From the NCBI RefSeq assembly GCF_018977255.1, contig NW_024704743.1, positions 12,216,001 through 12,280,000 of the forward strand: a stretch of DNA of 64,000 nucleotides, in the 5' to 3' direction. This stretch comes from Callorhinchus milii (lineage: Eukaryota). This document shows, piece by piece, positions 1 through 64,000 of this stretch; positions within the stretch are counted from its first letter, which is position 1; each line of letters opens with the position of its first letter. The notes beneath the pieces are model-generated. The model was not told where the DNA came from, did no database searches, and saw nothing but the letters and a program-made list of their open reading frames with translations. Both the position numbers and the translations under genes were made by a program.

Positions 1-3000
1 ATGAAAGTAGATCCATTGTATTTCTTCCCTACAATTTTCCATCTACTTTGACATAAGTACACAACAGCACTAAGCCAGAACTAATGCACCTCATAATCAA
101 TTCATTGAAATCGGCAGGAGTTAATTCCCCAAGATAAAATAGTGGATCTGAGAACAACAGTCACCCAGGTCTCAATTGATGTAACTTCCCAAGACCTGAA
201 ATATTCTTTAGGGTCTGTCATACAAAATTATTGAACGTATAATTATGATTGAAGTCAATATTCAACTCCTTATGTCATACAACTCAAAATCTACTGATTT
301 AGAATAACAAATTCCTTACCCCAAAAAGTTAGGGACTTTTCTGATCCTTTACATACCACAGTAAAAAATGTTTAAACATTTCAGAGATCAAAATACAAGG
401 TTCACCTAATAATGATTCTGAGTCATATATAGCCCACTCCTGCTGCAAACCCAATAGGAATTCTACTCTGATGTGTCTGGACATAGATCACTGAGTTCCC
501 ACGAGCTGGCGTAATGCACTTCATCAGGACTCATCATTAGCAAAGCCTGATAGTAAATCTCACATATGTAACCCCATTTACAATATAAAGCGAGAACTTC
601 AACCGATTCCAGGACTGCAAGATAGATCCCCAGTGCAACTCTCTGACAATATCATCAATATCTTCTGATTTCTGAGACACTTGGGTTCAACTCCAGTCCA
701 GAGATGAGAGATAAAAATCTCCCTCTGATGGCTCCTAAGGGTACTATCAAAAATAAAACAAGTTTTGTCAGTCTAGATTCTAACCCACTGTATAAAACTA
801 TCCATAATTCAGCACCAATTGAGCAATCTTACTCTCGGGGAAGAGTACAATGGAAACAGAAAACTCACACCGATGTAGTGAGATGTGATCATGTGAAAGG
901 ATTGAAATATATCCCAGGAGTAGTATAGCGAAAGCACCATCACAACAGCTTGCATTTATAGAGGGTGCTTTATGCGGGATAGCGTCTTGGAGCACTTAAC
1001 AATGAGGTAGTTTAACGCTGAGCCGGGGAGAAAGGGGAGGTGACCGTAGACATGTGATTTTTCCGCTGCATTAAGAACAAAAAGGTATTCAGTTCATCAA
1101 GCCACACTTTCCACACAGTTGGCATCGAGGAGGGGTCCTGTGTTAGCTGAGCAAAGTGGGAAAGCAGCAGAGTGGGTGTACGAGTAAGTCATTTCTCCTG
1201 TCTCTGGACTGGATTTGAACCTATGTACCTCAGATGTCAGAGAATAATATTGGTAGGGAGTTGCAGTGTAAACCTCATAGTCCTCAAATCAGTTCAAATT
1301 CTGCGAGAGTAATAAGTAATTGGCAAGAAAGGAAATTAAGGCACATGGAGGAATGACAAGGAAATGAAACTAAAGAGTTGCCATAGTTGCAGGTTTGATG
1401 GAGGGCTATTGGGAAATGGAAATGAAAGTATTTCTCAGAAAACAGCCAGCATAGAACACTTGGTCTTTCTTTGCTTCAATCTCTTCATGATGGGCCAAAT
1501 TGCCTTCTTGTGTGCTGTAAATTTCTATATTTCTATAGACCGAATGGCCCACTTCTGTTTCTACAAAATATTCCTACGGTTTTATGAGTTCAGAATAGAT
1601 TGTGCCCAGAGCTATGTCGTCTTCCATACCAGATTTGTTTATACCTTATTTCCCATGTTTTCTCCTCCTCTTTCTCTGGGTAGGACCTTTCTATGAGGTG
1701 AAATGTTGCACAAGCATGAGACGTCTTAAAAGTTCTGACAGACTTTTTGGCCACTGGCTGGGGAGGAGTTTGGAAAAGGAGCTTTACCCCAACGTGCACA
1801 CACATGCAGCTCCAACTGTTTAGATAAGCGTGGGTATCCAAGCTGATTTTTTCTTCCCTAATCAGGGTCAGTGGTAGGACTCAACTGAGGTTTACTAATT
1901 CAGCACAGACTGGAGATGGGACTCAATCTGTATGGCTCAGCTAGTGACCAGAGAAACCACCAAGCTGTCGGCAGGGCTCATTCCATTGTTTACTTCCACT
2001 GCATTAAAAACAGAAAGCTATTCAGTTCATCAAGCCACACTTTCCACATAAAATTGCTTAGTTACTCCCAATAATATTAATAATAATAATCTTTGCATTG
2101 GAAATAGTGCCTTATCAGGTCATTGAAGGGATTATTACCCCTGGAAAGCAGTCCACCAATGGACTAACAACCGGGATCCTACTTAAACAGACGTGTGTGG
2201 AGTAAGAAAACTTAACTAAGGTTTCGCCATGCCCGGGAATCGAACCGGGGTCCTCTCACTTATGAGGCTAGCGTAACATTCTGATATGGGATTCCTAGAA
2301 TGTTAAAGCTAATCAAGTGCCAGAATATTTATCTATATCCACATATCCACACCTTCAACATTGATCCCTGGCATTCTTCTCTCCACACACTTCCCACCCA
2401 CTCCATCCACAGGAGCATAGAAGTATTGTCTCCCATGGAGTAGGTTACTTGCTCATTTCAGCCTGAGTGTCAGAATCTGTTAGAAGTGAGATCAGGAAAC
2501 ATTTCTGCACAAGGTGGATTGAGAATGTGGAATGCACTGCCCCCAGAAGGCAGTATGGGTTCAATCAATTGAATTGTTTTGAAAGGAAAATAGAGCAACG
2601 CTTGGGAAGTACGGGTATTAAGGAGAAAAGGTGTGAAATACGGTTAAATGCCATGATCTAAAGAAATCGGTGCAACAATGCTCACCAGGTTGAATGCCTC
2701 CAATTTCCCGAAATGCTCCAGCACTGCTTCCAAAGCAAATTCTGTTTCCCTGAAACCAATTGGGTGCAATTGGCTCCTGCGTTTCGCCTACAAAATTGTC
2801 AATTTACTTTATAATGTATACTGTGAAGCGCTTTGAGTCTTATCAACGGTACGATAAGACCTGCTAGAGACCGATCAAATGTGACCAGTATGACTATTAT
2901 TATTATTATTCAAGAATTTAAAAAGTCCTGCATTCCTGAAATGTTAAAAGTTTGGAACTTTGGGATTGATTTAGCACCTGGACTGTTAACGCATTCACTC

Positions 3001-5491
3001 TTTGCTTATCTCTCTCATCAAGCTGTCATCCAAGGGTATTAGAACTTTTACAAAAATGATTTAGGAAAGGATAGAGTCATTATCCTGAGTTATTATTCTG
3101 TTTAATAAGTCAATGATCTGTGAAATTGAAATACAAAAGCAAAGAACAAGCCAAGATTATTAACGCGGTGTGCAATTTAAAAATATATCACCAAGCATTC
3201 CACTGCATGCAAGATGTGACAGATGCCTGGGAATGATTTTATTTTCATGAAGGAGCATTTTAAAGCAAGATAGCAAAAAAAATGGGATTTTATTGTTTCA
3301 AAGCATACATTCTGCAAGACGATCCTGAAATTTGTTTTTAAATGGCTTAGATTTCTGTCATTTAGACCTGCCAGAGACTGATCAAAACGTGATTCAACTT
3401 GGGATTTTAAGAAGTGCATTGCAATTTTCCATTATTAAACATTGTGCTTGAAGAGATCATCAGCAACCAAGTAATGGTACTTGTTTAAAAAAAAGAATTT
3501 AAAATCCAAATAAAACTACAAAGCAGTTTTACTCTACTAAACAAAAGCGCTTCACTTTTCAGTCCCTCACCAATCCTACAAATGGGTTGACAGAGGACTC
3601 AAAACTTTTTTTTAAATAAGCCCAAACTTGCAACGAAAATGTCAAGGACACGTTAATGTCACTGCAAATTGAAAATCCATTTATGTAAAATGTACTAAAG
3701 CTTTTAAGGTCAACTCCGCAGAACATTAATAGATGTGATAGAAACAGCCTTAGTGCTCAGGAACACAGAGGCTTTCCATGACAATAAAACCCTTTTAAGT
3801 AAGTGAAGAAAGCTTCTGAACTTATCTGTATATCCGACAGACATTTGCTAATAGTTTACCGTGAATTGATATAGGTATCTAGAAGCATTATTTTTGAATA
3901 AACCTGAAATTTCTCATGGTTTTACTCATAAAACTTAACATCATGTGCAGTTTGGAAAATTCTTAAAATCAATCTTAATGTAGAAATAAGTTTTCTGTGT
4001 TTTGTTTTGAGAAGTGCAGAACACTGGATTCCAAATTAAGCCTGAATCGAAGACTTTTCCAAAATTTGCACCATCTTATGTCATTAGTCTCAAGGCTAAG
4101 ACTATGAGAAATGATGAGATGTTAAACCGAGGTACTGTCTCTGCCTGTTCAAGTGGACGTTAAAGATCCCATGGAGCTATTCGAAAAGAGAATGGAGTTT
4201 CTCTCTCCCGGTGTCCTGGCCAACAATCCCCCAAAATCGGTGACTCACTCCATGGCTGTTTGTGGGAGCTTGCTGTGCGAACTGGCTACCACATTCATCC
4301 ACAAAACAGCCTATACACTTTATATCCTGTGAAGCACTTTGAGAAGTCCCGCTGATATGAAAGGAGCTGTATCAAATGTAACAATTATTATCATTATTAT
4401 TATTATTATGAGGAGTATCTTCAGACCTCATGCTTCTGATGAGAAACACTCATTTGGATGAAGGTTATAAATTGTCAGATAAAGGTTAATGAATTATCAG
4501 AAAATTATTCATGCAGATTCGTACACATCTATGGTTTTAACATCCACTTTCTAAAGAAACCATGCGTCCCAGCCTTACATAGCAATTTCCAATGTTTCAA
4601 TATAGAAATTGATTTTCATGTTTTCAGCAGGTTAAAGGTTAATTTTGCTAAAAGTTTGTTTTCAATGACAAGCTGTTTACAGACACAGTCAGCCTAATGG
4701 TTCCTAATACATCCATTTCCTAAAAGATCCCCGAGGCGGCTGACAGTAAGTTATTTATCAGATTCCATTAAATCTAAAACAGTTATTTAGTTACTGCAGT
4801 GATGCATCAATATTTATGGACATGCGAATAAGGCTTATTACCTATTCCAGCCATGTCCAATTTCAAAGGGAATCTGGAAGCAATTTCCTGATTTGAGAGC
4901 GATAAAGCATTTCAGGCAGACATGCAAATGTTAAATGCCTTCATTTACCAGCCAGGTGAACCTGCTGCAAATTTAAGGTAAATAAGACATTTCATCAGAT
5001 TTTAGTTGAATTAATTTGAAATATTAAAAATGACTTTCTTAATAAGCAAGGACGAAGTATGTTGCCTATGTTAATATAGTTAACAAATACACGTATCAAA
5101 CAGCAGGTGACCAAACAAAATGGGATATCATGTGCTGGTCCCAGAAAAGGACACAAAATAGAGGCAAAGGGCAACATTTCACTGAATCAGATTCATACTT
5201 TGGAACAATAAGGTCATTCCTAATTTTGGGTTACACATTCACCACCACTGACCACCCAAGCAGGGTAAAACAAACATAAACTGATATATTGGAGAGTAAA
5301 CAGATAACACCCACTGGATGCCATCACAGGAAAATAATTAATAATCTCAAATAAACAATCACGAAAATGGTAAAGAAATTAAGTAGAATGCTATGCAGCT
5401 CCAAATCCAGAAACCTTGAAACCCCCCAAAACCCTCTCTGGCCTAAGGCAAGATCAGCACTTTATTAAAAATAAAATTTGCATTTGTTGTT

Positions 5492-6500
5492 GCAAATGAC
5501 ATTCTGTCCATCTGTGACGAGGACTACTTCTCTCCTTTCTGTTGCTGTTGATACTGTTGACCACTCTCTCCTCCTCCACCTCCTCTCCTCTCAACTCAAC
5601 CTTCATGGTTCTGTCCTCGAGTGGTTCAGATCCTATCTCTCAAACCGTCTCCACTTTGTCTCCACAAACGACTTATCCTCCAGCCCCCACATGGTCTTGT
5701 GCAGTATTCTTCAGGGCTCTGTCCTTGGCCCTCTCCTCTTCAACTTGTATATGCTCCCTCTTGGTGACAGCATCCGCAGACATGGGGGTCAACTTTCAAA
5801 TGTATGCAGATGACACCCAGCTCTATCCCTCTGCCTCCACCCTCATCTCCAGGTCCAAAGCACCCCCACATCCATGCCATGACCCGCTCAGCCTTCCTCC
5901 AACCCCACAACATCACCCGGCTTAGCCACTGCCTCACCCATCAGGTTGCCAAAACCCTCATTCACGCATTCATCATATCTAGACTCGACTACGCCAACTC
6001 CCTGCTTGTCAACCTTCCCAACTGTTCCCTCTACATGCTGCAGATCATCCAGAACCCTGCAGTTGGTGACCTCTCCCACACCAGGCTCCATGACCCCATT
6101 CACCCCACCCTCGCCCAGCTCCACTGGCTCCCCATCCACCAGAGGATAGAGTTCAAAATCCTCATTCTCGCCTTCAAGGCCCTCCATGCCCTTGTCCCTT
6201 CCTAACTTGTCCCTGCTAACCTCATATCAACCTGTCTACTCCTTCCTCTCCCCACAATCAGCGGTTAGGCCTTCAGCCACGCTTTGGAACTCCAACCCAC
6301 ATTCCCTTCTCCTTGCTCCCTCCCTTGCTTCCTTCAAGGCACGTCTCAAGACTCTCCGTTTCGACCGCATCTTCAGGCATCCCCCTATGCTCCCAGCCCT
6401 CGACCATCTCTTACCCAACCTCAACTTGCTCGAGTCGAAATCTCTGACTGTCCAGCACCTTGGGAGTCCTCCTGATATGAAAGGCGCTATACAAATGTAA
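5492..6500 (+). mobile_element. L2 LINE, 5'-truncated, internally deleted
   Basis: [54 protein letters not shown]2-type 3' end. Confidence 0.92.
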
Positions 6501-8650
6501 TTTTGTATTATATTGTATCTTTCACATGGGGAAGCATCTCGGAGCGCCTATTTAACATCTCGATGTAACATTTCATCCAACGGACGGCATCTCCAACAAT
6601 GCAGTGCTCCCCCAGCACTGGAGTGTCAGCATAGACTGCGTGAGTTCAACGTCCCGACGTGGGGCTTGAGCCCACAACGTTCTGACTCAGAAGCGAGAGT
6701 ATTACCAGCTGCTAAAAAATTTGATACATATGTAAGAACACGTATTTTTAAAAACAATTTCTCCATACAAATATCATGAGTGCATTGTTCATAAACATTT
6801 ATCTCAATCAGGTTACTAATTGTATATATAAAACCATTGACTCATGCTAAAGAGTCCCCCTCCTCGTGCCTGCAACAGCCCTTCTGAATTTTCAGTGCAT
6901 ATGTAGCACGTCCTTCCGACGTGAAAGGCTCTATACAAATGTAATTCTGCTGTTCTATTAATGAGACAATGAATGTCCTTATCTCCACAGATGAGTCATC
7001 TTTATCCACTTTTGCTGCATCCATCATTAAACATGTAATCATTTCACAAGGGGAAATGACAAAGCACCGGATATTGAATCCTCTGACAATGGTAACCAAT
7101 ATCAATCACCAAAGACAAGCCAGGGTCATTGGATAATGATCCAGAGCTAACTGATTTTCCCTTCCCTTGCCCGGGGCGCTGCAGTCAACAGTAATGTTTC
7201 CCTCGTTGAGATCAGCTAACTCAGCACAAGTTGGAGATTGGGTCTTCTGGATCAATAAAGTTTCTGGATCTATAAGTACCTCCCCCCCAAAGGTACACAG
7301 TATGTCATGTGAAGCACTTTGAGACGTCCTTCCAACTTGAAAGGCGCTAAATCAAACATAAGGATTATTATTCTTATTATAGAGCAAATGCCAATTTCTC
7401 CCCATCACCCCACCCCCCCAAAGATTCTCCATCCTCATATCTAATATCAAGTGTGAAGAGATCCTGCACTTCCTCATCTCAAAGAAAGAAAACAACCACC
7501 TGCTGCCTCCTTTGCTTCCCCGTGTCCCCAAGCACCCCCCATGCCTTCCACATCATTCACTCCTTCTGCTTCTGTTCCTACCAGTAGTGAGAGTCTTGCA
7601 GCCTAGTGGTTAGCGCACTCGTCTCATAAGCAAGAGGATGCTGGTTCAGGAAGGGTGAAACCTCAGGCAAGTTTCCTTACTCCACACACTTCTGTTTACC
7701 GAGCAGTAAGTAGGAACCCAATTGTTATTCAATCTCTTTCTGATGGCTCAGAGTCTAAGTTGCACAATGCAATCGACTGAACGGGAGATGCCCACATGAC
7801 CGAGATTCAGTGCCTGGGTCATTATGAACTGGTTCAAACAGAAAAGGGTATAGGTTTTGGCCCAGTAACTTTTTCTGTTTCAAAATATTTGTCATGTCCA
7901 ATCTGCAGTTTCTTTGCTGGTGTAGTACTGCTCCATCTCCTGGAAGTTCATTTACCTAATGTGCTATGAACAGAATCCACGTGACACCCATGAAGTTCCC
8001 ACTCATAGCAATGACCTTAACTCACACGCAGGTTTGGCATTGATAAGTCAGTCAACGATATGAATAATTGCATTTGATACAATGCCTCTCACATCATTTG
8101 CACATCTAAAGTGCTTCAAAGGATTTAACGCGAAGTGACTGTGTACAGTATTCAAATATCCTCAGTGGCAATCTGGGTAGTCCGGTTCCTGAGCCAGGCG
8201 TGACCGCAGTACTCCAGGGCATTGCTGATGACAGCACAGCCAGCCTGACAGGACCTGGAAGGGCAGACCAGTCACTGGGGCAGGGTATCCTCACACTCAG
8301 TTCCTGTTAACCCTGCAAGCCAAAGCCCTAACGGCTGAATGGTTCTAGCTGGACAAGCAGCGGGAAAGCTTGCCAGATTGTGATATCAATAGTAACTACA
8401 TAAAACTATGTAGTTTTAGCTGGTTAGACTTCAGCAGTACCCCAACACATCCTCTGGTGTCCCCAAGCCTTGGCTCCTGCCAATCTTCGCCTAATACTTT
8501 CCAGATTCAAGTAAGCAGCATGCATCCCTCTAGGGAGAGAGTGTGAGCATCTGGAATTTCCATATGTAGGTGGGATGCATGGAATTCTCAGTTTGGATGG
8601 GATACTGTTAAGCATGGTGATGAGTTTCCGCATGTGTCAGACCCCAGCTA

Positions 8651-11260
8651 ACAACAAAATTACATTTATAGAGCGCCTTTCACATTGGGAATACGTCCCA
8701 AAGCGCCCGATAGTCAGGGGTCAGGACCTGAGCATGGGGAGGGGTGGTGTAGGGATGAGGGAAGGCAGAGAGATGGGAGGGCGACTGAAGGCACGATCGA
8801 AGAGGAGGGTCTTGAGACCGGCCTTGAAGGAGGCAAGGGAGGAAGCGAGGCGAAGGGACTGTGGGATGGAGTTCCAGAGTGTGGGTGCAGAGAGGCAGAA
8901 TGCCCTGCCACCAAGGGTAGGGCGGGTCGGTCGGGAGACATGGAGCAGGCCGGAGCTCGCTGAACGGAGTAAGCAGGCAGGTTGGTAGGGAGTCAGCAGG
9001 TCAGAGAGGTAGGAGGGGACAAGGCCATGGATGGCCTTGAAAGTGAGGACGAGCATCTTGAATTCGATCCTCTGAGGGATGGGGAGCCAGTGGAGTCGGG
9101 CGAGGGTGGCAGTGATGGGGTCACAGAGTCTGGTGCACGAGATTGCACGAGCTGCAGAGTTTTGGCTGATCTGCAGCTTGTGAAGGGAAGAGTTGGGAAG
9201 ACCGATAAGGAGGGAGTTCCATAATCGAACGTTGATGTGACAAATGCGTGGGTGAGGGTTTCGGCAGCCTGAGGGGTGAGGCAGTGGCGGAGGTGATGGT
9301 AGGCAGTGCCGGCCATGGCGCGGATGTGGGGGAGAAAGGACAGTTCAAGGTCAAACAAAACAACCAGGTTCCTGACTAGCTTAGTGAGGTTGAGTGTGCA
9401 GCCGTGGAGGCTGATGCTGCCAGTGCCCGAGGTGCGGAGATGCTGGCGCGAGCCAATCAGGAGGGCCTCGGTCTTGCTGATGTTCAGTTGGAGAAAGTTG
9501 TCCCTCGTCCAGGACTCGATGTCGGCCAGGCAGTCGGCCAGTACTCCTGGAGTTGAGGGTGGAGGCAGAGAGACAGAGTTGGGTGTCATCTGCATACACG
9601 TGGAAATTTACCCCATGTCTGCGGATGATATCACCAAGGGGGAGCATGTAGAGGGTGAAGAGGAGGGGACAGAGGACAGAATCCCGAGGAACGCAGCACG
9701 AGATGGTGCAGGGGCTAGAGGAGAAGCCGTTTACTGAGACGAAGTGGAGGCGGTGTGAAAGGTAGGACCTGAACGGTACATGGGGTATACTTCCAAATGT
9801 ATGCAGACGACACCCAACTATATTTTTCCACCTCTCTTTGCGACCCCCAGTCCCCTGATGTTCTGTCAGATCTCAGGGGCTGAATGAGCACAAATTTCCT
9901 TCAGCTGAATGTTGACAAGGTGAAAGCCATACTTTTTGGCTCTCGTCAACGTCTAAAATTTCACGGCTCTCACCTCCTCCACCTACCCGACCTCCCCCTA
10001 AAACTCTCCGAACCCGTACGCAACCTAGGCGTCAGGTTCGACCCCCAATTATCCTTCCTCCCCCACATCCAGTCCCTCACCAGCACTGCTTTCTTCCACC
10101 TCCGACGCATTGCCCGTCTCCGCCAATACCTCTCCCCAAAAGAAACCAGCTGAAACCCTGGTCAATGCCTTTGTCACCTCTCAGCTGGACAACTCTAACG
10201 CCCTCCTTGCCGGTCTCCCATCCACGACCATCCATAAAATCCAAATCATTCAAAACTCTGCCGCCCGCATTCTCACCCACACGAAGCTCCGCTCCCTGAT
10301 CACCCCAGTCCTTGCCAGACTGCACTGACTCCCTATCCCAGAGAGGATCGATTTCAAGATCCTCACCCTTGTATTCAAGTCTATGCACTCCTCTGCACCC
10401 CCCTACCTCTCTGACCTCCTCTCTCCTCAAAACAGTACCCCTTGCCTTCGTTCCTCCGGGTCTGGCCTCCTCCTCCTCCCCCGAGTCCTACACTCCACCC
10501 TCGGCGGCCGTGCCTTCAGCCACTGAAGCCAGCCGAGGCTCTGGAACTGCCTTCCTCACTGCCTTTGTCTCGCTCCCTCCTTTCCCATTTTCAGGTCTCT
10601 GCTGAAGACCTTTCTTTTAGACTGTGCCTTTGGTCACCTTCACCCCCCTCCCCCTGGCTCAGTCCTGGGATCCGTTACTGTAAAGCATTCTGAGACGCCG
10701 TCTGGCGTGGAGTGCGCTATATAAATCCAAGTTGTTGTTGTTGTTGGATCAGTCAAGGGCAAAACCTTGGAGGTTGAGGTGGGAGGATAGACAGTGGAGG
10801 AGGATTGAAAGGTTCACAATGTCAAAAGCGGCAGAGAGGTCGAGGAGGACAAGGAGGCAGGGGGAGCCCTGGTCACACATGGTCAGGATGTCATTTGTGA
10901 TCTTGACCAGAGCAGTTTCCGTGCTGTGCGCAGCATGGAAACCTGATTGGAGGGGCTCATGGAGGGAATGGAAGGAGAGGAAAGAGCAAAGCTGGGAGGC
11001 AATGGCTCTCTCAAGGACCTTGAACAGAAAAGGGAGATTGGAGATGGGCCAGTAGCTAGATAGCTGTGATGGGTCAAGGGTAGGTTTCGTCAAGGTGGGG
11101 GTGATAGTGGCTTTTTTGAGAGGGGAAGGAACAGTGCCAGATGACAGGAGAGGCTGATGATGTCGGTAAGTAGTGGGGCAAGGAGGTGGAGCTGGGATTT
11201 AATGAGAGGGGTGAGAATGGGGTCCAAGGAGCAGGTGGTGAGCTTCATGGAGGATATGGT
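8651..11260 (-). mobile_element. L2 LINE (minus strand) split by a nested opposite-strand L2
   Basis: PISNLPFL/QSGF/STETAL/LDLSAAFD at 10749-11093 continues as WFRSYL and YADDTQL below 9774. Confidence 0.9.
9775..10747 (+). mobile_element. L2 LINE of another subfamily nested in the previous one
   Basis: YADDTQL, NFLQLN, VRNLGVRFD, LDNSNALLAGLP; (GTT)n tail. Confidence 0.9.
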
Positions 11261-13625
11261 GGTGATGATAGAGGAGGGGGTGACGGGTTCAAAGGTTTGG
11301 AAGGGGGGATAGGTAGTGGTTGGAGTTTGTGGGGGGTAGGGAGGGGGTGGAAGTTAGGAGGGCAGCTCAGTGGATTCCCTCGATTTTGGACTCGAGGAAG
11401 TCCAGCATTTCCTTGCATAACCCCCCCCACCACCACCCCCAAAGTCTATTCCACTTGTTTTGTTATGGAGCAAAGCTCCAACTACTGTAAAGTAATAAAT
11501 CCTGACCAAATGCTACATACTTAGTTTCATGAATGATTGCTTTTTCTATCTTTCCAAACCTAACCATCCATGCAATGTAAAATAGCGGACGTTGGATACA
11601 TGCCTTATACCAGCAAACAGTGCTCCATCATCCTCTGATTTTAGATGCCTTCTATTTTCCCACCTCATAGTTACTGCAGCAAAAACATGACACACTGGCA
11701 AACATGCCTTTTCACCTGTATTTAATCTGATGACTCTGAAGCAATCAGTATAAGTGAGAGAAAAGTATCTGAAGTGTAACACCGAGTTGCAATACAATAC
11801 GTAGAAATTAACAAGAAGGCAGTGCAGGGTTACACTAATATTTTTCTCTCATTTTTGGTTGAATATTTAATTTTGCATTAATTATGCAATATTAAAGATA
11901 TAATAATCCTTGCATTTGATATAGCGCTTTTCACGTCTGCTCGACGTCTCAAACCGCTTCACAGAATAGACTACTGTAAAGTGAACTGACCGTATATTTG
12001 TGGGCGAAACGCAGCAGTCAATTGCGCATAGCAGTGTCGCACAAGCAGTCGTGGATTGAAAATGACCAATTTATTATTGTTTTGTTTTGGATGGATTATT
12101 ATTAGGCGTGTTCCTTTCATATGACTTGAAACACAGATAAATTCGTTGTCACTTCATGGCTGTTAATGAAACCCTGTTATGAGCAAAATGGCAGCTGCTT
12201 TGCCTACAAAATACAATCACCACACTAAACAGTAATTACTTGTGAAACGCTTTGAAACAAAGATCAAAAAGTCATTTGTAATTTAAAAAGTGAATTATGT
12301 TTTGTAACTACACTCCAGTCAACTGCTGGTACACTACTAATCTCTGAATACAAGGTGTGTACCATTGATTTTATTAGCGTTATAAGAGATCTGTTTTGTG
12401 ACTTTCACAAGCATACTTGATGCATTAATAGAGCATTCCAGTTTGCAAATACATTATAGCAATATAGTATATATTGTTTACTTTGTGAAGATTAATTACA
12501 AGGATTATATATTTGTGAGAATTCACAAAATCTCTATTACAACTCCTGAAGTACTTTGAAACTTCCTCTGTATCAAATGTAAGGATTTTTATTATTAAAA
12601 GGCCAATGAGTGAAACAACACATGATATTTTTATTTTAATTTCTATCCTAAATAAATTTCAGCAATGAACAAAAAAACGATGAATCGTAGCTCCTGAGAA
12701 CAACTGCTGATTGTTAACTGACACCATACATTAATCCAAAAAAAGTTTCCACAGAACAAGATCTTGTTGCAGTACAATTATGAGACCATTGAACTTTTAA
12801 TATAATATGCAAAGAATTTAAAACATTGCATTAGGCATATAGAGGAGGAATTAAAGGCTCAAACATACCCAGTTGTGGCCCAATTTCAATATAATCTCAT
12901 TTCTCAGAATCTCTAATCAGTGCCGTTACCCAACATACCAGTCAAAATTAGCTGCAGCCCTCACTAAATCAACAGATATTGACAATGTGGAAAATAACCT
13001 CTTTAAATCAAGGGTGAAAGTGACAGTGGAGAAAATTACACAACACACCAACCATCTCGGGATTAATTAAACTGGCCAAAAACTTGCGGCAACAGCTTTC
13101 AGGCAAGGTAAATTATGCTTGTCATGCACAGTAAAATCCAAGATATAAAGAGGCAGAATTCCATTTCCATTGAAAACATGGGATATAACTCAAAAGAATG
13201 AAAAATATTCCATTCTATCTATCTTTGCGATAGGGAACCTGCGTAACCCTAATTGATATAAAAGAGGCTATATAAATCGTACCACTGTATTTTTAGGCAC
13301 CAGGGCTGGAGATAAAATTAATGCTGCAGATGAGGGCAGGAGCAATACATGGTAAAGGTCACTGGCCCGCAGTGACATCCACTGGATCAACAACAATCAT
13401 AACATAGAACTATAATAATAGTTAATACAATCAATTCACTTTACAGAATATTCTGTGAAGCACTTTGAGACGTCTCAAAGACGTGATAAGGCGCTATATC
13501 AAATGCAAGGATTAGATTATTACACAATTATTGTATAATAGTGATTATTATTATACAATCACCACACTAAACAGTAATTACTTGTGAAATATTTTGAAAC
13601 AAACAAACATTTGGATATCAGAATT

Positions 13626-13860
13626 CTCTCTTTTCACATAGCGAGTTGTTTGGATCTGGAATGCATTGCCTGAAAGGGTGGTGGAAGCCAATTCAATAAC
13701 AACTTTTAAGAGAGAAGCAGATAATTATTTGGGGAGGACAAGTTTGCAGGGCTACGGGGAGAGAGCGTGGGAGTGGGATTGAATTGAATAGCTCTTGTCA
13801 AAGAGCCGGCACAGACACGATGGGCCGAATGGCCTCCTGCTGTGCTGCATAATTCTATGA
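13626..13860 (+). mobile_element. CR1 3' end fragment
   Basis: Matches 19780-20010 and, reverse-complemented, 63348-63545. Confidence 0.85.
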
Positions 13861-16800
13861 CATTGAGGGAAATGGAAAAAAGGTGGCAAAAGAATTAAAT
13901 GATGTGCCATGATCTAATAAACTGACAGAAAACAGGAAGGGCAAAATCATTTTGAGATATGCTGTGAATTATTTTAAAAAATGAATCTGGTAAATAAATG
14001 AACTCTCTTATTAGAGGTTGAGTTCAATAGGTATTTGCACTGTGCTTTATGAGCACTGTGTTGTCTGCGGGAGAGATCTCACTCCCTAAGCATGAGGCAG
14101 TGCTGGTCATAAAGTCTTCTATAATAATAATAATTGTTGAGCATAGATCCACACTGACAAGAGCCATTGGGATTTTAGTTGGATGGTCAATCCCACCTTC
14201 CTGCCTTAGAATGATGGCCTGATAATTTGATAAGTGAAAAATAATGTCAAATAATACGCTTTTGATGAACTTTTGGAGCCTTTTCTTGGAAAACAAAATG
14301 CTGGCAGTAATACAGGTTTTGTAATCCTCTGGGATTAGGATTTTCTTTCAAAAGCTTTTTTTTATTGAACTTGGTAGCAAATACGGAGCTATTTGGGACG
14401 TCCTCCTGACGTGAAAGGCGCTCTATAAATGTAATTTTGCTGTGTTGATTTGGCAAAGAAATCAACTGAGTGAAACGAAAAGACCTTATGATTTGTTTTC
14501 AGTTTTATTTTTTTCTTCTTCTGACCCTGTACATTCCTATAACAATAGTTCAAGATTTGTTATTGAAAGATAGTTTCTGCCCCAACATTGGCAGTCAGGC
14601 TTTTAGCCATTTTGCCCGTTGTGGAACCCCATCCTGGAGCTCCCTTCTTCACCTGGTTCAAGGTCTAACTTAAAATTATAGAAATGTACAGCACAGAAGG
14701 CGTCCATTTGACCCATCGTTATGTACCTCTTTGACTGTTCTTTCGGCCATCTTTCCCTTCCCTATTCCCCCTCTGGTCTCGCTCCTGCCTCAGATGCTCT
14801 GCTGCAGTGTCAAGCACTTTGGGACATCCTCCTGACGTGAAAGGCACTGTAAATTTACATTGTAGTCTATCCCATCCTCTTCCGTTTCCACAGACTGGCT
14901 TAAAATATAACATCGAATTGTACTAGAACTGTAACCGGTATCTCTAAACTGCCAATAAATACACACAGATCGAAAAGAAAAACAGAATCTTACAGCGTGA
15001 AAACAAAGAATGGAAGCAAAACAGAAAACATGTCATTAGAAGCAAGGATTCCAATTGAAAATCTACCATCATATGATGTTCAAACCAATAAGATTCTTCA
15101 GAGCTCTGGAATGAGACAAAGCGTGGATGCAAAAATAAAACTACTGCACTGGTTACATATTTATATATAAAAAAACATTTTGTGCCCCGACTTTTAAAAT
15201 CACCTGAAAGATGTCAATAATGGAGAACAGAAAGTCATTCTACCGTTTGCACCCAATGCCCTCAGAAAGTATGTCAGCTACAGAGAAAAGCCATCTCAAC
15301 CTCTGCACCAACAGTAGTTTATGTCACAATAAAAATGACTTTCTGTGGCAATTTCTTTTTCTATTTTAGAAATCACCGCAAGATAAATCCTATTTGCATC
15401 TAAAACCTACACTCAGAAAAACACTCTTCAGACCAGTGTGATTGTTTCCAATCCATGGACGAGCTAACTTTGTCATCCCTCAAGTCTGGTATCAATTTGA
15501 GTTGAGTTATGCACAGTTTTGTGTAATAACAACTAAGAAAGAAACCAGAAAAGAAATAAAAAGGCACTGAAAGCAAGAACTCCAAGTCAAGTTCAAAGTC
15601 TGGGTTAAATGCAAACCAACTTAGAAGGGAAAGTTGGTCATTTGACCCACTATGACAGCCTGCACCCCTTTTATATGAGGTTTAATACTTGAAAGAACAT
15701 TTCACTACGAGTGGTGTGGCCTGCAACGAAGCCATTCGAATGCAATGGGCATTAATCTCCTACTTTATTGAACAGAATTCTTTCGCTGGCAGATTTATTT
15801 TACAAACTTTGCATTTCTCCGAGAATTAAGAGGTAGACCTATCCATGTCCATAATATCCCTCATGGTTTCCCTAGTTTGCAGATAACTACGTGATTACTG
15901 GGCTATTAAACATCCTGACATAGCTGCTGAAATAACTTCTTCTTCCCTTACACTTCCACCACACTATCAAATAAATTAGATTTTCAATGTGCATCGGTCA
16001 GTGCAGTCAAAAAAAACAATTGACCCCATTGTTATATAATCCTGGGATGTTGACAATACAAGAGGCCATTCAGAACAAGTATTAGAGACATTTCTAGGCT
16101 TTCATATACAGGCATTTAATGAACCATGTCATATTCTTGCGCTGTTCAAAATTAAGGGGACGTTAGGATTTGAAACATTTTTATCAGTATAATAAAACAA
16201 TCATTATATCTTAACTACAATGCCAGTCAATTTCTACATGAAAACAGGATTCATAGAACCAATAGAAATATAAAAGCACCACATGTGGAAGAATATTCAT
16301 GAAGTTTAAAGACAGTTTCGCCCACAAAATATACAGCCAATCCACTTTACAATATATTTCTGTAAAGCACTTTGAGAGTTTCAACGATGTGATAAGGTGC
16401 TATATCAAATGAAAAGATTATCATTATTATTAGCAACAGTGATCACAGTGCAAGTTCTCAAACTGGACATAACAGGAACATTGCATATAAACTGAATAAA
16501 GCACTAGCCTAAAAGGGGGGAAAAAAAACACAGAATAAGGATTAAAAATTAAGCGGTTTACTTTTGAAGTGCTTTGGGACGTCTCGAAGACGTGAAAAGC
16601 GCTATATCAAATGCAAGGATTATTATTATGATTATTATTATTAAAGCAACTGGTATAATACAATGAATACATTTGTGCTTTCTCCAGACATATACACACA
16701 AGATAATACATTGGTTTCTTGAGATGTAAAATATTCATATTAAAGAAACTCAAAGATTACCTTATAAATTTTAAAAATGAAGTAGTTTTACTGAACTTTA

Positions 16801-18721
16801 GAGGAATATAAACAAATACACTTTAGAGGAATATAAACTTTAGAGCAATATAAACAGTCTCTGAGTGTGGGCTTTAAGATGATGTGCTCCCCTCCCCCAC
16901 CCCCCTCACCATTGTTGTTCTGTGGAAAACGGCTTTAATTTAAATTATTTTCCACAAATAATAATTATAAGCAAAGTTTAATACTTTTAAAATAAAGTCC
17001 AAACATGGCTCTTGTTTGACATGTGGAAAATAATTTAGATTAAAGCTGTTTTCCAGTTCAAGATCCTGGTCCTCACCTACAAAGCCCTCCATAGCCCTAC
17101 CCTACCTCTGATCTCCTGACCCACTACCAACCCGCCCACTCCCTCCTCAAAACCCTCCTGCTCAACTATGCCATCAGTCACCCCTCTTCCCCTCCCCTCC
17201 TTGACCCCAGCTTGGGTCTGAAATGCTGTACACAGTCCAGCGCCTTGGGAAGTCCTCCCGACGTGAAAGGCACTATACAAATGCAATCTTGTTGTTGTTC
17301 CACAGAACAACACTTGGGGGGAGGGAGGGGGCGCAGGGGAGGGGAGCACATCATCTTAAAGCCCACACTCAGAGGCGTGGTCTGGCTCGCTCATTAAATT
17401 CACTTTTTTTTAAAACACTGACGGGGCTCTGAGCAGTTCATATCCTATCCCGGGATATGGAGAAGATCTGTTGATGTCTCACCACCAAGATGTGCAGGTT
17501 AATTAGACAGCCCAAGTGTCATCAACTGCAATATAGCATATGGCATAATAGAATGCAACTATCTGGCTCTTCCTAGTTACACAAGGCTGGTAGATTTCAC
17601 ACTCCTCCAGGGCAATTAAATGGCATCTTCAGCACATTCTGGTAAAGGAGGGCAGCACCTGTCTTACTAGAGTGGTGAGATGCTAGAATGCTACATATGA
17701 TCCTCCAGCTGATTCTGAAGATTCAAGAGAAAGACCTGCACAGGCTCCAACTTGACTTCCTGTTCCTGGCGAGCAAAATCTCCTGTGCATATGGGTATAG
17801 ATTCTTCATTCTGGTAAGAAATATCAATGTCTAATTGTGGTGCCTTCGGTCTTCTGATGACGCTGCACCAATCCAATGGTAGAAGGTCAAACTCCTCTAT
17901 GGAAAAGTAAAACAGGCTATCTCATTGAGAATTCAAACTCTACAATGGACTTCTAGACATCTATAGTAAATCACATGCAAAACAAGTACTTATAATATTT
18001 ACTTTGAAAAGAGGATGTAGGACACAAACAGCTGAAAAAGAACAGGACTTTCCAACATGCAAAATAACAAATGCATTTACAAACAGAATATGAAATGATT
18101 GTACTTGGGATGGAAATCAAAGTTTCACTTACTAGACTGTGAGTATCCGCAAAGGAGGAAGCAGTGGCAATGATTTTCTCCAGACTTTTCTTGGTGGTCT
18201 ATTGTAACCAGGTGTATTGACCTTTCCGTTCTATTCCAATTTATACCTTGCAGAATATTTAAGGTTGACGATTTACTTGCAACAATCATAGAAGTTTCCT
18301 TTTGAGTACCAACTCACCTTTCTAATGATGCTGTTTCAACGTCATTCCTGCACTGTTTGTGCGATGTGGGTGGGTAACTTTGCCGCATTTATTCATAACT
18401 AGTAGCCAGTTGTATGCAGTTACACTTCACTGAATCTCCTGCATTTCTTGCAGAACATTGAGTATTTACAGCATCAATTTACCAAACCATGCATAGGTCA
18501 AGGAACTCGTCTATGTGAGTGCATGAGCTAACCATGTATAATGTCAACCAGTGGGTGTCAATTCCTGTTAACACCAAAAAAAATGAAGGTTTGATTCAGC
18601 ACGAACTGAACAGAGTCAACACTACAACACCATCAAACGTATCTGTATTGTCCTTCGGACAAGATGTTAAACCGAGGTCCCATCTGCCTATTCAGGTGAA
18701 TGTTACAGTTCCCATGGCACA

Positions 18722-19098
18722 AAATAATATTCCTTGTGTTTGATATAGCGCCGTATCACTTCTTCGAAACATCTCAACGAGCTTCCCAGAATATACTGCA
18801 AAGTGAATTGACTGTATATTTTGTGGGAGAAATGCGGCAGCCAATTGCGCATAGCAGTATCCAACAACCAGTCATGGACTGATTGTCCAAATTATCATTA
18901 ATATTATTCTTTGTTTTTTTGAAGGAATTATTACCCTTTGAAAATCGATCCCCAATCGACTAACAACCAGATTACTACATACTGCTAGGTAAACAGCGGT
19001 GTGTGGAGTAAGGAAACAATGTTCGCCCTGCCCGGGAATCGAACCCAGGTCCTCTTGCTTGTGAGGCGAGTGCTCTAACCACTAAGCTACAGTACTCC
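18722..19098 (-). mobile_element. Full-length tRNA-derived SINE inserted in a Deu-type SINE
   Basis: A/B boxes (GGTTCGATTCCC), ATT tail; Deu-domain halves on either side (18650-18720, 19110-19240). Confidence 0.85.
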
Positions 19099-19266
19099 AC
19101 AAATTCCACTGTTGGACAAGAGAAGGGAGTTTCTCCTGGTGTCCTGGCCAACAATCCCCACATAAAAAAGATGGTGATGGTTGTTTATGGGGTATTGCTG
19201 TGTTTACTCACAAAAATACATTCAATACACTTTACTGTATATTCTGTATATCCAATACACATTACT

Positions 19267-20010
19267 GTATATAAATGACCTGGACTTGGGTATAAGCAGT
19301 ACAATTTCCAAGTTTGCAGATGATACTAAGCTAGGAAAAGTAGTAAATGGAGAGGAGGGTAGTAGTAGACTACAAAAGGACATAAACAGACTGGTAAGAT
19401 GGGCAGATATGTGGCAGATGAAGTTTAATGTGGAGAAATGCGAAGTAATGCACTTTGGTAGGAAGAATAAGGAGGTAATATAAGATAGATGGTATAATCT
19501 TAAAGGGGTGAAGGAACAGAGAGACCTGGGGGGTTCACATAAGTAATTCTTTGAAGTTGGCAGGACAAGTAGGTAAAGCTGTTAAAAAAGCATATGGGAT
19601 ATTAGGCTTTATAAATAGGGGCATAGATTACATAAGTCAGGAAGTTATGATAAATAGAAATTTTCAAAATTCTGAGGGGAACAAGGAGAAACTGTTTACA
19701 CTGATGGATGGATCGGTAACTCAAGGACACCAACTTAAAATAGTTGTTAAAAGAAACAGAGCGGAGGTGAGAAGAAATTTTCACACAGCGAGTTGTTCGG
19801 ATCTGGAATGCATTGCCTGAAAGGGTGGCGGAAGCCGATTTGATAACAACTTTAAGAGAAAAGTACATAATTATTTGGGGAGGACAAGTTTGCAGGGCTA
19901 TGGGGAGAGAGCGGGGGAGTGGGATTGATTTGGATAGCTCTTTTCAAAGAGCCGGCACAGACATGATGGGCCGATGGGCCTCCTTCTATGCTGTATAATT
20001 CTATGATTAT
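19267..20010 (+). mobile_element. CR1 LINE 3' portion
   Basis: YINDLD...ISKFADDTKLG...LQKDI..L..WA..WQMKFNVEKCEVMHFG; CR1 3' end with TTCTATGA. Confidence 0.92.
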
Positions 20011-23000
20011 GATCTATGACAATGTTCCTGTGAAGCGCTTTGATATTATAGGCGCTATGTCAAATAGAAGGATTATTATGTTAAATACTGTGTATGACAT
20101 CAAGAATAAAATAGACATCATAAAGCAGAAACATTCACAGGCCAATGGAATGCCAATCCTGAGGCATACTTTGACCTTGAAATGAACTCCGTAAGTTGTG
20201 TTTGAGGAGGTATGGGAGAGGGAAGCAAAGTATTAACGTTGTCAGGGACCAGATGGGTCAAATGGCCGGTTTTCATGCTGTAACAGTCTATGTAAACCAA
20301 AGTGTTAACCTACACTACAGACAAGTGGAGTGCATGAAGTCAAATTACTTTATTTACATCAAGTTTTGTTTCCCCGTCAGAAGTTGAAAAAATCCGACAA
20401 TCAAACTGTATTAATTGAGCTACATGAATAAAGACAGAAAATGCTGGGAATGTACCATACAGCAGCGCAAACAGCACTGAAAGAGAAAGGCATCTTAACA
20501 TTTTGGGCGAAAGCTTTCATCCGAAACACGAAAGCACATTTCTCTTTTACAACTGGTTTGTTTTGTGCATTTTAGATTTCAAGCATTCAACCCTTTTTTC
20601 TGTTACTTGAACGACAGTGCTATAACATGACAACCAAATTTCAATATTAGCTTTTATTTCACTGTGCATTACAAAGGAATAGAATCCCCTTTACATCACA
20701 CCAGAGTTCCTACCAGTAAATCAAAACTGCTGCATATCTTTCCTGACAAACTTAAAGAGCAAACTTAGTTAGTCAAATGTCATACTAGACAGCACAGAAA
20801 ATATGTGTAAATAAAGCTACAAAACTAATAGCTGGCATGTTAGAAGCTGTATTATAAATTATGCAGGGGCAAAAAAGGATATAGTGCAAAGTGCATCTTG
20901 TAGTATATGGACTTACCTCATATATATATATATCACATCGTTAGTTTCTGTCAAAAAGCAGCAAATACATTGTCATCTGAAAAAAAAGAAACATTACTTT
21001 TCAAAATTGTTTTTTTTGTTAAAAAAAGTTGAACCATTTGAGAATCATTGCTGTTTCTCATACCCATGCTCCCACCTGCCAGTTCTTCAGGTGGACGATA
21101 AAGACATCATGATACTATTCAAAAATTGAAAGGAGTTTTTTTCTCCCCAATGTTCAGGCCAATCCATAGTCTTTCAGGTCAATTGTTCATTCATCTATTT
21201 GCTGTTTGTGGGATCCACTGGGTCTCTGAGGTATATTTATGTGCAAATGTGCATGTGAAAGGTTGAGATGTTATAATGAGCTATGAAACTTGCAAGTTCT
21301 TTCCATTTTGGGGTCAGCCAGGTGCCTGCCACATGCTGAAACCCATCACCATGCAAAGAGTATCCAAATCACAGTCCATGCATGCCACCTATACATGGAA
21401 ATTCCCTTGTTTGGAATGAAATAAGCAACCGGTCACATCTTGCTTATCGAAATGATGTCAGGTTCGATTCCCCAGCTGTCCTTCTTACCCCAAATTCGTT
21501 TCCTGACCAGGATCGCTTCCCCCCCACCCCACCTTCGCCACATCATTCGCTTCCAACCATACCCTCATTCATATATTAATCACTGATCCAAAACTACACT
21601 GCCTGTATTCTCAGCTGTACCAAACTCCGCACCCCTTTCACTCCAGTCCTCACCAGGCTCCACTGGATACCGATTACAGAACAAATCCATTTCAAGATCC
21701 ATAAACTTACAAATCGCTCCAGCCTTCTATGCGTCTCGTCCTCTCTGCTCCACCATCAGTGACTTTCAGTCACTGCTCCCCGAAACTCGGGAACTTTCTG
21801 CCTCAATCCCTCCACCTTGCCAATCTTCAGACCGCACCTAAAGACCTTCCTCTTTGACCGTCCCTACGGCCACCTCGCCTCTCTCTCCACCTTGGCATCA
21901 AGCTCTGCACTGTTAAGCGCTCTGAGATGCTACCCACCTGAAGGGTGCTATATAACTACAACGTGCATTTATATATCGCCTTTCACGAGGGGCAGTGTCT
22001 CAGAGTGCTTCCCAGTGAGCGAGCACAAGACTGAGCCGGGGGGGAGGGAGGAGGTAACCTTAAGTACGATCAAAGAGGAAGGTTGTCAGTCGTAATCTAA
22101 AAGAGGGGAAAGCGAGGGTAAAGCGGAGGGATTGAGGGAGAGAGTTCCAAAGTTTTGGGGCATAGTGGCTATATATTAATTTGCATTTAAATAGCACCCT
22201 TCATGCAGATGCAGTCTCAAAGCTCTTAACAATGGCATGTTTTGACGATATAGTAGGAGCCAAAGAATCCCTGCCTCAGTGCGCCCTTCCAAGTCCTACC
22301 AATGACAAGCAATGGAGTACTGTGGACCCGACTGGCTCAGTAACTGTACTATAGTACCAAGACCACCACTAAAGACTGACTCGATTTCAACATTCCATTG
22401 CCAAGTATGTCACCTTGGAGCCCGTTCAGCTTCAAGGAGACCCTACTTGCCCTCCCCCCACCCTCAGGAGTGTAGTCACTTGATCGTCATTTGACATCTG
22501 ACAGGTAGATACCAGGAACTCCCTGCAAGCTTCCTGGTGAGCAGCACAGCTCAGCCTGAATTGCGTGAAAGCACTGCTACCATTTTCCTATCCACAGCCC
22601 GGAGACACCTCTCTACCCATTCTGCAATGATTCCACCAATTGAAGTGCAGAGCTTGAGCAGCAAGCTCGATCAAGGTTAATTCCAAGCTGTGGATGTGTA
22701 TATATGAACTTGTGTTCCCAAACCCGGATTCCAGGTAATGCCTTCCAGCAACTATTATCTCATCAGCTTTTACACAGACATTAACTTTAGCGTGGTAGGA
22801 AGGCATTTACAGGAAAGTTTGTGACATGCCAGTCAGCTTGATGTTTTTGAGGTCCAAGTCCAATGATGTGTATCAGGCTTACTCAGCACCAGCAGTTCAA
22901 TTCAGGTTCTCATGTGAAGGGCTTTGGCAATTAGATAACAATAATCCCTGCATTTGATATAGCACCTTATCATGTCTTTGAGACATCTCAAAGCACTTCA

Positions 23001-23327
23001 CAGAATATACTGTAAAGTGAATTGACTTTATATTTTCTCAAAAATTGCAATGTAGTTTTCTAAGGCAGCCTAATAGTCTGTAGAAATGAGTACAGGCGGC
23101 ACAAATTGATTTGTTTAATCTGAGTTTGTCCTGGAGAGAAAAACTCTCATGCCTATCTGACTGTTTAAGATGAAGAGCAGGACCTGACACACTCTATTCT
23201 ATCTTTTTGACACAAAGTGTTGCACTTTGTCATTGTTACTCTATTTTTTGCATACTCTATACTGTATACATTGCATAAAATATATTATAAGTACCAGTAC
23301 TGTCTATATTAATATTATCAATCTATA

Positions 23328-24452
23328 TGTTGAGGGTTGCCTGCCCCTTTTTGAGGGTTAAGTTCCCAACCAGCTATGGAGACATTAATTCTGGGGGCTT
23401 AGAGAGAGAAACAAGTTACTTGCAACAGGTTTAGCGCGGGGGAGGGGGGGAACACACTGATACTTTGTTTAATGGGAGGAATCATGTACCTATATGAGGA
23501 GGAGGCTTGGCTTACCTTGTGGTCGCGGCTCTCTCAGTCCAACTTTCAATCATATGTGGCATGTAAGTGTACAGAGGGATGCTCGAGATGGAACCAAAGA
23601 GCGTCTCGAAAATGGATGTGTGGCTGTCTGCATCCCCCCAAAAAGGGGGGAACGGCAGGGAGTGAGGTAAAGGCTCACCATCCTGTAAAATTACGGCAGA
23701 GCCAGGACTAGCCCACCGGTGTTAACTGTTCCCTGTAGAAAAAGGAAACTGAACCTCAGCAGGGTCGCTGCGGTGACAGGGGTGGGACTGGTCGGGTATA
23801 TATGTATGTGTATGGGTTTGTGTTTATGAGGTCTCCGGGCCTGCGTTTGAGTAAACATGTGCGCATGTGGTGCACGTCGGGGTGCCATCCGAAAGCGTCA
23901 AGTGAGCCTCATCAGTGTGTGCAGGCACGCAATGGATGCAGTGCACACAGGGGCGATTCCCGACTGTCTTAAAAGGAGTGTCTCAAAAAACATGTGCAAA
24001 TCCTGCGTGCTATGAACCAGTCCGCACTCCCAACTAAGTGCACAGAAGCCACGCCCGCCACAAGGGGCCGGGTCTGTTGCGGTCTGTAACAGAACAATAA
24101 CATGCTGCATCTTTTTTCTGCAATTGGTTTGACACTGTCTGAGATAAATGTAAATGTATACCAACAAACAAATATATATTTTGTAAAAAAAAAGTGCCTG
24201 GCGAGGGGGACTACCTCCAAGTCAAGATTGGTCTTTATTATTATTTCAACTAACATTATTATTTTCTGTCAGTTATCAGTCTGTTGTTGAATAGTGGTTT
24301 ATCCGTTTAATTGTTGTATTTATCTGATTTACTTTGGCCTAGAAGATAGAGACATATACACCCACTTTATTAGTGTTTAGTTAATAAAATATCCGTTGCA
24401 CCTGTTCAATATTGCCTGAGTCTCTGTTATATCCTTAGAGAGGCAGATAAAA
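23328..24452 (+). mobile_element. Solo-LTR-like element
   Basis: TGTT...AACA ends, CpG-richer than flanks, AATAAA at about 24382 near the 3' end, no coding remnant; TSD not evident. Confidence 0.45.
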
Positions 24453-26979
24453 CACATTAAAGCAGGGAGTTGTCGTACTTAGTGGTCTGATAGTCGAAAA
24501 GGCACTGCGGAAAGCATCATGATCGCAGGGTCAGTAAAGCCAATTGGGAAAATCTGTTATGTGTCTCCAAAATAGTCAAATTACTCAAGAGCAGGAATTT
24601 GCACTCACAGAGTTAGGAGTTAATTCTAAGGTTTACTGACATTGTACATGGAGGGATAACGCAACTTACATTATCGCAACTTACATTATTAAACCAGTAA
24701 AGCAACGCACTGTGGCATTTTTGCTAAATTATGTATGTGAAGATGCAATTATCACCAAGCTAAATTCTTCCTGCAAATTTACTCAATGAAGATGTTATGA
24801 AAGTAGCAATTATGAAAAGAAAATCAAATTTGTGTTTGCAAGATACTGTGTCGCATAACTTGGTGCATCACCTGTGCTTCATTGAATGGGTATGCAACTG
24901 ATGAATGGTTGTAAAACTTGATATTTACCCTTTCACAGGTGATTATTATTATTGTAATCCTTGAATTTGATATAGAACCATATGTCTTTGAGACATCTCA
25001 AAGCACTTCACAGAATATACTGTAAACTGAATTTACTGCATTTTTGTGGGAGAAATGCGACAGCCAATTGTGCATGGCAGTGTCCCACAATTATTAGTTT
25101 TAATTATTTTGGAGGGATTAATACCCCCAGAAATGATCTGCCAATCAACTAGCAACCAGGTTCGTATTTACTTCTAGATAAACAGAGGCATGTCGAGTAA
25201 GGAAACTTGCTTAAGACTTCACCGCAAAAGGTGATGCAACCCCAATCCTAATATGGCTATCATCCTGTCCATGATGACAATCACTTGGAAAACAAATTGG
25301 TGCGTTCTAGCCAACCTTGAGACACAAGGCATACATTCACTGATCACTAAAAATAAGTGATAGTTTCATTATAGTTTTAAAATGTGATTTCACCATATGA
25401 TCGACTCCATACTTACAGAAGCTGCATATATCTGACAGGTTCAATATTGACCCAGATTGAATGTAATTTAGGGAAATGTTCATCTAAAATTACAGTCATT
25501 ACATTTTACAGTAAATCCTATGAAGCGTTTCCAAGATATCTGACAATGTGACAAGGCACTATATCAAATGCAAGGTTCATTATAATAAACTGTCTCAGCA
25601 ACTAAAAATCCCAATATAACTACACTGAAGGTTCCATCTGGATGAGCGTCCAAAATGCCACCATTCAAATCAATGATAAGACCACAATCCACAATTAAAG
25701 AGATCTGTCAGCATCTTCTCACATTACAGCAGTGACAAAACCTGATCTCCCCCGCCCCTACACCATAGATAAAATGAAACCAAATAAATGTTTAAAACCT
25801 CCGAGACAGACACCCAATTACACTCTTTTCATTCCTGCTTTCTCGTCTCGCTTTGCTCTGTATTTCTGAAACATTAATGGTAAAGAAGAACTCCATTATG
25901 GTCTGGGTCCATAGACTAAGAACCTGGGTTAAAAGCAGGCGCACTATAAAATGGCTATCTTCTCGGTATTCAGACTACCACTGTCGTAATTTCCTGTGTG
26001 TGCACACAGTGTGGAGGAATTGTTGCTGACAGTACTTCCTCTGTGCTGCGTACATGCAAAAAGTGATCTTCCCGTGCATAGCACATGTACGAGAAGTGAT
26101 ATTGACCAGAAAGCTAGACAGTAAGTGTAAGGGTTACACTTATCCCTTACTTATCCCAGTGTATCACACTTCAATTTGCATAATCCACAATACACCCCTG
26201 CTAAACCGAGGTGCCTTATGATGGAGGTCAATGGAGGTCATCCTAGATCTCTTTAATTCAAACCACTTTTATTTCACCCCTATTTATGATCTCAAAGCAA
26301 TTTCAGTTCTAGAATATTCTGGAATAATACCTAAAATATTTATTTTCAAAGATGAAAAACTTGGTATACATAGAGGTTCACTTGAAGGGTGCCAAAAGCC
26401 AAGTTACAACACTGGACAAAAAAAGTGATAAAACACATACAATGCAACTAAAAGGCACACAATGTATTTGAAAATCAATCCAAGCTACAATTCAAAATAC
26501 TAACCTCACTAGTGAGTCATGATGCCTTAAAGAAATCATCCAAAACACAAACTAATTCACATACAGTATTTGATTACCACAATCATATATATGGCACGTG
26601 CATTAGCACTGAAGGAATTATCAAAAACACAAATAGCACCTTTCACATTGGAAAACATTTCAAAGCTCAGAGATATTTTACAAACTGCATACAGTACAGT
26701 ATTTACTCTTGTCATCAAGCCCATATGTCATCAGTACTTAGAAAAAAGCAGCAGTGTGGACTTAAGGCATAATTTTTGAAGGCATAATTGCAAATTAAAA
26801 TGTTGTACCTGTACTATATATCATCAAATCCAAGCAAAGAACGATAACGTAACAGTTTTAAAACAGAACTGGGTCACTGTTGAAGGAGTAACTCACTCCA
26901 CAATGGGATTTTTTGGCGAGTCCTCAGCCAATGAAATTTGTTGTTACAATTGTGCTATCCCAGAATATTTCAACAGGTT

Positions 26980-27410
26980 GTGCCAGCCTGGCAGTAAGTA
27001 GCAGTCTCCCTACAAATTCAGAAGATTGTGGGTTGAAGCCTCACTGTGAGACTTTGGACTCACATCATCTACGTTGACACTCTAATGCAGTGCTGGGGGT
27101 GCGTTGGGAGGCACCTACCTTTGGATGAGATGTTAAACCAAGGTCCCATCTTGGTTGTCCAGGTGGGTGTTGAAGATTTTGTGGATTATTGAAAAAGAGA
27201 ATGGAGTTTCTCCTGGTGTCCTGGCCAAAAATCTCCAGATTAAATTGGTCATTCAGTTCACGGCTGTTTGTGGGACTTCTGCTGTGTGCAAATTGGCTAC
27301 TATGCTCGTCTACAAAAATAGTCACTATACTTTACAGTATGTCCTGTGAAGTCTTCGAGGTGTCCTCCCAACACAAAAGCAGTGATATTAAATGTAAGGA
27401 TTAAGAATGA
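26980..27410 (+). mobile_element. Deu-domain SINE (SacSINE1/AmnSINE1-like), near full length; other copies near 4110-4410, 21060-21300 and 27940-28320 (-)
   Basis: GATGAGATGTTAAACC.AGG...GGAGTTTCTCC.GGTGTCCTGGCCAA...GTTTGTGGGA core typical of the Deu domain. Confidence 0.75.
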
Positions 27411-30088
27411 TTATATTATCCAATGTGATTTGCCATTTCGCACTGGGCATACCACTCTGACCAATTCACCCTGAACAGCAGTTTTAAACCTTTTTGAGAC
27501 ATTCAATGTTACAGGCACCATACCAAATGCAATGAACTGTTATTCCTAAAATGATTAACTGTGAAGCTTTTTAAAGATCCATTACTCAACAGATCATCCA
27601 CAGAAAACAGCAAGCTGCACACAACCACTGCAGGCTATGTATCCTCAAGAGAGCTCTGAAATGGTTACACCACAGAGCTGTTTTCTCACTGATCTGTTGA
27701 ACAGATTACGTAGAGCTAACTTGTTCCACCAAATGTGCCCAGTGAAATATTATGCTATTATACATCATTGTTTTATAGTCTACACTGTTATACTGACACT
27801 TTGAAATGTCCATGGAAGAAGGCCAATACAGTCCTACTGCTCAAGTAGAGGAAAGTTATGGATGTTAAATAACATCTATGGCTGATTGCCTCCCAGTTTA
27901 TTATGATCTGACTTGCACAGCTCGAATTATAACTATAATAATTTTATTTCATATAGCTTATCACGCCAAAATGTCTTAATAAGAGCGCTTCACAGGGTTT
28001 ACTGTAAAGTGCTGTGCAGCAGTTATTTGTGGGTGAATGCAGCAACCAATTTATGCACAGCAAATCCTTCATCATCCAGGAAGTGAATGAGCTTTTTTGT
28101 TGGCCAAGACACCAGGAGAAACATACTTTTTGAATAGTATTGTAGGATCTTTATCATCCACCTGAACAAAAGAGACAGGACATCACTTTAATGTCTCATC
28201 CAAAGGACAGCACCTCCAACAATCACTGGAGTGTCAATCTACCCGAGCTCAATGTCCTCATGCGGAGCTTGAACCCACAGCATTCTGAATCAGAGGAGAT
28301 AGTGCTCCCAACTGAGTTCAAATGACAAATTTAGAGAAGAGTCTATGGCAGATCATGCCAGACATATCAAGTTCCACTGACTCTTGAAAGCACCGTGCTC
28401 TAGCTCCCCATGGCTGTGTGTTTTTTTGCATAATTCCTCGTCAATCCTCCTCCTACTCCAAGTTAGTGATGTGTCCTGAATGTGACTCCTTCCTATAAGA
28501 TAGTTACAGGAAAATCATTTGTGAATACATCAGACTGTTTTAGAAGACTGAGACCAATAATAATCCTTGCATTTGATATAGCGCTTTATCACGTCTTCGC
28601 AACGTCTCAAAGCGATTCACAGAATACACTGTAAAGTGAATGGACTGTATATTTTTTGGGCGAAACGCAGCAGCCAATTGCACACAGCATTGTCTCACAG
28701 TCATGGACTGAAGTGACCAATTTATTATTACTTTTTTTGAAGGAATTATTATCCCTGGAATTATCAACTAACCACCAGTGTCCTACTTAATGCTAGGTAA
28801 ACAGAGGCGTAAGGAAACTGTAAGATATGTCAGATTCAGAGGAACAGGAGGGTGCCATTCAGCCCACTGAGCCTGCTTTTCCACTTAATATATCATGTCA
28901 CATAACCTCTACATTTTCTCCAATCTCCCTTAGTACCTTTAATTCCCAAGTAATTCTGTCTTTCTTTAAACCATCCCAATTATTTTTGGAACGTGGAACG
29001 CACTGCCCAGAAAGGAATGTGTTAGTTAAACTACTTCATCCCAAATATTAATCTGGTGCATCATCTCTGGATGTTTTCCACGCTCAGCAAATTAATATGA
29101 CAGATGAAATTCTGCAGATGTAAACTTTTCAAAAAGTTATTGCAAAGCTTATCAAAAACTTTTGTGCATATTGCAACAATGTTTAAGCAGCTTACTCCAA
29201 ACGCTGACTCTCTCGCCCCAAAAATTGAAGAGTTGACGACTATTTTTAATAGCTAACTGAATACCGTCTACTCAACAGGATCACACAGATGGATTTATTT
29301 CCTGCTATGTTATATTTGGATATGTTTTCAGTTGTTGACATGTTTGCTGTATTTCTTAGAACACTGAAAATGTGTTAACTTTACATCCAATGAATGCCAA
29401 AATGGAGTTTTGTGCCAAACACACATTTGATGGTGATGTACTGTTTTACTAGTACAAACAGTTCAACTTCACTAAAACATGATCTCCTTCGAGACATATC
29501 CTTTATCGCCATTTACTGCAACCTAAGTCACACTTCCCATTTATTTGCACAGGTCAAGTGGTTCATTTCTGCTTGCTGATGTGATCAACTTGAATAACTT
29601 CAGCTAGCATTGAATTATGTGTCTTAATTTACTACTGGCAGTAAATTGCATTGGAATGGAATATGTAGTTTTAACAGCTTGGCAGTAAATTCATACACTT
29701 CATGCCAAAAAACTGACTGCAGTGGCTTTAATCTGAACAGTCTGAAAATAGCCGCAAAATCTGAACTGCGTTTGAGTGACACATTAAAGTCCTTTGAAAA
29801 GCTTTTTTTTAAAATTATGTAAGAATTTGATAAGGTGGACTTTAATAAGGTGTTTCCATTAGTTGGAAAATCTAAAACGAGGCAGGGCATCAACATTACA
29901 ATAACAACATGCATTAATATAGGGCCCTTGACGTGGGGCAGTCTCGGAGGGATTGTGATGGGACATTTTTCTGACGTGAAGGGCGCTATACAAGTATAAT
30001 TTTTTTGTTGTTGAGTTAGCCAGCAGCAGATCTGAAAGGGAGTTTAAGAGGAACTTCTTTAAGCAGAGGAGGTAAGAATGTCAAACTC

Positions 30089-30442
30089 GAGTTCAAAATC
30101 CTCATCCTCAACTTCAACGCCCTCCACGGCCTTGCTCCCTCCTACATCTCCGACATGCTAACCCCTTATCAACCTGCCTGCTCCCTCCACTCAGTAGGCT
30201 CCGGCCTGATCCGTGTCCCCTGTCCAACCCACCATCGGCGGTCAGGCCTTCAGCCTCTCTGCCCCCATTCTCTGGAATTCCATCCCACATTCCCTTCATC
30301 TCGTTCACTCTCTTGCCTCCTTCAAGGTACGCCTTAAGACTCTCCTCTTCGACTGTGTCTTCGGCCACCCTTGGCAGTTTAAAGGCGCTATACAAGTGCA
30401 CACTTGTAAAGGCGCTATACAAATCTAATTTGTTGTTGTTGC
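30089..30442 (+). mobile_element. L2 3' fragment
   Basis: FKIL...IGGQAFS...LWNSIP...FKVRLKTLLF, GTT tail. Confidence 0.85.
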
Positions 30443-30769
30443 TGTGGTTGAAGCAGAAAGAATCAATTAATTTCATAGGAAACCTGGTGCAAACATGAGA
30501 CGAGAATAGAGAGGTAAGGGAGAGAGAATTAGGAGAGGTGGATCCTCATGTAAAGCATAACTACTGACAAAGACTAGTCGGGCTGAATGGCCTGTACTTG
30601 TGGTCACCTCCTCCTATTTTGTATCTCGTCTTATTTTTGTTTCTCCTGTTTCTAACTTCAGTTGCAGTTGACCTAAATTTTAAATCCCTTGTTACCTGAA
30701 AAGTGCCTAGAAAAGTGGTTCCTTGGGCAACATAGCAGATGGCAACAAAACTATGTCCAGTAGAAGAGC

Positions 30770-31475
30770 AACAACAACTTGAATTTATATAGCGCCCTTC
30801 ACAATGGGTAGCGTCCGGAGCACTTCACAATGCCCGAGTCCAACCCTGAGCCAGGAGCAGATGAAGGGGGTGGTGACTTAAGGTCTTTAGGCTAGATTTG
30901 AAAGTGGGGTGGAAGGGGGCAAGGGAGGAAGAGTTGTAAAGTTTCAGTAGCGGCTGAAGGCACAGCCACCGATGGTGGAGCGGAGGAGACAAGGGACGAA
31001 TAGGAGGCTGGAGCCAGCCGAACAGAAGCAGCGGGTGGGTGAGTGGGAAGTAAGCAAATCGGATAGGAAGGGAGGTGTGAGGGCATGAAGGGATTTGAAA
31101 ACAAGCGAGGATCTTGAAATCGATCCGTACAGTAATTGGGAGGTAGTGAAGCCTGGCAAGGACTGGTGTGCTGGGGTTACGGAGTTTTGTGCGGGTGAGA
31201 ACCTGGGCTGTGTAGCTCTGGACTAGTTGAATTTTGTGTATGGTGGAGCTGGGGAGACAGATCAGCGAGGAGGGCATTGGAATAGTCCAGCCGGGAATGA
31301 CAAAGGCGTGAACGAGGGTTTCAGCTGCTTTTGTTGTGAGGTACGGACAGAGGCAAGCAATGTGACAGGGTGCAAAAAAGGGGCCCTGGTCAGGAAATCA
31401 ATGTGGGGTAGAAAGGACAACTGGTGATCGAACCTGACCCCTAAGCTGTGCATGGTTTCAGTGAGTCTGAGGGCC
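30770..31475 (-). mobile_element. L2 3' fragment
   Basis: LGVRFD, PVLARLHYLPITVRIDFKIL, IGGCAFS. Confidence 0.85.
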
Positions 31476-31479
31476 TCCT

Positions 31480-32730
31480 AATGTGGAGAAATGCGAAGTG
31501 ATGCATTTTGGGTGGAAGAATGAGGAGAGACAATATCAGCTGATGGTACAATTGTAATGGGGTGAAGGAAGAGAGAGACTTGAGGGTTCATATAAGTAAA
31601 TCTTTGACGGTGCAGGACAGGTAGATAAAGCTGTTAAAAAAGCACACGGGATACTAGGCTTTATAAATAGGGGCATAGAATACAAAAGTCAGGAAGTTAT
31701 GATGAACCTTTATCAAACACTGGTTAGGCCTCAGCGAGAGACTGGGTTCAGTTCTGGGCACCACACTTTAGGAAGGATGTCAAGGCATTGGAGATCCTGC
31801 AAAGGAGATTTATTGGAGTCCTGTAGCTCAGTGGTTGTGGAGTCCTGTAGCTCAGTGGTTGTGGAGTCCTGTAGCTCAGTGGTTAGAGCACTGGCTTTGC
31901 AAGTGAGAGACCTGAGTTCAATTCCAGGCAGGTCAGGGCGAAACCTTGGGCAAGTTTCCTTACTCCACACGCCTAATAATAATCCCTCCAAAACCAAAAA
32001 CAATAATAAATTGGTCATTTTCAATCTACGACTGTTTGTGGGACATTGCTGTGCGCAATTGGCTGCCGCGTTCGCCCACAAATATACAGTCAATTCACTT
32101 TACAGTGTGTTCTGTGAAGCGCTTTGGGACGTCCTCCTGACGTGAAAAGCGCTATATCAAATGCAAGGATTATTATTATTATTATTATTAGGATGGTACC
32201 AGGAATGAGGGACTTCAGCTATCAGGAGAAGATAGAGAAGCGAGGATTATGCTCCTTGGAGCAGAGAAGGTTAAGAGGAAACTTAATAGAAGTTTTCAAA
32301 ATTATGAAGGGAATCGATAGGGTGAACTATTTCCACTGGCGGATGTATTTGAGGAGGACGGGTTTGCAGGGTCATGGGGAAAGGGCTGGGGAGTGGGACT
32401 GACATTAATTGCTCTATTGAAAGAGCCGGCACAAACTCAATGGGCCGATTGGCCTCTTTTTGTGCTGTACGATTCTACGGGTCAATAACCCGAGGACGCC
32501 GATTTAAAATAGTTTTTAAAAGAAACAGAGGGGAGGAGAAATGTTTTCACACAACGAGTTGTTCAGATCTGGAATGCAATGAAAGGGCGGTGGAAGCCGA
32601 TTCAATAAGGGACAAGTTTGCAGGACAATGGGGAGAGCGCGGGGGGATTGAATTGGATAGCTCTTTTCAAAGAGCCGACGCAGACACAATGGTCCAAATG
32701 GCCTCCTTTTGTATTGTATAATTCTGTTTA
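31480..32730 (+). mobile_element. CR1 LINE 3' portion, rearranged, with a SINE inserted
   Basis: LYQTLVRP, SLEQRRLRGNLIEVFKIMKG; duplicated 3' end. Confidence 0.88.
31814..32190 (+). mobile_element. tRNA-derived SINE with triplicated head
   Basis: TGGAGTCCTGTAGCTCAGTGGTT three times, then B box and (ATT)n tail. Confidence 0.92.
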
Positions 32731-33684
32731 CTCAGTAGTAAGTAGAAACCTGGCTGTTATTCGATTGACAGATCGTTTTCCAGGGTTAATAATTCCTCAA
32801 AAAAAAATATTTTGCCACTCAATCCTCGACGGTTTGTGGGACACTGCCCTACACAATTTCCTGCCACGTTTCACCCACAAAAGATAGTCAATTCACTTTG
32901 CAATATATTCTATAAATCTCTTTGATATGTATCAATGATGTGTTAAGGAGCTAAAACAAATGCAAGGCTTATTTATTTCATTTATTCTCAAGGCAGTGGT
33001 GGGAAGAAGACCAAATATGCAGTCAAGAGGAAAACCTTGAAAGTCTAAGATAAAAAATAGGTTAAACACCTTCAGAAGAGTTTGGAACAAAAACAGAAAA
33101 TGCAACCATTACAAAATACAGACACTACACTTTATAATGAAGTGTTTTGAGACATCCTTGGGCAAGTTTCCTTACTCCACACGCCTAATAATAATCCCTC
33201 CAAAAAAAAATAATAAATTGGTCATTTTCAATCCATGACTGTTTGTGGGACATTGCTGTGCGCAATTGGCTGCCGTGTTCACCCACAAATAAACATACAG
33301 TCAATTCACTTTACAGTATATTCTGTGAAGCGCTTTGGGACGTCTAGGAGATGTGAAAATCGCTATATCAAATGCAAGGATTATTATTATTATTATCCTC
33401 CTGACCTGAAAAATGCAATTATTATTTTAACCAAAAAAACTCTTAGCTGGGAAATCGAAACTACAATAGTAGTACTACAATTGCCTAGGTTCTGATAGCA
33501 CAAGTACTGGATAGTAGAAATCTAAAATAAAACTTTCAAAAAACCATCAGCATTCAAGAGAGAAGATAGGCTAACATGTCATATGCAGTAATGACCATTA
33601 TTTCAATTTGATAACAGCTGATCTGTTGTAGATCTCCAGAATTTCTGATTGTGTGTTTAATTTTGCACAGTCATTGCGCATAGA

Positions 33685-34150
33685 AGCATAAATCTACAGC
33701 ACAGTAGGCCATTTGGCCTATCAAGTATGCACTGCCTCACAGAGCAAGGAGAACAATTCAATCCTACTGCACCACCCTATACCTGTACCCCTTCAAGCCC
33801 GTTTCATACATTTGTTTACTTCCCTCTTGAAAGCCACAATGGCGAGGCATTCCATATCCAAATGACTTTCCGGGTGGAAAATTCTTCCTGAGTTCTCCTT
33901 TCGCTGTTCTTATAAATATACCTTAGTTACTGACTCCCCTATCAGGGGAAATAACGTTTTCCTATTCATCCTGACAAAAAACCCTCATAATTTTGTGCAC
34001 CTCTATCGGGTACTCCCCTTCAACCTTTTCTTCACCAATCTTTCATCTTATCTGGAGCTCTTCATCCCCGGAATCATTCTCGATAACCTCCACTGCACCT
34101 CCTCTAAGGCCTTAACATCTTTCCTGAGGTGAATTGCCAAAACTTTACAG
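33685..34150 (-). mobile_element. Old CR1 3' fragment
   Basis: Diverged match to the 43760-44290 CR1 end. Confidence 0.65.
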
Positions 34151-34344
34151 TAAATTTTTTTCATCAGGTGAAGTTTTTCTCCCATGAGTCAGATATCAGG
34201 TTTGATACATGCTGGCTTAAGAGTATTCAAACATAAGAACATAAAAATTTGCTAGATGAAAGAAGACCAAGGTCTATCTAGTTCGCCTTCCAACATGCTG
34301 GCAGTCACTTGACCTGTCGTATCCCAAACTATATACTGTACACC

Positions 34345-35380
34345 ATTGACCACTCTATCCTCATCCACCGCCTCTGCTCTCACCTCAACATTCGTGGTTC
34401 TGTCCTTAACTGGTTCAGATCCTACCTTTAAAGCTCTCCACGATGCTACCCCGCATTAAGGGCGTTATATAAATGCAAGTTGTTGTCTCCACAAATGACT
34501 TCTCCTCCAGCCCGGTCTCATTCAGTGTTCTGTCCTTGGTCCTCTCTGCAATATCCACATGCTTCCTCTTGGTGAAATCATCCGCAGACACGGGGTCAAC
34601 TTCCACATGTACGTGAATGATACCCAACTTTACCGCAGTATGTACTCAGTGCGGTCCTGACAGATTGTCTGTCAGGACTTCAAATCCTGGATGGGAGCCA
34701 ACTTTCTCCAGTTAACTGTCAACAAGACCGAGGCCCTCCTCATTGGCCCCCGTCAGTGCTTCCACACCTCTGGCAACATCTCCATCCATGGATGTACACT
34801 GCACCTCGCTGAGCCAGTCAGGAACCTTGGCATCTTGTTTGACCCTCAACTGTTCTTTCTATCCCACATCTATGCCATGTTTTGCCTTCCCTCATCTCCA
34901 CACCTCACCCAGCTACGCCACTAACTCTCCCGTCAGGCCACTGAAACCCTCATTCATGCATTTCATACATCTAGGCTTGATTACGCCAACTCCCTGCGTG
35001 TCGGTCTTCCCAACTCTTCCCTCCATAAGCTGTGGATCATCCAGAATTCTGCAGCTCCTGTCCTCTCCCGTACCAGGCTCCATGACCCCATCATCACTCA
35101 ACCCTCACCCAGCTCCACTGGGTCCCCATCTCCCAGAGGATAGAGCTCAAAATCCTGCTCGCCTTCAAGGCCCTCCACGGCCTTGCCCCTTCCTACCTCT
35201 GTGACCTGCTAATCTCATATCAACCTGTCCGCTCAGCAAGCTTGTTCCATGTCTCCCACCTGGCAAACCCCACAATTGGCAGTCAGGCCTTCAGCTTCCC
35301 TGCCCCCACCTTTTGGAACTACATCACCCAGTCTCTTTGTCTCGCTCCCTCCCTTGCCTACTTCAAAGCACGCCTCCAGC
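34345..35380 (+). mobile_element. L2 fragment interrupting an older CR1 3' end (34232-34310 and 35383-35520, minus)
   Basis: NFLQL..NKTEALLIG, VRNLGILFD; CR1-type LVSLWNKLPKETVEA on the minus strand resumes after it. Confidence 0.8.
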
Positions 35381-36549
35381 AGTAATCTATCTAATTTGTT
35401 CTTGAAACAAACAACATTTTCTGCTTCCACCGTCTCCTTGGGGAGCTTGTTCCATAAGCTTACTAGTCGCTCACTGAAGCAGTGTTTCCACGGGTTTGTT
35501 CTGAAATTTACCCACCTTAAACCAGACAGAGTTCCACAAAAATTTGCCACATACATATGGAAATTTTTTACATCTGCTTATCTAATTCCGGAGAGAATTT
35601 GGTACAAATTGGTGAGAACAATGGCTTAGAGACCACAGTGTGTATTGGGATTAAAACTACATACATAGCTTGCCACTGAGATCACTGTCCGGCAAGCTTC
35701 TCACTGTTTATCTAGATAAGACCATCTGAGGACTTATTATTGGCTTGTAGGGTTAATAGGAACAGAATGGAAAGAATTCCTGTTCCTGTTGACGAGTCTG
35801 CCCCTCCATATCTTGCCAACGTTTCAGGTTAGCTGGTCTGGCACCAAGAGTGCCCTGGAGTACTGCAGATCCACCTGGCTCAAGAATCAAAGCATTGACC
35901 CAATTCCAACATTCAGTTTTCACGCACATGACTTTGGAGCCAGTTCAGTTCCATGGAGATCTACTTACTTCTTAAGGAGGATAGTCACTTGTGGGTCATT
36001 TTAAACACTGTGCAGGGCTTTGTGACATCCTCCCAGTGTGAAAGCACTTCAACAAATGCAATAATTATAATTTGATTTTAATTAGTGCTAAACCACCAGA
36101 AAAGACAGAGTTATCTTGCGATGGAAAGATATTCTGACTGGTGTTGAAGAGGGTGCTCCTCACAGGTTGGAATGAAGATAGCAAGATAAACAAACTTCAA
36201 GAGACTCATACTGATGATCCATCCCTGCCTTGCCCCCTCCTTTACATGCCATAGATTCACATCTGCTGTATGTCCAGCCAAACTCTCAGCCACTATGATG
36301 CTCTCCTCTGCAACTCCTAAATCCCATCACCCGCAATCTTCCCTTCAAAACAAAACCTACCTTTTTGACCATGCCCCTCCTTAACTCCCCGTCACATGGA
36401 AACCATTTTGAGACATTAAAATTTACGTCAAAGGCACAGTAGAAGTACAAGATGTTGTTATAGTTTGACGCTGTGAATGGGAAGACAGCAGGGTGGGTAC
36501 TCAGGAATGCTAAGATCAAGAGCCCCCTCCCTCCCCTTCATTGTCTCCT

Positions 36550-36920
36550 GTGGAGTCCTGTAGCTTATTGGTTAGAGCGCTCGCCTCGCAAGTGAGAGAC
36601 CTGGGTTTGATACCCGACAGGGCTAAATGTTAGGCAGGTTTTCTTACTACACGCCTCTGTTTACCTAGCAAAAGGTAGGAACCCACTGGTTAGTCAATTG
36701 GTGGACTGCTTTTTGGGGGTAATAATTCTTTCAAAATAAATATATTGGTCACTCAATCCACGACTGTTTGAGGGACACTGCTGTGCACAATCTGCTGCCG
36801 GGTTTTGCCCACAAAATATAGTCAATTCACTTAACAGTATATTCTCTGAAGCCCTTCCAGACGTCTCGATAGAATGATAAGGAACTATATCAAATGCAAA
36901 TATTATTATTATGATTATTA
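36550..36920 (+). mobile_element. Full-length tRNA-derived SINE just upstream of the THAP2 promoter
   Basis: TGGAGTCCTGTAGCT head, ATT tail. Confidence 0.88.
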
Positions 36921-36989
36921 TCCAGGACAACCTAGCTGTAGACGGAGTCTTGCTCTGTATTTAACCTGACCTACTCAGCTTGCTGGCTA

Positions 36990-37780
36990 CACATTGATCC
37001 CCTTGAGAGTACGTCAGGGTGTGTACGTGCCCTGACGTCACACGTCGCGACGTGACTCCTGGAGCCGCTGGCAATTCTGAGTCCGCCATCTTGGTAAAGG
37101 AAGTAGGAGAGCTCGGACGTTTTTTTCTTGTTTTTCCTTCCCTCAGAACCACCCCGCGCGCTTCTCACAAATTCTCTCTTCGCCTTTACCCTTTCGGCCA
37201 CGTCGCGGTCAGAATGCCGACCAGCTGCGCGGCTTACGGGTGCACGGCGGTGTTTAAGAAAAACACCAACGTCAGTTTCCACAGGTAAGGAAAAGGGCGC
37301 CCGGGGGGAGGCGGGCGGTTTGTTTATATTTCACGTTACACACAGGTCGCGGGCACACGCGCATATACACATACAAAACTTACTTCCAGAGGTTTTATAA
37401 CATAAAGCGGCCACCTCGTTTACCGCCATAAGCGGAGCAGCCTCTCTCCTCGTCCCGCCAAGGTAAATATGTTTGCCCTCACCAGCCTGACGTTGCAGCG
37501 AGGAGAGAGAGAGACATCTGCGAGAGGTTTGTAGGAGGGAGAGAGAGACTGACGTGTTTATTTGCCGGTTACCTGTATTTCAATGGGGGGGGGGGCACGC
37601 GGACTCACCGGCTCAGCCTCAGCGCGTGTTACAGCCGCTGCTTCTCCGCTCTTCGCCGCTGCGGAGCTGAACAGCAGCATCGCCACTGAGGCAGAGAGTG
37701 AGCGGAAGTGCGCACTGAGCCCACCCACTGGGGAGACTGCCACTTCCGGTACACAACCCAACCACCACTGCAGCGCGAGA
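36990..37780. promoter_or_regulatory. CpG-island-like promoter of THAP2, probably bidirectional
   Basis: High CpG density; CRE TGACGTCA 37033-37040; palindrome CACGTCGCGACGTG 37041-37054; YY1-type CCGCCATCTT near 37083; ETS/GABP-type CGGAAGTG near 37703 and CACTTCCGG at 37741. Confidence 0.8.
37214..37284 (+). CDS. THAP2: THAP domain-containing protein 2, coding exon 1 (MPTSCAAYGCTAVFKKNTNVSFHR)
   Basis: ATG at 37214; M-x3-C-x4-C...SFHR start of a THAP zinc finger, very similar to my recollection of human THAP2 (MPTNCAAAGC...NISFHR); donor AG|GTAAGG after 37284, phase 2. Confidence 0.93.
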
Positions 37781-37783
37781 CAC

Positions 37784-40700
37784 ACACAACTACACACTGA
37801 TACACAGTTATACACCGACACAACTACACACTGATACACAGTTATACACCGACACAACTACACACTGATACACAGTTATACACCGACACAACTACACACT
37901 GATACACAGTTATACACCGACACAACTACACACTGATACACAGTTATACACCGAGACAACTACACACTGATACACAGTTATACACCGACACAACTACACA
38001 CTGATACACAGTTATACACCGACACAACTACACACTGATACACAGTTATACACCGACACAACTACACACTGATACACAGTTATACACCGACACAACTACA
38101 CACTGATACACAGTTATACACCGACACAACTACACACTGATACACAGTTATACACCGACACAACTACACACTGATACACAGTTATACACCGACACAACTA
38201 CACACTGATACACAGTTATACACCGACACAACTACACACTGATACACAGTTATACACCGACACAACTACACACTGATACACAGTTATACACCGACACAAC
38301 TACACACTGATACACAGTTATACACCGACACAACTACACACTGATACACAGTTATACACCGACACAACTACACACTGATACAGTTATACACCGACACAAC
38401 TACACACTGATACACAGTTATACACCGACACAACTACACACTGATACACAGTTATACACCGACACAACTACACACTGATACACAGTTATACACCGACACA
38501 ACTACACACTGATACACAGTTATACACCGACACAACTACACACTGATACACAGTTATACACCGACACAACTACACACTGATACACAGTTATACACCGACA
38601 CAACTACACACTGATACACAGTTATACACCGACACAACTACACACTGATACACAGTTATACACCGACACAACTACACACTGATACACAGTTATACACCGA
38701 CACAACTACACACTGATACACAGTTATACACCGACACAACTACACACTGATACACAGTTATACACCGACACAACTACACACTGATACACAGTTATACACC
38801 GACACAACTACACACTGATACACAGTTATACACCGACACAACTACACACTGATACACAGTTATACACCGACACAACTACACACTGATACACAGTTATACA
38901 CCGACACAACTACACACTGATACACAGTTATACACCGACACAACTACACACTGATACACAGTTATACACCGACACAACTACACACTGATACACAGTTATA
39001 CACCGACACAACTACACACTGATACACAGTTATACACCGACACAACTACACACTGATACACAGTTATACACCGACACAACTACACACTGATACACAGTTA
39101 TACACCGACACAACTACACACTGATACACAGTTATACACCGACACAACTACACACTGATACACAGTTATACACCGACACAACTACACACTGATACACAGT
39201 TATACACCGACACAACTACACACTGATACACAGTTATACACCGACACAACTACACACTGATACACAGTTATACACCGACACAACTACACACTGATACACA
39301 GTTATACACCGACACAACTACACACTGATACACAGTTATACACCGACACAACTACACACTGATACACAGTTATACACCGACACAACTACACACTGATACA
39401 CAGTTATACACCGACACAACTACACACTGATACACAGTTATACACCGACACAACTACACACTGATACACAGTTATACACCGACACAACTACACACTGATA
39501 CACAGTTATACACCGACACAACTACACACTGATACACAGTTATACACCGACACAACTACACACTGATACACAGTTATACACCGACACAACTACACACTGA
39601 TACACAGTTATACACCGACACAACTACACACTGATACACAGTTATACACCGACACAACTACACACTGATACACAGTTATACACCGACACAACTACACACT
39701 GATACACAGTTATACACCGACACAACTACACACTGATACACAGTTATACACCGACACAACTACACACTGATACACAGTTATACACCGACACAACTACACA
39801 CTGATACACAGTTATACACCGACACAACTACACACTGATACACAGTTATACACTGACACAACTACACACTGATACACAGTTATACACGACACAACTACAC
39901 ACTGATACACAGTTATACACCGACACAACTACACACTGATACACAGTTATACACCGACACAACTACACACTGATACACAGTTATACACCGACACAACTAC
40001 ACACTGATACACAGTTATACACCGACACAACTACACACTGATACACAGTTATACACCGACACAACTACACACTGATACACAGTTATACACTGACACAACT
40101 ACACACTGATACACAGTTATACACCGACACAACTACACACTGATACACAGTTATACACCGACACAACTACACACTGATACACAGTTATACACCGACACAA
40201 CTACACACTGATACACAGTTATACACCGACACAACTACACACTGATACAGTTATACACTGACACAACTACACACTGATACACAGTTATACACCGACACAA
40301 CTACACACTGATACACAGTTATACACCGACACAACTACACACTGTTATACACTGACACAACTACACACTGATACACAGTTATACACTGACACAACTACAC
40401 ACTGATACACAGTTATACACTGACACAACTACACACTGATACACAGTTATATACCGACACAACTACACACTGATACAGTTATACACCGACACAACTACAC
40501 ACTGTTATACACTGACACAACTACACACTGATACACAGTTATACACCGACACAACTACACACTGATACACAGTTATACACCGACACAACTACACACTGAT
40601 ACACAGTTATACACCGACACAACTACACACTGATACACAGTTATACACCGACACAACTACACACTGATACACAGTTATACACCGACACAACTACACACTG

Positions 40701-41100
40701 ATACACAGTTATACACCGACACAACTACACACTGATACACAGTTATACACCGACACAACTACACACTGATACACAGTTATACACTGACACAACTACACAC
40801 TGATACACAGTTATACACTGACACAACTACACACTGATACACAGTTATACACCGACACAACTACACACTGATACACAGTTATACACCGACACAACTACAC
40901 ACTGATACACAGTTATACACCGACACAACTACACACTGATACACAGTTATACACTGACACAACTACACACTGATACACAGTTATACACCGACACAACTAC
41001 ACACTGATACACAGTTATACACCGACACAACTACACACTGATACACAGTTATACACTGACACAACTACACACTGATACACACTGACACAACTACACACTG
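37784..41100 (+). repeat. Homogeneous 34-bp minisatellite (ACACAACTACACACTGATACACAGTTATACACCG)n
   Basis: Directly visible tandem array of roughly 95-100 near-identical units in THAP2 intron 1. Confidence 0.97.
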
Positions 41101-43700
41101 ATACACAGTTATACACTGACACAACTATACACTGATGTACACTGACAACTACACACACGCACTGATATACACTGACACAACTGCACACACACTGATACAC
41201 ACTGACACAACTACACACACACAGTTATACACTGACACAACTACACACACACACTGTTATACACTGACACAACTGCACACACACTGATACACACTGACAC
41301 AACTACACACACACTGTTATACACTGACACAACTACACACACACACTGTTATACACTGACACAACTACACACACACACTGTTATACACTGACACAACTAC
41401 ACACACACACTTATACACCGACTCAACTACACACACACACTGTTATACACTGACACAACTACCCACACACACTGTTATACACTGACACAACTACCCACAC
41501 ACACTGTTATACACTGACACAACTACACACACACTGATACACACTGACACGACTACACACACACTGTTATACACTGACACAACTACACACACACACTGAC
41601 ACAACTACACACACACACTGACCAACTACACACACACTGACACAACTACATACACACTGACACAACTACACACACACACTGTTATACACTGACACAACTA
41701 CACACACACTGATACACACTGACACAACTACACACACACTGATACACACTGACACAACTACACACACACTGATACACACTGACACAAGTACACACACACT
41801 GATACACACTGACACAAGTACACATACACACTGTTATACACTGACACAACTACACACACTGATACACACTGACTCAACTACACACACTGTTATACACTGA
41901 CACAACTACACACACACACTGATATACACTGACACAACTACACACTGATATACACTCACACAACTATACACTGATACACACTGACACAACTATACACTGA
42001 TACACACTGACACAACTATACACTGACACAACTACACACTGATATACACTGACACAACTACACACACACACTGATGTACACTAACACAACTACACACACA
42101 CTGATATACATTGACACAACTATACACTGATATACACTGACACAACTATACACTGACACAACTACACACACGCACTGATATACTCTGACACAACTACACA
42201 CTGATATACACTGACACAACTACACACTGATGTATACTGACAACTACACACACGCACTGATATACACTGACACAACTACACACACGCACTGATATACATC
42301 CACTACTATATACATTGATACAAATACACACACATACATTGATATACACACACACTACTGTATACACTGACAAATATACACACATACACTGATATACACA
42401 CACTGCTATATAAACTAGCACAAATATACACACACACAGATATACACACACACACACACTATTTACATGCCACAAATATACACACATACACTGAGAGATA
42501 CACACACACTGACACTGAGATATACACTAACACTGAGAGATATACACACACACCGACACTGAGAAATATACACACATACTGACACTGAAATATACACACA
42601 CTGACACTGAAATATACACTCACTGACATTGAGATACATACACAGACACTGAGATACATACACAGACACTGAGATATACACATACTGACACTGAGATACA
42701 TACTGACACTGAAATAAACACACCACACTGACATTGAAATATACACACTCACTGACACTGAGATATACACACGCACTGACACCGAGATATACACACGCAC
42801 TGACACTGAGATATACACACGCACTGACACTGAGAGATATACTCACGCTGACACTGAGAGATAAACACACACTGGCACTGAGATGTACACACACACTGAC
42901 ACTGAGATGTACACACACTGACACTGAGAGATACGCACACACTGACACTTGAGATGTACACGCACACAGACACTGAGGTGTACACACATACTGACAATGA
43001 GAGATATACACACACACTGACACTGAGATGTACACACACACTGACACTGAGATGTACACACATACTGACACTGAAAGGTATACACACACTGACACTGAGA
43101 GATACACACACAGACACTGAAATATACACACACTGACACTGAAATATACACACACTGACACTGAAATATACACACTCTGACACTGAAATATACACACACT
43201 GACACTGAAATATACACACGCACTGACACTGAGATATACACACGCACTGACACTGAGATATACACACGCACTGACACAGATATACATACGCACTGACACT
43301 GAGAGATAAACACACACACACTGGCACTGAGATATACACACACACTGACACAGATACACACACACAGACACTGAGATGTACACACATACTGACAATGAGA
43401 GATATACACACACACTGACACTGAGATGTACACACACACTGATACTGAGATGTACACACATACTGACACTGAGATATACACACACACTGACACAGATACA
43501 CACACACTGACACTTGAGATGTACACGCACACAGACACTGAGGTGTACACACATACTGACAATGAGAGATATACACACACACTGACACTGAGATGTACAC
43601 ACACACTGACACTGAGATGTACACACACACTGACTCTGAGATGTACAGACACACTGACTCTGAGATATATATAGACACACTGACACTGAGATATACTGCC
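41101..43700 (+). repeat. Degenerate AC-rich satellite continuing the array (variants such as ACTGACACTGAGATATACACAC)
   Basis: Same CA-rich backbone with variable unit length; gives spurious VSVCVY/THT ORFs. Confidence 0.9.
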
Positions 43701-43759
43701 AGAGAAATGCACACAGGTCCAGAGAGACATGGGTATAGAGTGACTGAGACACATAAAAT

Positions 43760-45440
43760 AATAGAATTATACAGCACATAAGGAGGCCATTCGGTCCATC
43801 ATGTCTGTGCTGGCTCATTGAAACAAGCTATCCAAATCAATCCCACTCCCCCGCTCTCTCCCCATAGCCCTGCAAACTTGTCCTCCCCAAATAATTATCT
43901 ATTTCTCTCTTAAACGTTGTTACCAAATCGGCTTCCACCACCCTTTCAGGCAATGCATTCCAGATCCAAACAACTCGCTGTGTGAAAACAAATTTCCTCA
44001 CCTCCCCTCTGTTTCTTTTAACAACTAGTTTAAATGGTGTCCTCGGGTTACCATCGCACCCACCAGTGGAAATAGTTTCTCCTTGTTCACCCTATCGAAT
44101 TACCTCATAATTTTGAAAACGTCTATTAAGTTTCCTCCTAACCTTTCGCTCTAAGGAGAATAATCCTACTTCTCTATCCTCTCCTGATAACTGAAGTCCC
44201 TCATTCTCTGGTGCCATCCTGGTAAATCTTCTTTGCATCCTCTCCAATGCCTTGGCATCCTTCCCAAAGTGTGGTGCCCAAAACTGGACACAGTATTCTA
44301 GCTGAGGCCTTTATTTTGTCCCGGATTATAGTCTCTAAACATTTCCCCACTAACTGACGTTAGTCCTGTAGTTCCCGGGTTTATCCTTCTGCCCCTTTAC
44401 AGGAGAGGAACATTTTCAACCCTCCAGTCCTCTGGCACCACCCCAGTGTCCAAGGAGGTTTGAAAAATTTTGTCCAGAGCCTCTGCTATTTCCACCCTTA
44501 CCTCCCTCAGTAATCGAGGATGCATCCAGTCTGGACCAGGTGACTTATCTACCTTGAGCACTGTCAACCTTTCTAGTACCTCCTCTCTCTTTATTCTTAT
44601 CCTATCCAATTTCGCTATCCTCTCCTCCGATACTGTGGCATTGACTGCATCCTCTTCTTTTGTGAAGACAGTTGCAAAGTACTCAGTCAGTATGTCAGTC
44701 ATGCCCTCTGCCTCTATAAGAAGATTTCCTCTTTGGTCCCTAATTCGCCCCTACCTTTGACTAACCTTTTATTCTGTATATGCTTATAAAATACCTTAGG
44801 TTCCCTTTTATGTTACCCACTAATCTTTTCTCATACAAATTCTTTGCCCCTTTTATTTGCTTTTTCAGTTCTCCTGTGTACTTTCTAGATTCTATTTGAT
44901 TATCTTCTGTATTTTGCACTTGACATTTATCATAAGCCTCCTTTTTCTGTTTTATTTTAATTCCAATTTCCTTAGTCATCCAGGGAGGTTTGGATGCCCT
45001 ACCTTTCCCCTTTGTGGGTATGTATTTGTTCTGTCCCCGAACTTTCTCCTCTTGAAGGCTTCCCATTGCTTGTTAGGTGTTTTACCTGCCAATCTTTCTT
45101 TCCAGTCCACCTAACTCACTGAAATTAGCCCTCTTCCAGTTGAGAATCTTCATCTTTGATTGTTCCTTGAACCGTTTCATAAGTGCTATAAAGCTAATGT
45201 TGTGATGTTGTGATCACTATTGTCCAGATGCTCTCCTACTGAAACCTGCTCCATTTGCCCCACTTCATTCCCCAGAACTAGATCCAGCGCTGCTTCCTTC
45301 CTCGTTGGGCTGGAAACATACTGATCCAGAAAGTTATCCTGCACGCACTTCAGGAATCCTTCCCCCTCCTGGCCTTTTACACTGTTATTTTGCCAGTCTA
45401 TGTTTGAAGTCCCCCATTATCACTACTCTATTGGTTTTGC
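43760..45440 (-). mobile_element. CR1 LINE with internal deletions in THAP2 intron 1
   Basis: YFATVFTKE, KSPGPDWMHPRLLRE, GVVPEDWR, PPWMTKEI. Confidence 0.9.
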
Positions 45441-45876
45441 ATCTTTCTGAAGATAAACACACAGGAAAGAAGAGAGAGGGAGACGCAGGCAGTAAGAGAA
45501 ATGTAGAGTGGAGGGAGAGACCCACAAAGCAGGGAGTGAGAGAGAGACCCACAAACACAGGGAAGAGGGAGGGAAATTAATATATGCCACATAATACATA
45601 TTCTGTATGTAAAAAGAGACATACAATAAGAGATAGATAAAATGCAGGAAGCAGGGTAGAAATGTAGAGGAAGCAAGAAGCGTAAAGAGAGGGAGACAGC
45701 AAAAAGAAGTTGCATTTTTATAGCGGAGAGACAGATAGATAGAGAGAGAGCACCTTTACCTTCCCCTGAATTTGACAAACTTCACACAGATGAGATCTTT
45801 CAGAAATACAATGCCTTTGCTTACTTTGATGTGCATAGGTATAAATTTGTCACATCCCAATGCAATCATGGTTTTA

Positions 45877-46222
45877 AATAATAATAAACCTTGCATTTGA
45901 TATAGCGCCTTAGCATGCTTCGAGACGTCTCAAAGTGCTTCACAACATTTGCTGTAAAGTGAATGACTATACTTTATGGGTTAAACGTGATAGCCAATTG
46001 CGCGCGGCAGTGTCCCACAAACAGTCGAGGATTGAGTGACCAAATTATTTTTATTTATTTGAAGGAATTATTACTCCTGGAAAAGCGATCCGCCAATCGA
46101 TTAACAATTGGATTCCTACTTACTGCTAGGTAAACAGGAGTGTGGAGTAAGGAAACTTGCCCAATGTTTTGCCTTGACAGGAATCAAACCCAGTTCCTCT
46201 CGCTGCAAACTACAGGACTCCA
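45877..46222 (-). mobile_element. tRNA-derived SINE
   Basis: Same family, reverse orientation. Confidence 0.85.
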
Positions 46223-47689
46223 GGGGTGGTGGTGGGGGAGAGAGAGTTCCTTGGTTGACTTATTAGCACTTTGAATTTCTCCTCTTATAGGTGCGATCTT
46301 TGACTAGGGTCTCTTTGACATTATCTTACCAATAAATTATGTCTGTTGCACCTTTATGATAATGATAATCCTTGCATTTGATACAGTGCTTATCACATTG
46401 TTGAGATGTCTCAAAGCGCTTTACAGAATATACTGTAAAATGAATTGACCGTATTTTTTGTGGGTGAAATGTCTGAATTAAATGACCTTGACTTTGGCCT
46501 TAAATGGCCTACTCTAAAAATTATGAGGTAGCAAGAAAAAAAAGTGATAATTCAGAGCTTCTGCCAACAAAGGTGACCTTACCCAGCAAGGTAGCGCTTC
46601 TTGATCTATGAGCAATTAGCCTCCGAGTACAAGTAAAGGAAGAGCTTTGGTCAGGTTCTAACTGTTTGGTTTGAGACAATAGAGTAATTTATCATACATT
46701 GTGTCCCACTCATTCTCACAAAGCTCCATGGCCATTCATTTTCCATCCCAATCTGCAGTAGTTGTATTTCTTACCTGCAAAGAGCTCCAATGTTAGATTT
46801 GTTCTGCTCGTGGAGCCCTACGCTCAAGCGCATGCAATCGCCAAAACCAAAGTACCTGCTTCTGAAGGCAACAATTCACAACTGCAATCCAATTCACTGG
46901 GATGTTGACTTTTAATTTGATCAAAGTTTTTTTAAGGATATTAGTTTCCCTGTTTATAGTAGTCCTTTGTTTTTGTCTGCTTGATGCCAATATTCTATTC
47001 TATCAGGGCAGGAGTGGGCCTGGCTGGCTGTGAATTGGGCTCATTGTTTAAGACTGCTTTGGATAATAGTTTTAACATTGTGGTGATTAATACAGAGCTG
47101 CTTTGCATAGAAGTCATGCAAATTTCCATTGCTGCCTTCCTTATAGTCCAACTATAAATTTTGTGTTGTTTCACCAGCAGAACGGATAAGTTTTATGTTG
47201 CATTTGAGCTGCTAACATTAAACATGCTTAATGGCTATTCTCATGTTCCTACCAGATCTCATTGAGGATTGATTATATCTTATAATAAACTCTGTGTGTT
47301 TTTCCCAAGTGTGCTCTACAATCAACTGTATTTCAAATAGTGCCACTGAATCTTCAGCATTCACTTGGTTTAACATCTCATCTGTGAAGGATTACATCTC
47401 TAACAATGCAGCATGCTTCCAGTATTGCATTGGAGTGTCAGTCCAGACTATATTATAATAATAATCCTTGCATTTGATATAGCACCTTATCATGTCTTCA
47501 AGACGTCTCAAAGCGCTTCACAGAATATACTGTAAAGTGAATTGACTGTATATTTTATGGGCAAAATATATGACCTAGATAATGAGACTATATAAGTTCA
47601 AAGTCCCAGTGTGTGGCTTGAACACACAATGTTCTGAATCAGAGTTAAGAGTGCTATCAAGCCAGGCCGAACCTAAACTGTATTGACAA

Positions 47690-49100
47690 CAACAAAATTA
47701 CATTTGTATTGCGCCTTTCACATCGGGAGGACATCCCAACGCGCTGGACAGTCAGTGTTTCTGACCCGAGCTGGGGGTCGGGATTGGGGAGGGTGGAGGG
47801 AAGCAGGGTAATCGAAAGCACGGTCGAAGAGGAGGGTCTTGAGATGTGTCTTGAAGGAGGCTAGGGAGGGGGCGAGGTGGTGGGACTGTGGGATGGAGTT
47901 TCAGAGGGTGGGGACAGAGTGGCAGAAGTCCCGCCCGCTAATGGTGGGATGGGCAAGGCGGGGGACGTGAAGCAGGCTGGAGCTCGCTGAGTGGAGGGAG
48001 CGGGCAGGATGGTAGGGGGTTAGGAGGTCGCAGAGGTAGGGGGGGTGCAAGGCCATGGAGCGCTTTGAAGGTGATGACCAGGATCTTGAACTGTATCCTC
48101 TGGGTGATGGGAAGCCAGTGGAGTCGGGCAAGGATGGGGGTGATAGGGTCATGGAGCCTGGTGCGGGAGAGGATATGGGCTGCAGAGTTCTGGATGATCT
48201 GCAGCCTGTCGAGGGAGGAGTTGGGGAGGCTGGCAAGCAAGGAGTTTGCATAGTCAAGCCACGATGTTGTGAATGCGTGTATGAGGGTTTTGGCCGCCTG
48301 CAGTGTGAGACAGTGGCGGAGCCGGGCGATGTTGCGGATGTGGGGGAAGGCAGAGCGGGTCTTGGCACGGATTGGGGTAGAAAGAATAGTTGAGGGTCAA
48401 ACAAGTTGCCAAGGTTCCGGACTGGCTCAGTGAGGTGGAGTGTGCAACCGTGGATGGTGATGTCTTCAGTGCCTGAGGTGTGGAGGTGCTGACAGAGCCA
48501 ATCAGGAGGGCCTCAGTTTTGTTGACATTCAACTGTAGAAAGTTAGCTCTCATCCAGAACTTGATGTCTGACAGACATTCTGTCAGGACAGCAGTGGTTC
48601 TGGAGTCAAGGGTGGAGGCAGAGAGGTACAGTTGGGTTCATCCGCATACATGTGGAAGTTGACCCCATGTCTGTGGATGATGTCACCAAGAGGGAGCATA
48701 TAGATGTTGAAGAAGAGGGAACCAAGGACAGAGCCCTGAGGAATGTTGCACGAGACAGTGCGAGGGCTAGAGGAGAAACCGTTTGTGGAGATGAAGTGGA
48801 GGCCGTGGAGGTGTGAGAGGTATGGTCTGAACCAGTCAAGGACAGCGAAGGTTTAGGTGAGACGAGAGGAGGTGGATGAGGATAGAGTGGTCAACAGTGT
48901 CAAAAGCAGCAGAGAGGTCAAGGATGACGAGGAGGCAGAGGGAGCCCTGGTCGCAGATGGACAGAATGTCATTTGTCACTTTGACCCAGGCTGTTTCTGT
49001 GCTGTGGAAACCCGATTGGAGGGGTTTGTGAAGGCAGTGGCGGGAGAGGAAGGAGCGAAGCTGAGAAGCAACAACTCGTTCCAGAACCTTGGAGAGGATA
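47690..49100 (-). mobile_element. L2 LINE in THAP2 intron 1
   Basis: NFLQLNVNKTEALLIG, LARLHWLPITQRIQFKIL, L2 tail. Confidence 0.9.
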
Positions 49101-49130
49101 TGCTTACATATCTGCTAACATCTACAATTA

Positions 49131-49442
49131 GGAGTCCTGTAGCTCAGTGGTTGGAGCACTCGTCTCGCAAGCGAGAGACCTGGGTTCGATTCCCAGCAGG
49201 GCGAAATGTTAGGCAACTTTTCTTATTCCAAAGGCCTCTACTTACCTAGCAGTAAGTAAGAACCCGGTCATTAGTCGATTGGCGGATCGCTTTTCTATAG
49301 ACTATTAGGCTGCCTTAGAAAACTACATTGCAATTTCTGAGAAAATATGTAGTCAATTCATTTTACAGTATATTCTGTGCAGTGCTTTGAGATGTCTCGA
49401 AGACATGATAAGGCGTTGTATCAAACCCAGGGATTATTATTA
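49131..49442 (+). mobile_element. tRNA-derived SINE
   Basis: GGAGTCCTGTAGCTCAGTGG head, GGTTCGATTCCC B box, tail. Confidence 0.85.
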
Positions 49443-49498
49443 GAATTTTAAGTATGTCCTATAGGAAATGGATCTGCTGACTAGAGAAGGTAATATGA

Positions 49499-49726
<228 letters not shown>

Positions 49727-52403
49727 TGAACCATCATTACTGTCCTTAGTAACAAAATCATGAGACAACAATCCAAAACATCATGAAGTAATAATAAAAT
49801 TAGATGAGATTTTAGGGTTGCCAATTCTTTTTCATATCTCAAACACATCTCCAACCCCTCACCTTCCACCTCTTTGCTACTCAAACTTCACCCTGCTTCT
49901 GCATGTCCCTCGACTTCTCTGTCTTACAATCAGTAGCTGGAATCTCAACCACCATACACTTACATTCATGAAATCCATACCAATATCTCCTTCTGTCTCC
50001 CTGTTTTAGATATCCTCCTAAATCTATCTCTTTGACTATGTTTTTGAAAGCACTACCTGGCAAGCTTTTGATCATTTTCTCACAGCTTTTCGCCCACAAA
50101 TATACGGTCAATTCACTTTACAGTCTATTCTGTGAAGCGCTTTGAGATGTCGAGAAGACGTGAAAAGCCCTATATCAAATGCAAGGATTATTATTATTAT
50201 TACCTCTTGCCACTTTGCTTTGTGACCTAAACTGTCTCTGGAAAAAAAGCTCTATGAACTAGGCTCTACATGAAAGGCATTAACTATATTTGCAAGTTGT
50301 TTTCAGTGCAGTATTAAGATTTTTTATTCAATAACATTTTTTATAAATATAAACTATCTTCTAAATTTGGTTTGTGTTTGGGAACAGCAGAAGGGCTTTG
50401 AGAGGCAAACCAGTTACCTGGAGCATGAATATTTTTCACTCAGAAATAATTTTTCCAGTAATAAAAGCTACATAATAACTTGCATTTATATAATGTCCTT
50501 CACACAGCAAAGTATTTTGGAGTGTTGAGCACACAGCTCCTGTTAACTCTGAAAGTCAAAGCCCCAACAAGAAGGGTGTTCCAGCTGGACAAGCAACAGG
50601 AAGTGTGCCAGATAGGGTTTTCGATGGCAAGCTGTCCACTTTAAGCTGGTTAAACTCCAGCAGCTCCGAGATGCTATCCCACATGAGGGGCACCGTATCA
50701 ATGCAAGTTCTTATTGTAGCAGTATACCAAGCCTTGGCTCTTGCCAACCTGCACCTAATGCTGTCAGAATTAGGTAAGCAGCTTGCGTCTCTTGGGGAGA
50801 GAGGGCATTCAATTTGAGACATGGAAATTCTATTTGTAGATGGCATGTGTAGAATCCAGTCTGAGTTGGACATGGATAAGCATGGTAATGGGTTTTCACA
50901 TGTGTCACACAGCTGGCTGACTAAAAAAAAGATACAGGGTGGTGTTAGGAAAGAGAAAGAGAACACAAGTAGGCTACATGTGCAGCAAAGAGAGAACCCA
51001 TGAGAGTGAGCCATTTTTATTTTGGATGGGTTAAGCTGCGGTTGTGTTATTACCAGGCACTTGCAGCCTGACCTTCTATAGAATTCCTCAGGTTTGATGG
51101 GACTGGTTTGTCCTCGCATGTCTCTTACAACTTGTTCACAAACAAGGCAAGTGTTAAACTAAATCCTGGAATAATATTTTTTTGTTCACAAATTTCTCTG
51201 AAAGAATCAGATATGCTATACTATCATTTATTTCCAAAACATCCAAATCTATCCTATTTGCTTTGAGGATTGCCCCATGTCCCAGTTTTGCATTCCATTA
51301 ATAAATTAAACTAATAATCCATGAAATAAAATTGTTGATTCAATGTTATAGCTGCTTTATCACATTAAAGCACATTGCTTTATAACATTGAAAGTTTTCA
51401 AAGTGAGTCACAGATAACTGCTGTCAAATTTGATGGTTGTGTTTTTGTAAGCAGCCAAATTATCTGGAGGATTGTTAGCAAGAAGACTGCAAACATATTG
51501 ATTTGGATAGAGAAGGCTCTATGGCCCGTTTGATCTCGTCTTTCCAGAATACTGGCCCTGATAGTCTGTCCCATCACAGCATCAATTTTTTTAAATAAGT
51601 CCCATCTTCCTTGCCTCAACCACTCAGATCCTGGCAACCTGTTCCAGTCATTAATTACCCTCTGGGTAAAGATATACCTCCTGATGTCTGTTCTGAAATT
51701 ACCCTTTGAAACAAAACCTGTGGCATCTTGTTACAGTATAATACAATTTACATTTATCTAGCACCTTTCAAGCCTGGGGTCATCCCAAACCACATTAACA
51801 GTACTCGATGGCCACCCGAGCTGAGGGTAGGGCAGGGAAAGTTGACAAAAGCACGGTCAAAGAGAGTTTTGAAACGTCTCTTGAAACAAAGAAGGAAGGG
51901 ATTGAATCGGAGGGACTCCGGGATGGAGTTTCAGAGAGCGGGGACAAAATGGCTGAAAGCCCAACTGCTGATGATGGGATGCAAGCGTTCAATAGTAAGT
52001 CTTGGAACTATTGTATAGGAATGTCCAGGACCAGAAAAAAAAAATCAAAACCGTAAAAAAAAATCATACAGTCTCAAGCTCCCAGACAATTCGGTGAAGA
52101 ACTTTGAAATTTCCTCTATATGTAAATATTAAATGTAAGTGTATATTATATAAAATGTAAAATTGTTGTTGTCGTATGGGGTTACGCTGACTCAGGTTTT
52201 GAGATAATAAAAGTTGACCAAAAGCGCACTATTGAGTTGTGCCTTGAAAAGGGGAGGAAGGGAGTGCATCAGAGGGACTCTGGGATGGAGTTTCAGAGAG
52301 TGGAGGCAGAATGGCTGAAAGACAAATTGCTGATAATGGGGCGGAAACTATGTTTCAATAACATTTCTGGTATGTTGACACACTGTAACTCTCGTTTCTT
52401 TAG

Positions 52404-52721
52404 AAATTGCCTACCAGGAAATCTGAGCAGATCCCTGAGGGTGACTGCAGCCAAGAGGGCCCATCCAAGGCTGTCACCGAGTCGAGCTTCAGCAGCAAAG
52501 ACGTGTTCTTAGAGCACAGCTACTGTCTAGATAATCCCATTGCGGCCAAAAGAAAAATTTTCCAGTTACAAGATGAGGTGGAAGTCCTCAGGAAAAAAAT
52601 CAAAATTAGCAAACAGAGAGAACGACGAGTAGCCAAGAAATGGAGCTGGGTGAACAATCTTCTGGAAAACCTAAAGGAGAAATATCCTGTGCCTGATATC
52701 AAGGTTGAAGAGCCTATGTAA
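52404..52721 (+). CDS. THAP2: THAP2 coding exon 3 (HCF-1-binding EHSY motif and coiled coil, to stop)
   Basis: Acceptor tttctttAG at 52402-52403, phase 0, in frame with exon 2; VFLEHSYCLDNPIAAKRKIFQLQDEVEVLRKKIK parallels human THAP2 [26 protein letters not shown]; TAA at 52719-52721. Confidence 0.9.
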   Translation, partial: KLPTRKSEQIPEGDCSQEGPSKAVTESSFSSKDVFLEHSYCLDNPIAAKRKIFQLQDEVEVLRKKIKISKQRERRVAKKWSWVNNLLENLKEKYPVPDIKVEEPM

Positions 52722-53605
52722 CCTACACTGAGTGCCAAATCACATAAAGAAAAATAAGCTACAGCTACTGAAAGACTTATCAGTGAAGACGGTGAAGTGG
52801 CAAGAGATTTTTCCTAACAGTACTGTTCCCTTCTCTTCAGCTCAAAGCACAGGAATTCTGTATTTTCAATCATCTATCCCCTCTTCTCCCCACTTTGAAG
52901 AACGTGGGTAGTTGATGTGGGAGAATGTATGTAGGGCCACTGCTCTTTGCATTTTGCTCTTCAAGATAAAGGGTTAGCAATGATGCATATTGCATCTATA
53001 TATTTTAAATGTAACTCTGTTCTTCACAACCTTGAATTGGGTAGATGGTTTACGTCAGTCATTATCTTGGAGTTAATGGAGGGCCAGCATTATTTGCGTT
53101 CACCTCTTCCAGATAAAAGGTTTGGAATGATGCATGTTTGCATCTGCAGACTTTAAATGCAACTCTCTCTCCATAACTTTTCAATGTGTAGATGGTTGAA
53201 ACAGTGGTTGCCTTGGAATCATGGAGTGCCATACTATTTGTGTTCAGCACTTCAAGAAAACAAAATTAGCAATGATACATGTTTCGTTTGTAGACTTTAC
53301 ATTTAACTAGTGATGGTTCTGTTCCAGAGATATTGGTGTTTTTTTTCAATTTTCTACACTGGATGTCCAATTAAAAATGGGCAATGGATACATTCCAAGT
53401 CATGGCTTGAAGAGTGATGCATTTCCTTTCTCCATGCAAACCATCTGTACCAGCTGTTGACACTACTAGATTTATCCAAATTTTGCATTGTGGACAAACA
53501 GCTATCAAGAAAGGGTTACATTACTCCATTCCGCACCAGATTATCACAGCTAAGAAAGACATATGTGCCTCCAGTATCGAAATTGTACAGTAATCATTCC
53601 TGAGC

Positions 53606-53611
53606 AATAAA
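53606..53611 (+). promoter_or_regulatory. Candidate polyadenylation signal for THAP2
   Basis: AATAAA about 0.9 kb after the stop codon, followed by a GT-rich tract and then repeats. Confidence 0.45.
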
Positions 53612-53734
53612 ATCTTTGCAGTTGTCAGCAAATTTTGTTGTACTGGAGCCATTGCTGTTAGCTGAACAAAAGAAGCAGCCATAGCAGATAATCATCTTCT
53701 TGTGTTCTACCTCTAATGGTAGAGTATTGCTACA

Positions 53735-54350
53735 ATAACTTGCACTTGCATAGCATAGTTTTGCATGTTTCAAAATGCTTTACAGACGTGATGTGGGAGC
53801 CTAAACATAGTGTGAGACACTGGGTGTGGGAGTAGTTGGAGGGAGATACTGGAGGGGGGTTATTGGAGCGCACTTTTTTTCGTACGGTTTTGAAAGCAGA
53901 GAAAAAGGGTGCAAGGCTTCAGGGAGAGAATTCCAGAAAGCGGGGACAAGTTACCTGAAGGCTCATTCACCGGTAGTGGGAGTGAGGGGCAAAGGAATTA
54001 GCCAGAGGTAACAGAACAGAGGACGTGAGTGGAAGAATAAATCCACAAGAAGTTACAGTGGAGCTTGGAGATATTTGAAGCTTATAATGAGGATCTTAAA
54101 GTTAATCGCAGAGAGATAGAGAGCCTAGAAAAGATGAGGAAGATTGACTTGCATTGCTTCATACAGGAAAGAATATGCTACGGAATTTGGAATGATCTGT
54201 AGCTTTTGGTGGGTTGAGTTGGGAACGGCGCAAGGAGGCCTTTGGAGAAGTCTAGTTTGGAAGCGACAAGGGTGTTGACTATGGTTTCAACTGTGTTGGG
54301 GATGAAAGAGGGAGGTCAACAGTGTTGAGAAGATGGAGGAAAGCAGCTTG
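53735..54350 (-). mobile_element. Old L2 fragment
   Basis: Diverged similarity to the 3' half of the other L2 copies. Confidence 0.6.
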
Positions 54351-55499
54351 ATTATTACTAGCTGGTTATTTTAAATGTTGCAAAAATAAAGCAATGATAC
54401 AGCAATTGTTTTTTACTTCAGGAAAACATGATGAATGTATTTTTACTTACCAATAGAGCGTGAGTGATCAACAAACTGGAGAGAATATTTCTGATAGGAG
54501 CACAAGATGATGTACGGACATTAAATTCTAATGATGTTTCTATCTACGCATTAACACGCTATTCCTCTTTCAAGTGGTACCATTCCATTGCATTGGAGGG
54601 AGGTTGACAGGTAGAAAATACTCCTGATACATTTGTGTGATATATGTGATATCTTCTTGGTGGTGTGGGGGAAGGTTGCATGTCATCTTGGAGCTGAGTT
54701 GGCTTCTATGTAACTTGCTTGTCAATGGAATTGAATCAGCCGTGTGTGCTGGTCTGTACTCTGGTTCCTGAGTCAAGTGAGTCTACAGTACTCCAAGACA
54801 CCACTAATAACAGACAAGCCAATGTGCCTCATCGGAAGAAACTTGAAGAGATGGTCCAGTCACTGGGAGCAGGGATTCTTTCCACTCAGCTCAAGTTAAC
54901 CATGGGTAGGGTGATTCTGGCTGGACATGCAGTGGGAGGCTTGCCAGATATTACTCACAATGCAAGCCATACATTTTTAGTTGGATAAACTCCAGCAGTA
55001 CTCCCAACACACACTCTGGGGTCCTTAGCTCTTTCTAGCCTGTGTCTAATACTGTCTGGAATTAGATAAGAAGGGTGCATCCCTCTAGGGAGAGAGTACA
55101 CATTCAATCCAGACACAGAAATTTCCATGTGGAAATGGTTTGGGTACTCTTAAGCATGGTGATGGGATTCCACATGCTTCAGGCTCCAGACTAAGCCCCA
55201 TAAAGATATTGAGTGCTCTTAGAGTAGATTATGTTACGTGTTGGATTGTGGAACGGATATTAATCATCAAAATTGATACCAATGTATTTTCATTATCTTT
55301 CAGGGTAGTACTCAGACATTCAGGAACGTTTACAGAAGAAATCTGCAGTTCAAGGGAAACCCAACCTCTGGAGAATGATGACTGACTTTACCTCCATTTC
55401 CAGCACCTGATAATTGTGACATGTTCATGTTTCGGAAAAAAATAACTGATTTCCCAAAAGTTATGTGACCTAAATGAACTTTAGGTCACTGAGGAATAT

Positions 55500-56324
55500 T
55501 GTCACGGTTACCCTGTTTTTGCAATCCTTAGTAATGAGTAAAATTATATGTATTATTTAAGGGAAATGGGGAGACCTGTCCCTTTAATTAAGAATCTGTT
55601 TGAGAAACTGCTTGCAAAAGATTTGGTTCCAGAAGCTGTGTGCAAAAGACTTAGCAATCAGCATAAGTTGCTAAGTTACTTACAGCATAAGAGCCCAAGT
55701 TCCAACAATATCTCGGCTCAAAACTGTTTAATTGACAGGCAGTTAACAAGCAGCCTGGAAAGTCACGTGAACACTCGCGCGGGAAAAAGCCACTTACATT
55801 CACATCATGGTGAGGTGGAGCCACATGTCTATAAAAGGCAATGCTCGTCGTTCATCGTCACGAGCTAATGGTCGTCATCTGGTACATACTGACATCAAAG
55901 GACTATTGTACTGTCAGTTAGTTGAAGCCTCTTTACTAATGTAGTACTGTGCTGCTAGTTATATAGTTATGTGTGTTAGTTATATTTGATCCCATTGTTG
56001 TTTATCTTAAATTGTTGTATTCCTTACATGCAAGATATTCTGCTGAATGTATCCTCGAACCTCCGTAATATTCTAAAATAAGAAAAGCAGTAAGCACTTA
56101 GAGAGTAGCTGTTGACATCGGAGTTCTGGTAGTGCTAGCATACTCGAATTAGATATTCCAGTTATCAGGCTGTTAAATTGGAATACTAGTCTGAGTGTCT
56201 AATTCTGATTTGGTTGAGCCTTTGAGCAGTGACTCACACTGACAGGGAGGGTTAGAAAGTGTGAAGTCACTTAATACAAAAATTTTACTAAAATTCGCAA
56301 GTACAAGGAGTGAGAACCATCGCA
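55500..56324 (+). mobile_element. 5' LTR of the provirus (~825 bp)
   Basis: Starts TGTCACGGTTACCCTG, repeated at 63312; ends CA two bases before the PBS; TATA box TATAAAAG near 55830; E-box CACGTG and E2F-like CGCGGGAAAA upstream. Confidence 0.85.
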
Positions 56325-56326
56325 CT

Positions 56327-56343
56327 TGGCGACAACGTGGGGC
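56327..56343 (+). promoter_or_regulatory. Primer-binding site, tRNA-Lys1,2 type
   Basis: TGGCGACAACGTGGGGC(TCGA) versus canonical Lys1,2 PBS TGGCGCCCAACGTGGGGC: one substitution, one deletion. Confidence 0.85.
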
Positions 56344-56439
56344 TCGAGGACATTGACGTAGAACTTCAGAATTTATTTCTACTGGAGTATAAGAATAAGA
56401 TAATGGTAGATGCAGCAAGCGACCGGGACAAATTACTAA

Positions 56440-57985
56440 CATGCAACATTCGATGAAGCATACAGGGCGAACCCACTGAGAAACACTCGGGGAATGGCTA
56501 TATGAATGAGGAGTAGCTACTACACACTCAGTAACTGAAGAGAATCGGGGTCATTAGCGTGAGAAAACGTAATGAGTCTGACCCAGGAATAGAATATTTG
56601 GAATATGGAGATTGGGATAGGCCTCCGAACTGAAGGAATTGAAATGTTAGGATTGGCCCAAAGAAGTAATTCTGACTACAGTAACAGAAGTAGAGAGGGA
56701 GTGAATGCTTTGTTGCAGCTGAGAGAGCTCATAAGGTTAACCGACCCAAATAAGAAAATCAAATTAAAACTGACCTCTACCCGAGTGAGCAGTACAGACA
56801 AAACTATACCTGACTCTTTACAGCCCATTATTGTGGTTCGAGAACGGGGATCACCGGCTAGCTCAGAGACAAGAAGATCCTATGTGGAGGGTCCTTGGCG
56901 CACTGTGTGGGATATCAATAGAGAAAAAGTTTAGAGTTTGTATGAGGTACCGAGAGTACCAGCAGTGAAAGAGTGTGCGGGGATAGTTGTAGAGACCACA
57001 TGGGAGGAGGCCACAAAGCAAAATTGGGAGGGATACCTCACAAAAGTACTCACTCAGTTCAAAGCCAGGGAAAAAGGGACCAGCGGAACATCTGATAATT
57101 GGTTCTGCTCCACAATTAAGAGCAGACCTGTTTCTGTATTTAAATAATGGTGCAGACTATCTCCTAAAGGCAGAAATGGGAGCAGCAATCTTCTCCTTGG
57201 CATCGGGGCTAACAGCAAGAATACATTTAACTCAGAAATATAGAGAAAGTGCAAAAAATGCAACACAGGTTTTTGAGCCACAGAAAACAAATGCTTTCAG
57301 AAAAATATGAAAATAAAGTAACTGAAATAAATATAGCTTTGCAAGAAATGCAGGCTGAGGTGCTGAGTTTGTCTAATCAACTTCTGCCAGTAGAAGAAAT
57401 TATAGTCCAATTAAGGTTAGACGAGGCAGGGCAGCTGTACCAAATAACAGAATTAAAGAGAAGAGCCTCCCAAACGAGAGACTGGGAGTTTTGATGGGCG
57501 CGAATTGCATGCGGGAAAGCACCCATGTGGCAAATGATAATGGCGTACAGCTGGGGAATCACTCACACACAGAAAGTGTGCTAAGGCTTAAATCCTTGAC
57601 AGGGACTTTGCCTGAATTCAAAGTAGTTGAAAGCTGGTTGGATTCAGTGATATCAATAGAAAAGTTGGTAGTTTTACAGAGTAAAACTGCCGTGCAGATT
57701 CATTTGCAATCAGTAGTTAACAAACGCTGAAGGCACCTGATCAACCCCGAGTGGGATAGTTTGGTCATGGCACTTAGCGAAATTAAGCGGACAGTTGTAC
57801 GAGAAAGAGGGCTTCCAGAGAAAATAGACCAGGTTCTAGCACCCACCTGAGTGCCAGTGTCCCAAATCACCAAACTTTTCAAAAGAGTTCTGGGGAAAGA
57901 TGTTTCTAATGGCACTGGCACCAGATAGAAAAAGTTGTGTTCTTCTGATGTTAATCCACTCTAACCAGGGCACTGGGATGTAATA
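56440..57985 (+). pseudogene. gag: Disrupted 5' ORF/gag region of the provirus, with coiled-coil segment and capsid-like segment
   Basis: Chain of + strand ORF fragments (56605-56934, 56938-57147, 57249-57494, 57491-57730 and beyond) between PBS and protease; heptad-rich KYENKVTEINIALQEMQAEVLSLSNQL; assignment mainly by position. Confidence 0.6.
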
Positions 57986-57989
57986 ATTA

Positions 57990-59170
57990 AGAGGGAGGAA
58001 GAGTGTGCCAGAGTTTCGGAGTGTAGTGGCTGAAAGCGCGACCTCCGATGGTGGGGCGGAGGGCGTGAGGGACAGGCAGCAGACCATTACCAGTCGAGTG
58101 GAGGCACCAGGAGGTGGATAGAGGAGTTAGGAGGTCGGAGAGGTAGGGAGGTGCCAGTTAGTGAAGGGATTTGAACACAAGTGTGAGGATCTTGAAGTTG
58201 ATTCGTTCGGTGATAGGGAACCAGTGGAGCCTGGCCAGAACTGGTGAGACCTGGGAACAGAGCTTGGTCCAGGTCAATGTGGGCAGCAGAGTTCTGACTG
58301 AGCTGGATCTTTTGAATAGTGGAATTGGGGAGACCGGCGAGGTGTTTGAGTAATCCAGGGTGGACATGACAAGCGCATACACGAGGGTTTCAGCTGCATT
58401 TGGGGTAAGGTATGGTTGGAGCCGGGCAATGTGGCGGAGGTGGAAGAAGACAGTCCTGCTCAGGTACCAGATGTGGGGAAGGAAGGACAGCTGGATTGTG
58501 CACTAGTTTGGTGAGTGAGGGAGAGCCCAGGGAGTTCAAATCTGCAGGAGTGAAGATGTTGATGGGAGCCAAGAAATATGGCTTCCATTTTGTCCACATT
58601 CAGCTGCAGGAAGTTTGCACTTATCCAGGCCTTGATGTCTGCCAGACAAGCTGATAGAACATCGGGGGACCTGGAGTTGGTACTGGAGGAGGCAAAGTAG
58701 ATTTATGTATCATCCGCATACATGTGGAAGTTTACCCCGTGTCTGCGATAACATCACACAGAGGGAGCGTATAGATGAGGAAAAGCAGAGGGCCAAGGAT
58801 GGAGCCCTGGGGTACTCTGCAGGTGACCGGGCGGGGGTGGGAGGAGAAACCATTTGCCGAGATGAAACGGAGGCGGTTGGTTAAGCAGGACTCGAACCAT
58901 TTGATTGCGGTCCTACTAAGGTGGATGAGGGAGGAGAGGCGGTGGAGGAGGATGGTGTGGTCAACTGTGTCGATCGCGGCAGAGATCCACGAGGATGAAG
59001 AGGCCAAGGGTACCCTGGTCACAGATAGAGAGGATGTCGTTTGTGACTTTGAACAAGTGCTGTTTCTGTGGGCAGGGCCAAAACCAGACTGCAGGGGCTT
59101 GGGGAGGGAGTGGAGGGAGGGTGTGACCAAAGTTGACCTCCAACAATGCGTTCCAGGACTTTGGCAAAGC
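57990..59170 (-). mobile_element. L2 LINE fragment inserted in proviral gag
   Basis: LQSGF, DTVDHTILLHRL, VPQGSILGPLLFLIY, LARLHWFPITERINFKIL on the minus strand. Confidence 0.9.
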
Positions 59171-59204
59171 AGAGAATTCTCAAATCCCTATGGGTACATG
59201 ATAG

Positions 59205-59400
59205 GACAGTGGCAATCTTCCGGTGAGCGTGAGCTTTGCCAGTCGTCCCCGCATTCCTGTTATTATATGTGGAAAAATTAATAATGCTTTAGTAAACACG
59301 TGGGCGCAGGTAACAGTACTCAGTAAGAATATAGCAAGAGAGGAGCCTGAACGGAAAGGGTGTGCTGGTAGAGGGGGTATGAGGTGAGTTAATACAAATG
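59205..59400 (+). pseudogene. Retroviral aspartic protease remnant
   Basis: Hand translation SRPRIPVIICGKINNALVNTWAQVTVL, read as RP..V.I.G..AL(V)DTGAQVT with the catalytic motif mutated at 59295-59303. Confidence 0.75.
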
Positions 59401-59710
59401 TACGATCAAATGGCTGAGATTACAGATGTAGAGCAATCTGAAGTAATTGCAATGAAAATAGTTGTTCATCCTGAAGAGGATGAATGGAAAATGTGATACT
59501 GGAATGCGACTTTCTTAGAGAGTCGGATCGCCATAAAGTAATAGCAGTATGCATGTGGATGTAAACCCGGCTGAACAGAAGCAGTATATCCACACATAGT
59601 TAGACATAGATGAGCTTTGTAGAGTTTTACAGGTTTGCAGCTGTAGAGCTAATCATAAATTAGACTCCGGTTTAATTCAGCATGAGGTTAGGATACGTGG
59701 AGGGAACCAT

Positions 59711-60029
59711 AATAATAATAATAATCCTTGCATTTGATATAGCGCTTTTCATGTCAGGAGGACGTCCCAAAGCGCTTCACAGAACACACTGTAAAGTGAA
59801 TTGACTGTATATTTGTGGGCGAACGCGGCAGCCAATTGCGCACAGCAATGTCCCACAAACAGTCGTAGATTGAAAATGACCAATTTATTATTGTTTTTGG
59901 TTTTGGAGGGATTATTATTAGGCGTGTGGAGTAAGGAAACTTGCCCAAGGTTTCGCCCTCTGCCTGGAATTGAACTCGGGTCTCTCACTTGCAAAGCGAG
60001 TGCTCTAACCACTGAGCTACAGGACTCCA
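59711..60029 (-). mobile_element. tRNA-derived SINE with ATT tail, inserted in proviral pol
   Basis: A box TAGCTCAGTGG, B box GAGTTCAATTCC, (ATT)n tail; TSD GAACCATAA; near-identical to the copy at 31862-32190. Confidence 0.92.
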
Positions 60030-61560
60030 GAACCATAAACCCGTTCCCCAATACCCCTTACCCAGTGACTCAATCTCTGATCTAAAAAGACAGAGAATTA
60101 GAAAGGAGAGTTATCTGAGAATTAGAAAGGAGAGATATAATTACAAAATGTGAACCTTCAACAAATTCATCTCTTTTGCCAGTGCATAAAGCAGATGGGT
60201 CATGGCAACTAGTTGTAGACTTCCGTCAGTTAAATACTGTTACCGAAACAGCAGTGGGTCATAGCATCCATTTGAGTGGAGATTTAGACAACCTTCCTAA
60301 GGGAAGATACAAAATTACTTTGGATCTAGCTAACAGGTTCTGGAGTGTTCCCTTAGCTAAAGACGATAGGTGGAAAACGGCATTTACATTCCATGGACAG
60401 TAGTTCTATTGGAACCAAATGCCCCAGGGATGGAAATATTCCCCAGCCATCTTGAACAAGTGCCAACAACAAACCGTGATTGGGATCCTGGGTGTCATTT
60501 GTTATGTAGATGATATTTTTTGGGCGGATGATAGTCCAACTGAACACCTTAAGAAATTGGATGGAGTGCTGGAAGCACTCGCTTCTTTGGGGTTCAACAT
60601 AAACCTTAAGAAAAGCCAGATAAGCAGATATAAAGTAGATTTACCTTGGCCACACTGTCTCAGAAGATGGGGTAGGTTTTTAGGAGGGTTATCTAGATAG
60701 AATTAGAAAACTTGTGACTCTTCAAAATAGGAAACCATTACAAGGAATTTGGGGGCTCTGTAACAATGCCAACAATCATGTGCTTAACTATTCTGTGCTG
60801 GTAAAACCTTCATATCAAAGGCTCACAAAGGCAGGGGAGATAGAAGGCAGTGTAGATCTTGACCACGTGCAGCCGGAGCTGGAGACTCTGCAAGATACTG
60901 CTGGCACTTAGAGTCGTTGGTAAGGACTTACTGGTGTCGGTACAAGTGGGTTGACTCCGCAATAGTCAGGGTCTGTCAAGAGGGGGAATTGATTCCTCTA
61001 AAATACATTAGCTTCCAATTCTCTCGAGCCAAAAACAAATTCAACTTCAAGGAAAGCAATCTCTCAGCTGCCACTACAATTTTAGCAAAAATTTGAAATT
61101 TTGCACAGCATGCAGAGAAAATAAAAATTTCAACTGCATGCATCGGCATCAGATTGGCAGCGCAGGGCAGAGGAAAAAGCCAAAAGGCTTCAAGGCCAAG
61201 GTGGGCTCTGTGGGAAGGGCTTTTATAAGACCCCATGGTAGAGTTTCACACTCGGTCAGAAGCAGATTTGGAGTTAGACAGCTTACTGTCTGAAAGCAGA
61301 TCCCCATCGGAAGCGGTTCTTTGGGACCTGGTGGAAAGGTTAATGGTTGTGTATTGCGATGGCTCTTCGCAGGATGTCAAAAGGGTGTTGGCTGGTGCTG
61401 GGATTGTTATCAGTAAATGGACAGCAATGGGTTGGCAAGAGACGGAGAACTGCTCTATCTCCTGCAAAGGTATTTGAGTACAGGCTGCTGAGGTAACTGC
61501 TTTGTTGGAGGCGCTTAAGCTCCTCCTGTCAGATGTAAAGGTGGTTATCATTAGTGATTC
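60030..61560 (+). pseudogene. pol: pol remnant: reverse transcriptase (YVDD), thumb/tether and N-part of RNase H
   Basis: PVHKADGSWQLVVDFRQLN, YKITLDLANRFWSVPL, KTAFTF, MPQGWKYSP, CYVDDI, LQGIWGLCN, KYISFQFSRAKNKF, VYCDGSS...AGAGIV...QAAEVTAL...VIISDS; several stops and frameshifts. Confidence 0.92.
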
Positions 61561-62129
61561 TGTTGTAAGTTGGTTAAAATGGCATAAAAGAAATGCTTAT
61601 GAAGCTTCTTCTCCAATCACGCATCTTAGCACGTAACGAACATACTCGACCCTTGCACATCCTTGTACCCATATCTTCTAGATAAGCAGACTCTTTTGAG
61701 ACAAAGCAGCTTGCTCATTATTCTTCAACACAGGGCATCTTGCTTCTCCCTTCCGAGGTTGGAGCCTGTCTCTGTCTGGTAGAAACTTTTATAAAAACCG
61801 CAGTCCAACTTAAGTAAATTAGTTAACTCCAGAGCATCACTGAGTGGTTGCAGAGAACAATGAAGATTGAAAGCTTGGACAAAGAAGACAGAAGACTGAG
61901 AGCTAGGAAAAACACAAGGCTTGATAGCTTGAAGAACTAAAGTTTGCTTGCTGTAAAGACAAAGAGCTGAACCTGCAACGCTCAGTAGTATTGCTCTGTT
62001 TTATTAAGATAGACGTGATTTTTTTTTATACATGTGTGCATAATTAAAGGTTTGTTTTGATTAAAACATCCTGAGACTCTGACCTGTTGGTATTGCTGAA
62101 TCCGAACCTATTCTGAGTGGTTGCAAACA
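61561..62129 (+). mobile_element. Solo-LTR-like insertion inside the proviral RNase H
   Basis: TGTT...AACA ends, internal TATAAAA near 61790 and ATTAAA near 62043; RNase H reading resumes on the far side; no clear TSD. Confidence 0.6.
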
Positions 62130-62830
62130 GCCTATACGTGTCGAGCCTAAACGGATGACTTAACTAAGTGGGTTGCGGAATATTGGAAAGGGTTTCCCCT
62201 TATGGAAGAACCATAAGAGAAAATCCTTAGTCCATAAGCAGTATTGCCAACAGATTTGCGAGGGGAGAAAAAAACAGAAACCTCTAATCCAAGTTTGACC
62301 CCCGCCTGGACACCAAAAAGATGGTGTGCACAATATTGGCAATAGCCGTGCAGACCTACTCGCTCGTTCTGCATGCTACTTGAACGAGCCACCACAGGCT
62401 GCCAAGGTATCAGTGACATGGGCGGTAAACTGTGATTTTACTTCTAACCCTGAGTAAAAGTTAGCGACATTCCTGGAGTCAGGGCAAATGGAGAAACTTC
62501 CATTCTGGGCCAGAGGCAAAAAGGTTCAAGTGAAGGTGTCCATGTTTTACTGGCAAAGGAAGACTTTAAACCAACTTATTCATTATGATGACACATGAGG
62601 ACCTAGTAGTCTCCAAAATGGAGTAAAAGGGACCAAGGAAATTCTAAGGGAATACTGGTGGCCCAATATCAAAAGGGAGGATAAAACTACATGGTGGGTT
62701 GCATGCAAAATTGTGGAATTCCTAAAACGATAAAAATCCTCATTTCCAGAGGTAAACAGATAACAGTTTCGTTGACCAGGTCAAATAAGTTCAAGTTTAT
62801 CAAACCATTCGAATGTTGGGGAAATAATGG
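62130..62830 (+). pseudogene. pol: pol remnant: C-part of RNase H and integrase zinc-binding region, truncated
   Basis: AYTCRA*TDDLTKW continues RNase H after the insertion; ILREYWWPNIKRE...CMQNC is the integrase N-terminal signature; DDE core not seen. Confidence 0.78.
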
Positions 62831-63300
62831 CATGCAAGACAAGCCCTTTCTCCGGGTTCAGATATTGAGGGATGCGAGAATGCAGGAGCCATTCAAAAAC
62901 TGGACTGTATAAACACCTGGCGGTGACAGTCAAATGCAGTTGTCAAATGTTCAATGGGATCGTCTGGAAATGGTATTCTAAATTCTGGGATTGACCTAAT
63001 GATTATCATCAAAATTGAGTTATAATGAGTGGCTCTGTTATACATAAGAATATGTTTTTTATAGTAATAACTGGCATAAGTCTTTAAAAACATGATAATG
63101 TGTGTACGTTTCTGTCTTCTAGCTGAACTTGAAGTGCATGCGGTTTTCAGACAGACAGACAGAGATCAGCAACAGGCATCCATAAAAAATAATACGACAG
63201 AACAGAAAGTTTTGTGACAGATATTTTGTTGGACTCTTGAATTCTTTCCACCTATAGATTGATAAAAAAAGATGTTATTTTCTGAATATATTGATTATCG

Positions 63301-63565
63301 AGAGGAGGAAATGTCATGGTTACCCTATTTTTGCAATCCTTAGTAATCATAGAATTATACAGCACAGAAGGAGGCCATTCAGCCCATCGTGTTTGTGCCG
63401 GCTTTTTGAAAAGAGCTATCCAAATCAATCCCACTCCCCCGCGCTCTCCCCATAGCCCTGCAAACTTGTCCTCCCCAAATAATTATCTACTTCTCTCTTA
63501 AAAGTTGTTATCGAATCGGCTTCCACCGCCCTTTCAGGCAGACAGAGTAATGAGTAAATAATATA
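63301..63565 (+). mobile_element. Polypurine tract and interrupted start of 3' LTR
   Basis: AGAGGAGGAAA then TGTCATGGTTACCCTATTTTTGCAATCCTTAGTAAT at 63312 (2 mismatches to 5' LTR), resuming GAGTAAA at 63552 after a CR1 insertion. Confidence 0.88.
63348..63545 (-). mobile_element. CR1 LINE 3' fragment inserted in the 3' LTR
   Basis: Same 3' end as CR1 copies at 13626 and 43760; flanked by TSD AGTAAT (63342-63347 and 63546-63551). Confidence 0.88.
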
Positions 63566-64000
63566 CAGTAGAAACCTGGTTTGCAGTCACCTCAGTATTC
63601 CAGCCACCTCACAATTGTGGGCCCATATTCAGTCACTTTCATTGTCTATATTAAAAGATAGTCTGTCTGCTTCAGAAAAATGGGCACCTCACTATTCAGG
63701 ACAATGATCATTGATTGCAGCCACTACAAGCGCCCTCCTCCAGTACAAACACAATACAAACACCCCTCTCCGCTACTAACCTGTACACAGCGCGCTAAGC
63801 CTCAGGCCACTTGCACTGTTTGCTCGACGCTGCTACTGTGGGCGGAATGGGTTCCAGTCGTGCATGCGCGGTGCGTGGAGTGTTGGGATCGTGGAAGCAG
63901 AGCGAGCGGAAAATCAACTTCACCCAGTGCCTAGCACCTAGCCTGAGCTCCTGTGGAGGAGTTTCTACCAGGGACACTGAGGAACAGGACCCCTAGGAGA
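63566..64000. mobile_element. Probable Tc1/mariner-pogo (Tigger-like) DNA element inserted at a TA in the 3' LTR; runs off the window
   Basis: LTR similarity stops at TA|CAGTAGAAACCTG...GTCACCTC, a pogo/Tigger-style terminus; other end not visible. Confidence 0.5.

Follow-up and report, generated by a model that had tools for sequence, protein, structure and literature searches.

The window analysed here, a 64,000-nt stretch of contig NW_024704743.1 of Callorhinchus milii (elephant shark, a chimaera), carries towards its 3' end a retroviral element with a foamy-like pol. An earlier sequence-only reading had taken it for a foamy-like or lokiretrovirus-like provirus and possibly an undescribed basal lineage, which raises the questions of where the element belongs and of how its Pol was made. 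We read it as the long-dead remnant of an endogenous retrovirus (ERV) family that lacks env and falls in the foamy-like clade, most likely as CmiFLERV, and whose Pol was probably made by stop-codon readthrough.

Structure and state of the provirus

The element was found to be a genuine provirus remnant, decayed and interrupted by four nested insertions. Its 5' LTR (55500..56324, plus strand; 825 bp, TG..CA) contains a TATA box at approximately 55830 and a poly(A) signal position at approximately 56037 that is decayed in the window copy; across nine LTRs, TATAAA was present in five and the poly(A) hexamer in seven. After a 2-nt spacer follows a primer binding site (PBS; 56327..56343, plus strand) complementary to a host tRNA-Lys(CTT) gene, one base short and with one mismatch in the window, in agreement with the LTR-CA, spacer and Lys PBS read earlier. 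Reverse transcription would be primed by tRNA-Lys. The 4-bp target-site duplication (TSD) upstream (55496..55499, plus strand) agrees in three of four bases with its counterpart, which follows the 3' LTR just past the end of the window; among seven elements with both ends it was exact in three and agreed in three of four bases in the other four.

At the 3' side, a polypurine tract (PPT; 63300..63311, plus strand) was present as described and ends AAA/TG (the slash marking the LTR boundary). This boundary was the same in all four distinct loci showing a PPT (the window, L026, L033 and L034), and the foamy GGG/TG was absent. The 3' LTR start (63312..63560, plus strand) is split by a SINE of approximately 200 bp (63348–63546), leaving 36 nt (63312–63347) and approximately 14 nt beyond it within the window. 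No middle part of this LTR was recovered, and its final ~140 nt (L042:1371–1517, approximately window positions 64370–64516) fall beyond the end of the window. The claim of "both LTRs" thus holds only in part, the 3' one being broken, and the overlaps between them (36 nt at 94% and 148 nt at 80% identity) are too short for dating.

Between the LTRs, the order PR-RT-tether-RNase H-IN could be established. The protease region (59205..59708, plus strand) had been called DTGA-type, but in the window the catalytic motif position (59295–59306) reads NTWA; DTG occurs in other copies such as L031, which matched Pfam RVP at 22.9 bits. A young, high-copy, SINE-like short repeat (59709..60033; up to 97% identity to other copies) separates it from the reverse transcriptase (RT; 60034..60911, plus strand), which is interrupted by stops and, near 60640, by a frameshift. 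The RT motifs noted earlier were confirmed, with YKITLDLANRFW at 60308, YVDD at 60503–60514 and a Pfam RVT_1 score of 81.7 bits, as was the tether with a separate RNase H. The tether and first half of RNase H (60912..61560, plus strand) scored best against foamy Pol 465–647, with YCDGS at 61352–61366; RNase H (32.2 bits) lies approximately 240 codons past the RT core. It is split by a 567-bp dispersed repeat (61561..62127) that resembles a solo LTR, belongs to a different family and has several full-length copies at 88–94%. Its second half and the N-terminal zinc-binding part of integrase follow (62128..62706, plus strand) and include the reported YWWPN (62653–62667). Only the C-terminal end of integrase (62707..62789, plus strand) remains beyond this; the catalytic core is gone from the window, which at 62706/62707 lacks approximately 711 bp that L033 has.

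The genome search with the 5' LTR proposed earlier gave at least 53 matches from 40 of 274 candidates scored, that is, dozens of LTR copies in several subfamilies. Those of L029 and L037 are only 65–72% identical to the window copy in DNA. Approximately ten further RT matches (36–45%) lie on C. milii chromosomes, and locus L018 encodes a host protein (P0009) without a single difference. The locus in the window is itself dead and shows no sign of function.

Placement among foamy-like retroviruses

Against relatives of solved structure, foamy Pol scored best (124–128 bits vs. 63 for Ty3 and at most 54 for lentiviruses). In an RT tree of 62 rows, the window and four copies grouped together (support 100/99), then with C. 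milii XP_007889123 (98/84), inside a foamy/FLERV clade (100/98) that was also recovered in a tree of 31 rows (99/98). No epsilonretrovirus row was identified in these trees. The proposed foamy affinity therefore held, and the scores and the RT tree excluded a Ty3/Gypsy identity, as the sequence-only reading had expected.

The other half of that reading fared differently. Membership of the lokiretroviruses, or of a new lineage between these and foamy viruses, would fit the tether and RNase H, the DTG protease of some copies, the coiled coil in gag and an integrase-piece tree in which the family fell loosely with loki and class III rows (85/93; a long branch, 45% of columns and no CGIN1 row). 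Lokiretroviruses nevertheless formed a separate RT clade (100/99), and grouping with them was rejected (AU test, p=0.002). The RT motif is unlike the loki motif in the supplement of Wang and Han (2021; PMC7947760), no F-like env is present, and pairwise scores place RNase H and the integrase C-terminus with foamy Pols. The integrase core scored best against class III frog ERVs (59–63 bits), with foamy viruses at 41–51. Neither mark that had suggested a lokiretrovirus is specific: DTGA is also seen in the equine foamy virus and in foamy-like Pols of teleosts, and coiled coils have been described for foamy Gag (PMC7828637). What is shared with lokiretroviruses is the PR-RT-tether-RNase H-IN order and an RNase H group common to them and foamy viruses; the C. 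milii family differs in RT clade and motifs and in having neither an F-like env nor a separate smc-like gene. The family is thus almost certainly foamy-like, and a loki or intermediate origin is highly improbable. A lokiretrovirus in the C. milii assembly was considered as a first cartilaginous-fish record and rejected as probable contamination.

The lineage itself has most likely been described before. Aiewsakun and Katzourakis (2017; PMC5512871) reported CmiFLERV, for which they had pol alone, from the same host species, with a foamy-like RT and a basal position with fish FLERVs. Based on host, RT placement and the description of the published sequences, the window family is very likely this CmiFLERV. 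The published set held five RT sequences in two groups, and here the window family and a separate XP_007889123 were found; we infer that the latter is the product of the XM_007890932.1 of that study. The four contigs of the published set are AAVX02007855.1, AAVX02008076.1, AAVX02021479.1 and AAVX02030290.1. No orthologs of XP_007889123 in other species were found among 5,791 candidates, and an RT word-index protein search for longer proteins found nothing. The basal place within the foamy clade that had been suggested received weak support (83/77 and 66/41).

Gag and its junction with pol

The 5' and middle parts of gag (56403..58001, plus strand), called gag by position, contain many stops and frameshifts, with a coiled coil at approximately 57300–57480 and a capsid-like region at approximately 57560–58000. 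They are followed by a nested LINE fragment (58002..59164, minus strand, RVT_1 match on that strand), which we take to be of L2/CR1 type from its translated motifs; approximately 227 bp of gag are missing at this site relative to L026 and L034. The 3' end of gag (59165..59204, plus strand) closes with TAG at 59202–59204, after which pol continues in the same frame. Across copies, gag measures approximately 640 codons (~1,930 nt), with one 5' interval ambiguous in length (135, 136 or 138 nt). Its frames had no match in Pfam or PDB, a predicted capsid fold was uninformative (pLDDT 41), and inspection by eye of the gag tails of L026, L034 and L048 revealed no Cys-His box and no GR/GQR boxes.

The coiled coil ahead of the capsid is present, as had been observed, but is not atypical of foamy viruses, since foamy Gag has coiled coils. 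It sits within the gag frame rather than in a gene of its own: a separate upstream ORF was hinted at by the window and L033 because both share an 11-nt deletion, and was rejected, as the frames stay joined in L026, L036 and L041.

Gag and pol lie in one frame across a stop that occupies the same position in 12 of the 14 copies compared (11 TAG and one TAA, the latter in L037, with TGG in L049 and a deletion in the remaining copy); it is also retained in the divergent L029 and L037. Every copy is interrupted somewhere between the start of gag and the stop, and the continuity of the frame is a reconstruction from broken copies. From the C-terminal capsid helix to the stop, the columns common to at least four of seven copies add up to 348 nt, that is, whole codons, and no frameshifting indel occurs in more than two copies. 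Beyond the stop, 31 codons run in frame to the protease active site in the window, and in L031 this stretch is read in one frame. A single RNA driven by the LTR would yield a Gag of approximately 640 residues, and ribosomes that now and then read through the TAG at 59202 would make a Gag-Pol fusion, as in gammaretroviruses, epsilonretroviruses and XtERV-S-type class III retroviruses. On this comparison of junctions, Pol was more probably than otherwise made by readthrough. A pseudoknot or hairpin after the stop was not supported: in 13 copies, z-scores for conserved RNA structure 3' of it ranged from −1.2 to +2.1 in 12 and reached −2.6 only in the window.

The same foamy-like family could instead have made Pol from a spliced RNA, with TAG/G as acceptor and an AUG from an upstream exon or just before the protease active site. 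Foamy viruses do so (PMC7828637), TAG/G resembles a splice acceptor and is preceded by a pyrimidine stretch, and GTAAG is present in U5 in six of nine LTRs. No strong donor is common to the LTR or gag copies, however, and in the LTR of the window, reading from either of the two AUGs closest to the GTAAG in U5 ends at a stop before it. The only AUG between the stop and the active site, found in nine of 14 copies, lies six codons before the catalytic Asp, compared to 21–24 codons in foamy Pols; its use would remove the first protease strand, and it is absent in the three most divergent copies (five of 14 lack it). The TAA in L037 preserves the stop but abolishes the acceptor. Spliced Pol expression is accordingly unlikely.

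Only slightly less doubtful is that the stop arose as damage to a single gag-pol frame and became fixed in a master copy that was non-autonomous, or that the readthrough layout is a late adaptation that followed env loss; the ancestral foamy virus could then not be deduced from it. The site reads TGG in L049, TAG in 11 of 13 copies is what neutral decay of any source sequence would leave, and every close copy lacks env, so that the family is derived. Against this, the stop is kept in subfamilies 65–72% identical to the window (L029 and L037). The same layout in gammaretroviruses, epsilonretroviruses and XtERV-S (PMC8278194) makes it a plausible ancestral state.

Absence of env and relation to known foamy viruses

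The short 3' region (62790..63299, plus strand) has no env gene, and 523 nt separate the pol stop from the 3' LTR in the window. This distance is approximately 500–520 nt and continuous in most copies; larger post-pol gaps occur in three loci, each at a different position, and two copies (C24 and C5) have long gaps after pol. A genome-wide search with the Pfam foamy Env profile gave no match, its positive control being equally silent; the absence of env is a statement about close copies, the divergent ones being too decayed to judge. Once env was lost, the family would have spread in the manner of a retrotransposon, mainly within germ cells.

Mammalian foamy viruses (PFV, FFV, EFV and BFV) and the salamander NviFLERV have RTs approximately 33–35% identical to that of the window family. 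They share with it a tRNA-Lys PBS, a 4-bp TSD, no visible Cys-His box, a similar RNase H and integrase C-terminus and a close gag length (1,947 nt vs. ~1,930 nt). In mammalian, salamander and cichlid foamy viruses, pol lies in a separate frame, gag and pol overlapping by 125 nt in NviFLERV and by 1 nt in AciFLERV, whereas in the C. milii family it continues in the same frame across the stop rather than from an AUG of its own in a different frame. The family also differs from the mammalian and salamander viruses in its AAA/TG rather than GGG/TG boundary, in showing no GR boxes and in lacking env and accessory genes. Teleost FLERVs (AciFLERV/AcERV and DrFV) resemble it in their foamy-like RT, mostly Lys PBS, 4-bp TSD and, in several, a DTGA-type protease; they are large (12–17 kb), with env and accessory genes, a GGGTG boundary and GQR boxes (PMC5210030). 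XtERV-S, gammaretroviruses and epsilonretroviruses likewise have gag and pol in one frame with a stop between them (PMC8278194), but the C. milii RT falls in the foamy clade rather than the frog/bird class III clade.

What seems undescribed is therefore the genome layout of the lineage rather than the lineage itself. Its combination across copies (825-bp LTR, Lys PBS, 4-bp TSD, gag of ~640 codons, no env, AAA/TG and in-frame stop) was not found in print, in a search that did not extend to a 2023 paper on cartilaginous-fish foamy ERVs. To a lineage published from pol fragments only, with no other gene detected, the copies now add the LTR, PBS, PPT and TSD, a gag, its in-frame stop ahead of pol and the absence of env. 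Tentatively, the earliest foamy branch may have kept Gag-Pol readthrough, with spliced, Gag-independent pol and GGG/TG arising after the split from bony-vertebrate lineages; the chimaera family would then represent an ancestral state undescribed at this level. Gag-independent Pol expression is the hallmark that sets foamy viruses apart from other retroviruses. A member of the foamy clade that branches at or close to its root and has an in-frame gag-pol stop makes the time of origin of this trait testable, through the gag-pol junctions of cartilaginous-fish ERVs.

Structure of the retroelement and its genome copies

An LTR retroelement occupies positions 55500–63560 of the window on the + strand. 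Downstream of its 825-bp 5′ LTR, 2 bases precede a primer site that is complementary to a tRNA-Lys(CTT) gene of the host, and the RT and a distinct RNase H both passed the Pfam cut-offs, in agreement with the sequence-only reading. Of the two LTRs described there, the 5′ LTR is complete, while the window contains only ~50 nt of the 3′ LTR, whose terminus is ~500 bp beyond the window edge; the protease motif is NTWA and not of the DTGA type reported. Four insertions break the element: a LINE fragment (58002–59164), a young SINE-like repeat (59709–60033), a 567-bp repeat from another family (61561–62127) and a ~200-bp repeat within the 3′ LTR. The 567-bp repeat is dispersed, begins with TG and is solo-LTR-like; a sub-segment of it (query 66–252) occurs at higher copy number than the rest. 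A 24-bp tandem duplication at the RT start (60093–60138) is unique to the window copy. The strong composition skew of the window is due to long AC-rich minisatellite arrays at 37784–43696 (a 34-bp unit repeated ~114 times, then a 24-bp unit).

The genome search with the LTR, proposed in the same reading, gave 53 matches from the 40 of 274 candidates scored. RT copies ranged in amino-acid identity from 74% down to ~50%, indicating several subfamilies, and no intact copy was found among them. The integrase core is absent from the window copy and present in copies at L033, L030 and L026. In elements with both ends, a 4-bp target duplication was exact (3/7) or matched at three of four bases (4/7). 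Paired-LTR divergence (K2P) was 0.093 for L026 and 0.059 (partial) for L033, corresponding to ages of 211 My (L026) and 134 My (L033) if the shark rate used in the accessible part of PMC4422223 applies, or to 21 and 13 My at a mammalian rate; these insertions are old, their age being poorly fixed.

Placement among foamy-like and lokiretrovirus-type sequences

Among solved structures, the RT best matched foamy Pols (124–128 bits), vs. 63 bits for Ty3, the grouping that the sequence-only reading had set against its foamy-like proposal, and ≤54 for lentiviruses. A fast RT tree of 158 rows (one of 150 matches left out for short coverage) supplied the rows for two careful trees (62 and 31 rows), to which named foamy viruses were added; clades were labeled from named members and the lokiretrovirus RT motif. 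All three trees placed the window family (100/99 in the 62-row tree) with the C. milii protein P0009 (XP_007889123.1; 98/84 and 91/82 in the 62- and 31-row trees) inside a clade of foamy viruses and foamy-like ERVs (FLERVs; 100/98 and 99/98). RNase H and the integrase C-terminus scored highest pairwise to foamy Pols; the integrase core scored highest to frog class III ERVs, and the integrase tree gave no resolution. The catshark (Scyliorhinus torazame) foamy-like RT P0053 clustered with ray-finned fish relatives in the 62-row tree, apart from the chimaera family; a minimum of two foamy-like lineages is therefore present in cartilaginous fishes.

A separate RT clade (100/99) bears the lokiretrovirus motif found in the accessible part of Wang and Han's supplement. 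This clade forms the sister group of the remaining retrovirus rows, matching the placement in the available text of PMC7947760. Constraining the window family to this clade cost 33 log units (AU p = 0.002, 31-row set). Judged from its sequence, the family is not a lokiretrovirus, contrary to the suggestion in the sequence-only reading. Neither the DTGA motif nor the coiled coil cited for that affinity points to lokiretroviruses, since DTGA is shared by equine foamy virus and by foamy-like Pols of fish, and coiled coils belong to the foamy Gag N-terminal domain (PMC7828637, accessible part).

Near-intact, true lokiretrovirus-type elements, with the RT motif, ~3-kb LTRs and an env with an RXKR site, do occur in the assembly (L020–L025, L043, L044; contigs C548, C771, C909, C556, C1182, C466, C364). 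In the part of PMC7947760 available, lokiretroviruses were recorded in 0/1 chimaera genomes. These contigs are probably contaminants, because the eight full matches lie only on small unplaced contigs, their CpG ratio is 0.9 vs. 0.41, no repeats common to them and host loci were found, near-identical DNA occurs under five organism labels in 11 studies, and the window and its high-copy repeat were absent from all four runs with such DNA. The possibility of contamination also extends to >100 RT matches with long open frames (28–34% identity) on small unplaced contigs (C82–C1601).

P0009 is encoded letter for letter at L018, which identifies the host as the elephant shark, a chimaera. This locus (L018/L035, G000:C5 ~60.47 Mb) holds a single-copy 485-codon open frame with a foamy-like RT and tether, and RFGG in place of the catalytic YxDD; every other copy in the clade has a broken frame. 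No orthologs were found among 5,791 candidates from other species. Its sequence is possibly that of a co-opted foamy RT gene.

Gag, Pol and the intervening stop codon

The frame beginning with the AUG at 56403 was assigned to gag by position only. Copy comparison gave ~640 codons, one 5′ interval being ambiguous and one tie settled by leaving out a copy that fails to span it; this is close to the prototype foamy gag (1,947 nt). In the four copies read, the frame is open for ~20 codons 5′ of this AUG (56334–56402), into the primer site, and varies conservatively; a non-AUG start upstream of 56403 is possible. The capsid C-terminal helix and the stop are 348 nt apart (columns common to at least 4/7 copies), and the protease active site follows 31 codons after the stop, in the same frame. 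At the gag-end site, 14 copies, including all 11 listed as spanning the stop, carry TAG (11), TAA (1), TGG (1) or a deletion (1).

We lean toward an env-less element that would have copied itself within the germ line, primed by tRNA-Lys, and would have made Gag plus a Gag-Pol fusion by stop-codon readthrough. No env was found in any copy read, the pol-LTR gap being ~500–520 nt. Against readthrough count three observations: no conserved structure 3′ of the stop was found in the copies compared, none of the copies is intact, and the stop site also looks like a splice acceptor. That the stop is a lesion or derived state seems unlikely, and synthesis of Pol from spliced RNA is somewhat less likely still. 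No AUG fit to start Pol lies between the stop and the protease active site. According to the accessible parts of the sources, mammalian foamy viruses express pol by splicing and from a separate start (PMC7828637), in contrast to the in-frame stop here, which is shared with gamma- and epsilonretroviruses and XtERV-S (PMC8278194). In NviFLERV and AciFLERV, gag overlaps pol and is read in another frame, whereas one frame crosses the stop in the window family. Foamy viruses and teleost relatives have a PPT boundary of GGG followed by TG (PMC5210030, accessible part), unlike the AAA followed by TG found here.

Relation to CmiFLERV

The accessible part of PMC5512871 describes CmiFLERV, the C. milii lineage, on the basis of five RT sequences that fall into two groups, with pol the only gene detected. 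We infer that P0009 is probably the product of one of these, the transcript XM_007890932.1; on that basis the window family is most likely the second group. The lineage is therefore most likely not undescribed, contrary to what the sequence-only reading had proposed; it branches first in the foamy/FLERV clade, but with a weak opposing node (83/77 and 66/41). Within the accessible parts of the literature searched (including PMC5512871, PMC7947760, PMC4422223, PMC5210030, PMC10699275, PMC8278194, PMC7828637 and PMC10581153), we found no LTR-to-LTR account of the chimaera element and no readthrough in a foamy-like ERV; Wang, Chen and Cui 2023 and Chen et al. 2021 may cover some of this. The genome layout of the window family is probably undescribed. 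The 2023 study by Wang, Chen and Cui of cartilaginous-fish endogenous foamy viruses reportedly concerns sharks and rays. The window family thus most likely belongs to a known lineage, and its genome layout is informative.
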